Assembly: GCA_044376435.1 (NCBI GenBank)
Contig: JBILKX010000003.1
Location: forward strand, 1 to 52,520
Reading direction: 5' to 3'
Length of the DNA: 52,520 nt
DNA from: Alphaproteobacteria bacterium
Lineage (GTDB): Bacteria; Pseudomonadota; Alphaproteobacteria; JBILKX01
How positions within the stretch are numbered: position 1 is the stretch's first letter; the number at the start of each line of letters is the position of its first letter. The notes beneath the pieces were generated by a model. That model saw only the letters and a list, made by a program, of their open reading frames with translations. It searched no databases and was not told the DNA's origin. Below, piece by piece: positions 1 through 52,520 of the stretch. A program made the position numbers and the translations under genes.

Positions 1-9
1 TTTTTTCAT
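1..9 (-). CDS. 5' fragment (MKK...) of a gene running off the left edge
   Basis: The minus strand reads AGAGGAAGCTCAC-ATG AAA AAA, i.e. an SD-like motif then ATG. It is divergent from the 391 ORF. Confidence 0.4.
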
Positions 10-390
10 GTGAGCTTCCTCTTTTTTTTCCGAACAAATAGGGTAGCTCACATTCTTTTTATTAACAATATCAATTAATTAGTTATCTCTTATCCAAAAC
101 TCGGGTTAATTAGGTATAAAATGGCCTCAGAGCGCCTTTCTCATGGGGGGCTATAAAATCTTTGCCGGCGTTTTATTACGCTAGGTGGCTCGACTCAGGA
201 AAAAATACCTTGAAAAATATGCCAACAAATCTTATTTAAAAGATAGTAGTGGTCGGACATGGGGAAATAGTTTTTAAGACTTCTCCAAAGGCATTCCGGT
301 ATAAAGTGAGTTTTGTGCCTTTCTGAAAGGATTGAGCCTTGATGACGTTGTGTCTGGGTATGTTTACCATTTTAGAAGGAAAAATTCTTT

Positions 391-2121
391 ATGCGTCACT
401 TTCTTGCCGTAATATTGTGTTGTAGTGTATCCCTGAATCCGTTGGCGGGATTCGCATGGGCGGCTGATAGCCGTACGATGACTGTAGAGGTCGGCGCTTC
501 TCAAACGACTCAGACGGTCACGAAAAAAGCTGAGGTTGTGTTAAATACCCAAGATGTTGCAAAGGCTCAAGCGAGCAAAGCGCGATGGACGTGGCCGGTC
601 ATTGGCGCTGTGACTGTAGCCTTGGCTGTGGTAAGCCTGATTGTGGCGCTTGTATCGCGGCGTTCGGATTCTTCCGTGGGAACAGGCTCTGATCTAAGTC
701 CGCTTGGTGGAGGTGATCTGAACAGTGTGCCGACGGATATGCAAAATGATGAACCGTTGATGAATTCATCCGAAGAAACCCAGAAAATCTTGGCAGAGTT
801 TATGCAACTTGCTGGCGAAAAAGAAAACTTTCTGCCGGATATTTTGGATTTTTTTGACAAGCTTAACTTAGTATGGAAGCATACAAAGGGTGCACAGGAG
901 CGTTTGCGGAGGATGAACTTACTCCTAGATCACTATAGTGAAAACATGGATATAATAGATATAATTGAAAAATATGCACGACCGGATATCGCTGCAGGTT
1001 TAGACGCAAATGCCCTAACGGTGCCCATAGATACTCTGCAAGAGGTGAGGGAAAAACTCAGTGATTTTAGCATAATAAATGGAAAAATGGTCAATATGCT
1101 TCTAGAAAAGGCACACCCCAGTGTTACCCTTTCTGGCATACCAGAGACCTTTAAAGAGAAATTGGTCATGGTTAAGGAGCGTGTATTGGCAGTTGAAGCG
1201 GGGAATGAGCGGGTAGAGAAAGAGACTGAGTCAACGACAGAGGAGTCAGAGGGAGAGTCAGGATCAAACTCAGGGTCGGAGATAGAGTCAGGGTCAGAGG
1301 TAGAGATAGAGGTCAGTGAAGAAGTAAAACATACAGCGGCAGAAGTATTAAGGTTCTTTGAAGTCTTGCCAACAACATGGTTACGCGCGGATCCCGAGTG
1401 GGTGACTGCAATAGATACTGTCAAAGCGGCTCTCTCTCCAGAGCGCTTGACCAGTTGTAGTGCGGCAACATTTCTAGCATTTGAAAACGTCGTATTAGGT
1501 CTCCGTGACCTCAATGTGAATATTATGCTTATTAATTCAAATCTCAAACCGCAGCTCGAAATAATTTACGATCACTTTCACACGCTTATAAAAAATCGGG
1601 GGATCAATATTCCCATTAACCAGGGTATAAAATCCTATTTATCCGTCCCCAAAAGTTTTGGAGCGACACAGCCGTCACCACAGACACCGGTAACAGCAAC
1701 AAGATCTTCGACGATAGGGGGGGAGAGACTTCGACCTGACCCACTACCAAGTAAGCTGCCAGTTAAAACAACCATATCGGAACCATCTCCCACTCTTCCA
1801 GACACGGGGCTTGGGAGTCTTGCTAGGACGTTTTTTCAATACCACCAGAAGCAGGCGATTAAGCCCTCCATCTTTTCAAAAATGACCACTGAAGAATTTA
1901 ATTCTCATCTAGAGACTGTTAATACGTATCTTCAAAAGATCTCCTCAAACGTGGGGCAGGCAGCTGACCATGTAAAAAACAACGGGGGCTCTGAAAAGTT
2001 AATCAAGGCTCTAGCCCATCTTAGAGACAATGTTCTTCAAGGCGGGATTTCTTATCACATATTCGACAAGCTTTATAATCACCTAGAAGCAGACCGTCAG
2101 CAAATGCCTCACATGGACTAA
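391..2121 (+). CDS. Orphan protein with signal peptide, one TM helix, helical body, Ser/Glu-rich and Pro/Thr-rich tracts
   Basis: 576-aa ORF with AGAAGGA SD. N-terminus MRHFLAVILCC...GFAWA; hydrophobic WTWPVIGAVTVALAVVSLIVALV followed by SRR. No recognisable family. Confidence 0.8.
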   Translation: MRHFLAVILCCSVSLNPLAGFAWAADSRTMTVEVGASQTTQTVTKKAEVVLNTQDVAKAQASKARWTWPVIGAVTVALAVVSLIVALVSRRSDSSVGTGSDLSPLGGGDLNSVPTDMQNDEPLMNSSEETQKILAEFMQLAGEKENFLPDILDFFDKLNLVWKHTKGAQERLRRMNLLLDHYSENMDIIDIIEKYARPDIAAGLDANALTVPIDTLQEVREKLSDFSIINGKMVNMLLEKAHPSVTLSGIPETFKEKLVMVKERVLAVEAGNERVEKETESTTEESEGESGSNSGSEIESGSEVEIEVSEEVKHTAAEVLRFFEVLPTTWLRADPEWVTAIDTVKAALSPERLTSCSAATFLAFENVVLGLRDLNVNIMLINSNLKPQLEIIYDHFHTLIKNRGINIPINQGIKSYLSVPKSFGATQPSPQTPVTATRSSTIGGERLRPDPLPSKLPVKTTISEPSPTLPDTGLGSLARTFFQYHQKQAIKPSIFSKMTTEEFNSHLETVNTYLQKISSNVGQAADHVKNNGGSEKLIKALAHLRDNVLQGGISYHIFDKLYNHLEADRQQMPHMD

Positions 2122-2123
2122 TT

Positions 2124-2189
2124 AATCGAGCCTGAAGAATCCACCATGTGTGACAGATACCCACGGAGTGGACTCTTTAGGGTGGGTTA
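2124..2189 (-). repeat. Internally deleted copy of palindromic element family B
   Basis: CCTGAAGAATCCA...ATGTGTGACA and CCACGGAGTGGACTCTTTAGGG match the reverse complement of both ends of the B copies at 22035 and 47943. It starts right after the 391 ORF stop. Confidence 0.7.
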
Positions 2190-2336
2190 AGTGACTTAAT
2201 ATACACGCCCAAGAGCCTTTAACAGGTTCTAAGACAGGCAATCGCAAGAATGGTAAAACGAGTAAAACTGTTAGCTCAAGCCTCTGAAGCTTTGAGCTTG
2301 CCCCCCGATCGCAATATCTCAATATTATAAACAATT

Positions 2337-2351
2337 TTAAATTGTGATTAA
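2337..2351. promoter_or_regulatory. TTAA-N7-TTAA box (CtrA-like) upstream of the AAA ATPase gene
   Basis: TTAA ATTGTGA TTAA, ending 65 bp before the ATG at 2416. The AT-rich context means a chance match is possible. Confidence 0.3.
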
Positions 2352-2415
2352 ATAATTTTTTTACGTATTTAAATAAAAGTTGCAAATCTAAAGACGTGAA
2401 TGATAAATTGACAAA

Positions 2416-4515
2416 ATGTTTACGTCCCTTAAAAAATCTTTGGCTGCCGTCATGGTGGCAGTAGTTTTAGCAGCCCAAATTTTTGTCCCACAGTATTCTT
2501 ATGCTGGTGTGTACGATGTTGTTAAACCGCTGGGGAAGTTTTTTGCAAAGGTGATTAGTGGTATTGGGTCTGGTCTTGGTGAACAAGCTGACGAGGACTT
2601 AAAGGCTGGTCAAGACACAAAACTTTTTCATGTCTTCAAAACAATGATTAGTAGCGCATTGCAAGAGATTGCCACAGAAGATTTAGTCCCGGCGTTGACA
2701 GCGGCTTTGCGAGATGTCATGTCGCAGTTTGTGTCAAATTTGAATGGTATTGTCACGTCTTTGGGGAGGTTGGGTGCAGCTTGGGGCTCGGGGTTAGCGT
2801 CAACGCTCACGCTTTACCTGCTTTATAATGCGGGGCGATCAGCAATATTTGTGGCAACAGATGTTGTGCGCGCACGGTGGTTCACTTCTGAACTTGCCAT
2901 AGAAAAATCTCCCAGCCGGTTTACTCGATTTGCTAATATCCTATTTGTTCGGCCTGTGAAAAAAGTAGCTTCTGCCACCGGAATTACCTATCTGTTAGAT
3001 AAATTATATGTATTTAGCTTATTGGAACGCATTGGGCTTTACCGCCCTAAAGCAAAGCAAAATACTCTAGATGATCTCATTTTAACAAGCCATGTGCGTG
3101 AAGTCGTAGAGTCGTATTGTGGAATGCTTAAGCGCGCTGCAGAAACGCGAACTCCTTTACAAAATATTGCTTTAAGTGGCCCTCCTGGTACTGGTAAGAC
3201 GCAAATTATGCGGGCAGTTGTGCATAAACTTGGGGATGAAGAGGCATTAAGTTGGTCGAGTGCGGCTCTCGCTTTTACAATGTCCTTGGCGACTTTGAAG
3301 GCTGTTGAGTTAGCCATGAACATCATTGGTCAAAGGGTCGGTGTTAATATATTTTCACCACTCGTGAGCCTATGTAGCGCTATAGGGTTAAGTAATAACA
3401 GCATTGAAATGGCTATAGGGTCACAAGGATTTTGGGGGACAATGGCGCGAAATATAACGGCAATTTCTGCCAAGTTTGGGTATGGTGGTTATCCACTGCA
3501 GTTTCTAGGCTCGGTTGTCGTGCCGGGTGCTATAAGTTTATTTATGGCAGGGCGTGCGTTGTTTCCTGAGCCTTGGAAATTTATTCTATTTTCAGGCGGG
3601 GATGTATTCAAATACCAAAGCGGTCAAGCCATCGATCAGCTGGCTAAGGCTCTAGATGTGGCAGAACAGCAAGGCAAAACTATCGTGGTCATTGATGAAG
3701 CTGATCCCTTAGTGACCGATCGCGAGGATAGTAAAGAATCTTCAACTGTACAAAGACAGGCTTTAGCTGTTTTGCTTGCTCGTGCTGGTAATCGCTCCCC
3801 AAAATCAGCCCTAGCGCTGCTCACCAATCGTCTTAAAGTGATAGATCCCGCCATTGGCAGACGTATTGACCTGATGGTAAATGTGGGCCTCCCGGGTCAA
3901 ATACAACGCGAGCAGTTATTGATCAAATATTTCAAACAATATTGCCTTGGTCAACCGGGTCTGATTATTGAGAACGATTTTGTGACAACAAGGTATGTCC
4001 GGCGGTTAGCGGAAAAAATGAAAGGGCTCTCTGGCGCTGAAATTGAAACAATCTGTTTAGTTGCGGCAAGTCGTGGGTTGAACCGTCCTGATCAAACATT
4101 AACGGCGCCGCTTTTAGAATCAGTTGTGCAAGAAACACTTGTCAAGAACGCTAAGATTGTGAGCAAGTGGAAGTACGATGATGAACAGCAAGACGAGGTG
4201 GTAAATGCTGGCCCCAGTGGTGCGCCAGGTGCGGCGCCCAGCGTTCCAAATGCGGTGCCGAGTGTCTCAGTCCCCGTGACGACCGCACCTGAACTCAAAA
4301 ATTCTTCTGGTCAACTACCTATGATTTCGGAAGGGGTGGCGGCTGATGTTCAGGCTATCCCTCAAAAACCAGCTGTAGAAACCCTGACCCCAGAGGTTGA
4401 AGCGCCGGAGATTCAAGTGCCACAAGTGAAAGTCGGCGTGACTGAAGTGCGTCGTGTTATCGTCAGTCCAGAGGATTTGCAGATTGACACAGCTGAATTA
4501 GCGGCTGCGGCGTAA
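2416..4515 (+). CDS. Signal-peptide-bearing AAA+ ATPase, ATAD3-like, with a hydrophobic insertion
   Basis: Walker A GPPGTGKT, SGGDV, Walker B VVIDEAD, SRH TNRLKVIDPAIGRRID, LPGQIQRE and GLSGAEI. The N-terminus ends in ...QYSYA and the C-tail is Pro/Val-rich. Confidence 0.85.
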   Translation: MFTSLKKSLAAVMVAVVLAAQIFVPQYSYAGVYDVVKPLGKFFAKVISGIGSGLGEQADEDLKAGQDTKLFHVFKTMISSALQEIATEDLVPALTAALRDVMSQFVSNLNGIVTSLGRLGAAWGSGLASTLTLYLLYNAGRSAIFVATDVVRARWFTSELAIEKSPSRFTRFANILFVRPVKKVASATGITYLLDKLYVFSLLERIGLYRPKAKQNTLDDLILTSHVREVVESYCGMLKRAAETRTPLQNIALSGPPGTGKTQIMRAVVHKLGDEEALSWSSAALAFTMSLATLKAVELAMNIIGQRVGVNIFSPLVSLCSAIGLSNNSIEMAIGSQGFWGTMARNITAISAKFGYGGYPLQFLGSVVVPGAISLFMAGRALFPEPWKFILFSGGDVFKYQSGQAIDQLAKALDVAEQQGKTIVVIDEADPLVTDREDSKESSTVQRQALAVLLARAGNRSPKSALALLTNRLKVIDPAIGRRIDLMVNVGLPGQIQREQLLIKYFKQYCLGQPGLIIENDFVTTRYVRRLAEKMKGLSGAEIETICLVAASRGLNRPDQTLTAPLLESVVQETLVKNAKIVSKWKYDDEQQDEVVNAGPSGAPGAAPSVPNAVPSVSVPVTTAPELKNSSGQLPMISEGVAADVQAIPQKPAVETLTPEVEAPEIQVPQVKVGVTEVRRVIVSPEDLQIDTAELAAAA

Positions 4516-4610
4516 TCGAACAGTGAGCAGATTTATTAGGCAGAGTTCTGGGCTGAACATTAAATTAATGCTTCAAACCTGATTTTACAAGGGTGTTGCA
4601 TGTTGAACTA

Positions 4611-4636
4611 GATACTCAATCCGAATGAAAAAGCGC
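4611..4636 (+). repeat. Degenerate solo left end of MITE family A
   Basis: GATACTCAATCCGAATGAAAAAGCG versus the family A end TATACCCAATCCAAATGAAAAAGCG at 47859. Confidence 0.55.
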
Positions 4637-4733
4637 CTTTTTTCCGGGAGGATTTAAAAAAATAGTTTTCATTTGGTATATTCTCGATTACGATTGGGGC
4701 AAGATTAACACATTATAAGCGGAGGTAAATTCT

Positions 4734-5279
4734 ATGATTGGAGCTTTTCATAACTTATTAAGCAATTCAATAACACGGGCGCACTGGGTGCAGGTAATTG
4801 TCGGCATTGCTGTTTTGTATGCTTCAGCTCAGGTCTGTATTCCATTGATGACGGTGCCTGTGACTTTGCAACCAACGGCGATCATGTTGCTAGGCTTGTG
4901 TTTTTCGAGAGCTGTTGCAATACAAACGGTGATGAGTTACTTGATTATCGGGGCTTTAGGCGCACCGGTCTTCGCCATGGGAATGGGGGGATTGCCGGTC
5001 TTGATTGGGCCACGTGGCGGGTACTTGTTAGGATTTTTACTCGCAGTTATTGTGATGACAAGTGTGCGTTCATGGGTATTAGATAACCTCCGCTGGGGCG
5101 GCGAATTTGCTCTAACACTTTTAGGAACGGCCTGTATTTATGCATGCGGCTTGGCATGGTTAAGTGTGTATTTAGGCAGTGTGACCTCTGCTGTACAGGT
5201 CGGGTTTTTACCTTTTATTATCCCAGGCGTTATTAAGAATGGGTTGCTGGTGGCGATTGTGCGTTACGTGCGCCGTTAG
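4734..5279 (+). CDS. bioY: Biotin transporter BioY
   Basis: 181 aa, hydrophobic, with VPVTLQ, GALGAPVFA, GPRGGYLLGF and PFIIPGVIK motifs. GGAGGT SD. Confidence 0.93.
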   Translation: MIGAFHNLLSNSITRAHWVQVIVGIAVLYASAQVCIPLMTVPVTLQPTAIMLLGLCFSRAVAIQTVMSYLIIGALGAPVFAMGMGGLPVLIGPRGGYLLGFLLAVIVMTSVRSWVLDNLRWGGEFALTLLGTACIYACGLAWLSVYLGSVTSAVQVGFLPFIIPGVIKNGLLVAIVRYVRR

Positions 5280-5302
5280 AACAGACCACCGATAAGAAAT
5301 AG

Positions 5303-5332
5303 TATTAAGCGCAATGTGAAAAAGTCTATTGA
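5303..5332. repeat. Solo arm of inverted-repeat family C
   Basis: TATTAAGCGCAATGTGAAAAAGTCTATTGA; its reverse complement matches 38319-38348 at 27/30. Confidence 0.6.
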
Positions 5333-5402
5333 CGCGCTGTTTAAGTCACATCAGAGCGTCTTTTTAACAGGGGACTACAAATTTTTAGGCGGTTAATCAG
5401 TC

Positions 5403-8400
5403 ATGACAAATTCCGATTCTCATCCGAACTCACTGTCCCGCGCGGCATTACGCCAAGCACACTACCAGGATGAGTCCACGCTTATTCAGCAAGCTTTGGC
5501 GCAGTTAAGCTGGACAGCTGAAGATCATCAGGCGGTGCAAAAAGATGCTGAAGCTTTGGTGCATAAAGTGCGGGCGCAGAAAACGCCGGTGTTTGCTTTT
5601 GATGAATTGCTGCGGACCTACGATCTGTCGACCGAAGAGGGTGTGGCTCTCATGTGTTTGGCGGAAGCATTTTTACGCATTCCAGATGGGATGACGGCTG
5701 AGGCCCTGATTGAGGATAAATTCTGTAGCATTGACTGGAAAGCCCTCATTAATCGATCCTCTTCCTGGTGGGTGAAAGCATCTGCTTGGGCAGGACGATT
5801 AGGGCAGGGGATATTAAACGCGCCGATTGCGTCCGATAATCACTTTATGCAGTTGGTCGGTAAGATGGTGGCGCGTGTTGGTCAACCAGTGATCCGCGAG
5901 GCCGTTGCCGTAGCAATGCGTCTTTTGGGGAATCATTTTGTGATGGCGCCAACGATGGCGGAAGCATTAGCTAAGGCTGCGGTGCTTGAGCCTAAAGGCT
6001 ACCGTCACTCTTACGATATGCTCGGCGAGGGCGCACGCACATTAGCCGATGCGGACCGTTATTTAGCTGCCTATCTGCAAGCAATCGATTTAGTGGCAAA
6101 TGGGGTCACAGGTGACTATGAACAACGTCCGACCATTTCGGTAAAATTATCAGCGATTCATCCCCGCTACACACATACCCAAAAGCAGCGAGTGATAGAC
6201 GAGGTCTACCCGCGTGTTTTACAGCTCGCTAAGGCCGCCTTTGCAGCTGGAATTGGTTTAACAATTGATGCGGAAGAAACTGACCGATTAGATATCTCGC
6301 TCGATATTGTCGAAGCGTTATTGCAAGCCCCCGATCTTGAGGGGTGGCTAGGCTTAGGTCTGGCCGTGCAATCCTATCAGCGCCGTGCCCTGGCGGTCAT
6401 TGATTGGGTGATTGCGGCAGGGCAACAATACCAGCGCCGCCTTAATGTACGTCTCGTGAAGGGGGCGTACTGGGATAGTGAAATCAAACGCGCCCAAGAG
6501 CTGGGTACGCCCACCTATCCAGTGTTCACCCGCAAGACAACGACTGATCTTATCTATCTGGCCTGTGCAAAACGTTTATTACAGGCGCAGAGCTGGATAT
6601 ATCCGCAGTTTGCCACACATAATGCCTTTACCGTCGCGGCAATTCTTCATATGGCCCGTGAAGCGAGTGGTGAATATCCGGCTTTCGAGTTTCAGCGTTT
6701 GTTTGGTATGGGCGAGGCTTTATATACGGAGATCGTTGAGAAAAGTACCCATAAGATCCCATGCCGCATTTATGCACCGATTGGCGGTCATCGTGATTTG
6801 CTCGCCTATCTTGTGCGGCGATTGCTCGAAAATGGCGCCAATTCATCATTTGTGCATAAACTGAGTGACCCTCACACCCCTGTGCAGACACTGCTGGAAG
6901 ATCCCATTATAAAGACCCAACACCTTAAGGAGGCTGCCCACCCCCGCATTCCTCAGCCACCTCAGCTTTATGGGGCCGAGCGCTGTAATTCGCGTGGTAT
7001 CGACTTAGCTGATGAAGACCAGCTTGCGCATTTAATGTCACAAGTGCAGGCAGTGCCGCTGATGCACGCCCAGCCAATTATCAAGGGCGAGCGTATCACC
7101 GGTGAAGAAGTTACCATCTATAATCCCGCTGATAGTCACTCTAGAGTGGGAACCGTGGTGAATGCGACAGCGGCGCACGCAGCAGCGGCGATTGACGCAG
7201 CGGCACGTGCTGGAACTGACTGGGCGCCACCGGCAGAGCGGGCGCAGATTTTACGTCGGGCGGCTGACTTGATGGAACAGCGTTGGTCCGTGCTGATTGC
7301 ACTATGTATACGTGAGGGAGGAAAAACCCTTATGGATGCCGTCAATGAGGTGCGGGAAGCTGTAGATTTTTGCCGTTACTATGCCGCACAAGTGGAGCAA
7401 GACTTTGTTAACCCACAGGTGTTGCCTGGAATTACAGGGGAGCAAAACCATCTGCTGTGGCGGGGCCGTGGTATCTTTGTCTGTATTAGTCCGTGGAATT
7501 TTCCATTAGCGATTTTTTTAGGGCAAGTCGTAGCAGCTTTAGCAGCCGGCAACCCAGTGGTGGCCAAACCTGCGGAGGCAACCCCCCTGATTGCGGCGGC
7601 GGCTGTTGATATTTTGTACGAAGCCGGTATTCCCGTTGAGGTGCTCCATTTTTTACCGGGACGGAGCCGCGACATGGCGGCAGCCTTACTGACCGAGCCT
7701 CGTGTTATGGGCGTCGCCTTTACGGGCTCAACGGCGACGGCACAATTCATTAATCGCACGTTAGCGGCGCGCGATGCACCGATCGCGTCCTTCATTGCTG
7801 AAACAGGCGGTTTGAATGCGATGGTGGTGGATTCCTCGAGTCTGCCAGAGCAAGTTGTGGACGATATCGTGAAGTCGGCTTTCTTAACAGCCGGACAGCG
7901 GTGCTCAGCCCTTAGATTGTTGTTTTTGCAGAATGATATTGCTGAAAAAATCATCGAGATGCTCATAGGGGCGACTCAAGAGCTCACACTAGGTAATCCT
8001 ATGAATCTTGACACGGATATTGGCCCAGTTATTAGCGCCCAAGCAAGCCAGGATCTTGAATCACACTGTGAGATCATGGGTAAAGTAGCTTCCCTCGTAT
8101 ACCAAGGCCAGAACCCTCATGCGCAAGGATGGTTCATAGCGCCAAGAATCTATGAGTTACCAGAGGCGGCCGTACTCAAAAATGAAGCTTTTGGTCCAAT
8201 TCTTCATGTGGTGCGCTATCGCGCCTCTGAGCTTAATCAAGTTATTGCAGCCATTAACGCGAGTGGCTATGGACTCACGCTGGGTATTCATAGCCGCATC
8301 GGAAGTGTTGGTGAACACATCGCCTCACACGCACGTGTGGGGAATGTGTATATTAACCGTAACATGGTTGGCGCCGTTGTTGGCACGCAACCTTTCGGGG

Positions 8401-8540
8401 GGCAAGGCCTGTCGGGAACGGGTTTTAAAGCTGGCGGGCCAAATTATCTCAAGCGGTTTGCTACTGAACAGGTTATCACACGCAATCTCACCGCGTCTGG
8501 CGGTAATATCACTTTGCTTGGTTTAGCGGATGCTGACTGA
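5403..8540 (+). CDS. putA: Bifunctional proline dehydrogenase / P5C dehydrogenase (short PutA)
   Basis: EEGVALMCLAEA, SYDMLGEGA, VRLVKGAYWDSEIK, QFATHN, VRRLLENGAN, CISPWNFP, ETGGLNAM, GQRCSALR and QPFGG motifs. Confidence 0.97.
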   Translation: MTNSDSHPNSLSRAALRQAHYQDESTLIQQALAQLSWTAEDHQAVQKDAEALVHKVRAQKTPVFAFDELLRTYDLSTEEGVALMCLAEAFLRIPDGMTAEALIEDKFCSIDWKALINRSSSWWVKASAWAGRLGQGILNAPIASDNHFMQLVGKMVARVGQPVIREAVAVAMRLLGNHFVMAPTMAEALAKAAVLEPKGYRHSYDMLGEGARTLADADRYLAAYLQAIDLVANGVTGDYEQRPTISVKLSAIHPRYTHTQKQRVIDEVYPRVLQLAKAAFAAGIGLTIDAEETDRLDISLDIVEALLQAPDLEGWLGLGLAVQSYQRRALAVIDWVIAAGQQYQRRLNVRLVKGAYWDSEIKRAQELGTPTYPVFTRKTTTDLIYLACAKRLLQAQSWIYPQFATHNAFTVAAILHMAREASGEYPAFEFQRLFGMGEALYTEIVEKSTHKIPCRIYAPIGGHRDLLAYLVRRLLENGANSSFVHKLSDPHTPVQTLLEDPIIKTQHLKEAAHPRIPQPPQLYGAERCNSRGIDLADEDQLAHLMSQVQAVPLMHAQPIIKGERITGEEVTIYNPADSHSRVGTVVNATAAHAAAAIDAAARAGTDWAPPAERAQILRRAADLMEQRWSVLIALCIREGGKTLMDAVNEVREAVDFCRYYAAQVEQDFVNPQVLPGITGEQNHLLWRGRGIFVCISPWNFPLAIFLGQVVAALAAGNPVVAKPAEATPLIAAAAVDILYEAGIPVEVLHFLPGRSRDMAAALLTEPRVMGVAFTGSTATAQFINRTLAARDAPIASFIAETGGLNAMVVDSSSLPEQVVDDIVKSAFLTAGQRCSALRLLFLQNDIAEKIIEMLIGATQELTLGNPMNLDTDIGPVISAQASQDLESHCEIMGKVASLVYQGQNPHAQGWFIAPRIYELPEAAVLKNEAFGPILHVVRYRASELNQVIAAINASGYGLTLGIHSRIGSVGEHIASHARVGNVYINRNMVGAVVGTQPFGGQGLSGTGFKAGGPNYLKRFATEQVITRNLTASGGNITLLGLADAD

Positions 8541-8724
8541 TTCGTCCGCTCTTTTCACTATTAGTTAAGATTTCTTTGTTATATTTCCTTATAAGGCAAA
8601 TAAGATGAGTGAACTACGTCCCGCTGAGGATGGTAGTGCGCTTTAAGATAAATGTTGAAAATCAAAAGTTTTATAGCTTCTGTTTAGCATTTACTATTTT
8701 AAAATTTTTAAAGGAATAGAGTTC

Positions 8725-10755
8725 ATGACATTGAATCTTCGATTGAAAGGCAAACTGATCACACTGCTGCAAGTTGTTGCTTTACTCCCGTCTTTGTTGA
8801 TTTTAGGTATTTTCGAGTGGCAGAAAATGCATCTTAAAGAAGAAGAAAATCAGCAACTGCTTGATTATGCCGGTCAAGTAATGAAGTATATCGATAAAGT
8901 CATTTACAGCTCGATTTTATTTGTTTCGCAAAAAGCTTTAAATCTTAAGGGTAAGACACCGACCGATTGGGAACAACAAAAAGACGTCATTATACGCGAC
9001 CTCAACGGTATTCTCGAATCCAACAACTTTTATCAGTATGCGCTGATTGTTAATGACGAAGGTAAAGTGCTATATGCAGCAAATGAATCCGCTGATGCCA
9101 AACCAATTAATGCTGCACCGGTCTATAACACAAACTTTAAGGATAGTATGTGGTTTCAAGCCATCAAAAATGGGAAGACGTTGAAAAGCGAAAATCAGCA
9201 CTATCCTGAAGTCGCTGTCGTAGGATTTGAAGATTCGCCGGTTTTAGAGGAAGCGTTGGGAGTAGAGCATGTGAATCCACTGCCTGTGGCGGCTAAAATT
9301 TTGGATAGTCATGGGCGCTTTGTTGGCGCGCTTGTCTTATTTATTGACTATCGCTACTTCCGTGAACATCACAATGATCTGCTGGAAACACTCAAGTCAC
9401 GTACTATGCCGGGCGGTGATCTATTCCTGATGGATCACGAGGGCACGATGCAGCTGAATAGTAATCTTGCTAAGATTGAATCGAAAATAGAGCATGATAG
9501 TCAAGAAGGGAGCCGCAATTTAGTCAAGGACGGCTACAAGCCTGCCCTTGCTGCAGCAGAGGGGAAAAAAGGAACAGAATCGGCTAAACTTAGTAATGGT
9601 CAGGTAATTACTGTGGCACACTATCCTAGTCAGGGATACCAAACGTTTAAGGGGCTGGGCTGGTCAACTTTAGTACAGATCCCCGCCAAAGAGCTGTATG
9701 CTGATCTCGATAGGCTCGAGCTCAATATTTTGATTAGTATCTTAATTTGCGCCATAGGTATTGCGATTATTGGGCAAATATTTGCGAGCCGTAGTGCGCG
9801 CACCGTTCAGGAATTAACAGATGTGATTGAGAATTTGGCACATAATCAGAGTGACATGGAGATTCCATCTCAAGATAGGACGGATGAGTTTGGCGATATC
9901 GCGCGTGCGGCGGTTGTGTTTAAAGGCAATATCGTGCGCATTCAGCAGCTAGACGATGAAAAACGCAAAGAGACGGAGCGCTTTAAAGGGATGCTGGGCG
10001 AAATTATTCAAAATGCACAAACAGCTTTTGAATCCGTACAAACGATGGCGCGTAATGCCACAGAAATGAAAGAGCTTGGCACTAATATTCAGGGTGTGAC
10101 ACGTGTATCTAGCAGCAATGTCGAAGGCGTCGCCGCGGCTACAGAAGAGTTGTCAATGTCGATCCAGGAGATTAGTAGCCAGGTGTCCCAGGCCGCACAA
10201 GTGAGCCAGGTGGCGGTTAAAAAAGCTGAAAGTACGAATCAGACGGTACAACAACTTGCCCAGTCGGCAGGGAAGATTGGTGACGTCATTAACCTGATCT
10301 CCGATATTGCCGAGCAAACGAACCTCCTGGCGTTGAACGCAACAATTGAAGCCGCGCGGGCTGGCGAAGCTGGTAAAGGCTTCGCAGTGGTTGCAGCTGA
10401 GGTCAAAAATCTGGCGAACCAAACAACCAAGGCGACAGAGGACATTACAACGCAAATCAATGGCATTCAAGGCACAACCGATCAGGCGGTAAGCGCTATT
10501 GAAGAAATTAGCAAAACCATTCGCGATATTGATGGCATCTCGTCTTCGATTGCCGCTGCCGTTGAGGAACAAGGGTCTGCTACAGGTGAAATAAGCCGCA
10601 ATACGCAACAAGCGGCGCAAAGTACCCGTGAAGTCGATGCGCAAATGGTGACGCTCAACACAGAAACAACGCAAATTGATCAATTAGCCAGCGATGTGCA
10701 AGCAAAGATTCAATTAATGATCAATCAGACACAAGAAATCCGCGATAAACTTTAA
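8725..10755 (+). CDS. Methyl-accepting chemotaxis protein (TM-periplasmic sensor-TM-HAMP-signalling domain)
   Basis: [37 protein letters not shown] hairpin, [13 protein letters not shown] and two TM helices. Confidence 0.95.
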
Positions 10756-10784
10756 CAAGCTAAGAAACTTTAGGGGAGTCAATT

Positions 10785-12821
10785 ATGAAATTTGTCAATA
10801 GCCTGCGCATTAAGCACAAGCTAACATCTTTGTTGATTACCTTTGGGGTTATGCCGTCCTTATTGATTATGGGGGTATTTGAAGTTCAGAAAAATCATTT
10901 AGCGTTAAATTCTGATGAGAATGTGTTGCAAATTTCGAAAGATGTCCTGGAGCGGATTGATGCAACTTTAGCTAATGCGTATCAATACTTAAGCCAATTT
11001 AGCTCTAATCATACTTTGCATGAAGAAGCAAATTGGACAAAAAACAATTCAGAGCTGACAGATCTTCTTAATACCATCGTTAGCTCAAGTCTTTTTTACC
11101 AATATGCTCTTGTTGTCGATGCGGATGGAAAGATGCTCAGCGGTTGCACAAAAGGGCCGAATGGCGAGGCTTATGACCCAACGGCAGCATTTGCTGAAGA
11201 TTTCAAAAAATATCAGTGGTTCAAACTCTCTCAAGAAAAAGAGTTCATCAAAGATAGCCAAGGCAAATCAACAAATATGGTGATTAAACACTTTGAAGAT
11301 TCCGAATTTTTGGAAGCGATTTTAAAAAAACCCCATGTATATTCAATTCCGTTTACATTGCAAATAACGAACAAAGAACACAAGGTTTTAGGATATTTAG
11401 TTGTGTATCTTGATGGTGAGTATTTGCGGTCCATTTTTCAAGACGTTTTAAAAAGACTCTCAGAGCAAGGGTTAGGGCGCACTGAGCTCGATATCATTGA
11501 TACAAAAGGCCTTGTGCTATTAGCTGGGACGGCAAATTCTGCAGAGGAAGCAGAACGCAGAAAAACAGAGGGCGTTTTAAATATGGTAGAAAGCGGCTCA
11601 AAAGTAGCCGAAATCGCTACTAGCGGTAAGGAAGGGATTCTACATTTCCCCCACTATCGGACGCAGGAGCCAACAATCGTCGGATATGCCCATAGCCACG
11701 GGTATAAAAGTTTTCCAGGGTTAGGTTGGTCAGTATTGGTACGCGCGTATGCGGATGAAGTCTACGCTGATTTGAATGCGATTGAAAAAAACATGATTAT
11801 TGCGATCCTGGTATGTTTAATAATCACAACGATGATAGGTTTATTTCTTTCTACGGCCCTTTCGGGGACGATCCGCCGTTTAGGAAAAGCAGTTCAAGAC
11901 TTGTCGTCAGGAAATGTTGAGATAGAAATTCCGATGCAAGATCGCGGCGATGAGCTGGGTGAAATTGCCCGGTCTGTCGTCGTTTTTAAGGAAAATGCTG
12001 TAAAAGTTAAAGCCCATGAAGTCGAAAAACAGCGAGAAGTACAACGTTTCCGCGATATGTTAAAAGAGATTATAGATAATGCGCAAAAAGTGTTTGAGTC
12101 AGTCCAGGCCATGGCGAGTAATTCTCGCCAGATGCGCGATCTTGGGAATAAAGTACAGGATGTGACGCGCACATCAAGTAATAACGTTGAGAGTGTTGCC
12201 GCGGCAACAGAAGAGCTGTCGATGTCAATTCAAGAGATTAGTAGTCAAGTTTCTCAAGCGGCGCAAGTCAGTCAGATTGCAGTTAAAAAAGCTGAAAACA
12301 CGAATAACACTGTACAACAACTGGCACAGGCTGCGGGCAAGATTGGTGATGTGATTAGCCTGATTTCTGACATTGCGGAGCAAACCAACTTATTAGCATT
12401 AAACGCCACCATTGAAGCAGCCCGTGCTGGGGAAGCAGGCAAAGGCTTTGCTGTTGTTGCTGCGGAGGTCAAGAATTTAGCAAACCAAACGACGAAAGCT
12501 ACTGAGGATATCACAGTACAAATTAGTGCGATTCAAAGCTCAACGGATCAATCAGTCTTAGCTATTGAAGAAATTAGCAAAACCATTCGCGATATGGATG
12601 GAATTGCGTCATCGATTGCAGCAGCGGTCGAAGAGCAAGGGTCAGCAACTGGTGAGATTAGTAGCAATACCCAGCAAGCTGCCCAGAGTACGCGCGAGGT
12701 TGATGGTCAGATGCAAGTCCTCACGACTGAAGTAGAGCAGATCAATGGGCTTTCATCTGAAGTGCAATCGAAAGTACAAGAAATGATTCAACAGGTACAG
12801 GAAATCCGTGAGCGTCTCTAG
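10785..12821 (+). CDS. Methyl-accepting chemotaxis protein, tandem paralogue
   Basis: Same hairpin motif and [13 protein letters not shown]. It shares the GY..F.GLGWS.LV sensor motif with the upstream MCP. AGGGGAG SD. Confidence 0.95.
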
Positions 12822-12824
12822 GAA

Positions 12825-15800
12825 ATGTATACCATTATAAAAACTCTCTTCGTAATGCTCCTGACTTTTGAGGCATATGCCGGGACAGGCGGGGGGCAAA
12901 AACCAAGCTCCCCGCCTCAGCAGCCGTCGCCTCAGGTGCCGCCTGCATCACCATCGGAAACTCTACCACAACCTTCTCCTACACCGGCGGCTGTACCACC
13001 TGCCCCCGCTAATGGGACGACTCAACCCAGTCCGAATAATGCGTTGCAAAACCCGCTAGCGTGGGGCGGCGCTGTGGCCTTGGGCGGCCTTGGGATCGGT
13101 TCCGTGGTTGTTGGGCTTGGCATCAATAAGTTCATGGATCAAAGACTTGCACCAGCTTTGGTGCAAGTGGGTGAAAGCGTCGGTGATAAGGTTGTCAATA
13201 AGGTTGATGAACGAGTCCTCCAAGGTGTCGGAAATATGCTCAAAAACTCAGGGGCCAGTTACGCTCATAATGCTAAGTTCATCGTTGATGCGGCAGGCCA
13301 ACCCCTACAGTTTGTCATACAAGAAAATGGTGAGTGTAGGCAGTTACCCGCTGATCAGGCTGTTGATCCTCAGCATATATACCGAGTGAAACAAGTAGGT
13401 AATGACTTGCGCGTTGTCAATAGCGCAGAGAATGTGGTCGATAACCTGTCGCCCGCTACCATGGATAAAGTCTACACTTATGTCCACCAGAACGCACAGA
13501 TTTCAAAGAATGCTGTACGAGTGTTGAGTGAAACAATAGCTGAAAAAGTCGTCACAGTTGCCGATCAAAGGCTCGGTCAACCCCTTGAGAAGATCATCAC
13601 TAGTTCAGGCGTTGGTTATCATCATAATGCGACATATATTTTGAATAATCGTGGTGAAACTTTAGAATTTTCTGTAGGGGATGATGGCAGAATCATTGGC
13701 CCTGCTGAGGGGCGTCCTGTATACCGAGTCAAGCAGCAGGGTGGGGAGTTGGTGGCCGTAGATTTAAACGGACAGGAGGCAGCAATACATGCTGAGGCGT
13801 TGAGAGCGCTCCCGAATTATGTGCATCAGCATGCGGTGCGCTCGGAGACGGCGCTGCAGGTGATTACGAAACAAGCAGCAGCACCCCTCGTGGATATTGC
13901 CAAGAGGGATATCGTGGTGCCACTGATGACAAGCCTGAACGATAATAATATTAAATTTCTGCACATTGGCAATCGCATGCTCGATCAAACAGGGAAGGTT
14001 CTAGAGTTTACAGAGCAAGAGGGCGCGGTTGTGCCGGTGCAAGAGAATCTGGATCCTAACACGAGCAGATATCAGGTTCAGCAGGTCGACAATGGTCAAA
14101 TCAAAGTATTTGACCATACAGGTCAGGACTGTACCAACCAATTTCAAGGCGAAAGGCTCAAGCGTGTACAAAACTATATGAGCAATCATGGGTTAAAGCC
14201 TGAGAGTGCAGTGCAGATTATTACCAAGACACTGACTGGCGAGGTTAGAAGCACTGTAGAGCAGATTGTGCAAAAAGATATTAAACCTTTAATAGAGCCA
14301 TTTATAAAATCTCTCACCTCAAAAATCCCGGCGTATCGAACGAGTCTACTCGGAAATAAAAACTTACTGGTGGATAAGGAGAACAACCCTCTTAAAATCC
14401 CTATGGAAGGCCCAACGTTACAGCTGCGACGGAAACAAGTGGAGGGAGTAGAGGAGTTTGAGTTTGTGAAAAGTGGGGAGGTCATACAACCTACGGGACA
14501 TCTTACTGAGACGTTGGCAAGGCTTAAAAAACTGCCAAAAGATTCTCTCACGTGGTCTGAAAACATATTGTCAGAAGGGGGGAAGCCGCGCACTTTTTTT
14601 GAGGATGCTTCTGGGCGTGGGGAGAATTTTTACCATGTGCGGGTGAACGATAATGAAATTCAATTCCTTGATCATAATAAGCAGCCCGTTGTGCTGCAGG
14701 ACAATTTCAAACCACAGGCGGAAAGGTTTCTCAGGGATCATGCGCCCCTCGCAGATAATGCATTTGGTCCGATTGTTGATCGTGTGATGGAGAAGATTCA
14801 GGTAGAAAAAATTACCCAGGAACTTGTCCCTAAAGTGAAGGAAATATTGGACAAGGGACAGGCGCAGATTGCACCGACGCTGGCGAGTTTACAGACCATC
14901 ATTAAAGATAAAATTGAGCCTTTAATACAAAATCATGTGGACCCTTTGATTAAGGATCTCGCAAAATTTGCCGTGGGTCCGACCTCAGTGCTGGCTCAAA
15001 CCCAAGCGGCGGTGAATCATATTTCCGGATTGTTAGGGTTAGATATGGTGACGGTCTCGATAGATGCGGATCTTCAGAAAATTACCAATAATATAAAAAC
15101 TTCCAATACATCTTTAGAGCTGCAGCTCATGGTCGAGCATGAGATGCAGAAGTTCGATAAGACAGCTGCCGAGCTTGCGAGCGGCAATGAAAACGCTGTT
15201 GCGAAATTTGAAGCATTTAGGAAAACAGGTGTTGATAGTCAAGGCTACAAGTCTCTCGATATAAGTGGAAAAACAAACTTTAGAAAAGAGTTTGCAAAAT
15301 ATGAGAACTACCGCGGTCAGTTAATGCATCAGCTCAAGGCAGCGTTAGAAAGTCATGCGCTCAAGAATACCGTATACCATAAAGACCTCATGTTAAAACT
15401 ACAGAAAGGTGTTGAGGCAGCTAATGAGATGCATAGTATTACCCATCCGTCTGGTGGGTATGTGGTGTCTGCAAACTCCTTTAAGCAAGCGGCCATTCCT
15501 GAAGAAAAGCCACTACTGGAGTATACAAAAAAGTTTGCAATAGAATCAACGACCCAAAGTAGCGGATGGTTTGGCTCCATGTGGGCGTCTACTCCCTCTT
15601 CTACAAAAACAGATAAAGAATCAGAGGGTCCCAACATAATCCAAATGCTCAACAAGCATGGCCTCGCAGAGGTGGTGCGGCCAGTTTTCAATCAGACTGT
15701 CAGCGAAGATCTAAAGGATCTGCAGAAGAATTCGGAAGTTAAGCCGGCGCTCTTTAATCGAGTATTCGATCATCTCATGACCCAGCACCTGGAAGGCAAA

Positions 15801-16265
15801 TTGTCGACACCTCCTCTGGATAAAGACAATCCCCATGAGGCTTTGGTACATCTTGCGGATAAAGACAAGTTAGGCCACTACCAAGCGGCTGCACAGTATA
15901 AAGCTTCGATCCATCAGCTTATTAAACTTGCTGAGCAACATCAGTCGTCTCTCCCCCCAACCTCTGAAAAGCCCGAGATCACAGGCGGAAAACAAGAAGT
16001 GTCGACGATGGAGGAGAAAGTGGCGGCGCCCGCCAAAGCCGAAAGCCATTTTACGCCAGACGCTTTACGTAAGCGCTTTGCAGATGTGCCGTGGCATGAT
16101 CCCAAAAAAACAGCGGCTCATCTAGACAAGCATCTGCAGGAATTACAAAAATTACCAGAATATCACACCATGAACCAAACAGGGCTGACTAAGACACCTC
16201 ACCCGATTGTCGAACATATCACCCAGATGCATGAGATGATCAAGAATACCTCTCCCCGATCCTGA
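12825..16265 (+). CDS. Large orphan protein: signal peptide, Pro-rich linker, TM helix, about four ~115-aa internal repeats, helical C-terminal half
   Basis: 1146-aa ORF. MYTIIKTLFVMLLTFEAYA; PSSPPQQPSPQVPP; LAWGGAVALGGLGIGSVVVGLGI; repeated H-N-x5-D-x2-G-x2-L-x-F ... YRVKQ ... YVHQ. Confidence 0.85.
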   Translation: MYTIIKTLFVMLLTFEAYAGTGGGQKPSSPPQQPSPQVPPASPSETLPQPSPTPAAVPPAPANGTTQPSPNNALQNPLAWGGAVALGGLGIGSVVVGLGINKFMDQRLAPALVQVGESVGDKVVNKVDERVLQGVGNMLKNSGASYAHNAKFIVDAAGQPLQFVIQENGECRQLPADQAVDPQHIYRVKQVGNDLRVVNSAENVVDNLSPATMDKVYTYVHQNAQISKNAVRVLSETIAEKVVTVADQRLGQPLEKIITSSGVGYHHNATYILNNRGETLEFSVGDDGRIIGPAEGRPVYRVKQQGGELVAVDLNGQEAAIHAEALRALPNYVHQHAVRSETALQVITKQAAAPLVDIAKRDIVVPLMTSLNDNNIKFLHIGNRMLDQTGKVLEFTEQEGAVVPVQENLDPNTSRYQVQQVDNGQIKVFDHTGQDCTNQFQGERLKRVQNYMSNHGLKPESAVQIITKTLTGEVRSTVEQIVQKDIKPLIEPFIKSLTSKIPAYRTSLLGNKNLLVDKENNPLKIPMEGPTLQLRRKQVEGVEEFEFVKSGEVIQPTGHLTETLARLKKLPKDSLTWSENILSEGGKPRTFFEDASGRGENFYHVRVNDNEIQFLDHNKQPVVLQDNFKPQAERFLRDHAPLADNAFGPIVDRVMEKIQVEKITQELVPKVKEILDKGQAQIAPTLASLQTIIKDKIEPLIQNHVDPLIKDLAKFAVGPTSVLAQTQAAVNHISGLLGLDMVTVSIDADLQKITNNIKTSNTSLELQLMVEHEMQKFDKTAAELASGNENAVAKFEAFRKTGVDSQGYKSLDISGKTNFRKEFAKYENYRGQLMHQLKAALESHALKNTVYHKDLMLKLQKGVEAANEMHSITHPSGGYVVSANSFKQAAIPEEKPLLEYTKKFAIESTTQSSGWFGSMWASTPSSTKTDKESEGPNIIQMLNKHGLAEVVRPVFNQTVSEDLKDLQKNSEVKPALFNRVFDHLMTQHLEGKLSTPPLDKDNPHEALVHLADKDKLGHYQAAAQYKASIHQLIKLAEQHQSSLPPTSEKPEITGGKQEVSTMEEKVAAPAKAESHFTPDALRKRFADVPWHDPKKTAAHLDKHLQELQKLPEYHTMNQTGLTKTPHPIVEHITQMHEMIKNTSPRS

Positions 16266-16279
16266 AGGGGTCTCGCACC

Positions 16280-17638
16280 CTAATTACCCGCCTTGGCTTT
16301 GAGCATTTTTTCAAGCCAATGAATATCGTACTCACCCTTGATGACATCGGGGTGAGCGGCAAGATCACGATGCAGCGGCAGAATGGTCTCAATCCCATGA
16401 ATGACGTACTCTTGCAGGGCGCGGCGTGTCCGCGCCAGGCACTGGGAGCGATCATTGCCATGCACAATAAGCTTTGCCACCAAGCTGTCGTAATAGGGCG
16501 GAATCGTATAGCCCGTATACACCGGACTATCGACGCGGACACCAATTCCCCCGGGCGCATGATAGCTGAGGATCTTACCAGGGGAGGGGATAAACGTTTC
16601 TGCATGCTCAGCATTGACGCGACATTCAATGGCATGGCCGCGGAACACAATATCTTCCTGTCGAAACGCAAGGGGTAAGCCGGCAGCGACTTTGATTTGT
16701 TCTTGCACCAAGTCGATCCCGGTGATCATTTCCGTAATCGGATGCTCGACCTGGAGGCGCGTATTCATTTCAATAAAATAAAACTCGCCATTCTCATAGA
16801 GAAACTCAATCGTGCCAACACCCCGGTAGCGCATTTTGCGCATCGCGGCGGCCACAGTATTGCCGAGCTCGGCGCGTTGATCGGGGCTCAGCGCCGGTGA
16901 AGGGGCTTCTTCCCATACTTTTTGGTGGCGGCGCTGAATTGAGCAATCGCGTTCACCAAGATGGATGGCATTGCCATGGGCATCAGCCAGCACCTGAACC
17001 TCGATATGTCGGGGAAGCCGCAAGTATTTTTCCATGTAAACGGCATCATTGCCGAAATTGGCTGCGGCCTCAGCGCGGGCCAGACGCAAAGCTTGGGGGA
17101 GCTCTTCAGGACTTTGGGCCACCTTCATGCCTTTGCCACCGCCACCGCTGGCAGCTTTAATGAGCACGGGATAGCCAATCTCTGCGGCCAGGGCTAACGC
17201 TTCTGCTTCATGGGTAATAGCCCCTTCCGACCCTGGGACCACGGGGAGCCCAAGCTCCTTCGCGGTTTCCTTGGCGCGAATTTTATCGCCCATCACCGAA
17301 ATATGCTCAGGGGTTGGGCCAATAAACGTAAAGCCATGCTCTTCAACAATGCTGGCAAAATTCGCATTCTCCGACAAAAAACCAACACCGGGGTGGATGG
17401 CGTCAACCCCCGAAATGGTGGCGGCTGATAGAATCGCCGGGATGTTTAAATAGCTCTCACGCGAGGGCGCTTCACCAATGCAGACACTTTCGTCAGCCAA
17501 GCGCACGTGCATCGCTTCCGCATCGGCTGTCGAATGAATAGCCACGGTTTTGATGCCAAGGTCACGGCAGGCACGCTGGATGCGTAAGGCGACTTCGCCG
17601 CGATTGGCAATGAGAATCTTTTCAAACATGTGCGTCAT
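16280..17638 (-). CDS. accC: Acetyl-CoA carboxylase, biotin carboxylase subunit
   Basis: KILIANRGEVALR, GGGGKGM, ERDCSIQRRHQK and EMNTRLQVEHP motifs. Confidence 0.97.
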   Translation of the reverse strand: MTHMFEKILIANRGEVALRIQRACRDLGIKTVAIHSTADAEAMHVRLADESVCIGEAPSRESYLNIPAILSAATISGVDAIHPGVGFLSENANFASIVEEHGFTFIGPTPEHISVMGDKIRAKETAKELGLPVVPGSEGAITHEAEALALAAEIGYPVLIKAASGGGGKGMKVAQSPEELPQALRLARAEAAANFGNDAVYMEKYLRLPRHIEVQVLADAHGNAIHLGERDCSIQRRHQKVWEEAPSPALSPDQRAELGNTVAAAMRKMRYRGVGTIEFLYENGEFYFIEMNTRLQVEHPITEMITGIDLVQEQIKVAAGLPLAFRQEDIVFRGHAIECRVNAEHAETFIPSPGKILSYHAPGGIGVRVDSPVYTGYTIPPYYDSLVAKLIVHGNDRSQCLARTRRALQEYVIHGIETILPLHRDLAAHPDVIKGEYDIHWLEKMLKAKAGN

Positions 17639-17640
17639 CC

Positions 17641-18096
17641 TTACTCAATAATCATCAAAACTTCACCAAATTCTACCGGTGAGGCATCTTTGACGAGGAC
17701 TTGGCTGATTTTACCAGAGCGCGATGCCCGGATCGGGTTCATCACCTTCATAGATTCGATGATCAGTAACGTATCGCCCTGATTGACTATGTCGCCTGCC
17801 TTGACAAACGCCGCTGCCCCTGGTTCAGGTGCAAGATAGGCGGTGCCAACCATAGGCGATTCAACCGCGCCAGGATGTTTGACACTCTTATCGGTTAATG
17901 GCGCCGCACTGGGGTTATTATAATCAACGGCATGATGATGCATTGCCATCATGGGGGGGGCGATCACTTGAGGACTTTGGCGTGCCACACGAATCCGGTG
18001 GTTATCGACGGCATATTCAATCTCGTTGAGTTCGGTCTCAATAAGAACTTGGGCAAGGGCTTTGATGGCATCTTGATCAATGGTGAATTTAGACAT
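17641..18096 (-). CDS. accB: Biotin carboxyl carrier protein
   Basis: SPMVGTAY and ESMKVMN biotinylation motif; directly upstream of accC. Confidence 0.96.
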   Translation of the reverse strand: MSKFTIDQDAIKALAQVLIETELNEIEYAVDNHRIRVARQSPQVIAPPMMAMHHHAVDYNNPSAAPLTDKSVKHPGAVESPMVGTAYLAPEPGAAAFVKAGDIVNQGDTLLIIESMKVMNPIRASRSGKISQVLVKDASPVEFGEVLMIIE

Positions 18097-18153
18097 ATTG
18101 GTAATCCTCTTTTCTAGTAACTATCTTCATATGCATGATTTTGGGTTGGGGGG

Positions 18154-20217
18154 TTATCCTTCCAGCTCCTTAATATTTAAAACGGGTCTCACTAAATCAC
18201 GTGCAGCTTTCAATAAGGCCAAACGATTAAGGCGTAAGGCGTGATCGGGACTGTTCACAATAACCGTTTCAAAGAACTCGGTAATCGCTGGGTGTAAAGC
18301 CACAAGCGTACGTAACCAGTTATGATAATCCTCAGACGTGAGCAGAGGCGTTTCTGGCCATACGATCGCACGCATACATTGCCAGAGATTTTTCTCAGCC
18401 GGCTCCGTAAGCGCGTCAGGATCAAGCGCATGGACGATGTCTTCTTGAGACGCACTGCTTAAAATATTTTCAACACGTCGCCACGCATGCACCATGGTTT
18501 GCCCCATAGCCGTGGGTAAGAATTCCCCCAGAGCTAAAGCACGGGTTTGTAAAATCCATGGGTCAAGACGTGTGTGGGCCTTTAAAATAGCTTCTACAAT
18601 ATCAAAGCGCACATTCAAAGCCCGCAGCGCCACCCGTAAACGTTCCCGGAAGAATTCCATAATCTGCGGCAAAATCTCTGGAGCGGGCGCAGCATATCCT
18701 GCTAAAGCCAATTCACAAAGCGCCTCAAGGTCAGTGGAGTGTTGGTTATCGATTAAGAGACGAATAATAGTTAACGCCGCCCGCCTCAGGGCAAAGGGAT
18801 CTTTTGATCCGGAAGGGACCTCCTGAATACTAAAAAAACCGGCCAAGGTATCGAGGCGGTCGGCCAGGGCGACAATAAGCGCAACCGCCCTAAGCTGTGG
18901 CGCAGGAGCGTATTGATTGCGAATGGCATCGCACACCTCAGGGGCCTCGCCGCTGTGCGCCGCATATATACTGCCAATGACGCCCTGGAGTTCTGGAAAC
19001 TCACCAACCATCGAGGTCACAAGATCAGCTTTTAGTAATGTTGCGGCACGATCAATGTGTTGGCGTTGATCAGGATCAGTAATGTTGAAAATTTCAGATA
19101 CCTTAGCCGCTAGGCGTTGTACGCGGTGTGTTTTACTTAGCATATCGCCAAGTTTGGTATGGAATGTGACCTTGGCGAGGGAGGTAACATAGCTCTCTAA
19201 AGAACGTTGTCGATCCTGAGTGTCAAAAAAGACGGCATCAGATAAGCGTGCTTTTAACACTCGTTCATTGCCGCGAATAATCAACGCCCCACCATCGGCA
19301 GGTGTTGTATTAATGATCGTCAAGAATTTAGGGCTAAGGTTACCGTGATGATCGATGAGCGAGAAGAATTTTTGGTGGTGACGCATGCTGGTGATGAGCA
19401 CAGGCGCGGGTAAGGTGAGAAACTCTGTGTCAATTTCCCCGACAAGGGCTTCTGGCCATTCGACTAAACCGGTAATTTCATCAAGGAGGATATCATCGTG
19501 ATGCAAGCGACACTGTGCTTTAATCGCCGCTGTTTCCGCCAAGTCCAGGATACGCTGGCGACGTTCTCGAGCGTCAACAATGACATAGCGCTGGGCGAGC
19601 TCGGTAAGATATTGGGTTAGGGAGGTGACTGTAAAAAGCTCTGGGGCTAAAAAACGATGGCCTTGGGTGGTGTTACCAACCACGACGTTCAGGAAAGGCA
19701 GCGTGACCGGCAAGGTGTGACCATTGTAGATGGCGAGAAGGCGGCGAATAGGTCGCACCCAAGTGAAGGATGACCCCGGCTGCCAACGCATGGACTTAGG
19801 CCAGCTCAAAGTTTGCAGAATATGTGGCACAAGCTCACCCAAGACACTTGCTACGGCGCGGGGAGCCTCAGTAATCTGGGCAAATAAAAACTCGCCTTTC
19901 GGGGTTTGTCGGCGCTCGCATTCGTCAAGCGTAATACCAGCGCTGCGGAGAAATCCATCGATCGCCGCAGCTGGAGCGTCACTCCGCGGGCCGCGGCGCT
20001 CTTCAGTGCGAGCGGAGGTTTGTTCGGAAAGATTGGTGATCATGAGGACAAGGCGCTGGGGCGTCACATGCGAGGTCAGCTCACCGAAAGTCACGCCGTG
20101 GGTGTCCAAAAACGTACGCGCGATCTCGCTTAAATCTTTTACCGCTTGGGCCTGAAAACGTGCAGGAATTTCTTCGCTAAAGATCTCGAAGAGAAACTCG
20201 GAAGCTTGTGTGGTCAT
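18154..20217 (-). CDS. glyS: Glycine-tRNA ligase beta subunit
   Basis: [33 protein letters not shown] and [10 protein letters not shown] motifs; overlaps the glyQ stop. Confidence 0.96.
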
Positions 20218-21086
20218 AGCGTCACCTCCGATTCGTCTGCGGCGAGCCAGGCCTGACAGCAGGCCTTGGCTAGGGCACGCACACGCGCGATATACCCGGC
20301 GCGCTCTGTCACGCTGATGACGCCACGCGCGTTAAGAACGTTAAAAATATGGCTGGCTTTTGCGCATTGCTCATAGGCCGGCAGGACAATGCCTTTCGCG
20401 GCCAGAGAGCGACTTTCGGTTTCCGCGTCTTTGAAATGCTGTTGCAAAATATCGGTGTCAGCTTCTTCAAAGTTATAAATCGAGAACTCTTTTTCGGCAC
20501 GATGGCACACGTCGCGATAGGTGAGCTTTAATGCATCCGTGCGGCCATTCCAATTGAGATCATACACATCGTCAATGCCTTGGATAAACATCGCCAGCCG
20601 CTCTAAGCCATAGGTCAGCTCAAGACATACAGGGTCACAGGGAAAGCCGCCCATTTGTTGAAAATACGTAAATTGCGATACTTCCATGCCGTCACACCAT
20701 ACCTCCCAACCGAGGCCAGATGCTCCTAGGGTTGGAGATTCCCAGTCATCCTCAACAAACCGGATATCGTGATTTGCAGAAGTAATACCGATAGCAGCTA
20801 AGCTTTGGAGGTAGAGATCTTGAGGGTTCTCAGGGCAGGGCTTAACGATGACTTGGTATTGATGGTGTTTGTGAAGACGGTTGGGATTATCCCCATAGCG
20901 CCCATCTGTAGGGCGTCGAGACGGCTGCACAAATGCGGCTCGCCAAGGGTCTGGACCCAAAGCCATAAGTGTTGTTGCCGGATGAAATGTGCCGGCGCCG
21001 ACTTCTAGGTCGTAGGGTTGCAAAATCACACAGCCCTGATTGGCCCAAAATTGTTGCAAGCGAAAGATAATCTCTTGAAACCCCAT
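20214..21086 (-). CDS. glyQ: Glycine-tRNA ligase alpha subunit
   Basis: [41 protein letters not shown] and [11 protein letters not shown] motifs. Confidence 0.97.
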
Positions 21087-21139
21087 AACGCTGAATTCCT
21101 TATAAATCTATAACAACGCGTGATGAAAAGTTATACCCT

Positions 21140-21961
21140 TTATTCTTCACTACTGGTGACTAGGCTAATGTCAGGCGCATCAATAGCTTTCATCCCGACA
21201 ACATGATACCCGCAATCAACGTGGTGCACCTCGCCGGTCACGCCACTCGACAAATCACTAAGTAAATATAACCCAGAACGACCAACATCCTCAAGGCTCA
21301 CATTGCGTTTGAGTGGGGAATTATACTGATTCCACTTCAAGATATAGCGAAAGTCGCCAATGCCCGAAGCGGCAAGAGTTTTAATTGGACCAGCGGAAAG
21401 AGCATTCACACGAATTTGTCTACCGCCAAGATCAACGGCTAGGTAGCGTACGCTTGCTTCTAAGGCGGCTTTCGCAACTCCCATCACATTATAATGGGGC
21501 ATTACACGCTCTGCGCCGTAGTATGTCAGCGTTAACATGCTGCCGCCGTCATTCATGATCGCAGCGGCGCGTGCACATGTCGCGGTGAAAGAATAGCAAG
21601 AAATATCTAGAGCTTGAGCAAAGTTTGCCCGGTTTGTTGAGAGGTACTGCCCCGTAAGCTCGCTCTTATTAACGTAAGCAATTGCATGAACCAAAAAGTC
21701 TATCTTGCCCCATTTTTGCGCGATTGTAGCAAAAGCTTTGTCTAAGCTTTCGTCATTGGCGACATCACACTCAAGAAGAAAATCAGAATTAATCGATTGC
21801 GCGAGAGGTGCAACACGCTTCGCTAAAACATCGGATTGATAGGTAAAGGCAAGCTCGGCACCGTGCGCGGCCAGCTCTTTGGCAATAGCCCAAGCAATGG
21901 AGTGATTATTCGCTACACCCATAATTACGCCACGTTTGCCTGCCATAAATTTGTTTGTCAT
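21140..21961 (-). CDS. fabI: Enoyl-ACP reductase
   Basis: GVANNHSIAWAIA, YNVMGVAKAALE and SAGPIKTLAASGI motifs. The ATG at 21961 follows AGAGGT. Confidence 0.96.
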   Translation of the reverse strand: MTNKFMAGKRGVIMGVANNHSIAWAIAKELAAHGAELAFTYQSDVLAKRVAPLAQSINSDFLLECDVANDESLDKAFATIAQKWGKIDFLVHAIAYVNKSELTGQYLSTNRANFAQALDISCYSFTATCARAAAIMNDGGSMLTLTYYGAERVMPHYNVMGVAKAALEASVRYLAVDLGGRQIRVNALSAGPIKTLAASGIGDFRYILKWNQYNSPLKRNVSLEDVGRSGLYLLSDLSSGVTGEVHHVDCGYHVVGMKAIDAPDISLVTSSEE

Positions 21962-22034
21962 AAGCACCTCTTAAGCAATGATCTACGTTCGCTATATATC
22001 ACAAACCCAGGCAAATTGAAAACTTTAAATTGTT

Positions 22035-22175
22035 TAGTTGATTCTGAAGAACCCACTCTGTGGACATCTGCGTCGTCAAAGTTGCGCGCCGCATGCTCAT
22101 GTATTTAAATACACTGCGCTGCGGTGCTCACTTTTTCTATCATATGTCTCACATATTGGATTCTTCAGGTCATAT
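22035..22175 (+). repeat. Palindromic element family B (~140 bp, RPE-like)
   Basis: CTGAAGAACCCACTCTGTGGACATC...GTCAAAGTTGCG...ATGCTCATGTA...GTGCTCACTTTT...CATATTGGATTCTTCAG is colinear with 47943-48087. The ends are inverted repeats. Confidence 0.85.
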
Positions 22176-22236
22176 TGAAGCCATTGCTTTTTTACATCAA
22201 CCTGAAATATGTAAAAAGCTGAATTTTCCCCAGTGC

Positions 22237-23097
22237 TTATAAACTTTGTAATAACATTTCTTCAGAGAGTTCCGTGGCACTCATGATTGCAGTTAGAGGC
22301 ACACCTTGCCGCATGAGTTCGCGGGCTATGGTAATTTTTGTTTGGAGCTCCCCCTCAGCATGCCCCTCTTTACGGGCGGTAGCAATAGTGAGGTCATAGA
22401 CTTTGATCCTGTCGACTTGAGACTCATAGATCAAATATTTTTCAGTATCCCAAGCATACATCGCAAGGAGCTCATATGCATCGCGTAGAGAAGGAAATCC
22501 AGCGACAAAATCTTCCCAATCAGTGCGGGGAATTTCATCGGTATGTTTCAAGAAATAACACCATTTCTCAATGGCCGTTACTGACTCATGGCGTTGATTG
22601 GTGAACTTAGCGAGATTTAAAAACACATAGCGTTGTGAGGTTAAATCTTGCTTATGCGTCTCTATATCAAGGATGGCATGATGAGATTTGTAACCTGGTT
22701 TATCGGGAAACACATCGAAGTCAGTGATGACAATAGTGGTCACGGGCTCGATATCTCTGTAATTGATCTTGCGGGAATTTTGCAACACATACGCACGTGA
22801 GGTATAGAGTTGCACACGCTCGAGAAACCCTTCATGATGACGCACTTGGATCTCAACAATAAAGCGCCGTCCGTGAGTGTCTTGGCACATGACATCGACG
22901 ATCGTCGCGCCTTGATCTACGATCTCACCATCTTGTGTAGTTTTGATGAAAGTCACTGAAGTGATTGGGGGATCTTGCCAGTACGCAAGTATATCATTCA
23001 GAAAATCCACGAGGATATGTTGATGCTTCTCAGTACCAAAGATAGCCTTAAAGGCCAGGTCTGTTTTAGGGTCAATAAATTTCATCAAAACGCTCAT
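22237..23097 (-). CDS. Rpn family / PD-(D/E)XK nuclease-like putative transposase
   Basis: FIDPKTDLAFKAIFG, IVDVMC...FIVEIQ, EKWCYFLK and a C-terminal KEGHAEG..IARELMRQG tail. Start placed at 23097 after AGGAG. Confidence 0.9.
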   Translation of the reverse strand: MSVLMKFIDPKTDLAFKAIFGTEKHQHILVDFLNDILAYWQDPPITSVTFIKTTQDGEIVDQGATIVDVMCQDTHGRRFIVEIQVRHHEGFLERVQLYTSRAYVLQNSRKINYRDIEPVTTIVITDFDVFPDKPGYKSHHAILDIETHKQDLTSQRYVFLNLAKFTNQRHESVTAIEKWCYFLKHTDEIPRTDWEDFVAGFPSLRDAYELLAMYAWDTEKYLIYESQVDRIKVYDLTIATARKEGHAEGELQTKITIARELMRQGVPLTAIMSATELSEEMLLQSL

Positions 23098-23283
23098 GGG
23101 TAAATACTCCTCTCTTTTACCATATTCATCTGTAGCTTTCAAATTATGAAATTAACGCAATCTATCATTACGGTTATATTATTGCAATAATTAAAATTTA
23201 AGAATGTAATTTTATAATTAAGATGTGCGACGCACCGTTGAGGTGAACCTAAAAACATGAATGAGATTGATTGGGTATATAGC

Positions 23284-23904
23284 TCATGCCTCACAGGAAC
23301 GGCGTAGGAGGCGCACGATTTCCTCAGGGGGGGTTTGATGATCAAAATGATCAAGGCACTTATTGCTGGGATCCATTAAATAGACTAAAGACGAATGATC
23401 CATGAGGTAATTGCCGCCCTCATAGGGTACTTTTGTCGCATACACACGGTACTTCTTGATCACATCATCGATGGCATTTTGCGGCCCTGTAAGCGCAAGG
23501 ATACTCGGATGAAACTGTGTCATGAAGGGGTGCAGCGCGTCAACGGTGTCGCGACTTGGGTCAATGGTAATAAAGACTACTTGCAGACGATCAAGAAGTT
23601 TTTTACGTCCCACAGCTTCTAACTGTTTTAACGCATCACTGATATTATGCAAAGCCATTGGACAGATATCTGGGCAGAAGGCATACCCAAAATATACGAG
23701 CAAGTACTTGCCAGAAAAATCGTGAAGTGAGCGAGCTTTGCCATGATGATCCAGAAGCGTGAAATCACCCCCAATCGGTAGAGGCGTCGCTGATGTAGCC
23801 ACAGATGCAGGCTGATCAGGGGATAGCCGCCAGCTGAGCCAAGCCGCCCCGATACAGAGCGTAACAGTCATTAACCCTAAAATAGTGCGTGATTTCATAG
23901 TCAT
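23284..23904 (-). CDS. SCO1/SenC family copper chaperone
   Basis: N-terminal TM; [31 protein letters not shown] and YLMDHS motifs. Confidence 0.93.
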
Positions 23905-23943
23905 TCCCCTTCCAGAGATTAATCTGTTATTGATCCCTCATTT

Positions 23944-23959
23944 TGGCCCGATCTTTGCA
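23944..23959 (+). promoter_or_regulatory. Sigma54 (-24/-12) promoter of the hook operon
   Basis: TGGCCCGATCTTTGCA is GG-N10-GC, ending 66 bp before fliK. Alphaproteobacterial class III flagellar genes are commonly sigma54-driven. Confidence 0.7.
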
Positions 23960-24025
23960 TTGTACCCTTTTGCCATGGAAGTGGCAAGATGACCAGAATC
24001 GTCAATAATAATAAGGTTAAGAAGA

Positions 24026-25885
24026 ATGATTCACGATATGCTACCTCAAGGGAATGTTGCCCATGCTCAAGCCACGGCTCCAAGAGCTACAGGAAGCGCA
24101 AAAGCTCAGTCCCTTGAGGGCCTGGTTAACACGGTAGATTTCCTGAACCTGCTGCAAAAATCACTGACAATGCCGCCGCAAGATAGAGAATATACCCGTC
24201 CTGGGCCAAGTAAAGCCATGACCCAAGCTGCAAAAATTGATTCTCCGTACTTAGGGTCCTCTGCAGCACATACGAACGTTTATGATAAGAAAGCACCCCA
24301 TGCGCCGGCTAAATCATCCCAAGATCTAGAGCATGTTCCAGCGCAAGAGGGTGTCGTGAGTTCCCATAAAGAAACTGCTCCTGCCGCAGAGCACGACCAT
24401 ATGCCTGAGCACGCTATGGAAGTTTCAGAAAAGGAGAGTGTTACACAAGGTGTGATAGAGACAGAAACTCCCCTTTGGGTTCCAGGGGTCACGCCGCTCC
24501 CATCACCGCTTTTTCAAGCCTCTGAGCTGGCTCAGGTGGACGATGTAAGTTTCCAAGCCGTCGAGCAAGGTATTGCTGTCGAAACAGAGTCAATGGCTAT
24601 GGGTAAAGCTCAGGAAACTTTCACGCATAATGAGTATGGTATACAGACAGGGGGGCAGGATTTTTCTGGAGCGCTTGCAGCTGAAGTGCAGCCTTTCTCT
24701 AATCTATATGTGCAACCTTATGTGCAACCTTTGACTAATCCAGCCGTGCAGCCTGTGGAAGGTAAGGTCGTACTTCCTACGTCTGTGCCATTAGTGGATC
24801 TGACGCAATCTGCTCCACGATCGATAGATAATGGGATTATCAATCTGCCAGAAAACACGCTCCAAAGTATGAGCGCTCAGCCGATGTTTTCTAATGTAGT
24901 GGCAACCGCCCCATCAACTCAGTTCCAAGCTGCAGAGACTGAGGGTGAGTCAGGAAATAATTTTCTACCTCTAGAAGCGCAAATGCGTGCCGTTCGTGTG
25001 CAGATTGCAAGCTCTGAGGGGTCTCCATTAGAGGGAGGGGACATCGCAAAGAATTTAGAGACACCAGTATTATCTCAACTGCAGTCACAATCGGTGCCGT
25101 CGTCTCCAGCGTCAGCACTGTCTACGGCTAGTCAGGTAAGTGACAAAGTACTCACAGAAGGATCGGTGGTCAGCCCACAAACACCGCAAGCGGTACAAGC
25201 CATAGAATCGGGTTCGGCAGTTTCTCAAGATCTTGAGAATATGCTCGATCAGCGCGTGCTGCACATTGAGCCAGAAAGTTCTCACGTGATGATGCCTGCA
25301 CTCATCACACCCGGGGTGATTAAATCCTTTGCAGCCACGACAGATGCGAACCATTTAGCTGGGGCTGCTGGTCTATCAATGATACCGAATGGGGCGTCAG
25401 GCCGGTTGCTGCAAGCGGGCACATTATTAACAGCGCATGATTTGCCTGAGCCACCCCATACACAATTGCTCAAGCATATCGAGCAGGCACAGCGCTATGG
25501 TAATGAGCGTATCCGTGTATTTTTAGAACCAGAAAACCTTGGCCCTATCGATGTCATGCTTGAAATTACACGTGATAAACGGTTGCGTCTGACGATGGGG
25601 AGTGAGAATGCAACTATTCTCGCCTTGCTGCAAAAAGAAGCGCCAAAACTCGAGGTATCACTTATCCAGGCGGGGTTTGACACACAGCATGATCAGTGGG
25701 GGTACAACCTCATGGGCGACCAAGGCTTTCATCAATCATTTTCACAACATCAAAATCAGAGCGCTCCAACACCCGGGCGGGCAACACAACCTGAGGCATC
25801 TTTAGCTGAAATCATACCTACAGCTGAAATGACTTATGATTCCCTGATTTCACGCCAATTGCTTGGCATAAACATTCTAACCTAA
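24026..25885 (+). CDS. fliK: Flagellar hook-length control protein
   Basis: Long low-complexity N-terminal part; C-terminal RVFLEPENLGPIDVML...LEVSLIQAGF; immediately upstream of flgD. Confidence 0.85.
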   Translation: MIHDMLPQGNVAHAQATAPRATGSAKAQSLEGLVNTVDFLNLLQKSLTMPPQDREYTRPGPSKAMTQAAKIDSPYLGSSAAHTNVYDKKAPHAPAKSSQDLEHVPAQEGVVSSHKETAPAAEHDHMPEHAMEVSEKESVTQGVIETETPLWVPGVTPLPSPLFQASELAQVDDVSFQAVEQGIAVETESMAMGKAQETFTHNEYGIQTGGQDFSGALAAEVQPFSNLYVQPYVQPLTNPAVQPVEGKVVLPTSVPLVDLTQSAPRSIDNGIINLPENTLQSMSAQPMFSNVVATAPSTQFQAAETEGESGNNFLPLEAQMRAVRVQIASSEGSPLEGGDIAKNLETPVLSQLQSQSVPSSPASALSTASQVSDKVLTEGSVVSPQTPQAVQAIESGSAVSQDLENMLDQRVLHIEPESSHVMMPALITPGVIKSFAATTDANHLAGAAGLSMIPNGASGRLLQAGTLLTAHDLPEPPHTQLLKHIEQAQRYGNERIRVFLEPENLGPIDVMLEITRDKRLRLTMGSENATILALLQKEAPKLEVSLIQAGFDTQHDQWGYNLMGDQGFHQSFSQHQNQSAPTPGRATQPEASLAEIIPTAEMTYDSLISRQLLGINILT

Positions 25886-25897
25886 GGAGACCCTAAA

Positions 25898-26716
25898 ATG
25901 ACTGTACGGTATAACAATAATATGGCGATAGATACGATGAATGCAATTCAGCGTCATCAAGGGGCAATGACCGCGAATAAGCAGGAAGTAGAGACCAGCA
26001 TCGCAGCAAAGAAATTTGGGCAAAATATTCAGGACTTTTTCAAGCTTCTCATTACCCAGCTACAATATCAAGATCCGTTAGAACCACTCGATACAAAAGA
26101 CTTGGTGGGTCAGCTGGTCCAGTTCTCCACGGTGGAGCAAGCATTGAATACCAACTCAAAGCTTGATGATTTGATCAAGGTGCAGCGCGAAAATCAAAGT
26201 GTGGAGGCGCTAAGATTTATTGGCCAAGTCGTCGGCTATGAAGGCAACACGATGCACTACGATGGAGAGAAGCCAGATATTATTTTCTCCTTATCACAAG
26301 AAGTGCCCGAGGTGCGGGTCAACATTTATGATAGCGCTGGTCGTTTGGTTCAAGTTGAACATTTACCAGGCATTCCTGGGCAACAGCGTATTGATTTTAA
26401 AGGCGTGGATTTGATGGGGAGACCTTTAGAACAGGGGGCATACCTTATTGAAGCACAAGCGCTGCAAGAGAATGGTACACCCGTGTATGATGCCAAAGGC
26501 GAAGCCATTAAGATTCCCGTCTATTTATCTGGGCGGGTTACCAACATTGAACGCGTGCAATCAAATGCTGTTTTAGCCATAGGTGACGTGCAAGTGCCGA
26601 TGGATAAGGTTTTGAGTGTGCGTGATCACGCGCCAACATCAGGGGCAACAGCTGCGCCAACAGTGGAGCAGATAATGCCCGCTGGCACGAATCCTGCAAC
26701 TGAAGACAATGCATAA
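25898..26716 (+). CDS. flgD: Flagellar hook capping protein
   Basis: FFKLLITQLQYQDPLEPLD...QLVQFSTVEQ motif; AAGGAG SD. Confidence 0.95.
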   Translation: MTVRYNNNMAIDTMNAIQRHQGAMTANKQEVETSIAAKKFGQNIQDFFKLLITQLQYQDPLEPLDTKDLVGQLVQFSTVEQALNTNSKLDDLIKVQRENQSVEALRFIGQVVGYEGNTMHYDGEKPDIIFSLSQEVPEVRVNIYDSAGRLVQVEHLPGIPGQQRIDFKGVDLMGRPLEQGAYLIEAQALQENGTPVYDAKGEAIKIPVYLSGRVTNIERVQSNAVLAIGDVQVPMDKVLSVRDHAPTSGATAAPTVEQIMPAGTNPATEDNA

Positions 26717-26747
26717 CTTAAAGTGACCATAATAAAGGAGAACAAAC

Positions 26748-28379
26748 ATGCAATCAGCAATGAACACAGCCGTATCTGGTCTTATAGGGAATACACAAAA
26801 AGTCAACGCTATCGCACAAAATATTACCAGTGCCAATACGGACGGCTATAAACGCACAGAAGTTATTTTCTCAACACTGGTGACCCAACAGGATTCAAGC
26901 ACAAGTTATTCCCCAGGTGGTACACGTGTGAACAGTATCCAATTCGTGGAGCAACGTGGTGATCTGCGCTCTACTGTTTCAACGACAGACCTTGCGGTGG
27001 ATGGCGCTGGATTCTTTGTGGTATCACCGCAGTCAAGCTCTACATCACCAGCTTATTTTTATACTCGTGCGGGGTCGTTTAAAACCGACAACAACGGGTT
27101 CCTCCGGAATACAGCGGGGTATTACTTACAGGGGTTTAAAACCAATGCAGAAGGTGTGCCGCTCGCGTTGAACACCAGCGTGCTCAGTAGCCTTGAAACA
27201 GTCAACGTGAGCCGTGTTAACGGTATTTCGACACCAACGACAACGATTCGCATGGGGGCGAATCTCCCGTCAGAGGATGCCGTGGGTTCCAATGTTTATA
27301 ATGAAACAATCGCGATTTATGATTCCTTAGGCGTCGAGCGTCACCTTAACTTTAGTTGGGTAAAAGCCGCTCAAAGTGGGTCGACGCAAACGTGGCATCT
27401 GTCTTTGAATAGTCCGCAAGCCTCATTTCAAAACATCACCAAAGCTGGCGGCAACGCCTTTGGTGGCACAACAACCGGTATGGTTGCTGTGGCGAACGGG
27501 TTTACCGCAACACCTATTAACAATACTGCTACCTTAGGCTACGCAACGGGTGCGGTTACAGCAGTAAACGTTACGGGCGGCAGCTTTCCAGCCTCTGTCA
27601 GTGTCACAATTGGTGGCGAAACCTTTAGTAATACCAGTGTATCAACGCCAACAACTGGCGGTGTGCTTAGGTTAACCAGTACCAACAATCCTAATAACGT
27701 TTTAGCGCTGGATTATGATACAACCAGCGTCGCTGGTATTAACGCCAACCCCGCGGCATTGCAGGCAGGGTTAACCACACTTTTGGGGAGCGCGACATTT
27801 GGTACCACACCAATGGTCGTGGTCTTTGACTCTGACGGCGCACCGTTGAGTTTTGATGGTGCAGCACTGCCTCCGACAATAGCCATTGACTGGAGCGATA
27901 GCTTAACGAACGCCAGCAGTAACTCGATTACGCTTTCCATGGGTGCGGTGGGCGATTTAGGCGGTGTGATTTGTAAAGCCGGACCGTACAACCTGACATT
28001 CTCCAGCCAAAATGGGGTCAAATTCGGTAACTTCAGTGGTGTTGAAATTGATCGCGATGGCATAGTCGCCGCTAACTTCGATAATGGTCAGTCGCTCAAG
28101 ATTTTTAAAATTCCTCTGGCGAACTTCGCGAACCCTAACAAAATGGCGAGCCGTAGCGGCGATGTGTTCATGCAAACCGATGCGTCTGGTACCTACCTTT
28201 TAAAATCGGCAGGCGCTGGTGGTATCGGTAACGTTTCCAGTAAAACGGTTGAATCTTCGACAGTTGAGTTGGCGACTGAGTTTAGTAATATGATCATTGC
28301 CCAGAGGGCGTATTCAGCAAACGTTAAGGTTATTTCCACCGCAGACGAGATGTTGGCGTCTCTTGACCGCGTAAGGTAA
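26748..28379 (+). CDS. flgE: Flagellar hook protein
   Basis: TAVSGL...NITSANTDGYK, TDLAVDGAGFFVV, YTRAGSF and VELATEFSNMIIAQRAYSANVKVI motifs. Confidence 0.96.
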   Translation: MQSAMNTAVSGLIGNTQKVNAIAQNITSANTDGYKRTEVIFSTLVTQQDSSTSYSPGGTRVNSIQFVEQRGDLRSTVSTTDLAVDGAGFFVVSPQSSSTSPAYFYTRAGSFKTDNNGFLRNTAGYYLQGFKTNAEGVPLALNTSVLSSLETVNVSRVNGISTPTTTIRMGANLPSEDAVGSNVYNETIAIYDSLGVERHLNFSWVKAAQSGSTQTWHLSLNSPQASFQNITKAGGNAFGGTTTGMVAVANGFTATPINNTATLGYATGAVTAVNVTGGSFPASVSVTIGGETFSNTSVSTPTTGGVLRLTSTNNPNNVLALDYDTTSVAGINANPAALQAGLTTLLGSATFGTTPMVVVFDSDGAPLSFDGAALPPTIAIDWSDSLTNASSNSITLSMGAVGDLGGVICKAGPYNLTFSSQNGVKFGNFSGVEIDRDGIVAANFDNGQSLKIFKIPLANFANPNKMASRSGDVFMQTDASGTYLLKSAGAGGIGNVSSKTVESSTVELATEFSNMIIAQRAYSANVKVISTADEMLASLDRVR

Positions 28380-28470
28380 TAAGTCCTCCAGGTGAATGCT
28401 AGAAAGACGCTCTGGGGTCATCTATGGCGAGGCTTTGGCTTAGGTCTCGCCTATCTGTACGATCTCGGAC

Positions 28471-29325
28471 TTATTTTAGGTCGTAAATTCTATCCAGAAC
28501 CGCTTTTGCTAAACACTGCGCGGTAGCGGCTTGAATGTAAGGATCGGCAGCAAGGCCTTCGTTATTAAACCACGCCGCTCGATAGGTGCTCGCAAACTTT
28601 TGAATAGGTTGGCCGTTGATAATCAAAGTCCAGCCCTCTCCAGTCAGCTCACCTGCGAGCACAAGCGGATCTTTGATAAGCGTTTTGAGGGTTTTTTCAA
28701 GAGTAAACCTGTGGACAGGCCCACCTTGTACTGCCTTGATCGTTGCTATCGTATCATTCGTGAAGTATCCTCCTATGGTCGTGGGCGCTAGAGTTAAAAG
28801 TTGGTTTGTTAAAAGTGTCGATATTTCAACATCGGTGATGTTTTGTTTTACGTCTGCTATCAAAGTTTTTTCAGCTTCTGAGGGCACTCTTATAAGATCC
28901 CACACTTCAAGGAATGGCTCTGTGAAAGAACGTGTGCGCCATGTACCCACGCCGAGATAAAAAAGACTTCCGCCGATGATAACTTCTATCGTGCCAAAAA
29001 GTGCTTGCCATCGAGTTCGCGGTTTGCCGCGATGGTCAGATAAGGTCTGCAACTTATCCCCCCAAGACTTTGTCTGTGTCGATTTCTGAAAAAATTTAGC
29101 GAGTCCAAGGCTAATTTTTCCATATGTTAGTCGATCAAGACCATCGGCAATAACACTTGCGCCTGCGAGGCCGTATCCGAGGGTTAGCGTTGCTGCTTTC
29201 GTAAGCGAAGGCGACTTCACGTTAAGGACTCTTGCGGTGTCTTCCTGGCCTAACTTCATTGCCTGGGCAGAGAATCCCCCAGCCAATGTAAAACTTAAAA
29301 ACGTAGTTAAAACAATATATTTCAT
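28471..29325 (-). CDS. Orphan protein with signal peptide and hydrophobic helices
   Basis: Likely start MKYIVLTTFLSFTLAGGFSAQA at 29325 after AGGAC. Hydrophobic segments TLTLGYGLAGASVIA and LFGTIEVIIGGSLFYLGV. Confidence 0.7.
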   Translation of the reverse strand: MKYIVLTTFLSFTLAGGFSAQAMKLGQEDTARVLNVKSPSLTKAATLTLGYGLAGASVIADGLDRLTYGKISLGLAKFFQKSTQTKSWGDKLQTLSDHRGKPRTRWQALFGTIEVIIGGSLFYLGVGTWRTRSFTEPFLEVWDLIRVPSEAEKTLIADVKQNITDVEISTLLTNQLLTLAPTTIGGYFTNDTIATIKAVQGGPVHRFTLEKTLKTLIKDPLVLAGELTGEGWTLIINGQPIQKFASTYRAAWFNNEGLAADPYIQAATAQCLAKAVLDRIYDLK

Positions 29326-29528
29326 AAGATAAGTCCTGAGTAATTGGGATAAAATGCTGCGACAGCTCGCTCTGAAGTACGTGCACAACCAAGCGTTGGC
29401 ATAGATTTTTGTGGCTACAATCGTCCTATTACCTGTAGAGTTTACCTATGTCTAAGTCAAGGAAAAAATCAATGCTTCAATACAGAAAACACTTTTAAAG
29501 CCAGTTATAACCGACACAATCGCCTCCG

Positions 29529-30563
29529 TCAGCAACGGTTGGATAGCGGCGTGCTGCGAGTCTCCTCGAGTATTTGCTGCCAATAATGGCAAGCAACACC
29601 TTGGTGTGAAGCTACTGCGGTAAACGCTGGGGCCTCTGTGCGACACAGAGCCGTACGCCACGGGCAGCGCGTATGGAAAACGCACCCACTTGGTGGATGT
29701 AGGGGGGAAGGCGGATCGCCTATAGTTAAAGGGATAGAGCCTTGATGGTCGACACTACAGACGGCATCGCGGAGTAACTGGCTGTAAGGATGCAAAGGGT
29801 GGTCATAGAAAGCATCGCAGGGTGCGACTTCAACGCACCGCCCAAGGTACATGACCATAACTCGATGCGCCAAACTGCGTACCGCTAACAAATCATGGGA
29901 GATAAAGATAATACCGAGCCCTAAGTGCTCTTGTAAATGCTGCAATAAGGCGAGAATCTGGTTGCGTACAGACACATCCAGGGCGCTGATGGGTTCATCA
30001 CAAATGAGAATCTTCGGCTCCAAAATCAGGGCGCGCGCAATAGCTGCACGTTGGCATTGACCGCCAGAAAGTTCCCCAGGATACCTGGTGATAATTGTGC
30101 TCGGCAAGCTCACTTGCTCAAGGGCTTGGGTGCAGCGTTGAGAGATCTCTGCGTCCGTCAGATGCGGATGATGGATACGTAGCGGTTCAACAATACTATC
30201 GCCGATCGTGCGTAATGGATTAAACGAGCTAGACGGATCTTGCTGCACAAGCTGGATCAAGCGACGCTGTTGGCGTTTTTCGAGACTTGACATCCGCTGC
30301 CAGTCACGGCCTAAGACACGCACTGATCCACTATTCAAGGTCTCAAGGCCAAGCAAGGCACGTGCAAGTGTGGATTTGCCACACCCAGACTCGCCAATGA
30401 TGCCAAGGGTTTCTCCAGCATGTAATTGAAGGCTAATATTTTGCACCGCCTGTAACGTCTCGGCGTCGGTCAGGAAGCGCCCTGGCTTTGAAACGTGTAC
30501 ATCAAAGTTTACTGAAATATGCTCAGCTTCTAACAACAAAATAGGCTCTATAAATTGTGACAT
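29529..30563 (-). CDS. oppF: Oligopeptide ABC transporter ATP-binding protein
   Basis: GESGCGKST, LSGGQCQR, CDEPISALD and PPSGCVFHTRCP motifs. Confidence 0.88.
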   Translation of the reverse strand: MSQFIEPILLLEAEHISVNFDVHVSKPGRFLTDAETLQAVQNISLQLHAGETLGIIGESGCGKSTLARALLGLETLNSGSVRVLGRDWQRMSSLEKRQQRRLIQLVQQDPSSSFNPLRTIGDSIVEPLRIHHPHLTDAEISQRCTQALEQVSLPSTIITRYPGELSGGQCQRAAIARALILEPKILICDEPISALDVSVRNQILALLQHLQEHLGLGIIFISHDLLAVRSLAHRVMVMYLGRCVEVAPCDAFYDHPLHPYSQLLRDAVCSVDHQGSIPLTIGDPPSPLHPPSGCVFHTRCPWRTALCRTEAPAFTAVASHQGVACHYWQQILEETRSTPLSNRC

Positions 30564-31513
30564 GCGACGCGATACTCAGGAGAAGACATAGATTGTAGGG
30601 GAGGGGCAACTTGGTCACAGACGGCTGAACGTCTGGGGCAGCGGGAGGAGAATTTGCACCCAGACGTTTCGAATTGCACAAGCCCATGAGCGGGAGACCC
30701 AATAATGGTGGATCTTAGGGAGGAGGTTTTGTCGAGCAAGCGTGGTGCCGCCTTAAGTAATCCTTGAGTGTAAGGATGTTGCGGGGCGCCTAATAAGTCC
30801 TTTGTAGGACCATGCTCGACAATATATCCACCATACATGACTATAACATTATCGCATAGGGAGGCGACAACGCCCAAGTCATGGGTAATCAGCACAATTG
30901 CCATCTGATACTTATATTGGTACGATTTCAGCAAAGTCAAGACCTGAGATTGTATTGTTGTATCAAGAGCGGTGGTGGGCTCATCGGCGAGGAGAATCTG
31001 CGGTTTTGTCGCAATTGCCATGGCGAGCATAAGTCGTTGTCGCAAGCCCCCTGAGAGTTCAAAAGGATACATATTGAGCCGCTGCTCTGGGTCAGTCACA
31101 TAAAGATCTTTGAGGAGATCTAAAATCTGCGCTCGCGCAGCTGGTTGGGAAATTTTTTGATGATAAATAAGCGCCTCAGTTAATTGTTCCTCCATTTTGA
31201 GGTATGGATTAAGAGACGCCAGCGGGTCTTGAAACATCATCGTCATCTGATTGCCGCGGATGGGGGACACGGTCTGAGGATCATGGCGTAACGGTAAGGG
31301 GGTGCCTTGAAACAGAATCTCCCCGGTAATTTGGGCGTTTTTAGGGCTTAGCCCCATCATAGCCAACCCAAGCTGGGTTTTTCCAGCCCCTGATTCCCCG
31401 AGAATGCCAAGGGTTTGACCAGGTTGAACACTGAAAGCGATATCGCTCAGGACCGGTAAGGACCGATCTTTATAAGGTAGGTTTACGCTAAGGTTGTTAA
31501 CGGATAGTAGCAT
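30548..31513 (-). CDS. oppD: Oligopeptide ABC transporter ATP-binding protein
   Basis: GESGAGKT, MMFQDPLASLNP, LSGGLRQR, ADEPTTALD and HPYTQGL motifs. Confidence 0.88.
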   Translation of the reverse strand: MLLSVNNLSVNLPYKDRSLPVLSDIAFSVQPGQTLGILGESGAGKTQLGLAMMGLSPKNAQITGEILFQGTPLPLRHDPQTVSPIRGNQMTMMFQDPLASLNPYLKMEEQLTEALIYHQKISQPAARAQILDLLKDLYVTDPEQRLNMYPFELSGGLRQRLMLAMAIATKPQILLADEPTTALDTTIQSQVLTLLKSYQYKYQMAIVLITHDLGVVASLCDNVIVMYGGYIVEHGPTKDLLGAPQHPYTQGLLKAAPRLLDKTSSLRSTIIGSPAHGLVQFETSGCKFSSRCPRRSAVCDQVAPPLQSMSSPEYRVACHNL

Positions 31514-32363
31514 GTTGTCCTGGAGTCTGTTGAAGATGATCTGCGAGCAGGTTTAAGCTCACCAACGTGGCACATAAGCAAAAGCCAGGGAATAGAAGCA
31601 TCCATGGGGCCGTTTCAAGCTGTGTGGCGCCTTCTGTGATGAGCACTCCCCAGCTGGTCATCGGTTCTTGTATGCCAAGACCTAAAAAGCTTAGAAAAGA
31701 TTCAAGCACAATAGCACGGGGGAGGCCTAATAAAAGATAGACCAAAACCGGCCGCTTAATATTGCTCATAATATGATAACGGATGATATACCACGGAGTT
31801 GCGCCATATATAATTGCAGATTGCACAAAGTTGAGTTTTTTCAGGCTTAAGGTTTGCCCCCGTACCAGGCGGGCCATGTCAAGCCAGCCAGTCACACCGA
31901 TCGCTAATAAGATAACAACAAAACTGCGGCCAAAGATAACACTTAAAACCGCCACTAAAATAACAAATGGTAAGGCATAAAGAGTATCAACAATCCGCAT
32001 CAAAATTGCATCAGCACGACCGCCAAGATAGCCAGATACAGCCCCATATATGACGCCAATGGTAATGCTGACAAGACTCGCGCACGCGGCGACTGCAATC
32101 GAGATCTGCGCGCCTAAAATAAGGCGAGCGGCTAAGTCACGGCCTAAATTGTCGGTTCCGAGAAAAAAACCTTGCGACCAGTCTGGCGCAGAGTGAATGG
32201 CTTCCCAAAAGATTGTCTCATGATCATGGGGGAGGGCCCAAGGGCCAATGAGGGCCGCAACTGTTAAAAAGATTAGCCAGCCCAGCGCTAATTGTGTGCT
32301 GAGTTTATATTTAGGACTGGTGTCGGACACGCGCATCACATACCCCATATAAAATATCGACAA
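31497..32363 (-). CDS. oppC: Oligopeptide ABC transporter permease
   Basis: LGTDNLGRDL, WLDMARLVRGQTLSLK and ESFLSFLGLG motifs. The true start may be 32336. Confidence 0.9.
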   Translation of the reverse strand: MSIFYMGYVMRVSDTSPKYKLSTQLALGWLIFLTVAALIGPWALPHDHETIFWEAIHSAPDWSQGFFLGTDNLGRDLAARLILGAQISIAVAACASLVSITIGVIYGAVSGYLGGRADAILMRIVDTLYALPFVILVAVLSVIFGRSFVVILLAIGVTGWLDMARLVRGQTLSLKKLNFVQSAIIYGATPWYIIRYHIMSNIKRPVLVYLLLGLPRAIVLESFLSFLGLGIQEPMTSWGVLITEGATQLETAPWMLLFPGFCLCATLVSLNLLADHLQQTPGQHATIR

Positions 32364-33243
32364 GTGTGTTAAGAAAAATAATGGTTACGCCATAAACAAT
32401 GACCAGGCCCATCACGAGTGTATAATCACGGTTTAAGGCCGCATGCACGAAATATCGACCGAGTCCAGGGATGCCAAAGATTTGCTCAACAACCACGGTT
32501 CCGGTGAGAAGGTTGGCCGCCGTTGGGCCCAGGAAAGACAGAACCGGCATCAATGCGGGGCGTAAAGCATGGTGATAAATCGCATAAGATAATGGCAGCC
32601 CCTTACTAAGAGCGGTGCGAAAGTAGGGTTTTTCAAATGCCTCAAGGAGCCCGGCACGACACAGCTGGGTGATCTGAGCAAGAACGGGTAAACATAAGAC
32701 AATCACGGGGAGAATATAGGCATCCCAACTGGTATACGCATGCACGGCAACAGGGAGCCACTGCAGTTGGATTGCAAAAATCATGATGAGGAGTGGCCCC
32801 ATGACAAATGCAGGTACAGCTGTAAGAATACTTGTGAAGGTGAGAAGAATTGTGTCTATACGTGTATGGGCACGTTGTGCCATAAATAGACCAAGAGCGA
32901 TGCCGCCGATGATGGCGAGCATCAGCACAACGATCCCTAAAAAGGCCGAGACAGGGGCGGTTTGTGCAATCAGGTCGGTGACTTGAAAGTCGCGGTAGTA
33001 GAGGGATGTCCCGAGCTCACCTTGACACAGCTGCCAGAGGAAGCGGACATATTGCTCAAGGAGCGAACCATCAAGCTTGTAAATGTGCATGAGGCGCTGC
33101 TGCACCTCCACAGGGAGGGGACGCGCATAATCAAAGGGGCCGCCTGGAGCTATACGCATTAAAAAGAACGATATGGTTACCAGGCAAAATAACGTCGGAA
33201 TTGCCGATAATATTCGTTGTAGAATAAATTTCACATGCACCAA
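32311..33243 (-). CDS. oppB: Oligopeptide ABC transporter permease
   Basis: IPTLFCLVTISFFLMRIAPGGPF and VVEQIFGIPGLGRYFV..ALNRDY motifs. The start codon (TTG or GTG) is uncertain. Confidence 0.9.
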   Translation of the reverse strand: MVHVKFILQRILSAIPTLFCLVTISFFLMRIAPGGPFDYARPLPVEVQQRLMHIYKLDGSLLEQYVRFLWQLCQGELGTSLYYRDFQVTDLIAQTAPVSAFLGIVVLMLAIIGGIALGLFMAQRAHTRIDTILLTFTSILTAVPAFVMGPLLIMIFAIQLQWLPVAVHAYTSWDAYILPVIVLCLPVLAQITQLCRAGLLEAFEKPYFRTALSKGLPLSYAIYHHALRPALMPVLSFLGPTAANLLTGTVVVEQIFGIPGLGRYFVHAALNRDYTLVMGLVIVYGVTIIFLNTLVDILYGVCDARVRHQS

Positions 33244-33253
33244 CTTTGTATCT

Positions 33254-33379
33254 TATACCCAATGCAAGCAAGCTTGAAAAACCGCTCGTATCGACGAGAG
33301 GCGCAAGGCTTCTTCAAGCGCCGGTCGAGGGTCATAATTCCCTGCTCAAGAATCCACTTTTTCATTTGGATTGGGTATA
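33254..33379 (+). mobile_element. MITE-like family A copy with a left subterminal deletion
   Basis: TATACCCAAT...GCTTGAAAAACCG...TTCAAGCGCCGGTCGAGGGTCATAATTCCC...TTGGATTGGGTATA, colinear with 44123-44285 and TA at both ends. Confidence 0.85.
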
Positions 33380-33541
33380 TCATTATCTTGAAATTAGATT
33401 ACACAGCCGAGGCTGTAAAGTGCAAGTTTTATCTCCGAGTTAGTCTGGATATTTTTTGTGCCGTGATTCGCACGGCCTTAAATTAGCTCAATCGCTCGGC
33501 ATAAGCTTGGCTTTTCGCATTGAACTTTTTATCTTGCCCGA

Positions 33542-33574
33542 CAGCATCTTGCATTTTTATGAAGCAAGATGCTG
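33542..33574. other. 11-bp perfect stem hairpin downstream of the 34355 orphan gene
   Basis: CAGCATCTTGC-N11-GCAAGATGCTG. There is no clear U-tract, so a terminator role is unproven. Confidence 0.4.
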
Positions 33575-33626
33575 CAGGAATATTAAGAAATTGTAGGTTA
33601 ATAAGTCAAAATCTTAAATGTCTGAC

Positions 33627-34355
33627 TTAAGCCTGATTTTCTTTAATTTGCTGATTTTCTTGATTTATTTTTTCAATATGGGCTTGAAGCTCGCGGTAGA
33701 ATTGCTGATGCATCTGATTCACCTTGTAAATTCTATAAGCTAGGAGGCTAGTTCTGAAAAGTTCGAGGCTTGTGAAGATGCCAGCGCTGATGGCGCCTGG
33801 GAGAAATATTTTCCCATTTTTTACATGTCCTTGGAAAGTGCTGGTGAAATCATACTGCGATTTTACAATCTTACTGAGTAATTCAACGCCCATAATAGCC
33901 GGTATACTCAAAGCTCCAACATAATATGACATATTATACGTATGGAGAAAGATTTTAGCAGCAACAGAGGGTTTTGGCTGCGGGTTTTGTGGGGCAAGGT
34001 CGGGTGTTTTGTTGAAAAACAAGCCGACATTTGCTAAACCGTAAAGCCCGGCTAGGATACCGTGGAATACCTTCCAATTATGGTAGCGTTCTGGGTTTCT
34101 CCAAACCATAATAGAGGAAGTAAAAAGAATCAATCCTGTAAGCGAGCGCGTTGCATGTTCCGCTTCTCTGATTGCTTTTTCTCTGATTTCTTTCAAACGC
34201 GCCGCATCAGGCGTTTTGATCGCTGCATTGTTTTGTTGTAAGTAAGCTGGATTTGCAAGGGCAGTAGCTGCAGGGTCTTGTGTAGATTCAACCGTACCTG
34301 CATAACTGCCTGTTATGCATGCTGTTGCTAGAACGACACTGAAGAGCTTTTTCAT
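33627..34355 (-). CDS. Orphan protein with signal peptide and ~4 TM helices
   Basis: Start MKKLFSVVLATACITGSYA at 34355 after GAGG. Several hydrophobic segments and a Gln-rich coiled C-tail. Confidence 0.75.
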   Translation of the reverse strand: MKKLFSVVLATACITGSYAGTVESTQDPAATALANPAYLQQNNAAIKTPDAARLKEIREKAIREAEHATRSLTGLILFTSSIMVWRNPERYHNWKVFHGILAGLYGLANVGLFFNKTPDLAPQNPQPKPSVAAKIFLHTYNMSYYVGALSIPAIMGVELLSKIVKSQYDFTSTFQGHVKNGKIFLPGAISAGIFTSLELFRTSLLAYRIYKVNQMHQQFYRELQAHIEKINQENQQIKENQA

Positions 34356-34579
34356 AGATATCCTCATGAGGTATTTGATTTGGTTTTTCATATCTATATC
34401 TATTGGGAACGAGAACTAATAGTCAAGATCTACGTAAACAAATTTCTTTTGAACGTTCTCTTCAAGGAAAGCTAACAGATTGCGGATAAAAAACCCAAAT
34501 CAACACTGCGTATTTTTCAAAAAAACCAAAAAGCCCTAATTTTTTGCAAAAAGAGATATGCTCTTGCCAAAAACCTTAA

Positions 34580-34843
34580 TTAGGCCATCCCTTTGATGCG
34601 GCTTACAAGACGGGAAATCTTACGTGAAATTGTGTTAATATGGAATACACCTTTAGAAGCGCCACGCATCATTTCAGGTTGTGCAGCTTTTAGGGCGTCC
34701 ATGGCCTTAGTCTTATCACCGCTTTGAATAGCTGTCTCAACACCTTTGATGAATGTGCGAACTCGGGATACCCGATTACGATTGATAGTGGTGCGCTTTT
34801 CAATCTGCCGCGCGCGCTTTTCTGCTGACTTATGATTCGCCAT
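34580..34843 (-). CDS. rpsT: 30S ribosomal protein S20
   Basis: [13 protein letters not shown]...[13 protein letters not shown]...[15 protein letters not shown]. Confidence 0.97.
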
Positions 34844-34958
34844 AGTAAGTAAACCTCTCAAACCAAAATAAAATATAACGTCTATTTAGCCTATTTTGTT
34901 CTTAATGTCTATCGTTTTTTAAAGATCTCAGTATTTTTTGTCATTTTTGCATTTATGA

Positions 34959-34993
34959 TACCCAATCCAAATGGAAAAGAAGATTTTTGAGCG
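34959..34993 (-). repeat. Solo terminal repeat of MITE family A (inverted right end)
   Basis: TACCCAATCCAAATGGAAAAGAAGATTTTTGAGCG is 33/35 identical to the reverse complement of 44251-44285. Confidence 0.85.
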
Positions 34994-35168
34994 ACCACAT
35001 ACCGTGCATTTTTTTTCTTTGCATCGGCAGTTTAATGTGGCATATTGAGCGCTGGCTGGCGCATGATAGCTTTACAGCTCGTATTTCCGTTGTTAGGTTT
35101 AAGTCTTGGGAATACACATCCGCCAGCCGATTTCTGTGCGGTAATCCTACCAATTAGTCTCCTGGGGG

Positions 35169-35546
35169 CTAAAAAGACGTCATATCAATCAAGATCTCCC
35201 AGTACCCAGCGGCTTTATCTTGTGAAAAATTACTTCCGCTCGTATGCCCCTTAATACAGAAATAGCATTGCTTTGGCTGGGTGATAAGGTGGCCGAATTT
35301 GTATTCTCGTAAGGATTTCCACGGGCCTTGGGGCCATGGTTTAAGCGTTGGCATAGTGAACTTGCCGATCACTTGGTTATGGTGATTTTTAAAAAATATT
35401 TCTTCATCAATTTGTTCCGCAGTAATCAGATGAGGGGTGGTTAGGCGTGTTTCCACTAATTTCAGGCGATTCTCAAGATCGCGGAAGTTTCCATCCAATT
35501 CATCGACGCTGAGAGGCGCATTTTTGTCGCGGCGGTAGATAATCAT
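35169..35546 (-). CDS. Small phage tail/fibre-like protein with a possible carbohydrate-binding C-terminus
   Basis: N-terminal YRRDKNAPLSVDELDGNFRDL resembles fibre-attachment motifs. C-terminal W...YKFGHLI....YFCIKGHTS...YW. ATGA-coupled to the upstream gene. Confidence 0.6.
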   Translation of the reverse strand: MIIYRRDKNAPLSVDELDGNFRDLENRLKLVETRLTTPHLITAEQIDEEIFFKNHHNQVIGKFTMPTLKPWPQGPWKSLREYKFGHLITQPKQCYFCIKGHTSGSNFSQDKAAGYWEILIDMTSF

Positions 35547-36442
35547 TTTAATTTCCTTAATGTAAATGTGACGTCAATTCCTGAGGGCGGGGCGTAGGTG
35601 AATCGCTCACTGTGGTATACAAAGACTATCGATGGCACCAGTCGCCATTCAATTTGAAGGCCACCAGTGTGCAGTAGTGTTGCTAGGGACATAGGGCAAG
35701 GCTTATCGCTGTACAGCTTATAATATGCCTGGTCTTTGAGGCCTCCAAGCATGATATTGATGCCTTTTTGGTGCCAATCACTCGCTGTTGTTAAATTGAG
35801 GTGTGTCACATTAGATTTATTCAATAATGTGAAGTAAACTTGCTCTATCCGATCCAGAGGGGTGCCTGGGCGGTAAAAGCCGCCGAAACCGAATAAGGGG
35901 ACTCCTGGTATTTCCAGTGGAAAGGTAACCCAGCGCTTGCTGGCATCTTGATAAGTACGTTGTAGAATCTGCGGTTGAGTTTGTGTTAAGAATTCATGCC
36001 GGTATAAACAATTTTGGGCGGCACAGGATAAGAGACCGTCTGCAACTTGTGAGCCATTGAAAGGGAGCCAAGGTGTTGTCGGGGTCATCTGTACAGTGCT
36101 GGAACCGTTGTAAATTAATTCAATAGCCTGGCAGCGGCCATATAAATATAGCTCATGCTCCCGCTCAGTTGTGATTGCAGGATCTTGGTAAAGATTAATA
36201 GGTTTGCAGACAATGTTGCCATGAGTATAGTGAGCTGTTGTTGAGGTGTTGTTGATAGGAATGCTGCGAATCTGGAGTTGGAGCCTGAACTGAAACGGCG
36301 GACTTTGGATATGGGGTGTAAAGCTTTCATGTTGGGCTGGTTTAATTTCAGCGGTACCAGGTAAAAACTCATCACGTTTCTCGAGCGTGCCAGTGGATAT
36401 AAGAGGAGAGGGTATAAAATTGCGAATGCCGCTGATAATCAT
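35543..36442 (-). CDS. Hypothetical protein in the putative tail module
   Basis: 299-aa ORF with 4-bp ATGA overlaps on both sides; beta-rich composition; no motif recognised. Confidence 0.7.
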   Translation of the reverse strand: MIISGIRNFIPSPLISTGTLEKRDEFLPGTAEIKPAQHESFTPHIQSPPFQFRLQLQIRSIPINNTSTTAHYTHGNIVCKPINLYQDPAITTEREHELYLYGRCQAIELIYNGSSTVQMTPTTPWLPFNGSQVADGLLSCAAQNCLYRHEFLTQTQPQILQRTYQDASKRWVTFPLEIPGVPLFGFGGFYRPGTPLDRIEQVYFTLLNKSNVTHLNLTTASDWHQKGINIMLGGLKDQAYYKLYSDKPCPMSLATLLHTGGLQIEWRLVPSIVFVYHSERFTYAPPSGIDVTFTLRKLK

Positions 36443-38184
36443 GATTGGGTCCTAAAATTAATATGGCAAGGTATGGAGACAGAAGCCGAGACATTAACGT
36501 TTACATAAGCGGTTGCAGAGGCTTGTGCGCGCAGAGGGCGTAACCGCACCTGAAGTGTTGTAGGATGTTGGCGTAGGAATGTGTCAAGTTTCAAAGGCAG
36601 CGGGGAAAGGTTGTTCTCTGCAAATCCAGCGGCTTGCTCTGTGCCTGTATTATGCCACTCTATCTTTTCAATAAAGTCTTGAGCGCGCAGGGCATAGGGG
36701 TAATCAATGACGCCAAGAGTAGAGGAAGAATTCTCTACGGGGGTAGGGCGATAAAAGATAAGGCCTTGAGGGCTTTGTAGAGGGTGGTGCGAGACTTCTT
36801 GAGCTTCTGGGCTTAGAGTGTTGTCATGAGCATATGCGGGCTCAGTGGTCGGTCCGGAAACAGGATCTAAATCGGGATCACCAATGCAGGCGCCAATCCA
36901 TACGTGAGCGACCTGCTCGCCGGTTGTGCCATTCATTACTAGGTGGTAGCGTATGACTTTGCCGCGTATCTTACCATAAGGAAGCTCTGGATGTTGGAAA
37001 CTCAACATATGTTGGGTAGAAATTTCCAGTGCAGAGGCAAAGGGGACCTGTAGGTAAATAGTGATGGCGCGCGCGGATGCCACAAGATGTGCCCGAGCAA
37101 TGTCTAAGGCGTGGGCAATGGCAGAATGGCCGCGTGCTGTTGTAAAGAAACTCGGTTGATGCGGTTGAAATTCTGATGGTGATAAGCTCTGCAGATCTGC
37201 AAGCGTAAGATGGAGCTTTTTTGTAGAATTGCGGCTTGTCAGGCTAAGATTTTGCAGCTTTTGTTTTAGACTAAAAATAGCATATTCATGCCGGTTGCAT
37301 TGGTAGCGCCATGTGGTGACTAGCTTTGGATAAAAGTACTGACATTGCGCGTATATGGGGGGATGTTTGCTAGAGTCTGAGTCAGACGCAGTGACCAGCG
37401 GTAGTGGCGCTGATAGGGGTCTAGTCATTGGGGTGAGTTCACTATCAACAACATAATATCCTGAATTCTGCCCTAAAGAGCGCCCAGGTTTTGGCCACTG
37501 ATATTTTGCAAAATGTTCACCAGTAAAAGTCTCAATTTGTTGATAAGGATTAGATTCAACGAGGATAGGCCCTAGATCAATGGTGCCACTGGCATACTGA
37601 AGCCATTGAGCATGGAGAGTGACTTCAATATGTTCATATGCTTGCGGATTGAGATACATGGAAATGGGTCGATCAAGGACTGTTGTCCCCAGCTTGAGCT
37701 CCTTGGGGGCGTTGATAATTGAGCAGCGCGTTGCTTGTCCAGTGACCCGACACCATTCATACAGGCTTGCATCCGCCTCAAGTCCTGTGCTTGGGTTGTC
37801 GTGGGTTTGTGCGTTGTAAAACAAAGGATCCCATAGGACGGTTTTGCGCAGCTCAGTATGTAATTTTTGGAGTTGCTCTGAACTGTTATTAGGTTGAGCA
37901 ATCAGTTGTAAAGTGACCGTGCAGTGCGCGAGTTTGAGCGGGGCTAAAACCACCCGACCTCTAAATAGTATTGTAGACTTGTCGTCGCATTTGAGGATAA
38001 TAAGCCCCCATAGAAAGGTGCGAGAACCACCAAATGTCTGACGAATACCTGGTATGGTAACGTGCGCAGTAGCAAAGCCGCCTTCTTGCTGTTTGATCTC
38101 AAGATGTAGGATCCTTTTCTCAAAAGACTGCTGATTATTAGGATCGAATGCCGTATTTTCCTCGATCCAGACGATATAGAACAT
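36439..38184 (-). CDS. Putative phage tail hub/tip-like protein
   Basis: Start MFYIVWIEE at 38184 after GAGAGG. The segments LEIKQQEGGFATA, ILFRGRVV, WDPLF, SFFTTARG and GKIRGKVIRY recall alphaproteobacterial prophage tail proteins (from memory). Confidence 0.55.
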   Translation of the reverse strand: MFYIVWIEENTAFDPNNQQSFEKRILHLEIKQQEGGFATAHVTIPGIRQTFGGSRTFLWGLIILKCDDKSTILFRGRVVLAPLKLAHCTVTLQLIAQPNNSSEQLQKLHTELRKTVLWDPLFYNAQTHDNPSTGLEADASLYEWCRVTGQATRCSIINAPKELKLGTTVLDRPISMYLNPQAYEHIEVTLHAQWLQYASGTIDLGPILVESNPYQQIETFTGEHFAKYQWPKPGRSLGQNSGYYVVDSELTPMTRPLSAPLPLVTASDSDSSKHPPIYAQCQYFYPKLVTTWRYQCNRHEYAIFSLKQKLQNLSLTSRNSTKKLHLTLADLQSLSPSEFQPHQPSFFTTARGHSAIAHALDIARAHLVASARAITIYLQVPFASALEISTQHMLSFQHPELPYGKIRGKVIRYHLVMNGTTGEQVAHVWIGACIGDPDLDPVSGPTTEPAYAHDNTLSPEAQEVSHHPLQSPQGLIFYRPTPVENSSSTLGVIDYPYALRAQDFIEKIEWHNTGTEQAAGFAENNLSPLPLKLDTFLRQHPTTLQVRLRPLRAQASATAYVNVNVSASVSIPCHINFRTQS

Positions 38185-38244
38185 AATGCCTCTCAAAGAT
38201 CCAAATTTTCAGTTCCTCGTTAAAAAGACGCTTTGAGGCCATTT

Positions 38245-38280
38245 TATACCCAATCCAAATAAAAAAGTGGATTGGATATC
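38245..38280. repeat. Collapsed ~36-bp family A element (both ends only)
   Basis: TATACCCAATCCAAATAAAAAAGTGGATTGGATATC. Confidence 0.7.
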
Positions 38281-38318
38281 TAGGGCTAAAATCTTAAATT
38301 TATGACCCAAATCTAGCC

Positions 38319-38422
38319 TCAGTAGACTTTTTCACATTGAACTTAATAGACAATGAGATGAGTATTTGTGTCAATTTAACATGTCAAGATTCTAATGAAA
38401 TTATTTAGTTCAATGTGAAAAA
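38319..38422. repeat. Inverted-repeat element family C
   Basis: TTTTTCACATTGAACTTAATA (38328-38348) pairs with TATTTAGTTCAATGTGAAAAA (38402-38422) at 20/21. A related arm lies at 5303. Confidence 0.7.
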
Positions 38423-38558
38423 TTTTGTGGATGATTCTATGGGGTCTACTGTGGTTGGATTTCTTAATATGCACAATACTTCAATGAGAAATTGCTGTTT
38501 TATAACAATTGACAAAGTGAGCTAGTTTTCTTATATCTCTAATGCTTATGGAGATAAT

Positions 38559-39803
38559 ATGATTCAGCTTATTATGATGACGATATTATGGTGCGCCGTG
38601 CCAGGTATATCAGTTGCTATGACCGATAGTGAGGTGGTGAGGATTTCGCACACTGAAAAGCAGCCGGTCAAACCATCTAAACCAGGTGCTAGTATGTTGC
38701 AGGCTTTGTGCGATGATAATCACAAAATCAATCGAGTCGTTTCACGTTATACTTATAAGGACATGAGTTTTAGTGGCTACGTTGCCAGTATAATAGAACG
38801 TGTTATGCTCAACACTAAAGGGTTTTACGGTCTTGTTGTAAGTTTGCCGATAATGACCTGTATATTCTCATCAGTGAAAATCTTTTCTAGTTTGTGGATC
38901 AGTTATCAAGCGGCTAAGGTATACAAAGATCAAAGCTTCTCTTTTCAAGAATTAGGGGTTGTAACTGGTATTCTGTTAAATCCAATACAAAGCTTTTGGT
39001 TTTTTAGGTTAATAACCTTATTAATGATGACGTCCTTGCCGGATATTTATAAACATACGCTCAATCTCCCTAAGTTTTATAACTGGTGCGATGTCTTGAG
39101 TGCGAGTATGGTGCGTTACAATTTCAATAAAGTGTTGCGTCATGCGCAGATGCATCGTCAGTTGCGTGATAGTCGCATAGGCTTAGCCCCTGTCACAGCC
39201 TCACCGAAAGCGCAAGTCTTTTTGCGTAATCATAAAATGGGATTTTTAAGAAATTTATCGTCATTTACGACAATGATAACGATAGCCTCGCCTCTTGTGA
39301 CTGTGTTTCAATTAATAAGTAGGTATGCTCATAAGCAAGGGGACGATCCACAGCAAACTCTTTCTTTGGTCAGGGCTGTTGCGAAGATAGGCGCCTCTTT
39401 CTCGTTCTTATACATTATGTGGAGTACACTAAAAGCTTCAAGACAATTAAGTTTAGCCTCTCAAAGTTCAAAAATATCTGCCCAACGAGCAGCAGAACCC
39501 GAGATGCAAGAAGCGACCAAAACTCAAGCTGAACGCGCTGATCAAGGGCTTTACATGCAACAGAACTTTTTGGTTAAGTCACGCTTCTTACATGGTCTGT
39601 TAAGCTCCGTAAGTTTTGCGTTGTCTTGCTATGAGCAGTATACAACTAGAAAGCAGGGTATTATGGAGTTTCTATTATTGATTGCTAGTGTTGTGACTGA
39701 AGGTGGCCAACTCTTTGCTCTAACGCATGGTTTAAATAAATTAACGCAGCCTCTGCAGGCACAACCTATGCATACACTAGATACACCGCGCGGTGAATTC
39801 TAG
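38559..39803 (+). CDS. Orphan multi-TM protein with signal peptide, inserted antisense in the phage-like cluster
   Basis: 414 aa with GGAGA SD; N-terminus MIQLIMMTILWCAVPGISVA; several hydrophobic helices; lower GC than the flanking phage genes. Confidence 0.75.
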   Translation: MIQLIMMTILWCAVPGISVAMTDSEVVRISHTEKQPVKPSKPGASMLQALCDDNHKINRVVSRYTYKDMSFSGYVASIIERVMLNTKGFYGLVVSLPIMTCIFSSVKIFSSLWISYQAAKVYKDQSFSFQELGVVTGILLNPIQSFWFFRLITLLMMTSLPDIYKHTLNLPKFYNWCDVLSASMVRYNFNKVLRHAQMHRQLRDSRIGLAPVTASPKAQVFLRNHKMGFLRNLSSFTTMITIASPLVTVFQLISRYAHKQGDDPQQTLSLVRAVAKIGASFSFLYIMWSTLKASRQLSLASQSSKISAQRAAEPEMQEATKTQAERADQGLYMQQNFLVKSRFLHGLLSSVSFALSCYEQYTTRKQGIMEFLLLIASVVTEGGQLFALTHGLNKLTQPLQAQPMHTLDTPRGEF

Positions 39804-40129
39804 AATGGCCGCGAATAGGACGGCGCAATTAAAAAACATAGTGGAAAACAGACATAATGTCTCTTAACCTCCATATTAACATGGGGGTACAAAAACAACT
39901 GTTTCCAAGCAAGTCTTAAACATTTATCGCGATGCTTTTTAAGCTCAGCACTACGAATGTTAACCCTATAACACCCAGCTCGTCTGGTGGTGGTTATATT
40001 AGGCAGTAGCTGGATTTCCGCCCAGGCTTCTAGAACAGGCTGCCACTTGTACAAGCTGACCCCCCATTCATCGGTCACAAGTTTACCTTCTTCTATTATT
40101 GTGTAGGCGTTGAAGTGATTAATTCCCAT
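39800..40129 (-). CDS. Putative head-closure (head-tail adaptor) protein, divergent
   Basis: DEWG....WQPVLEAWAEI motif; 109 aa; follows the connector gene. Confidence 0.6.
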   Translation of the reverse strand: MGINHFNAYTIIEEGKLVTDEWGVSLYKWQPVLEAWAEIQLLPNITTTRRAGCYRVNIRSAELKKHRDKCLRLAWKQLFLYPHVNMEVKRHYVCFPLCFLIAPSYSRPF

Positions 40130-40168
40130 TTAAAAATACCCTCTATAAGTCTCAAATGAAGTGATTGG

Positions 40169-40672
40169 TTATTCAAAAAATATTCTGCGATATGGTGCTG
40201 CCAATTTTTGCCAAGGGCGTTCCGTGGCGGGAACATCGCCTCTGTGCTCAAAAAGATCAGCGCATGCCATCAAGATAGCTTGGCGTATTGGTGCAGGCAC
40301 ATCTTGTGGATTATCACCATATCCGCATTTATAAGCAACAATTAAGCTTTGAGATTTTTGTTTTATAGCTTCAGGGAGGATCACGTCAACAGTTTGATCT
40401 TTCCAGGTATATTGGCAAGCCACTGAATCTGGTAAAGTTGGTAAAATTGCCGTCACACTTGTCACACATTGCACTGGGCCATAGGGCAGCTTTATACGTG
40501 ATTGTATAGGCTTGATCGGGAGCACGCACTCCTGGGTCAGAAGTTTCTGACCCAGGAAAGCTTCAATAAGAAAGTGCGCAGTCTCGAGACAAAGTGTTAA
40601 TACTCCATCTTCGGTCGAGTCACTTAATCGTGTAAACGCTTTGGTTTCGCCTAAATTAAGGACGAACTTCAT
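40169..40672 (-). CDS. Head-tail connector protein (gp6-like)
   Basis: ETKAFTRL...EDGVL, LPYGPVQ, CGYGD..DVPAPIRQAILM...LFEHRG and LAAPYR motifs. The ATG at 40672 overlaps the upstream TGA. Confidence 0.85.
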   Translation of the reverse strand: MKFVLNLGETKAFTRLSDSTEDGVLTLCLETAHFLIEAFLGQKLLTQECVLPIKPIQSRIKLPYGPVQCVTSVTAILPTLPDSVACQYTWKDQTVDVILPEAIKQKSQSLIVAYKCGYGDNPQDVPAPIRQAILMACADLFEHRGDVPATERPWQKLAAPYRRIFFE

Positions 40673-41112
40673 AGGGGGCCTGCTGACTGAAAGCTGGGAT
40701 GACCAAGGAGCGCCCACAAGCTGACGCAGGTGGGGGCGTTATGATTATCTGAGCTCGAGATGGTCGCGCGCAGGTAGCGTTTCGCACCGATATACCCAAA
40801 AGTATGGAGTTGACTCGTGGCCTCATCCTGCTTGACAACGAGAGCGTTATCGGCATTGAGAGCCGAGCGACTATAGAGAAGGTTTTTGCTAATCACGGTG
40901 TAGTCATGATTATTATCGCTGTGTTCAAAGCTGAATTTCAACCAACGATTGTCCCCAAAAGCCTCGCCGGGGCGGCCAATATCAACCACCAGCATTGTGC
41001 TATCAAAGCCAATGGCATCAATACCACCGGTGGTAATATTGGCATTACTTGCGATGCTGCTCGGGAGCTGTAAGCTGCGTATACCCAGCATATATAAAAG
41101 TTGACGTGTCAT
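40669..41112 (-). CDS. Putative capsid decoration/cement protein
   Basis: 147 aa directly after the capsid gene; IDAIGFDS, FEHSD and YIGAKRYLR motifs; AAAGGA SD. Confidence 0.5.
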   Translation of the reverse strand: MTRQLLYMLGIRSLQLPSSIASNANITTGGIDAIGFDSTMLVVDIGRPGEAFGDNRWLKFSFEHSDNNHDYTVISKNLLYSRSALNADNALVVKQDEATSQLHTFGYIGAKRYLRATISSSDNHNAPTCVSLWALLGHPSFQSAGPL

Positions 41113-41134
41113 GATGTATTATCCTTTCTAGAAA

Positions 41135-42256
41135 TTAGGCAGCGAATTTAATACCTTTGATGGCATCAAAATTAATAACGTCGCCCCCAACACGTTTAGT
41201 AATATAAAGCTCGACATAGGGCTTGGCGGTAAAAGGATCACGTAGAATCCGAATGCCTTGGCGATCAACAATTTGGTAGGCAGACTTAAAATCGCCAAAC
41301 AATATGCTGATGCTGTTGTCTGCAAGCGTCGGCATTTCATCGCAGCAGACGACCGGATATCCTAAAAGCGTATCGGGGGTGAGGGCTTGCAGCGATGGCT
41401 GCCATAGGTATCCCGAATGTTCAAACCGTAAACAGCGTACCTCAGCCAGGGTTCTGCGCGACATGAGCCAACACGCATTCGCAAGATAGTTGGTTTCGAG
41501 CCACTCGATGGCCTTGATCAGGACATTGGCAGGGTTATCTTCATGGAATGCGCCAGCCTTGCCAGTTTTGATAACACCGATCTTGCCCCAAGGATGTTCG
41601 TGAACGGCGGGTGTGGTGGGGTAGCTGAGGATGCCGCGGGGTTGGCGCAACCCATCTCCGTAGATAAAGGCGTGATTTTCAAGCTGAGCAAGGCGGTTTG
41701 ATACTTTATCGACGAGCCAGTCTTCAATGTTGATACATGCATCATCTAACAGTTTCTGAGTGGCGCGACAGCGAGCGTAAAGTTCATGGACCGGAATGCG
41801 AACCTTGGCAAGTTCTGGCGTCTTAGTTTCAGGACGCGCTTCAGTTTCTGTAACCCAGCCAGCATCGGCATAGTCTTTATCGAGGAGCATTTCCACAGCA
41901 TCGCTGGTAATGGTTTCAACGCGCATAAGTCGGCGCAAGGGCGATAGCGTGCGGGTTGTGCTGATAATTTGCGCCAGCATTTCTGGGGGTACTGCATAGC
42001 CACCATCTGGATCATTTTGCACGGATAAATTCTTGTATTGGCGTAAGCTGTCATCGTTGCCTTGGCGAATATAAGTTAGAAAAGCCGCCTTCATCGTCTG
42101 GCTATCGCTGGGCAGTGGTTGCGGGAGGAGGTGAGGGGCTTGAGCGAGTTGGCTTAAGCGTTGATGGGCATAGTCCACTGTTTGCGTAAGGCGCTCAAGT
42201 TTATCACTTAGATGTGATTCCTGGGCTTCAAGAGTCGAGAGGTTAGGAATGGGCAT
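41135..42256 (-). CDS. Stand-alone major capsid protein from an internal start (373 aa)
   Basis: AAGGAGA-TATCAAT-ATG at 42256, in frame (Met165 of the 537-aa ORF), located at the domain boundary. Confidence 0.7.
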   Translation of the reverse strand: MPIPNLSTLEAQESHLSDKLERLTQTVDYAHQRLSQLAQAPHLLPQPLPSDSQTMKAAFLTYIRQGNDDSLRQYKNLSVQNDPDGGYAVPPEMLAQIISTTRTLSPLRRLMRVETITSDAVEMLLDKDYADAGWVTETEARPETKTPELAKVRIPVHELYARCRATQKLLDDACINIEDWLVDKVSNRLAQLENHAFIYGDGLRQPRGILSYPTTPAVHEHPWGKIGVIKTGKAGAFHEDNPANVLIKAIEWLETNYLANACWLMSRRTLAEVRCLRFEHSGYLWQPSLQALTPDTLLGYPVVCCDEMPTLADNSISILFGDFKSAYQIVDRQGIRILRDPFTAKPYVELYITKRVGGDVINFDAIKGIKFAA

Positions 42257-42736
42257 ATTGATATCTCCTTGTTTGATTTGGGTGATGGTTGCGTGTTGGT
42301 TGGCAGGATAGGTGACGAGTGAGATTTCATGGAGGTTCACAGCGGTGAGAACGCGGCATTGCGTTGTAACATCGATGTGTGACTCAACAGGCGTAAATCC
42401 AATTGAGAGTCCATTAAGGGCTTGAGCTTTGAGTAAGGCATGTGCTTCAAGGCCTTTTTGCACTGACATTAAGAGCTTGCCATGGACAAAAAGCCCGATA
42501 TTATCTTCGCGAATGTCAATCCAAGTGCCAATCGGCTGTGTTGGATCGTGCTGCCAAAGAAGTTTTGGCCACAGCTGCTGCTGGTGACACTGCTCAAGTG
42601 TTTTGCGGAAGGCGCCGGGCGCAACCCGTTCCTTTTGCTGGTCGGTAACATTGAAGACACTGGCGTACCCATAAAACGTGCCACTTTCTTCTAGATGCTT
42701 TAGCGCCAGAGCAGACCAGAATTTACTTGGCGTCAT
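41135..42736 (-). CDS. HK97-family prohead protease fused in frame to the major capsid protein
   Basis: Protease: FYGYASVFNVTD, LLWQHDP..PIG.W, GLSIGF, EISLVTYPAN. Capsid: DGGYAVP, ATQKLLDD, AFIYGDG...PRGIL, LLGYPV, ILFGDF, RDPFTAKP, KRVGGDV. No stop codon lies between them. Confidence 0.92.
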   Translation of the reverse strand: MTPSKFWSALALKHLEESGTFYGYASVFNVTDQQKERVAPGAFRKTLEQCHQQQLWPKLLWQHDPTQPIGTWIDIREDNIGLFVHGKLLMSVQKGLEAHALLKAQALNGLSIGFTPVESHIDVTTQCRVLTAVNLHEISLVTYPANQHATITQIKQGDINMPIPNLSTLEAQESHLSDKLERLTQTVDYAHQRLSQLAQAPHLLPQPLPSDSQTMKAAFLTYIRQGNDDSLRQYKNLSVQNDPDGGYAVPPEMLAQIISTTRTLSPLRRLMRVETITSDAVEMLLDKDYADAGWVTETEARPETKTPELAKVRIPVHELYARCRATQKLLDDACINIEDWLVDKVSNRLAQLENHAFIYGDGLRQPRGILSYPTTPAVHEHPWGKIGVIKTGKAGAFHEDNPANVLIKAIEWLETNYLANACWLMSRRTLAEVRCLRFEHSGYLWQPSLQALTPDTLLGYPVVCCDEMPTLADNSISILFGDFKSAYQIVDRQGIRILRDPFTAKPYVELYITKRVGGDVINFDAIKGIKFAA

Positions 42737-43922
42737 GGGCAATCTCATTCTTAAGGTTCGGAATCATATCGCCGCCGCTCACAGGCGGGTAGCCGACGGC
42801 GCGGCGTTTCTCATTGATGGTCAGAAAGTCAGCTTGATTAAGCCGCTCCCACACCCCCTCCCGACGGGCGACGAGGGCTGGGATTGAGTCAATCGCGTAC
42901 CGAAAGCGCAAACCATTCTCAAAGCTTGGGAGCAACCAGCGATTCATTTGCAAGATAATAGAATCAAGAAGTGGCAAAATCGTGTCTTCCCATAAATGCA
43001 GCCTCGCTTCGCGATAATTAGCAAAGGTTGCATCGCCGGTGACGCCAACGAGCATGGGGGGGATGCCATAAGCTTGAGCGATCTCGCGTGCTGACATATT
43101 TTTACCATCGAGGTAGTTCATATCTGCAAGCGAATGGGCGATTTCTTTCCACTCAAAATCGCCATCAAGAAACATCACCTGGCCCGCATTATGGGTGGCC
43201 TGGTATACCGAGCGAAATTGATGACGCAAGTAATCACGATCTTGTTCATTTAAAGGATGCTCGCCGCGATAGATCATGACACCAGAAGGGCGACCCCCGT
43301 TTTGGAGAAGCGCAAGGTTGTGCTTTGAAACGCTTGTATGTTGATCAATTGAAAGCGCTGCGGCCTCGATAGGGCTTAAGCCGTACCAATCATTCAGGGG
43401 GTGAAAGTAGCGTAGGTGCAGGACATCCGCGGCAGGGATTGTCCGTTGATTGTACATATTAGTATACGTATACGCTTGGACGACCTGTGCAGCATCAGGA
43501 ATCACCCGGACTCTGTCAGGTCGCAAGGGGCGTAATTCCATAATATGGCCATTGGCGTGACGGATCGCTTCAATATAACTATTACCAGCCAGGAGGAGAT
43601 AGGCCGTCACGCTTTCAATAAAGTTGCTGCGTGCCTGTAAGCTGTTAGGCTTATTGATAAGCTCTAAAGCAGGGTGTTTTATGATCTCGTGTTGTTGCTT
43701 ATATAGCTGCCAGCGAACACTAGCCGCAGAGCGCGCCAAAAGGTTAACAGCACGATAGACAATGATATTTTTCTGGTACCCATCTTGAGCGAGTTGATCG
43801 TAGGCGCGCGGTGTCCAGGCGGGGGCCGCGAGGGGCTTATAGGCGGCGAGGGTTTTACTTTGGGAAGGGCGCGATCGAAAGGTGCGGGTGACTTGGTTGA
43901 CCCAGTGTTTAAATAAAGGCAT
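42723..43922 (-). CDS. HK97-family portal protein
   Basis: GYQKNIIVYRAV, LLAGNSY, LRPDRV, VLHLRYFHPLNDWYGLSP, NGGRPSG, AREIAQAYGIPP and LTINEKRRAVGY motifs; AGGAGAG SD. Confidence 0.95.
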   Translation of the reverse strand: MPLFKHWVNQVTRTFRSRPSQSKTLAAYKPLAAPAWTPRAYDQLAQDGYQKNIIVYRAVNLLARSAASVRWQLYKQQHEIIKHPALELINKPNSLQARSNFIESVTAYLLLAGNSYIEAIRHANGHIMELRPLRPDRVRVIPDAAQVVQAYTYTNMYNQRTIPAADVLHLRYFHPLNDWYGLSPIEAAALSIDQHTSVSKHNLALLQNGGRPSGVMIYRGEHPLNEQDRDYLRHQFRSVYQATHNAGQVMFLDGDFEWKEIAHSLADMNYLDGKNMSAREIAQAYGIPPMLVGVTGDATFANYREARLHLWEDTILPLLDSIILQMNRWLLPSFENGLRFRYAIDSIPALVARREGVWERLNQADFLTINEKRRAVGYPPVSGGDMIPNLKNEIAHDAK

Positions 43923-43935
43923 AAATTCTCTCCTA

Positions 43936-44017
43936 TTAAATTCAATTTAAGATTGATATAATGCATATTAATAAAAGTCAATGCATAAATGTAAAATTTT
44001 AATTAAATTGTTTTTAA
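43936..44017. promoter_or_regulatory. Two TTAA-N7-TTAA (CtrA-like) boxes upstream of the portal gene
   Basis: TTAA ATTCAAT TTAA at 43936-43950 and TTAA ATTGTTT TTAA at 44003-44017. Confidence 0.45.
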
Positions 44018-44122
44018 TGACGCGTCGCGTGAAAGTTTTAAAAGATGTTTTGCTTTTTTCGTGTTGCCAAACACGCTATTTGATAAATTCTAGTTGTTTT
44101 TCCCTGCAGAAAAAGGTATATG

Positions 44123-44285
44123 TACCCAATCCAAATGGAAAAGCGGAGAATTTGAGAGAGGGAATTTGGCTCACCACCAAGCTTGAAAAACCGCCCATAT
44201 CGTGAGATACGGAAGGCTTTTTCAAGCGCCGGTCGAGGGTCATAATTCCCCGCTCAAAAATCCACTTTTCCATTTGGATTGGGTA
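44123..44285 (+). mobile_element. Full-length MITE-like family A element (163 bp)
   Basis: Perfect 21-bp TIR TACCCAATCCAAATGGAAAAG, imperfect to ~45 bp, plus an inner IR GCTTGAAAAA/TTTTTCAAGC. No transposase is encoded. Confidence 0.9.
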
Positions 44286-44392
44286 TGCATGGCAGCGTCG
44301 GGCGGATCGGCCCAAGAGCGATCGCCGTGCTGGGGGACAGCCTGGACATCAAGGGCATCGGCGCGAGCCGAATCGGTAAATCAAAATTTACC

Positions 44393-45142
44393 TCACCACT
44401 CTACGTGCGTTACCAGCTGAAGCATTTGATCATCTTCTTCGATGTTCCACACTCCAGATTTCTGAGCCTGCATGAGGAGATTAAGCATCCTCTCTGTTAG
44501 TTTTTGCTGCTTATAGGTACGCACAACTGATACTATGTACCACGCTGCATAAGAGAAATCACCCAAAATATCAAGCACATTACGACGGTCTCCAAAGTAT
44601 TGCTTTATTATCCTGTTGATACAATATATGTCTATAGAAGGTATCAACAAATAATACATTGGATTATCCAGATGATCTACGACAAGCGTGGTATTATCTT
44701 TAATCTTATCTAGCGTCAAATTTAGTTTATACGGGACCGCAAATCCATACAAGGATAGAGCGATACCACTATAACTCACAGCTAGTTTAGGTAGTATTTT
44801 TAGGAGCATTATAGGGGTAGAATCCGTATCTTTAATATTTTGCCAATGATCCACCGTTTCAAGTAAAAAACATGTTGACGCTATTAGGCTTAAGGCATGC
44901 TGGGCAAACTTAAGCAATCCCATCTTCGCAGGTAGCGGGATGTTTTTTGATTTGATTTGAGCGATTTGAATCCCATCTTGATTTTCTCCTTCTCCCACCG
45001 ATTGAGGTCTAGTTTTGACTTGCAAAGTAAGGTTGCTTTTTACCAAATCCCCCCAATGCCAGGCTAAAGCAGCGTTAGATGCTCCTAGAACCCCCATTAT
45101 CCCCAACAGTCCTAATGAAAAAGCTTTTTTAAACAATGACAT
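44393..45142 (-). CDS. Orphan protein with signal peptide and several hydrophobic helices (249 aa)
   Basis: Start MSLFKKAFSLGLLGIMGVLGASNAALA at 45142 after AGGGAG. The longer 45370 start overlaps ettA. Confidence 0.75.
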   Translation of the reverse strand: MSLFKKAFSLGLLGIMGVLGASNAALAWHWGDLVKSNLTLQVKTRPQSVGEGENQDGIQIAQIKSKNIPLPAKMGLLKFAQHALSLIASTCFLLETVDHWQNIKDTDSTPIMLLKILPKLAVSYSGIALSLYGFAVPYKLNLTLDKIKDNTTLVVDHLDNPMYYLLIPSIDIYCINRIIKQYFGDRRNVLDILGDFSYAAWYIVSVVRTYKQQKLTERMLNLLMQAQKSGVWNIEEDDQMLQLVTHVEW

Positions 45143-45221
45143 ATTGAAAATCTCCCTAAATACAAATTCCAGATAATCTGTATACTTACTATTTAGGTAC
45201 TTCTCTTTACTAGTCAAGGGC

Positions 45222-46898
45222 TTAACGTGACAGGGGCTTATACCGCACACGTGTGGGCTGGTCGGCCTCGCTGCCGAGGCGACGGCGGCGATCTTCAACA
45301 TAGGCCTCGTAGTTCCCCTCGAACCAGACAACCTGACTCTCACCTTCAAAGGCCAAGATATGTGTGGCAATGCGATCCAAAAACCACCGATCGTGGCTCA
45401 CAATAACCGCACATCCCGGAAATACCAGCAGCGCTTCTTCAAGGGCCCGCAGTGTATCAACATCCAGGTCGTTGGTCGGCTCGTCCAACAGCAGCACGTT
45501 AGCATTGGATTTAAGCATAAGCGCGAGGTGGATACGGTTACGTTCTCCACCAGAGAGCTGACCAACGCGTTTTTGTTGATCAGTACCTTTAAAATTAAAC
45601 AGCGCACAATAGGCACGGCTTGGGATCTTACGCACCCCCAAATCAATCTCGTCCTGGCCTTGGGCAATCTGCTCCCACACAGTTTTGTTCGGATCAAGAA
45701 CGTCGCGCGACTGATCTACATAAGCCATTTTCACAGAATCACCAATGATAAGCCGGCCACTATCGGGGGTCTCTTGCCCGGTGATCATGCGGAATAATGT
45801 CGATTTCCCCGCGCCGTTGGGGCCAATCACACCCACGATTCCCCCTGGAGGCAGACGAAAATCCAGTTTATCAATCAACAAGCGATCGCCAAATCCCTTA
45901 CTGACGTGCTGGGTTTCGATCACGGTATTCCCCAGGCGTGGGCCAGCGGGAATAATAATCGGCAATGCTTCGTGCGCTTTTTCATTCGTTTGGGCGACCA
46001 ATTGCTCATACGCTTGGATGCGTGCCTTACTCTTGCTCTGTCGCGCCCGAGGTGACTCACGAATCCAGGCTAACTCACGCTGCAGCAGTTTCTGACGCTC
46101 GGTTTCTTGCCGTTCCTCCTGCATGAGGCGTTTTTGCTTTTGCTCAAGCCACTGGGAATAATTACCTTCAAAAGGATGCGCCGTGCCACGATCAAGTTCA
46201 AGAATCCAGCCGACAACATTATCCAAAAAGTACCGGTCATGGGTAATCAGCACCACTGTCCCTTTATACTCTTGCAAATGGCGCTCCAGCCAAGCCACAG
46301 ACTCCGCATCAAGGTGGTTGGTCGGCTCGTCCAATAATAATAAATCAGGCTTCTGCAGCAGCAGCTGACAAAGGGCCACCCGCCGCTTCTCACCACCGGA
46401 TAAACGGTCGACACGACTATCCCCAGGGGGGCAGCGTAGCGCATCCATCGCAATTTCAACCGTGCGGTCAATATCCCAGCCGTTGGCCGCATCAATTTGT
46501 TCCTGCAACTCAGCTTGCTCAGCCAGGAGTGTGTTCATCTCATCGTCCGTGAGCTCCTCCGCAAAGCGCATGGAGACTTCATTGAAGCGATCTAACAGGT
46601 CTTTAACGGGCTTTAACCCAAGCATCGCATTTTCATGCACACTTAAAGCGGGGTCTAATTCAGGCTCCTGGGGAAGGTACCCAACCTTCAGCCCTTGGGC
46701 CGCCCACGCTTCACCGCGGAATTCTTTATCCCACCCAGCCATGATTTTGAGCAGTGTTGACTTACCGGCGCCGTTATGACCGATCACACCAATCTTGGCT
46801 CCTGGCAAAAACGAGAGCCAAACGTCTTTGAGGACTTCACGGCCACCAGGATAAGTTTTACCCAAGGATTTCATGACATAAGTATATTGGTAAGACAT
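45222..46898 (-). CDS. ettA: Energy-dependent translational throttle ABC-F protein
   Basis: [21 protein letters not shown], two ABC domains, linker [20 protein letters not shown] and C-terminal WFEGNY. Confidence 0.96.
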
Positions 46899-46937
46899 AA
46901 CGCGACGTTTCTGTATTTAGAGGTATAAGGGAAAGTA

Positions 46938-47014
46938 TGGTGGGCCCGGCAGGACTTGAACCCGCAACAACTCCGTTATGAGCGGAGGGTTCTAACCAAT
47001 TGAACTACAGGCCC
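46938..47014 (-). tRNA. tRNA with CAT anticodon, most likely tRNA-Ile2 (lysidine)
   Basis: 77-nt cloverleaf with acceptor GGGCCTG/CGGGCCC, anticodon stem CTCCG/CGGAG, loop CTCATAA, T-loop TTCAAGT and encoded CCA. It lacks initiator features. Confidence 0.92.
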
Positions 47015-47027
47015 GAACTCAGATTTG

Positions 47028-47055
47028 AAGATACCGTTTTTCTGGAGAACGTCAA
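47028..47055 (-). promoter_or_regulatory. Sigma70-like promoter for the tRNA (possibly also ettA)
   Basis: The minus strand reads TTGACG-N16-TATCTT, ending 13 bp before the tRNA. Confidence 0.55.
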
Positions 47056-47205
47056 GTAGAAAAATAGCTTATATTCGTAAAGACACTCATAAAAGCGCCA
47101 TAAATTTACAAAAAAAATTTAGGGTCGAAGCAAGATATCCCTCCCATAAACTGTGAGACTTTACAGATAAAGGGAGGGGTTCAACAACGGCAAGCTTTTT
47201 ACAGA

Positions 47206-47817
47206 TTAGCAGCAACAATATGACTCTGGTCTATAGCTGCCATCGGGAATCTTAAACTTCTTGCCGTTGTTATCCCCACAATTACGCATCCCGCATAACA
47301 GCACAACCAAGAGGCGATAGGCACAACACCCAATAATGATTGCCCCGACAAGCGACCAAACTGCGGGGACACCAAACTGAATACCAGTAGCGGCTTGGGT
47401 CGCATCGACATCACTAATAAGAAATGAAAAAAAGAAACCTTGTTGCCCAGTTTCCACAGCCTTCTTAGTTTCCTCAGCGAATTGTGGCCCCGGAGTAACA
47501 AGTGCTGTCACCAGATAAATAACCGCAAGCGACGTTAAACCGCATCCCCAGCCCCAAGTTTGCATGAAGGCTCTAGACCCTAGGCATCCGTAGGCTTTTT
47601 CTTTGCGTGTGACGATGTCTCCCACCTCCAAAGTTTCTCCAACGTCTCCTCCAGAGGCATAAGCTGGAGGATCCATAGTTAAAGAGACTGGACGACCTTC
47701 CACGATAGATGGAAGTTCAATGCTAAACCTGCTCTCACCAGTGCCCTCACTAGCCGTTAACTGAGTGGTGACCGACAGCAAAGCTAAACTCAATACAATA
47801 ATTTTGTTAAACAACAC
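47206..47817 (-). CDS. Orphan protein with signal peptide, two TM helices and a Cys-rich C-terminus
   Basis: GTG start after GAGGAGAGGG; N-terminus MLFNKIIVLSLALLSVTTQLTA; two hydrophobic helices; ends ...SYCCC. Confidence 0.75.
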   Translation of the reverse strand: MLFNKIIVLSLALLSVTTQLTASEGTGESRFSIELPSIVEGRPVSLTMDPPAYASGGDVGETLEVGDIVTRKEKAYGCLGSRAFMQTWGWGCGLTSLAVIYLVTALVTPGPQFAEETKKAVETGQQGFFFSFLISDVDATQAATGIQFGVPAVWSLVGAIIIGCCAYRLLVVLLCGMRNCGDNNGKKFKIPDGSYRPESYCCC

Positions 47818-47858
47818 TTTTCCCTCTCCTCAGTGTAAAATTTAAAAATTTTTCGTTC

Positions 47859-48169
47859 TATACCCAATCCAAATGAAAAAGCGGAGAATTTGAGAGAGGG
47901 AATTTGGCTCACCAGTAAGCTTGAAAAACCGCCCATATCTCGTCGTCGGCCCTGAAGAATCCACTCTGTGGACATCTACTTTGTCAAAGTTGCGCCCTGA
48001 ATGCTCACGTACATGTACGTACGCTCCGCGTCAGTGCTCACTTTTCCTCGTATATGCCTCACGCATTGGATTCTTGAGAGCCGACTAGATACAAAAGGCT
48101 TTTTCAAGCGCCGGGAGTGGGTCATAATTCCCCGCTCAAAAATCCACTTTTCCATTTGGATTGGGTATA
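47859..48169 (+). mobile_element. Family A MITE carrying a nested family B element
   Basis: TATACCCAATCC...GGATTGGGTATA ends. It is colinear with 44123-44285 except for a ~145-bp insert at the central apex. Confidence 0.9.
47943..48087 (+). repeat. Palindromic element family B (full length, nested in A)
   Basis: Ends GTCGGCCCTGAAGAATCCA / TGGATTCTTGAGAGCCGACTA; core ATGCTCACGTACATGTACGTACGCTCCGCG. Confidence 0.88.
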
Positions 48170-48501
48170 CACGTAAGATTACGTTCGTTCGATATTAAAG
48201 CTTGTTCTATTAATAAAGCCCAAAATTTCATCTTCATAAGCCCGAAAATTAACACAACAACTTTTAGCATCTAACTTCAAGCACAGTATACTACACAGAC
48301 GCCCTAAAAAACAAATATTTAATACAAATATGAAATAAATTTAATGTTAATAGAGTAAAAAAATTTTCATATATACAGTTTTTTAATGCCTAGCGATCAA
48401 TTAACCATTTATTTTTTTCGCATGAGGAAATATTTACGATTTGTTAAAAAATTTCTCCGATACTACCAAGATTATAGGAATTATGAAGAGAGGATTTCAC
48501 G

Positions 48502-49521
48502 ATGGCACAAGGCAGGAAGAAAGTAGCACTCGCCCTACAAGGCGGCGCTTCACACGGCGCTTTTACATGGGGAGTTGTCGATCGCTTACTCCAAGATGGA
48601 CGTATTGACATTGAGGGAATTAGTGGCACAAGTGCTGGGGCTATGAATGCTGCAGCGATTGCGCAAGGGTTTATTAAAGGTGGAGAAGAAGGGGCTCGTG
48701 CAGAGCTGCGCCGCTACTGGCAAGCTGTAAGCTCTCTTGGCTCTACGTCGCCGTTCCAGCCCAGCCTTATTGATCTAATGATTGGCAAACATGGCGTCGC
48801 TCATAACCCCGGCACAATTTTCATGAATATGTTAGGGCAAATGTTTTCTCCTAAACAATTGAATCCTCTCGGCATTAATCCATTTAAGTATTTCCTAGAG
48901 GGATTTTTTGATTGTAAAAAACTCTCGGAATCTGACAAAATCAAGCTGTTTTTATGCGCAACCAACGCACGCACCACTAAATTGAAGATTTTCGAAAATA
49001 AAGAAATTACTCCTGATGCGATGTTAGCGTCCGCCTGCTTGCCCTTGATGTTTGAGGCTGTAGAGATCAATGGCGAACACTATTGGGATGGCGGCTATAT
49101 CGGCAATCCCGCAATTTATCCATTGATTAATAAGTGCGACTCGCAGGATATTATTGTTGTCTTACTCAGCCCTGTCCACATTGATCAGGTCCCTGAGACT
49201 AAAGAGCAGATTACAGCTCGGCTCAATCGTATTACATTTATCAGTACCATGGTGCGTGAGATGCGTATGATTGACTTTGTCACCGACCTTATTGATCAAG
49301 GGGCGATAAAATCTAATAAACTCAAGCGCGTTAACATGCACATCATCCAAAATGAAGACTTCTTCTTAGGGTTAGATGAATCAAGTCACTATAATACACA
49401 ATGGTACTTCTTAGAACACTTGTACCAAGAAGGTGTCCGCACTGCAGAACGTTGGATCAAAGAAAACTTTGACGACATTGGACGTCGCAGCACGGCAGAT
49501 CTTCAAGAGCTCTTTGAATAG
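48502..49521 (+). CDS. Patatin-like phospholipase/esterase
   Basis: ALQGGASHGAFTWGV, GTSAG nucleophile, ASACLP and YWDGGY motifs. Confidence 0.92.
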   Translation: MAQGRKKVALALQGGASHGAFTWGVVDRLLQDGRIDIEGISGTSAGAMNAAAIAQGFIKGGEEGARAELRRYWQAVSSLGSTSPFQPSLIDLMIGKHGVAHNPGTIFMNMLGQMFSPKQLNPLGINPFKYFLEGFFDCKKLSESDKIKLFLCATNARTTKLKIFENKEITPDAMLASACLPLMFEAVEINGEHYWDGGYIGNPAIYPLINKCDSQDIIVVLLSPVHIDQVPETKEQITARLNRITFISTMVREMRMIDFVTDLIDQGAIKSNKLKRVNMHIIQNEDFFLGLDESSHYNTQWYFLEHLYQEGVRTAERWIKENFDDIGRRSTADLQELFE

Positions 49522-49533
49522 TAGGAGACTGCA

Positions 49534-49773
49534 ATGAATAACCGTATAATCGCTTTATTAGTAACCACTCTGTGGCCACTCACAGGGTTGCACGCCGGCA
49601 AGCCAAGCGCGCCAGTCCCAAACAACAAACCCGTATCATCAGTAAATAATACAGCACCAGAAGCAACTCCGATAAGTCCAGAGAATGAAACTCTGCACCA
49701 CGATGTTACACCAACATCACCAGAAGCACCGGCACCCGTGCCTGCGCACAGCCCGAGTGTTGTGAGCGAGTAG
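49534..49773 (+). CDS. Small secreted Pro-rich protein (79 aa), possibly a truncated gene
   Basis: AGGAGA SD; signal peptide MNNRIIALLVTTLWPLTGLHA; the remainder is P/T/S-rich. Confidence 0.6.
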   Translation: MNNRIIALLVTTLWPLTGLHAGKPSAPVPNNKPVSSVNNTAPEATPISPENETLHHDVTPTSPEAPAPVPAHSPSVVSE

Positions 49774-49786
49774 GCCGTCGCTCCGT

Positions 49787-49878
49787 TAGTCGGCCCTGAA
49801 GAATCCACTTTTCCACTTGGATTGGGTATCAGACATATTGGATTCTTGAGAGCCGACTAGATACAAACAGCTTTTTCA
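49787..49878 (+). repeat. Chimeric B/A palindromic element
   Basis: B-left TAGTCGGCCCTGAAGAATCCAC, then A-right TTTTCCACTTGGATTGGGTAT, then B-right CATATTGGATTCTTGAGAGCCGACTA, then A-internal-like GATACAAACAGCTTTTTCA. Confidence 0.85.
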
Positions 49879-49923
49879 CAGTGACCTTTAAACTATAGCT
49901 ATTAAAATCACCAGACGTACCTC

Positions 49924-51096
49924 TTACGCCCCAAGCACGCGCCGGTGCAAGCGCTCTGGTGACATGGCGCCGCCTGTGTGGTGGCCTTTGCGTTTACGGT
50001 GCCTGTTATAACGCGGTGTGGTTTTCTCGGAGTATTTCTTCATGTGCTTCAAGCTTTTGCTCTTGCGGGGCAGAACAGGCGACGCCTCACCAGGATTACA
50101 AGACTCATGGTTCACAGTCTGCACCTTAGCAAGCATGCCTTGATTTTCGAGAGACGTAAAGATGCCGTTCACGCGCTGCTCTATATTTTTCTGTTGGTGG
50201 TTGGCTGCGCGCCGCGGCCCAGAACTCTCGCCAACAAAGTGACTTGCCAGCCGAAGCTGGGGCTTATTTCGCTCAATCAGCTCAAAGCCACGGTTAAGTA
50301 AATCGGTCGTACGCTGATCGCGCCAACGATTTGTCCCCCCCCCCATTACGACTGTAATAACATGCTTGCCCTCGCGGACAGCTGAAGCTGCTAGGTTAAA
50401 CCCTGCAGGGTTTGTAAACCCGGTTTTGATACCGTTCACACCGTCTACGCGCCCCAGAAGTTTATTGTGATTAGTATAGGATGCCCCGCGGAACCTAAAT
50501 TGTTTGAGAGAGAAATAACGATAATAACTTGGATAATGGTAATAAAGGGCTCGCGCTAGAATAGCCATATCGCGTGGCGTTGTAATGTTGCCGGCATGAT
50601 GCCATCCTGAGGCATTGGCAAAACACGTATTCTTCATGCCTAGGCGACGGGCTTCTTGTGTCATCATTTGCGCAAATCGATCTTCCGTGCCCCCCATATG
50701 CTCAGCGAGAGCAACTGCCCCATCATTTGAGGATTTAACGATCATCCCGCAGACGGCATCACGCACAGCAATCTCATCGCCAACACAAAGGCCGAGTTTA
50801 CAGGGCTTTTGCCGCGCCGCCCGATGCGATACACACAGACGATCCGATAAACGCAGCTTGCCCTGCTCCAAGGCTCTAAACGTGAGATAGAGGGTCATCA
50901 TTTTTGTTAATGATGCTGGGTAGCACGGTTGAGTCGCGCGATGATCGTATAATACCTGACCGGTTTTCCCATCAATCACAATAGCAGCATACTTCTCTGA
51001 TGCGCCGCCTTGCGCACGCCCAGAACGTCGACGCGCTGCGGAGGCATCTGAAGAGATAAAAATAATAGCAAATACTAAAACAAGTAGACGATACAT
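49924..51096 (-). CDS. D-alanyl-D-alanine carboxypeptidase (peptidase S11)
   Basis: YPASLTKMM (SxxK), SSND (SxN) and GIKTGFT (KTG) motifs; signal peptide; basic C-terminal tail. Confidence 0.93.
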   Translation of the reverse strand: MYRLLVLVFAIIFISSDASAARRRSGRAQGGASEKYAAIVIDGKTGQVLYDHRATQPCYPASLTKMMTLYLTFRALEQGKLRLSDRLCVSHRAARQKPCKLGLCVGDEIAVRDAVCGMIVKSSNDGAVALAEHMGGTEDRFAQMMTQEARRLGMKNTCFANASGWHHAGNITTPRDMAILARALYYHYPSYYRYFSLKQFRFRGASYTNHNKLLGRVDGVNGIKTGFTNPAGFNLAASAVREGKHVITVVMGGGTNRWRDQRTTDLLNRGFELIERNKPQLRLASHFVGESSGPRRAANHQQKNIEQRVNGIFTSLENQGMLAKVQTVNHESCNPGEASPVLPRKSKSLKHMKKYSEKTTPRYNRHRKRKGHHTGGAMSPERLHRRVLGA

Positions 51097-51205
51097 AGTC
51101 CTTCCAATCTATTACATATTGTGACTGAGAAAAAGTAAAAAAATCGATTAAATTTAAGATTTTTTATGCGACCTTTTTGGCAAATTCGCCTAAAATACAC
51201 AAAGA

Positions 51206-51287
51206 ATATTCACACCGCCCTGAATCAACCCAAAAAAGCCAAGATAACCTTTGGCTTTTTTGGGTTGATTCAGGGCGGTGTGAATAT
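51206..51287. repeat. Perfect palindrome, 37-bp arms and 8-nt spacer
   Basis: ATATTCACACCGCCCTGAATCAACCCAAAAAAGCCAA-GATAACCT-reverse complement. Confidence 0.95.
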
Positions 51288-51342
51288 AACCAATACGGTT
51301 AACTGAACGATACGGAATGTACAGAAAGGGAAATCCATTATT

Positions 51343-52425
51343 ATGCTTTCTTTAATAAAACACGTTATTCGGATTTTATTTATGATGATAACATTAATCC
51401 CAACGGCACAAGCAATGCCCGAGATACCTGACGTCGAAGTCAACCAGCAGGTTCGCTTAAAACTGCCAAGGGCTAAAAACCCTGATAAGGTTTTAAAATT
51501 GAGGAAGTACAGCATACCGCTCATCTTAGCTTCAGCTGCAGCGGGGGGATTTCTTGTGTATCAACAAAATGCAAAACGAACCCCTTATGCTCCCAGTCAC
51601 TTACCTTTTGCAATGAATCAAACACCCCCACGACCTCTCTCAATTACTCTCGTACAATTAGAGGTCAAGAATAATAGGACCAGTGACGATTCTATAACGA
51701 TAAGAGAATATGAAGATAAAGATGTAGATATAGATGAGGCGTTAAAGCAAGCTGGTAAGAATTTTAGTCAATCTATTCAATCAATATATACGAGTTCCGT
51801 AATGAACAATTTCACTACAGCTGCGGACAACTTAGATAAAGCGCTTGCGACGAGCTTACGATCTTTACCTACAGCAACCGATAAAGCGATTATGGCACGG
51901 ATTGATTTTCATCGAAACTTAACGGATATCGCCCGTAAACAGATACATACGTTTGATCAAAAATGGTTTGATAGCGTCAAATTTCTTTGTGATACGTATG
52001 AAAAATCGCTTTCGACCCAAGTGCTTAAACTTGTCCAGGCGTTACAATCAGAGGCACCCCTTGCAACCATCCAGACGGTCGAAACTGATCTGACAAGCCC
52101 GATTGATAAAGCAACAATCGGTAATTTATTCCGTTATTTTGTGAGTTTAGTATCCCCTGAGCCAATTTACGGTCAGCATTGGCATCGTACTCTTCATGAG
52201 CAATGTAAAGAGATTGGGACCTATCCTGTTTATAAAGAAATGGTAAACGGGCGATTTTATATGATTTGGCAAGGTAATAATGCCGCTACTCATGCGGAAG
52301 CTATGGCCAAAAGAGCTAAGAATTTATTCAATAAAAACGTTCAAAACCAGCAGTGCTACGCACGATTTCTGGATACTCTCACTCAGCAAATACAACAGAC
52401 TTATCCCTTGATATACCTCTCCTGA
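51343..52425 (+). CDS. Orphan protein with signal peptide and one TM helix
   Basis: 360 aa; MLSLIKHVIRILFMMITLIPTAQA; YSIPLILASAAAGGFLVY; helical remainder. Confidence 0.75.
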   Translation: MLSLIKHVIRILFMMITLIPTAQAMPEIPDVEVNQQVRLKLPRAKNPDKVLKLRKYSIPLILASAAAGGFLVYQQNAKRTPYAPSHLPFAMNQTPPRPLSITLVQLEVKNNRTSDDSITIREYEDKDVDIDEALKQAGKNFSQSIQSIYTSSVMNNFTTAADNLDKALATSLRSLPTATDKAIMARIDFHRNLTDIARKQIHTFDQKWFDSVKFLCDTYEKSLSTQVLKLVQALQSEAPLATIQTVETDLTSPIDKATIGNLFRYFVSLVSPEPIYGQHWHRTLHEQCKEIGTYPVYKEMVNGRFYMIWQGNNAATHAEAMAKRAKNLFNKNVQNQQCYARFLDTLTQQIQQTYPLIYLS

Positions 52426-52520
52426 ATAAAACTGTTTAAAAGTCAGGATGAATGGGTTAGATTCGTATTTATGAATGGATTTTTGACAGATCAAGAACGA
52501 GCAACGTTAAAATATCAGCA
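52412..52520 (+). mobile_element. Probable left end of an IS630-family element (runs off the window)
   Basis: TATACC-type end at 52412. The ORF from 52471, MNGFLTDQERATLKYQ(H), resembles IS630 transposase N-termini (FLTDQER..LK.QH). Only 16 codons are visible. Confidence 0.55.

Follow-up and report, generated by a model that had tools for sequence, protein, structure and literature searches.

The 52,520-nucleotide stretch of DNA analysed here (the window) raises the question of what a protein resembling the mitochondrial ATPase ATAD3, with a signal-peptide-like start, does in a bacterium. Animals and Plasmodium depend on ATAD3 for survival, and mutations in it are found in human mitochondrial disease; how it works at the molecular level and how it arose in evolution are not settled. 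The literature searched, in the portions available, treats ATAD3 as eukaryotic. The first-pass annotation held that an exported ATPase makes little sense in the ATP-free periplasm, so that the protein might be directed at a host or its mitochondria, or might be informative about the origin of ATAD3. The reading preferred here, with a probability of about 0.6, is that this protein (P0001) is an AAA+ motor anchored bitopically in the inner membrane, and that its bacterial family is either the sister group or the ancestor of the mitochondrial ATAD3 of eukaryotes.

The gene is present in a single copy in the genome, on a 52-kb bacterial contig that also has PutA, chemoreceptor, AccBC and GlyS genes. 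It encodes 699 amino acids from an ATG three codons past an in-frame stop, and is separated from the upstream gene by a 295-bp gap; no strong Shine-Dalgarno sequence was seen in the upstream region (2320-2415). The features of the locus are as follows.

2320 to 2415, plus strand: AT-rich upstream region with a promoter-like site at 2328-2356 (consensus matches only, which are not functional evidence)
2416 to 4515, plus strand: whole gene of the ATAD3-like membrane-anchored AAA+ ATPase P0001, 699 codons and a stop
2416 to 2505, plus strand: residues 1-30, signal-peptide-like N-terminus with KK, a hydrophobic core and SYA followed by G (manual criteria)
2506 to 2769, plus strand: residues 31-118, short helical N-domain of net charge -2, predicted to be periplasmic (low-confidence helical structure model, charge count)
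2770 to 2838, plus strand: residues 119-141, Gly/Ser/Leu-rich transmembrane segment, putative counterpart of the ATAD3 inner-membrane segment (alignment, hydrophobicity)
2839 to 3162, plus strand: residues 142-249, basic juxtamembrane linker of net charge +7 with a family motif at 158-165 (alignment, charge count)
3163 to 3237, plus strand: residues 250-274, strand 1, Walker A (K261) and start of helix 1 of the AAA fold (Pfam, alignment)
3238 to 3579, plus strand: residues 275-388, lineage-specific hydrophobic helical insertion of 114 residues between helix 1 and strand 2 (alignment, model, metagenome contigs)
3580 to 4185, plus strand: residues 389-590, remaining AAA fold and lid (Pfam, alignment, pLDDT above 90)
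4186 to 4512, plus strand: residues 591-699, acidic (net -10), Pro/Ala/Val-rich disordered tail with four alanines at its end (model, composition)

All motif strings quoted in the first-pass annotation are found in the translation: LDDLIL (218-223), NIALSGPPGTGKT (250-262), FSGGDV (392-397), IDEAD (426-430), LPGQIQREQLLIKYFKQY (from 492), GLSGAEI (537-543) and LLARAGNRS. The ATAD3 motifs that it gave for comparison are likewise close to those of genuine ATAD3-type matches; P0028, named an ATAD3A homolog in its source, has the same Walker A, TGGDV, IDEAD and LPG..ER..L..YFDK pattern. By manual criteria, the N-terminus also resembles the signal peptide that it reported. It has two lysines, a hydrophobic run at residues 9-24 and a candidate cleavage site between SYA and G, with small residues at -3 and -1.

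P0001 matches the Pfam AAA family (PF00004) with E = 4.8e-17 and 63.1 bits, against a cut-off of 21.2; the insertion splits the match in two, and the Pfam lid match at 530-555 is weak. A profile alignment places K261, D427, E428, N471 and R483 at the catalytic positions. Beyond the insertion, residues 389-590 carry the pore loop K399-Y400, Walker B (D427/E428), sensor-1 N471, the R482/R483 pair and the GLSGAEI lid motif, and the AAA core is modelled by AlphaFold at pLDDT above 90. The defining features of the classical AAA clade (Walker A and B, sensor-1 Asn, arginine finger, lid) are all present; judged by its sequence, P0001 belongs to the classical AAA+ ATPases, and its catalytic residues are intact.

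Two familiar classes of such ATPases were considered and rejected. FtsH resembles P0001, as predicted here, in its inner-membrane anchor, its classical AAA ring on the cytoplasmic side and its aromatic pore loop; both probably work on a similar general principle. However, P0001 has no Pfam match to the M41 protease domain (PF01434), scores 35.1 bits against the NCBIfam FtsH cut-off of 600, and is separate from FtsH on the tree. FtsH has two N-terminal transmembrane segments and no signal peptide; the genome's own FtsH is encoded on another contig (C38). The D1 modules of Cdc48/p97/VAT share the catalytic and pore-loop residues of P0001, but P0001 is membrane-anchored, has a single AAA module and no Pfam match to the Cdc48 N-domain (PF02359), and scores 42.1 bits against the NCBIfam CDC48 cut-off of 802. 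NCBIfam as a whole gave only sub-threshold matches, to PAN, IteA, Cdc48 and FtsH models.

In an exhaustive search no protein reached E <= 1e-30; the best match (1.4e-28) covers the AAA core only, and identity across this core is at most 37%, to unnamed bacterial AAA proteins. The top match of a word-indexed search, P0003 (2.9e-16), combines ATAD3_N and AAA domains, and PF12037 (ATAD3_N) occurs in 6 of the 56 matches. P0001 itself has no Pfam match to PF12037 at E <= 1 and is not among the matches of a local ATAD3_N profile.

Alternatively, P0001 could be a generic bacterial AAA+ protein, classical in type and without any particular link to ATAD3; the motifs in common would then be those of the classical clade at large, and the tree placement an artefact of long branches or sampling. 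Its missing ATAD3_N domain fits this reading, as do its best solved-structure matches, which are VAT, Cdc48/p97, AFG2 and Rpt subunits (1.1e-18 for Cdc48/p97/VAT D1). However, Cdc48/p97/AFG2 chains are also the best solved-structure matches of the genuine ATAD3 P0028; consequently, this ranking does not discriminate ATAD3 from Cdc48.

In a FastTree tree of 254 AAA domains, P0001 falls in a clade of 109 rows that takes in every one of the 29 rows labelled ATAD3_N and none from Cdc48 or FtsH. A careful IQ-TREE search (LG+C20, 87 rows) recovered a 51-row split joining P0001 to all ATAD3_N-bearing proteins and many unnamed membrane-anchored AAA proteins, with support of 99/98; it superseded a quick IQ-TREE run because a constrained tree had a likelihood 14.9 lnL units above the quick tree. 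When P0001 is forced into the Cdc48/FtsH clade of 27 rows, the likelihood falls by 35.5 lnL units and the AU test rejects the tree (p-AU 0.0175). The outgroups are the AAA families that appeared as search matches (Cdc48, FtsH, multi-AAA proteins); proteasomal, katanin/Vps4, Msp1, Bcs1, Pex and NSF families are absent from the tree.

The position of P0001 within the 51-row clade is poorly supported (43/34 and 35/22), and its branch is long (1.3-1.5 changes per column). The clades with the ATAD3_N rows, one of 38 rows (92/92) and one of 17 (98/97), do not include P0001, which branches with rows from bacterial metagenome-assembled genomes (MAGs), outside crown ATAD3. The AU test does not reject a tree in which P0001 is kept apart from the 50 remaining members of the clade (p-AU 0.709); P0001 may therefore sit on the stem, as the generic reading would also allow.

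Homology upstream of the ATPase module argues against a generic protein. An alignment shows a transmembrane segment and a juxtamembrane motif upstream of Walker A that are common to the relatives, genuine ATAD3 and P0001. With an iterated transmembrane-linker profile from which P0001 was always excluded, P0001 residues 119-242 align to model positions 12-94; its full-sequence E-value is near 1e-5, and the best-scoring unrelated ORF in the 2,807 sequences searched has 0.05. A profile of this region made from eukaryote-type ATAD3 alone did not detect P0001 significantly (E = 3.4), which favours the generic reading; the homology is seen via intermediates.

Independent atlas comparisons point in the same direction as the tree. 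Eukaryotic ATAD3 clusters make up 6 of the 10 predicted-structure neighbours listed; among feature neighbours, bacterial AAA clusters lead and an ATAD3-A cluster is at rank 5. Taken with the 99/98 split and the AU test, these neighbours make a generic AAA+ protein quite unlikely. They support the assignment of P0001, from sequence comparison, to a provisional wider family of ATAD3-like membrane-anchored AAA proteins apart from Cdc48 and FtsH. The first-pass view of an ATAD3-like module thus agrees with the phylogeny, in which P0001 groups with ATAD3-type proteins and not with FtsH or Cdc48.

P0001 is nevertheless not ATAD3 in the strict sense, to judge from its missing ATAD3_N domain and its branching outside the eukaryote-type crown. 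Two residues also set it apart. Y400 in the pore loop is aromatic, as in 30 of 31 Cdc48 D1 rows and in 49 of 78 rows of unnamed bacterial membrane-anchored AAA proteins; the ATAD3_N-bearing rows have Leu at this position (24/29) and Asp at the position of R482 (28/29). Going by the alignment, P0001 retains an aromatic pore loop and an "RR" pair, both of which crown ATAD3 has lost. A generic protein would also show these Cdc48/FtsH-like states.

The export paradox depends on where the ATPase module faces. Window 119-137 has the lowest insertion-energy sum in P0001 (3.6), and the sums for the transmembrane segments of P0028 and P0009 are 4.5-4.6, all on an approximate scale. Segment 119-141 is only moderately hydrophobic (Kyte-Doolittle 1.21) and aligns with the transmembrane-linker region of relatives. 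It is flanked by net charges of -2 (residues 31-118) and +5 (residues 142-205). From this second membrane segment and its positive-inside bias, the N-domain is predicted to lie in the periplasm and the ATPase in the cytoplasm; the ATPase of P0001 most likely faces the bacterial cytoplasm and is not exported.

Under the preferred reading, Sec would insert P0001 via the N-terminal signal peptide, the short helical N-domain would remain periplasmic, segment 119-141 would halt transfer, and the ATPase module would fold in the cytoplasm, where ATP is available. With the ATPase predicted to be cytoplasmic, the paradox of an exported ATPase dissolves. The predicted topology is in substance the arrangement that the first-pass annotation had named as contrary to its own reading, namely an N-terminal anchor with the ATPase left in the cytoplasm. 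Given the intact catalytic residues and the retained Y400, P0001 most likely acts as an ATP-driven machine that would form rings and thread proteins or remodel membrane proteins on the inner face of the membrane.

This layout would be the bacterial equivalent of ATAD3, with its N-terminus towards the intermembrane space and its ATPase towards the matrix. In the available part of the published description, the ATPase of ATAD3 is in the matrix and its transmembrane segment in the inner membrane (PMC13249166), and the topology predicted for P0001 equals this one. By alignment and predicted topology, the two proteins share an outward N-region, one Gly-rich transmembrane segment, a P.L..E.S-type motif, a linker, a single AAA module and a lid, and ATAD3 proteins are the nearest labelled relatives of P0001 on the tree. 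In contrast to ATAD3, P0001 has no ATAD3_N coiled coil, and it has a predicted signal peptide in place of a long N-terminal region. It also has a longer linker and the 114-residue insertion after Walker A, an aromatic pore loop and RR where ATAD3 has Leu and DR, and a bacterial host.

The unnamed bacterial membrane-anchored AAA proteins (for example P0059, P0062/P0064, P0073, P0132, P0156 and P0108) have the same layout of signal-like start, transmembrane segment, linker and AAA module. They differ in lacking the insertion and the long acidic tail, and no similarity was detected between their N-domains and that of P0001; its linker (142-249) is about 25-40 residues longer than in relatives. 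The relatives are located in bacterial MAGs and, read from the first possible start, also have signal-like N-terminal segments. No curated family was found for them beyond generic AAA.

A more specific proposal is that eukaryotic ATAD3 descends from bacterial signal-peptide-bearing, single-transmembrane AAA+ motors that survive mainly in small-genome, host-dependent bacteria, P0001 being a basal member in which the threading pore loop and the arginine pair lost from crown ATAD3 have been kept. This is tentative, and the odds are against it. The first-pass suggestion about ATAD3 origin stands to the extent that P0001 may bear on it; the protein itself is not ATAD3 proper.

The opposite direction, a recent transfer of ATAD3 from a host eukaryote, would make P0001 a fast-evolving or decaying gene and its insertion a sign of relaxed constraint. 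The isolation of the gene, its long branch and an intracellular-type lifestyle are compatible with this. A protein search found no orthologue in 40 relatives, and among the matches listed for the family profile in 300 same-class genomes, none outside the genome of P0001 reaches the transmembrane-linker part. Genome-contig scans found no relative with P0001 alone; with the family alignment, limited to the Walker A pattern, they returned generic Cdc48/FtsH-type loci and were uninformative.

However, the reading frame is open, the catalytic residues are intact, the composition of the gene equals that of the genome, and its sequence is the same in several independent metagenomes. Recent transfer would also have to account for the missing ATAD3_N coiled coil and for a branch that joins bacterial MAG rows and not the crown. 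The aromatic pore loop and R482 mean that descent from crown ATAD3 needs two reversals; recent transfer is very unlikely.

The insertion at 275-388 is real. The P0001 gene, insertion included, recurs unchanged in contigs of lake and freshwater metagenomes that other studies sampled independently; contigs of three such runs bridge the insertion without any difference, and no form skipping it was found among the contigs of four metagenome runs. None of the other 104 clade members with a Walker A has such an insertion. An intein or mobile-element origin was dropped: the insertion is in frame, has a flank-like composition (GC 0.462, against 0.468 for the whole gene), and has neither a skipped form in the four runs nor a paralogue. 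Among the genome's ORFs and stored proteins, the insertion, N-domain, extra linker piece and tail matched only P0001 itself and P0061, a 64-residue fragment from another data set that is identical to the C-terminal end of P0001.

The insertion has 11 charged residues and hydrophobic peaks at 283-301, 308-326 and 361-379; its AlphaFold confidence is low (43-61). With three hydrophobic stretches, an odd number of membrane crossings would be incompatible with a folded ATPase; an even number or none would keep both halves of the fold on one side of the membrane. The insertion leaves the AAA fold at its outer rim and most likely acts as a second anchor that lies on the membrane or dips into it. As a large hydrophobic element at the AAA rim, it may be a new mode of membrane attachment for an AAA ring.

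The source organism is a lake alphaproteobacterium with a genome of 1.5 Mb, rated 100% complete, that encodes a full-length ATP/ADP translocase (691.6 bits); it probably lives inside other cells. Three other carrier genomes of the family are also small and have Tlc-family matches. Family members thus occur in at least four small genomes, probably of host-dependent bacteria; in the others the family is sometimes present in 2-4 copies, among many genes with signal-like N-termini.

This setting favours a host-directed effector, which would be exported by Sec, leave the bacterium, insert in a host membrane (possibly mitochondrial), use host ATP and mimic or disturb ATAD3. The genome resembles that of an intracellular energy parasite, and the commonest taxa in the nearest feature-based atlas clusters are Chlamydiota and Bdellovibrionota. 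Two secretins are also encoded, which makes it conceivable that Sec substrates leave by a type II-like route. However, type II secretion exports soluble, folded periplasmic proteins and not membrane-spanning ones, and the stop-transfer segment with its positive-inside bias would keep P0001 in its own inner membrane.

Searches of the genome yielded no VirB4, VirD4 or T6SS sheath protein (VipB), and its single FlhA accompanies flagellar and chemotaxis genes. The closest relatives have the same signal-plus-transmembrane design, which fits a resident envelope protein. The host- or mitochondria-directed effector of the first-pass annotation is consequently unlikely.

No description of bacterial ATAD3 relatives was found in the literature searched, which took in passages of PMC13249166. 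A bacterial family with the ATAD3 membrane topology, as preferred here, would make the question of origin phylogenetically testable, and its members would offer simpler proteins for biochemistry. If bacterial descent is true, the bacterial proteins would show the original role of ATAD3, that of an envelope-spanning protein-pulling machine, and provide a tractable bacterial model. As a minor observation, an Ala-Ala C-terminus is found in 16 of 108 clade members, P0001 included.

The open reading frame at 2416-4515 (+) encodes P0001, a 699-residue ATAD3-like, membrane-anchored AAA+ ATPase; the frame is open just three codons upstream of the ATG. All motif strings quoted in the first-pass annotation are found in its translation. 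Pfam finds a classical AAA domain in two stretches (E = 4.8e-17), and the catalytic positions K261, D427, E428, N471 and R483 are intact. The split match is explained by 114 residues (275-388, window 3238-3579) that interrupt the fold: against solved structures, the first part of the fold, with Walker A and the beginning of helix 1, stops at about 274, and the fold picks up again at 389. None of the relatives has an equivalent of this insertion.

The gene occurs once in a genome of 1.506 Mb (86 contigs, rated 100% complete, GC 46%); its contig, C5, makes up the entire 52,520-bp window. Runs carrying it are lake-water and freshwater metagenomes. Both insertion junctions (window 3238 and 3579) are bridged without difference by contigs that other studies assembled in three of these runs; no contig skips the insertion.

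Contigs bridging the insertion (window positions)
Run X3: two contigs, 2280-3287 and 3268-3917
Run X2: one contig, 3244-3728
Run X5: one contig, 3449-4027

Since the junctions are identical in independent contigs and the GC of the insertion (0.462) matches that of the gene (0.468), both gene and insertion are real. The insertion has 11 charged residues among its 114 and three hydrophobic stretches, and is modelled as helical with low confidence. The ATPase fold can form only if the insertion makes an even number of membrane crossings or stays on the membrane surface; the insertion may act as a second, peripheral membrane anchor.

A word-indexed search with P0001 returned 56 matches. The best, P0003 (2.9e-16), and five others carry ATAD3_N (PF12037) plus AAA; most of the rest are Cdc48-type. 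An exhaustive search covering 1.84 billion representatives yielded 3,671 matches with E <= 1e-3; of these, 339 have E <= 1e-10 and not one reaches E <= 1e-30. PF12037 is present in one of the ten best single-AAA matches. The best match, the unnamed bacterial AAA protein P0059 (E = 1.4e-28), is restricted to the AAA core; because matches are limited to this core, the N-domain, insertion and tail of P0001 are orphan sequence.

Genuine ATAD3 (P0028, which its source names an ATAD3A homolog) and the matches of P0001 share a layout: a Gly-rich hydrophobic segment lies about 90-110 residues ahead of Walker A and precedes a P.L..E.S-type motif. Both elements occur in P0001 (segment 119-141, motif 158-165). 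A first TM-linker profile, built from 20 eukaryote-type sequences, has many unnamed matches, down to 1e-18, and does not find P0001 (E = 3.4). Iterated with P0001 left out throughout, the profile aligns its positions 12-94 with P0001 residues 119-242 (full-sequence E about 1e-5, domain E about 5e-4, compared with 0.05 for the top unrelated ORF among 2,807 searched sequences). Homology beyond the AAA core thus has support through intermediates only.

In a FastTree of 254 AAA domains, P0001 and all 29 strong ATAD3_N rows share a clade of 109 rows (support low, 46); this clade contains no Cdc48 or FtsH rows. A quick, sub-optimal IQ-TREE of 87 rows has the same split. The careful search (LG+C20 by PMSF, 237 columns) separates, with 99/98 support, a group of P0001, all 16 ATAD3_N rows and 34 unnamed proteins with a TM anchor from the remaining rows (Cdc48 D1 and D2, FtsH, multi-AAA and others). 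Forcing P0001 into a 27-row Cdc48/FtsH clade, a placement raised in the first-pass annotation, is rejected by the AU test (p = 0.0175, cost 35.5 lnL units), with the clade taken from the tree, P0001 a long branch and the outgroups limited to AAA families among the search matches (Cdc48, FtsH and multi-AAA proteins).

Within the 51-row clade P0001 is poorly placed (43/34 with P0129; 35/22 with the P0073/P0132 group). The AU test does not reject a position outside the other 50 members (p = 0.709), so P0001 could sit on the stem. The likeness to ATAD3 first proposed thus holds for the wider family and not for ATAD3 proper, as P0001 falls outside the 38-row (92/92) and 17-row (98/97) clades holding ATAD3_N rows.

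The top solved-structure matches of P0001 are VAT, Cdc48 and p97. This is no argument against an ATAD3 affinity, because genuine ATAD3, for which the searched set contains no structure, matches the same chains. In the protein atlas, eukaryotic ATAD3 clusters make up six of the ten rows shown by predicted structure, at TM-scores of only about 0.4. The ranking by features is headed by bacterial AAA clusters, whose commonest taxa are Chlamydiota, Bdellovibrionota and Melainabacteria, and has an ATAD3-A cluster in fifth place. The atlas independently agrees with the tree.

In the pore loop, P0001 has Tyr at 400. An aromatic residue at 399-401 is found in 30/31 Cdc48 D1 rows, 49/78 other clade rows and 3/29 ATAD3_N rows; 24/29 ATAD3_N rows have Leu in the Y400 column. 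Position 482 is Arg in P0001 and in all Cdc48 and FtsH rows, and Asp in 28/29 ATAD3_N rows. Given this Tyr and Arg, derivation of P0001 from the eukaryote-type crown is unlikely. P0001 is predicted most likely to retain polypeptide threading.

When the tree is rooted on the Cdc48/FtsH side, bacterial-MAG rows branch off at several depths. The P0059/P0062/P0064 group lies outside a 45-row clade, the P0073/P0132 group near P0001, and the P0108 group adjoins the crown (62/81). The crown is nested among bacterial-MAG rows, with modest backbone support and most rows lacking a taxon label. A bacterial origin of ATAD3 predicts this pattern, but it could also arise if fast-evolving bacterial copies were misplaced by long-branch attraction.

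P0001 was initially read as an exported ATPase. Two lysines, a hydrophobic core and SYA|G mark its N-terminus. Along the whole protein, the insertion energy summed over a window is lowest at residues 119-137 (3.6, versus 4.5-4.6 for genuine ATAD3 TMs on the same scale). Net charge is -2 over 31-118, +5 over 142-205 and +7 over 142-249. Membrane segments are oriented by the positive-inside rule, which with this charge bias would put the N-domain in the periplasm; the ATPase most likely faces the cytoplasm, contrary to the export reading. The predicted orientation mirrors the ATAD3 topology in the accessible text of PMC13249166, where the ATPase is in the matrix. Bacterial relatives have the same design: from the first start, their ORFs at L084 and L086 open with signal-like segments. 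Nearly all neighbouring gene products of these copies also start this way.

No P0001 orthologue was found by protein search in 40 relatives of the same class. The match of P0001 to the family profile starts at model position 44 and reaches 352 bits. Across 300 same-class genomes (including the unpublished G040 and G239, on neither of which the claim depends), the matches listed outside this genome start at model position 170 at least, score at most 162 bits and are FtsH-like; a further 212 matches beyond those listed are weaker.

Family members in other bacteria
P0073: Zetaproteobacteria MAG
P0132: Oligoflexales MAG
P0062 and P0108: two Pseudomonadota MAGs (P0108 contig only 5.9 kb)
P0156: unclassified bacterium, 1.19-Mb contig

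Three searched carrier genomes (1.1, 1.8 and 1.2 Mb) have Tlc-family matches of 92, 51 and 87 bits and two (tandem), four and one family copies with TM-linker coverage, respectively. The tandem pair is at L084 7890-10852 in a 1.1-Mb Pseudomonadota MAG; the four copies are in a 1.8-Mb bacterial MAG (G302 contig C4). A small genome with a Tlc-family match is thus found in 4/4 carriers, this genome included, among carriers not randomly chosen.

Genes bearing on lifestyle, and neighbours of P0001 (window positions unless a contig is named)
C68:14560-16038: ATP/ADP translocase Tlc (PF03219), full length, 691.6 bits
8725-10755 and 10785-12821: two chemoreceptor genes
12825-16265 (+): 1,146-residue ORF directly 3' of the chemoreceptor genes, no Pfam match at E <= 1e-5
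391-2121 (+): P0002, 576 residues, upstream of P0001

PF03219 has matches in 0/14 control genomes. The 1.5-Mb genome pairs Tlc with retained chemoreceptors, one FlhA and PutA, and its gene content suggests a bacterium capable of motility and chemotaxis that bears a hallmark of intracellular energy parasitism. Since the 40 nearest genomes are kin at class level only, it seems to be the sole member of its order in the set of species representatives compared. It has two secretins; VirB4, VirD4 and a T6SS sheath protein were not found in this genome, rated complete. The reading of P0001 as a host- or mitochondria-directed effector is weak.

P0002 opens with a signal-like segment, carries a strong TM (66-92) and a stretch that is acidic and rich in Ser and Glu, and belongs to no Pfam family. 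Six paralogues of P0002 lie elsewhere in this genome (E 6e-21 to 5e-7; contigs C39, C82 twice, C73, C79 and C49), and the relatives' loci contain none; the group is a putative expanded orphan envelope-protein family.

ATAD3 was initially thought limited to multicellular eukaryotes, is absent from fungi and has a domain resembled by no other AAA+ subclass, according to the accessible text of PMC13249166, from which the words 'bacteria' and 'prokaryot' are absent. The part of PMC3790746 available gives animals, plants and protists, and that of PMC8243069 holds nothing on ATAD3 evolution. A literature search found no paper on bacterial relatives of ATAD3; this bacterial motor family and the rim insertion of P0001 appear undescribed in the literature searched.

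An Ala-Ala C-terminus is found in 16/108 members of the ATAD3-like clade, including P0001 (four alanines, window 4501-4512), in 1/98 other stored AAA proteins and in 25/979 genome ORFs of at least 200 residues. ATAD3_N is present in 0/16 of these clade members, whose ends we take to recall ssrA-type C-terminal degrons.
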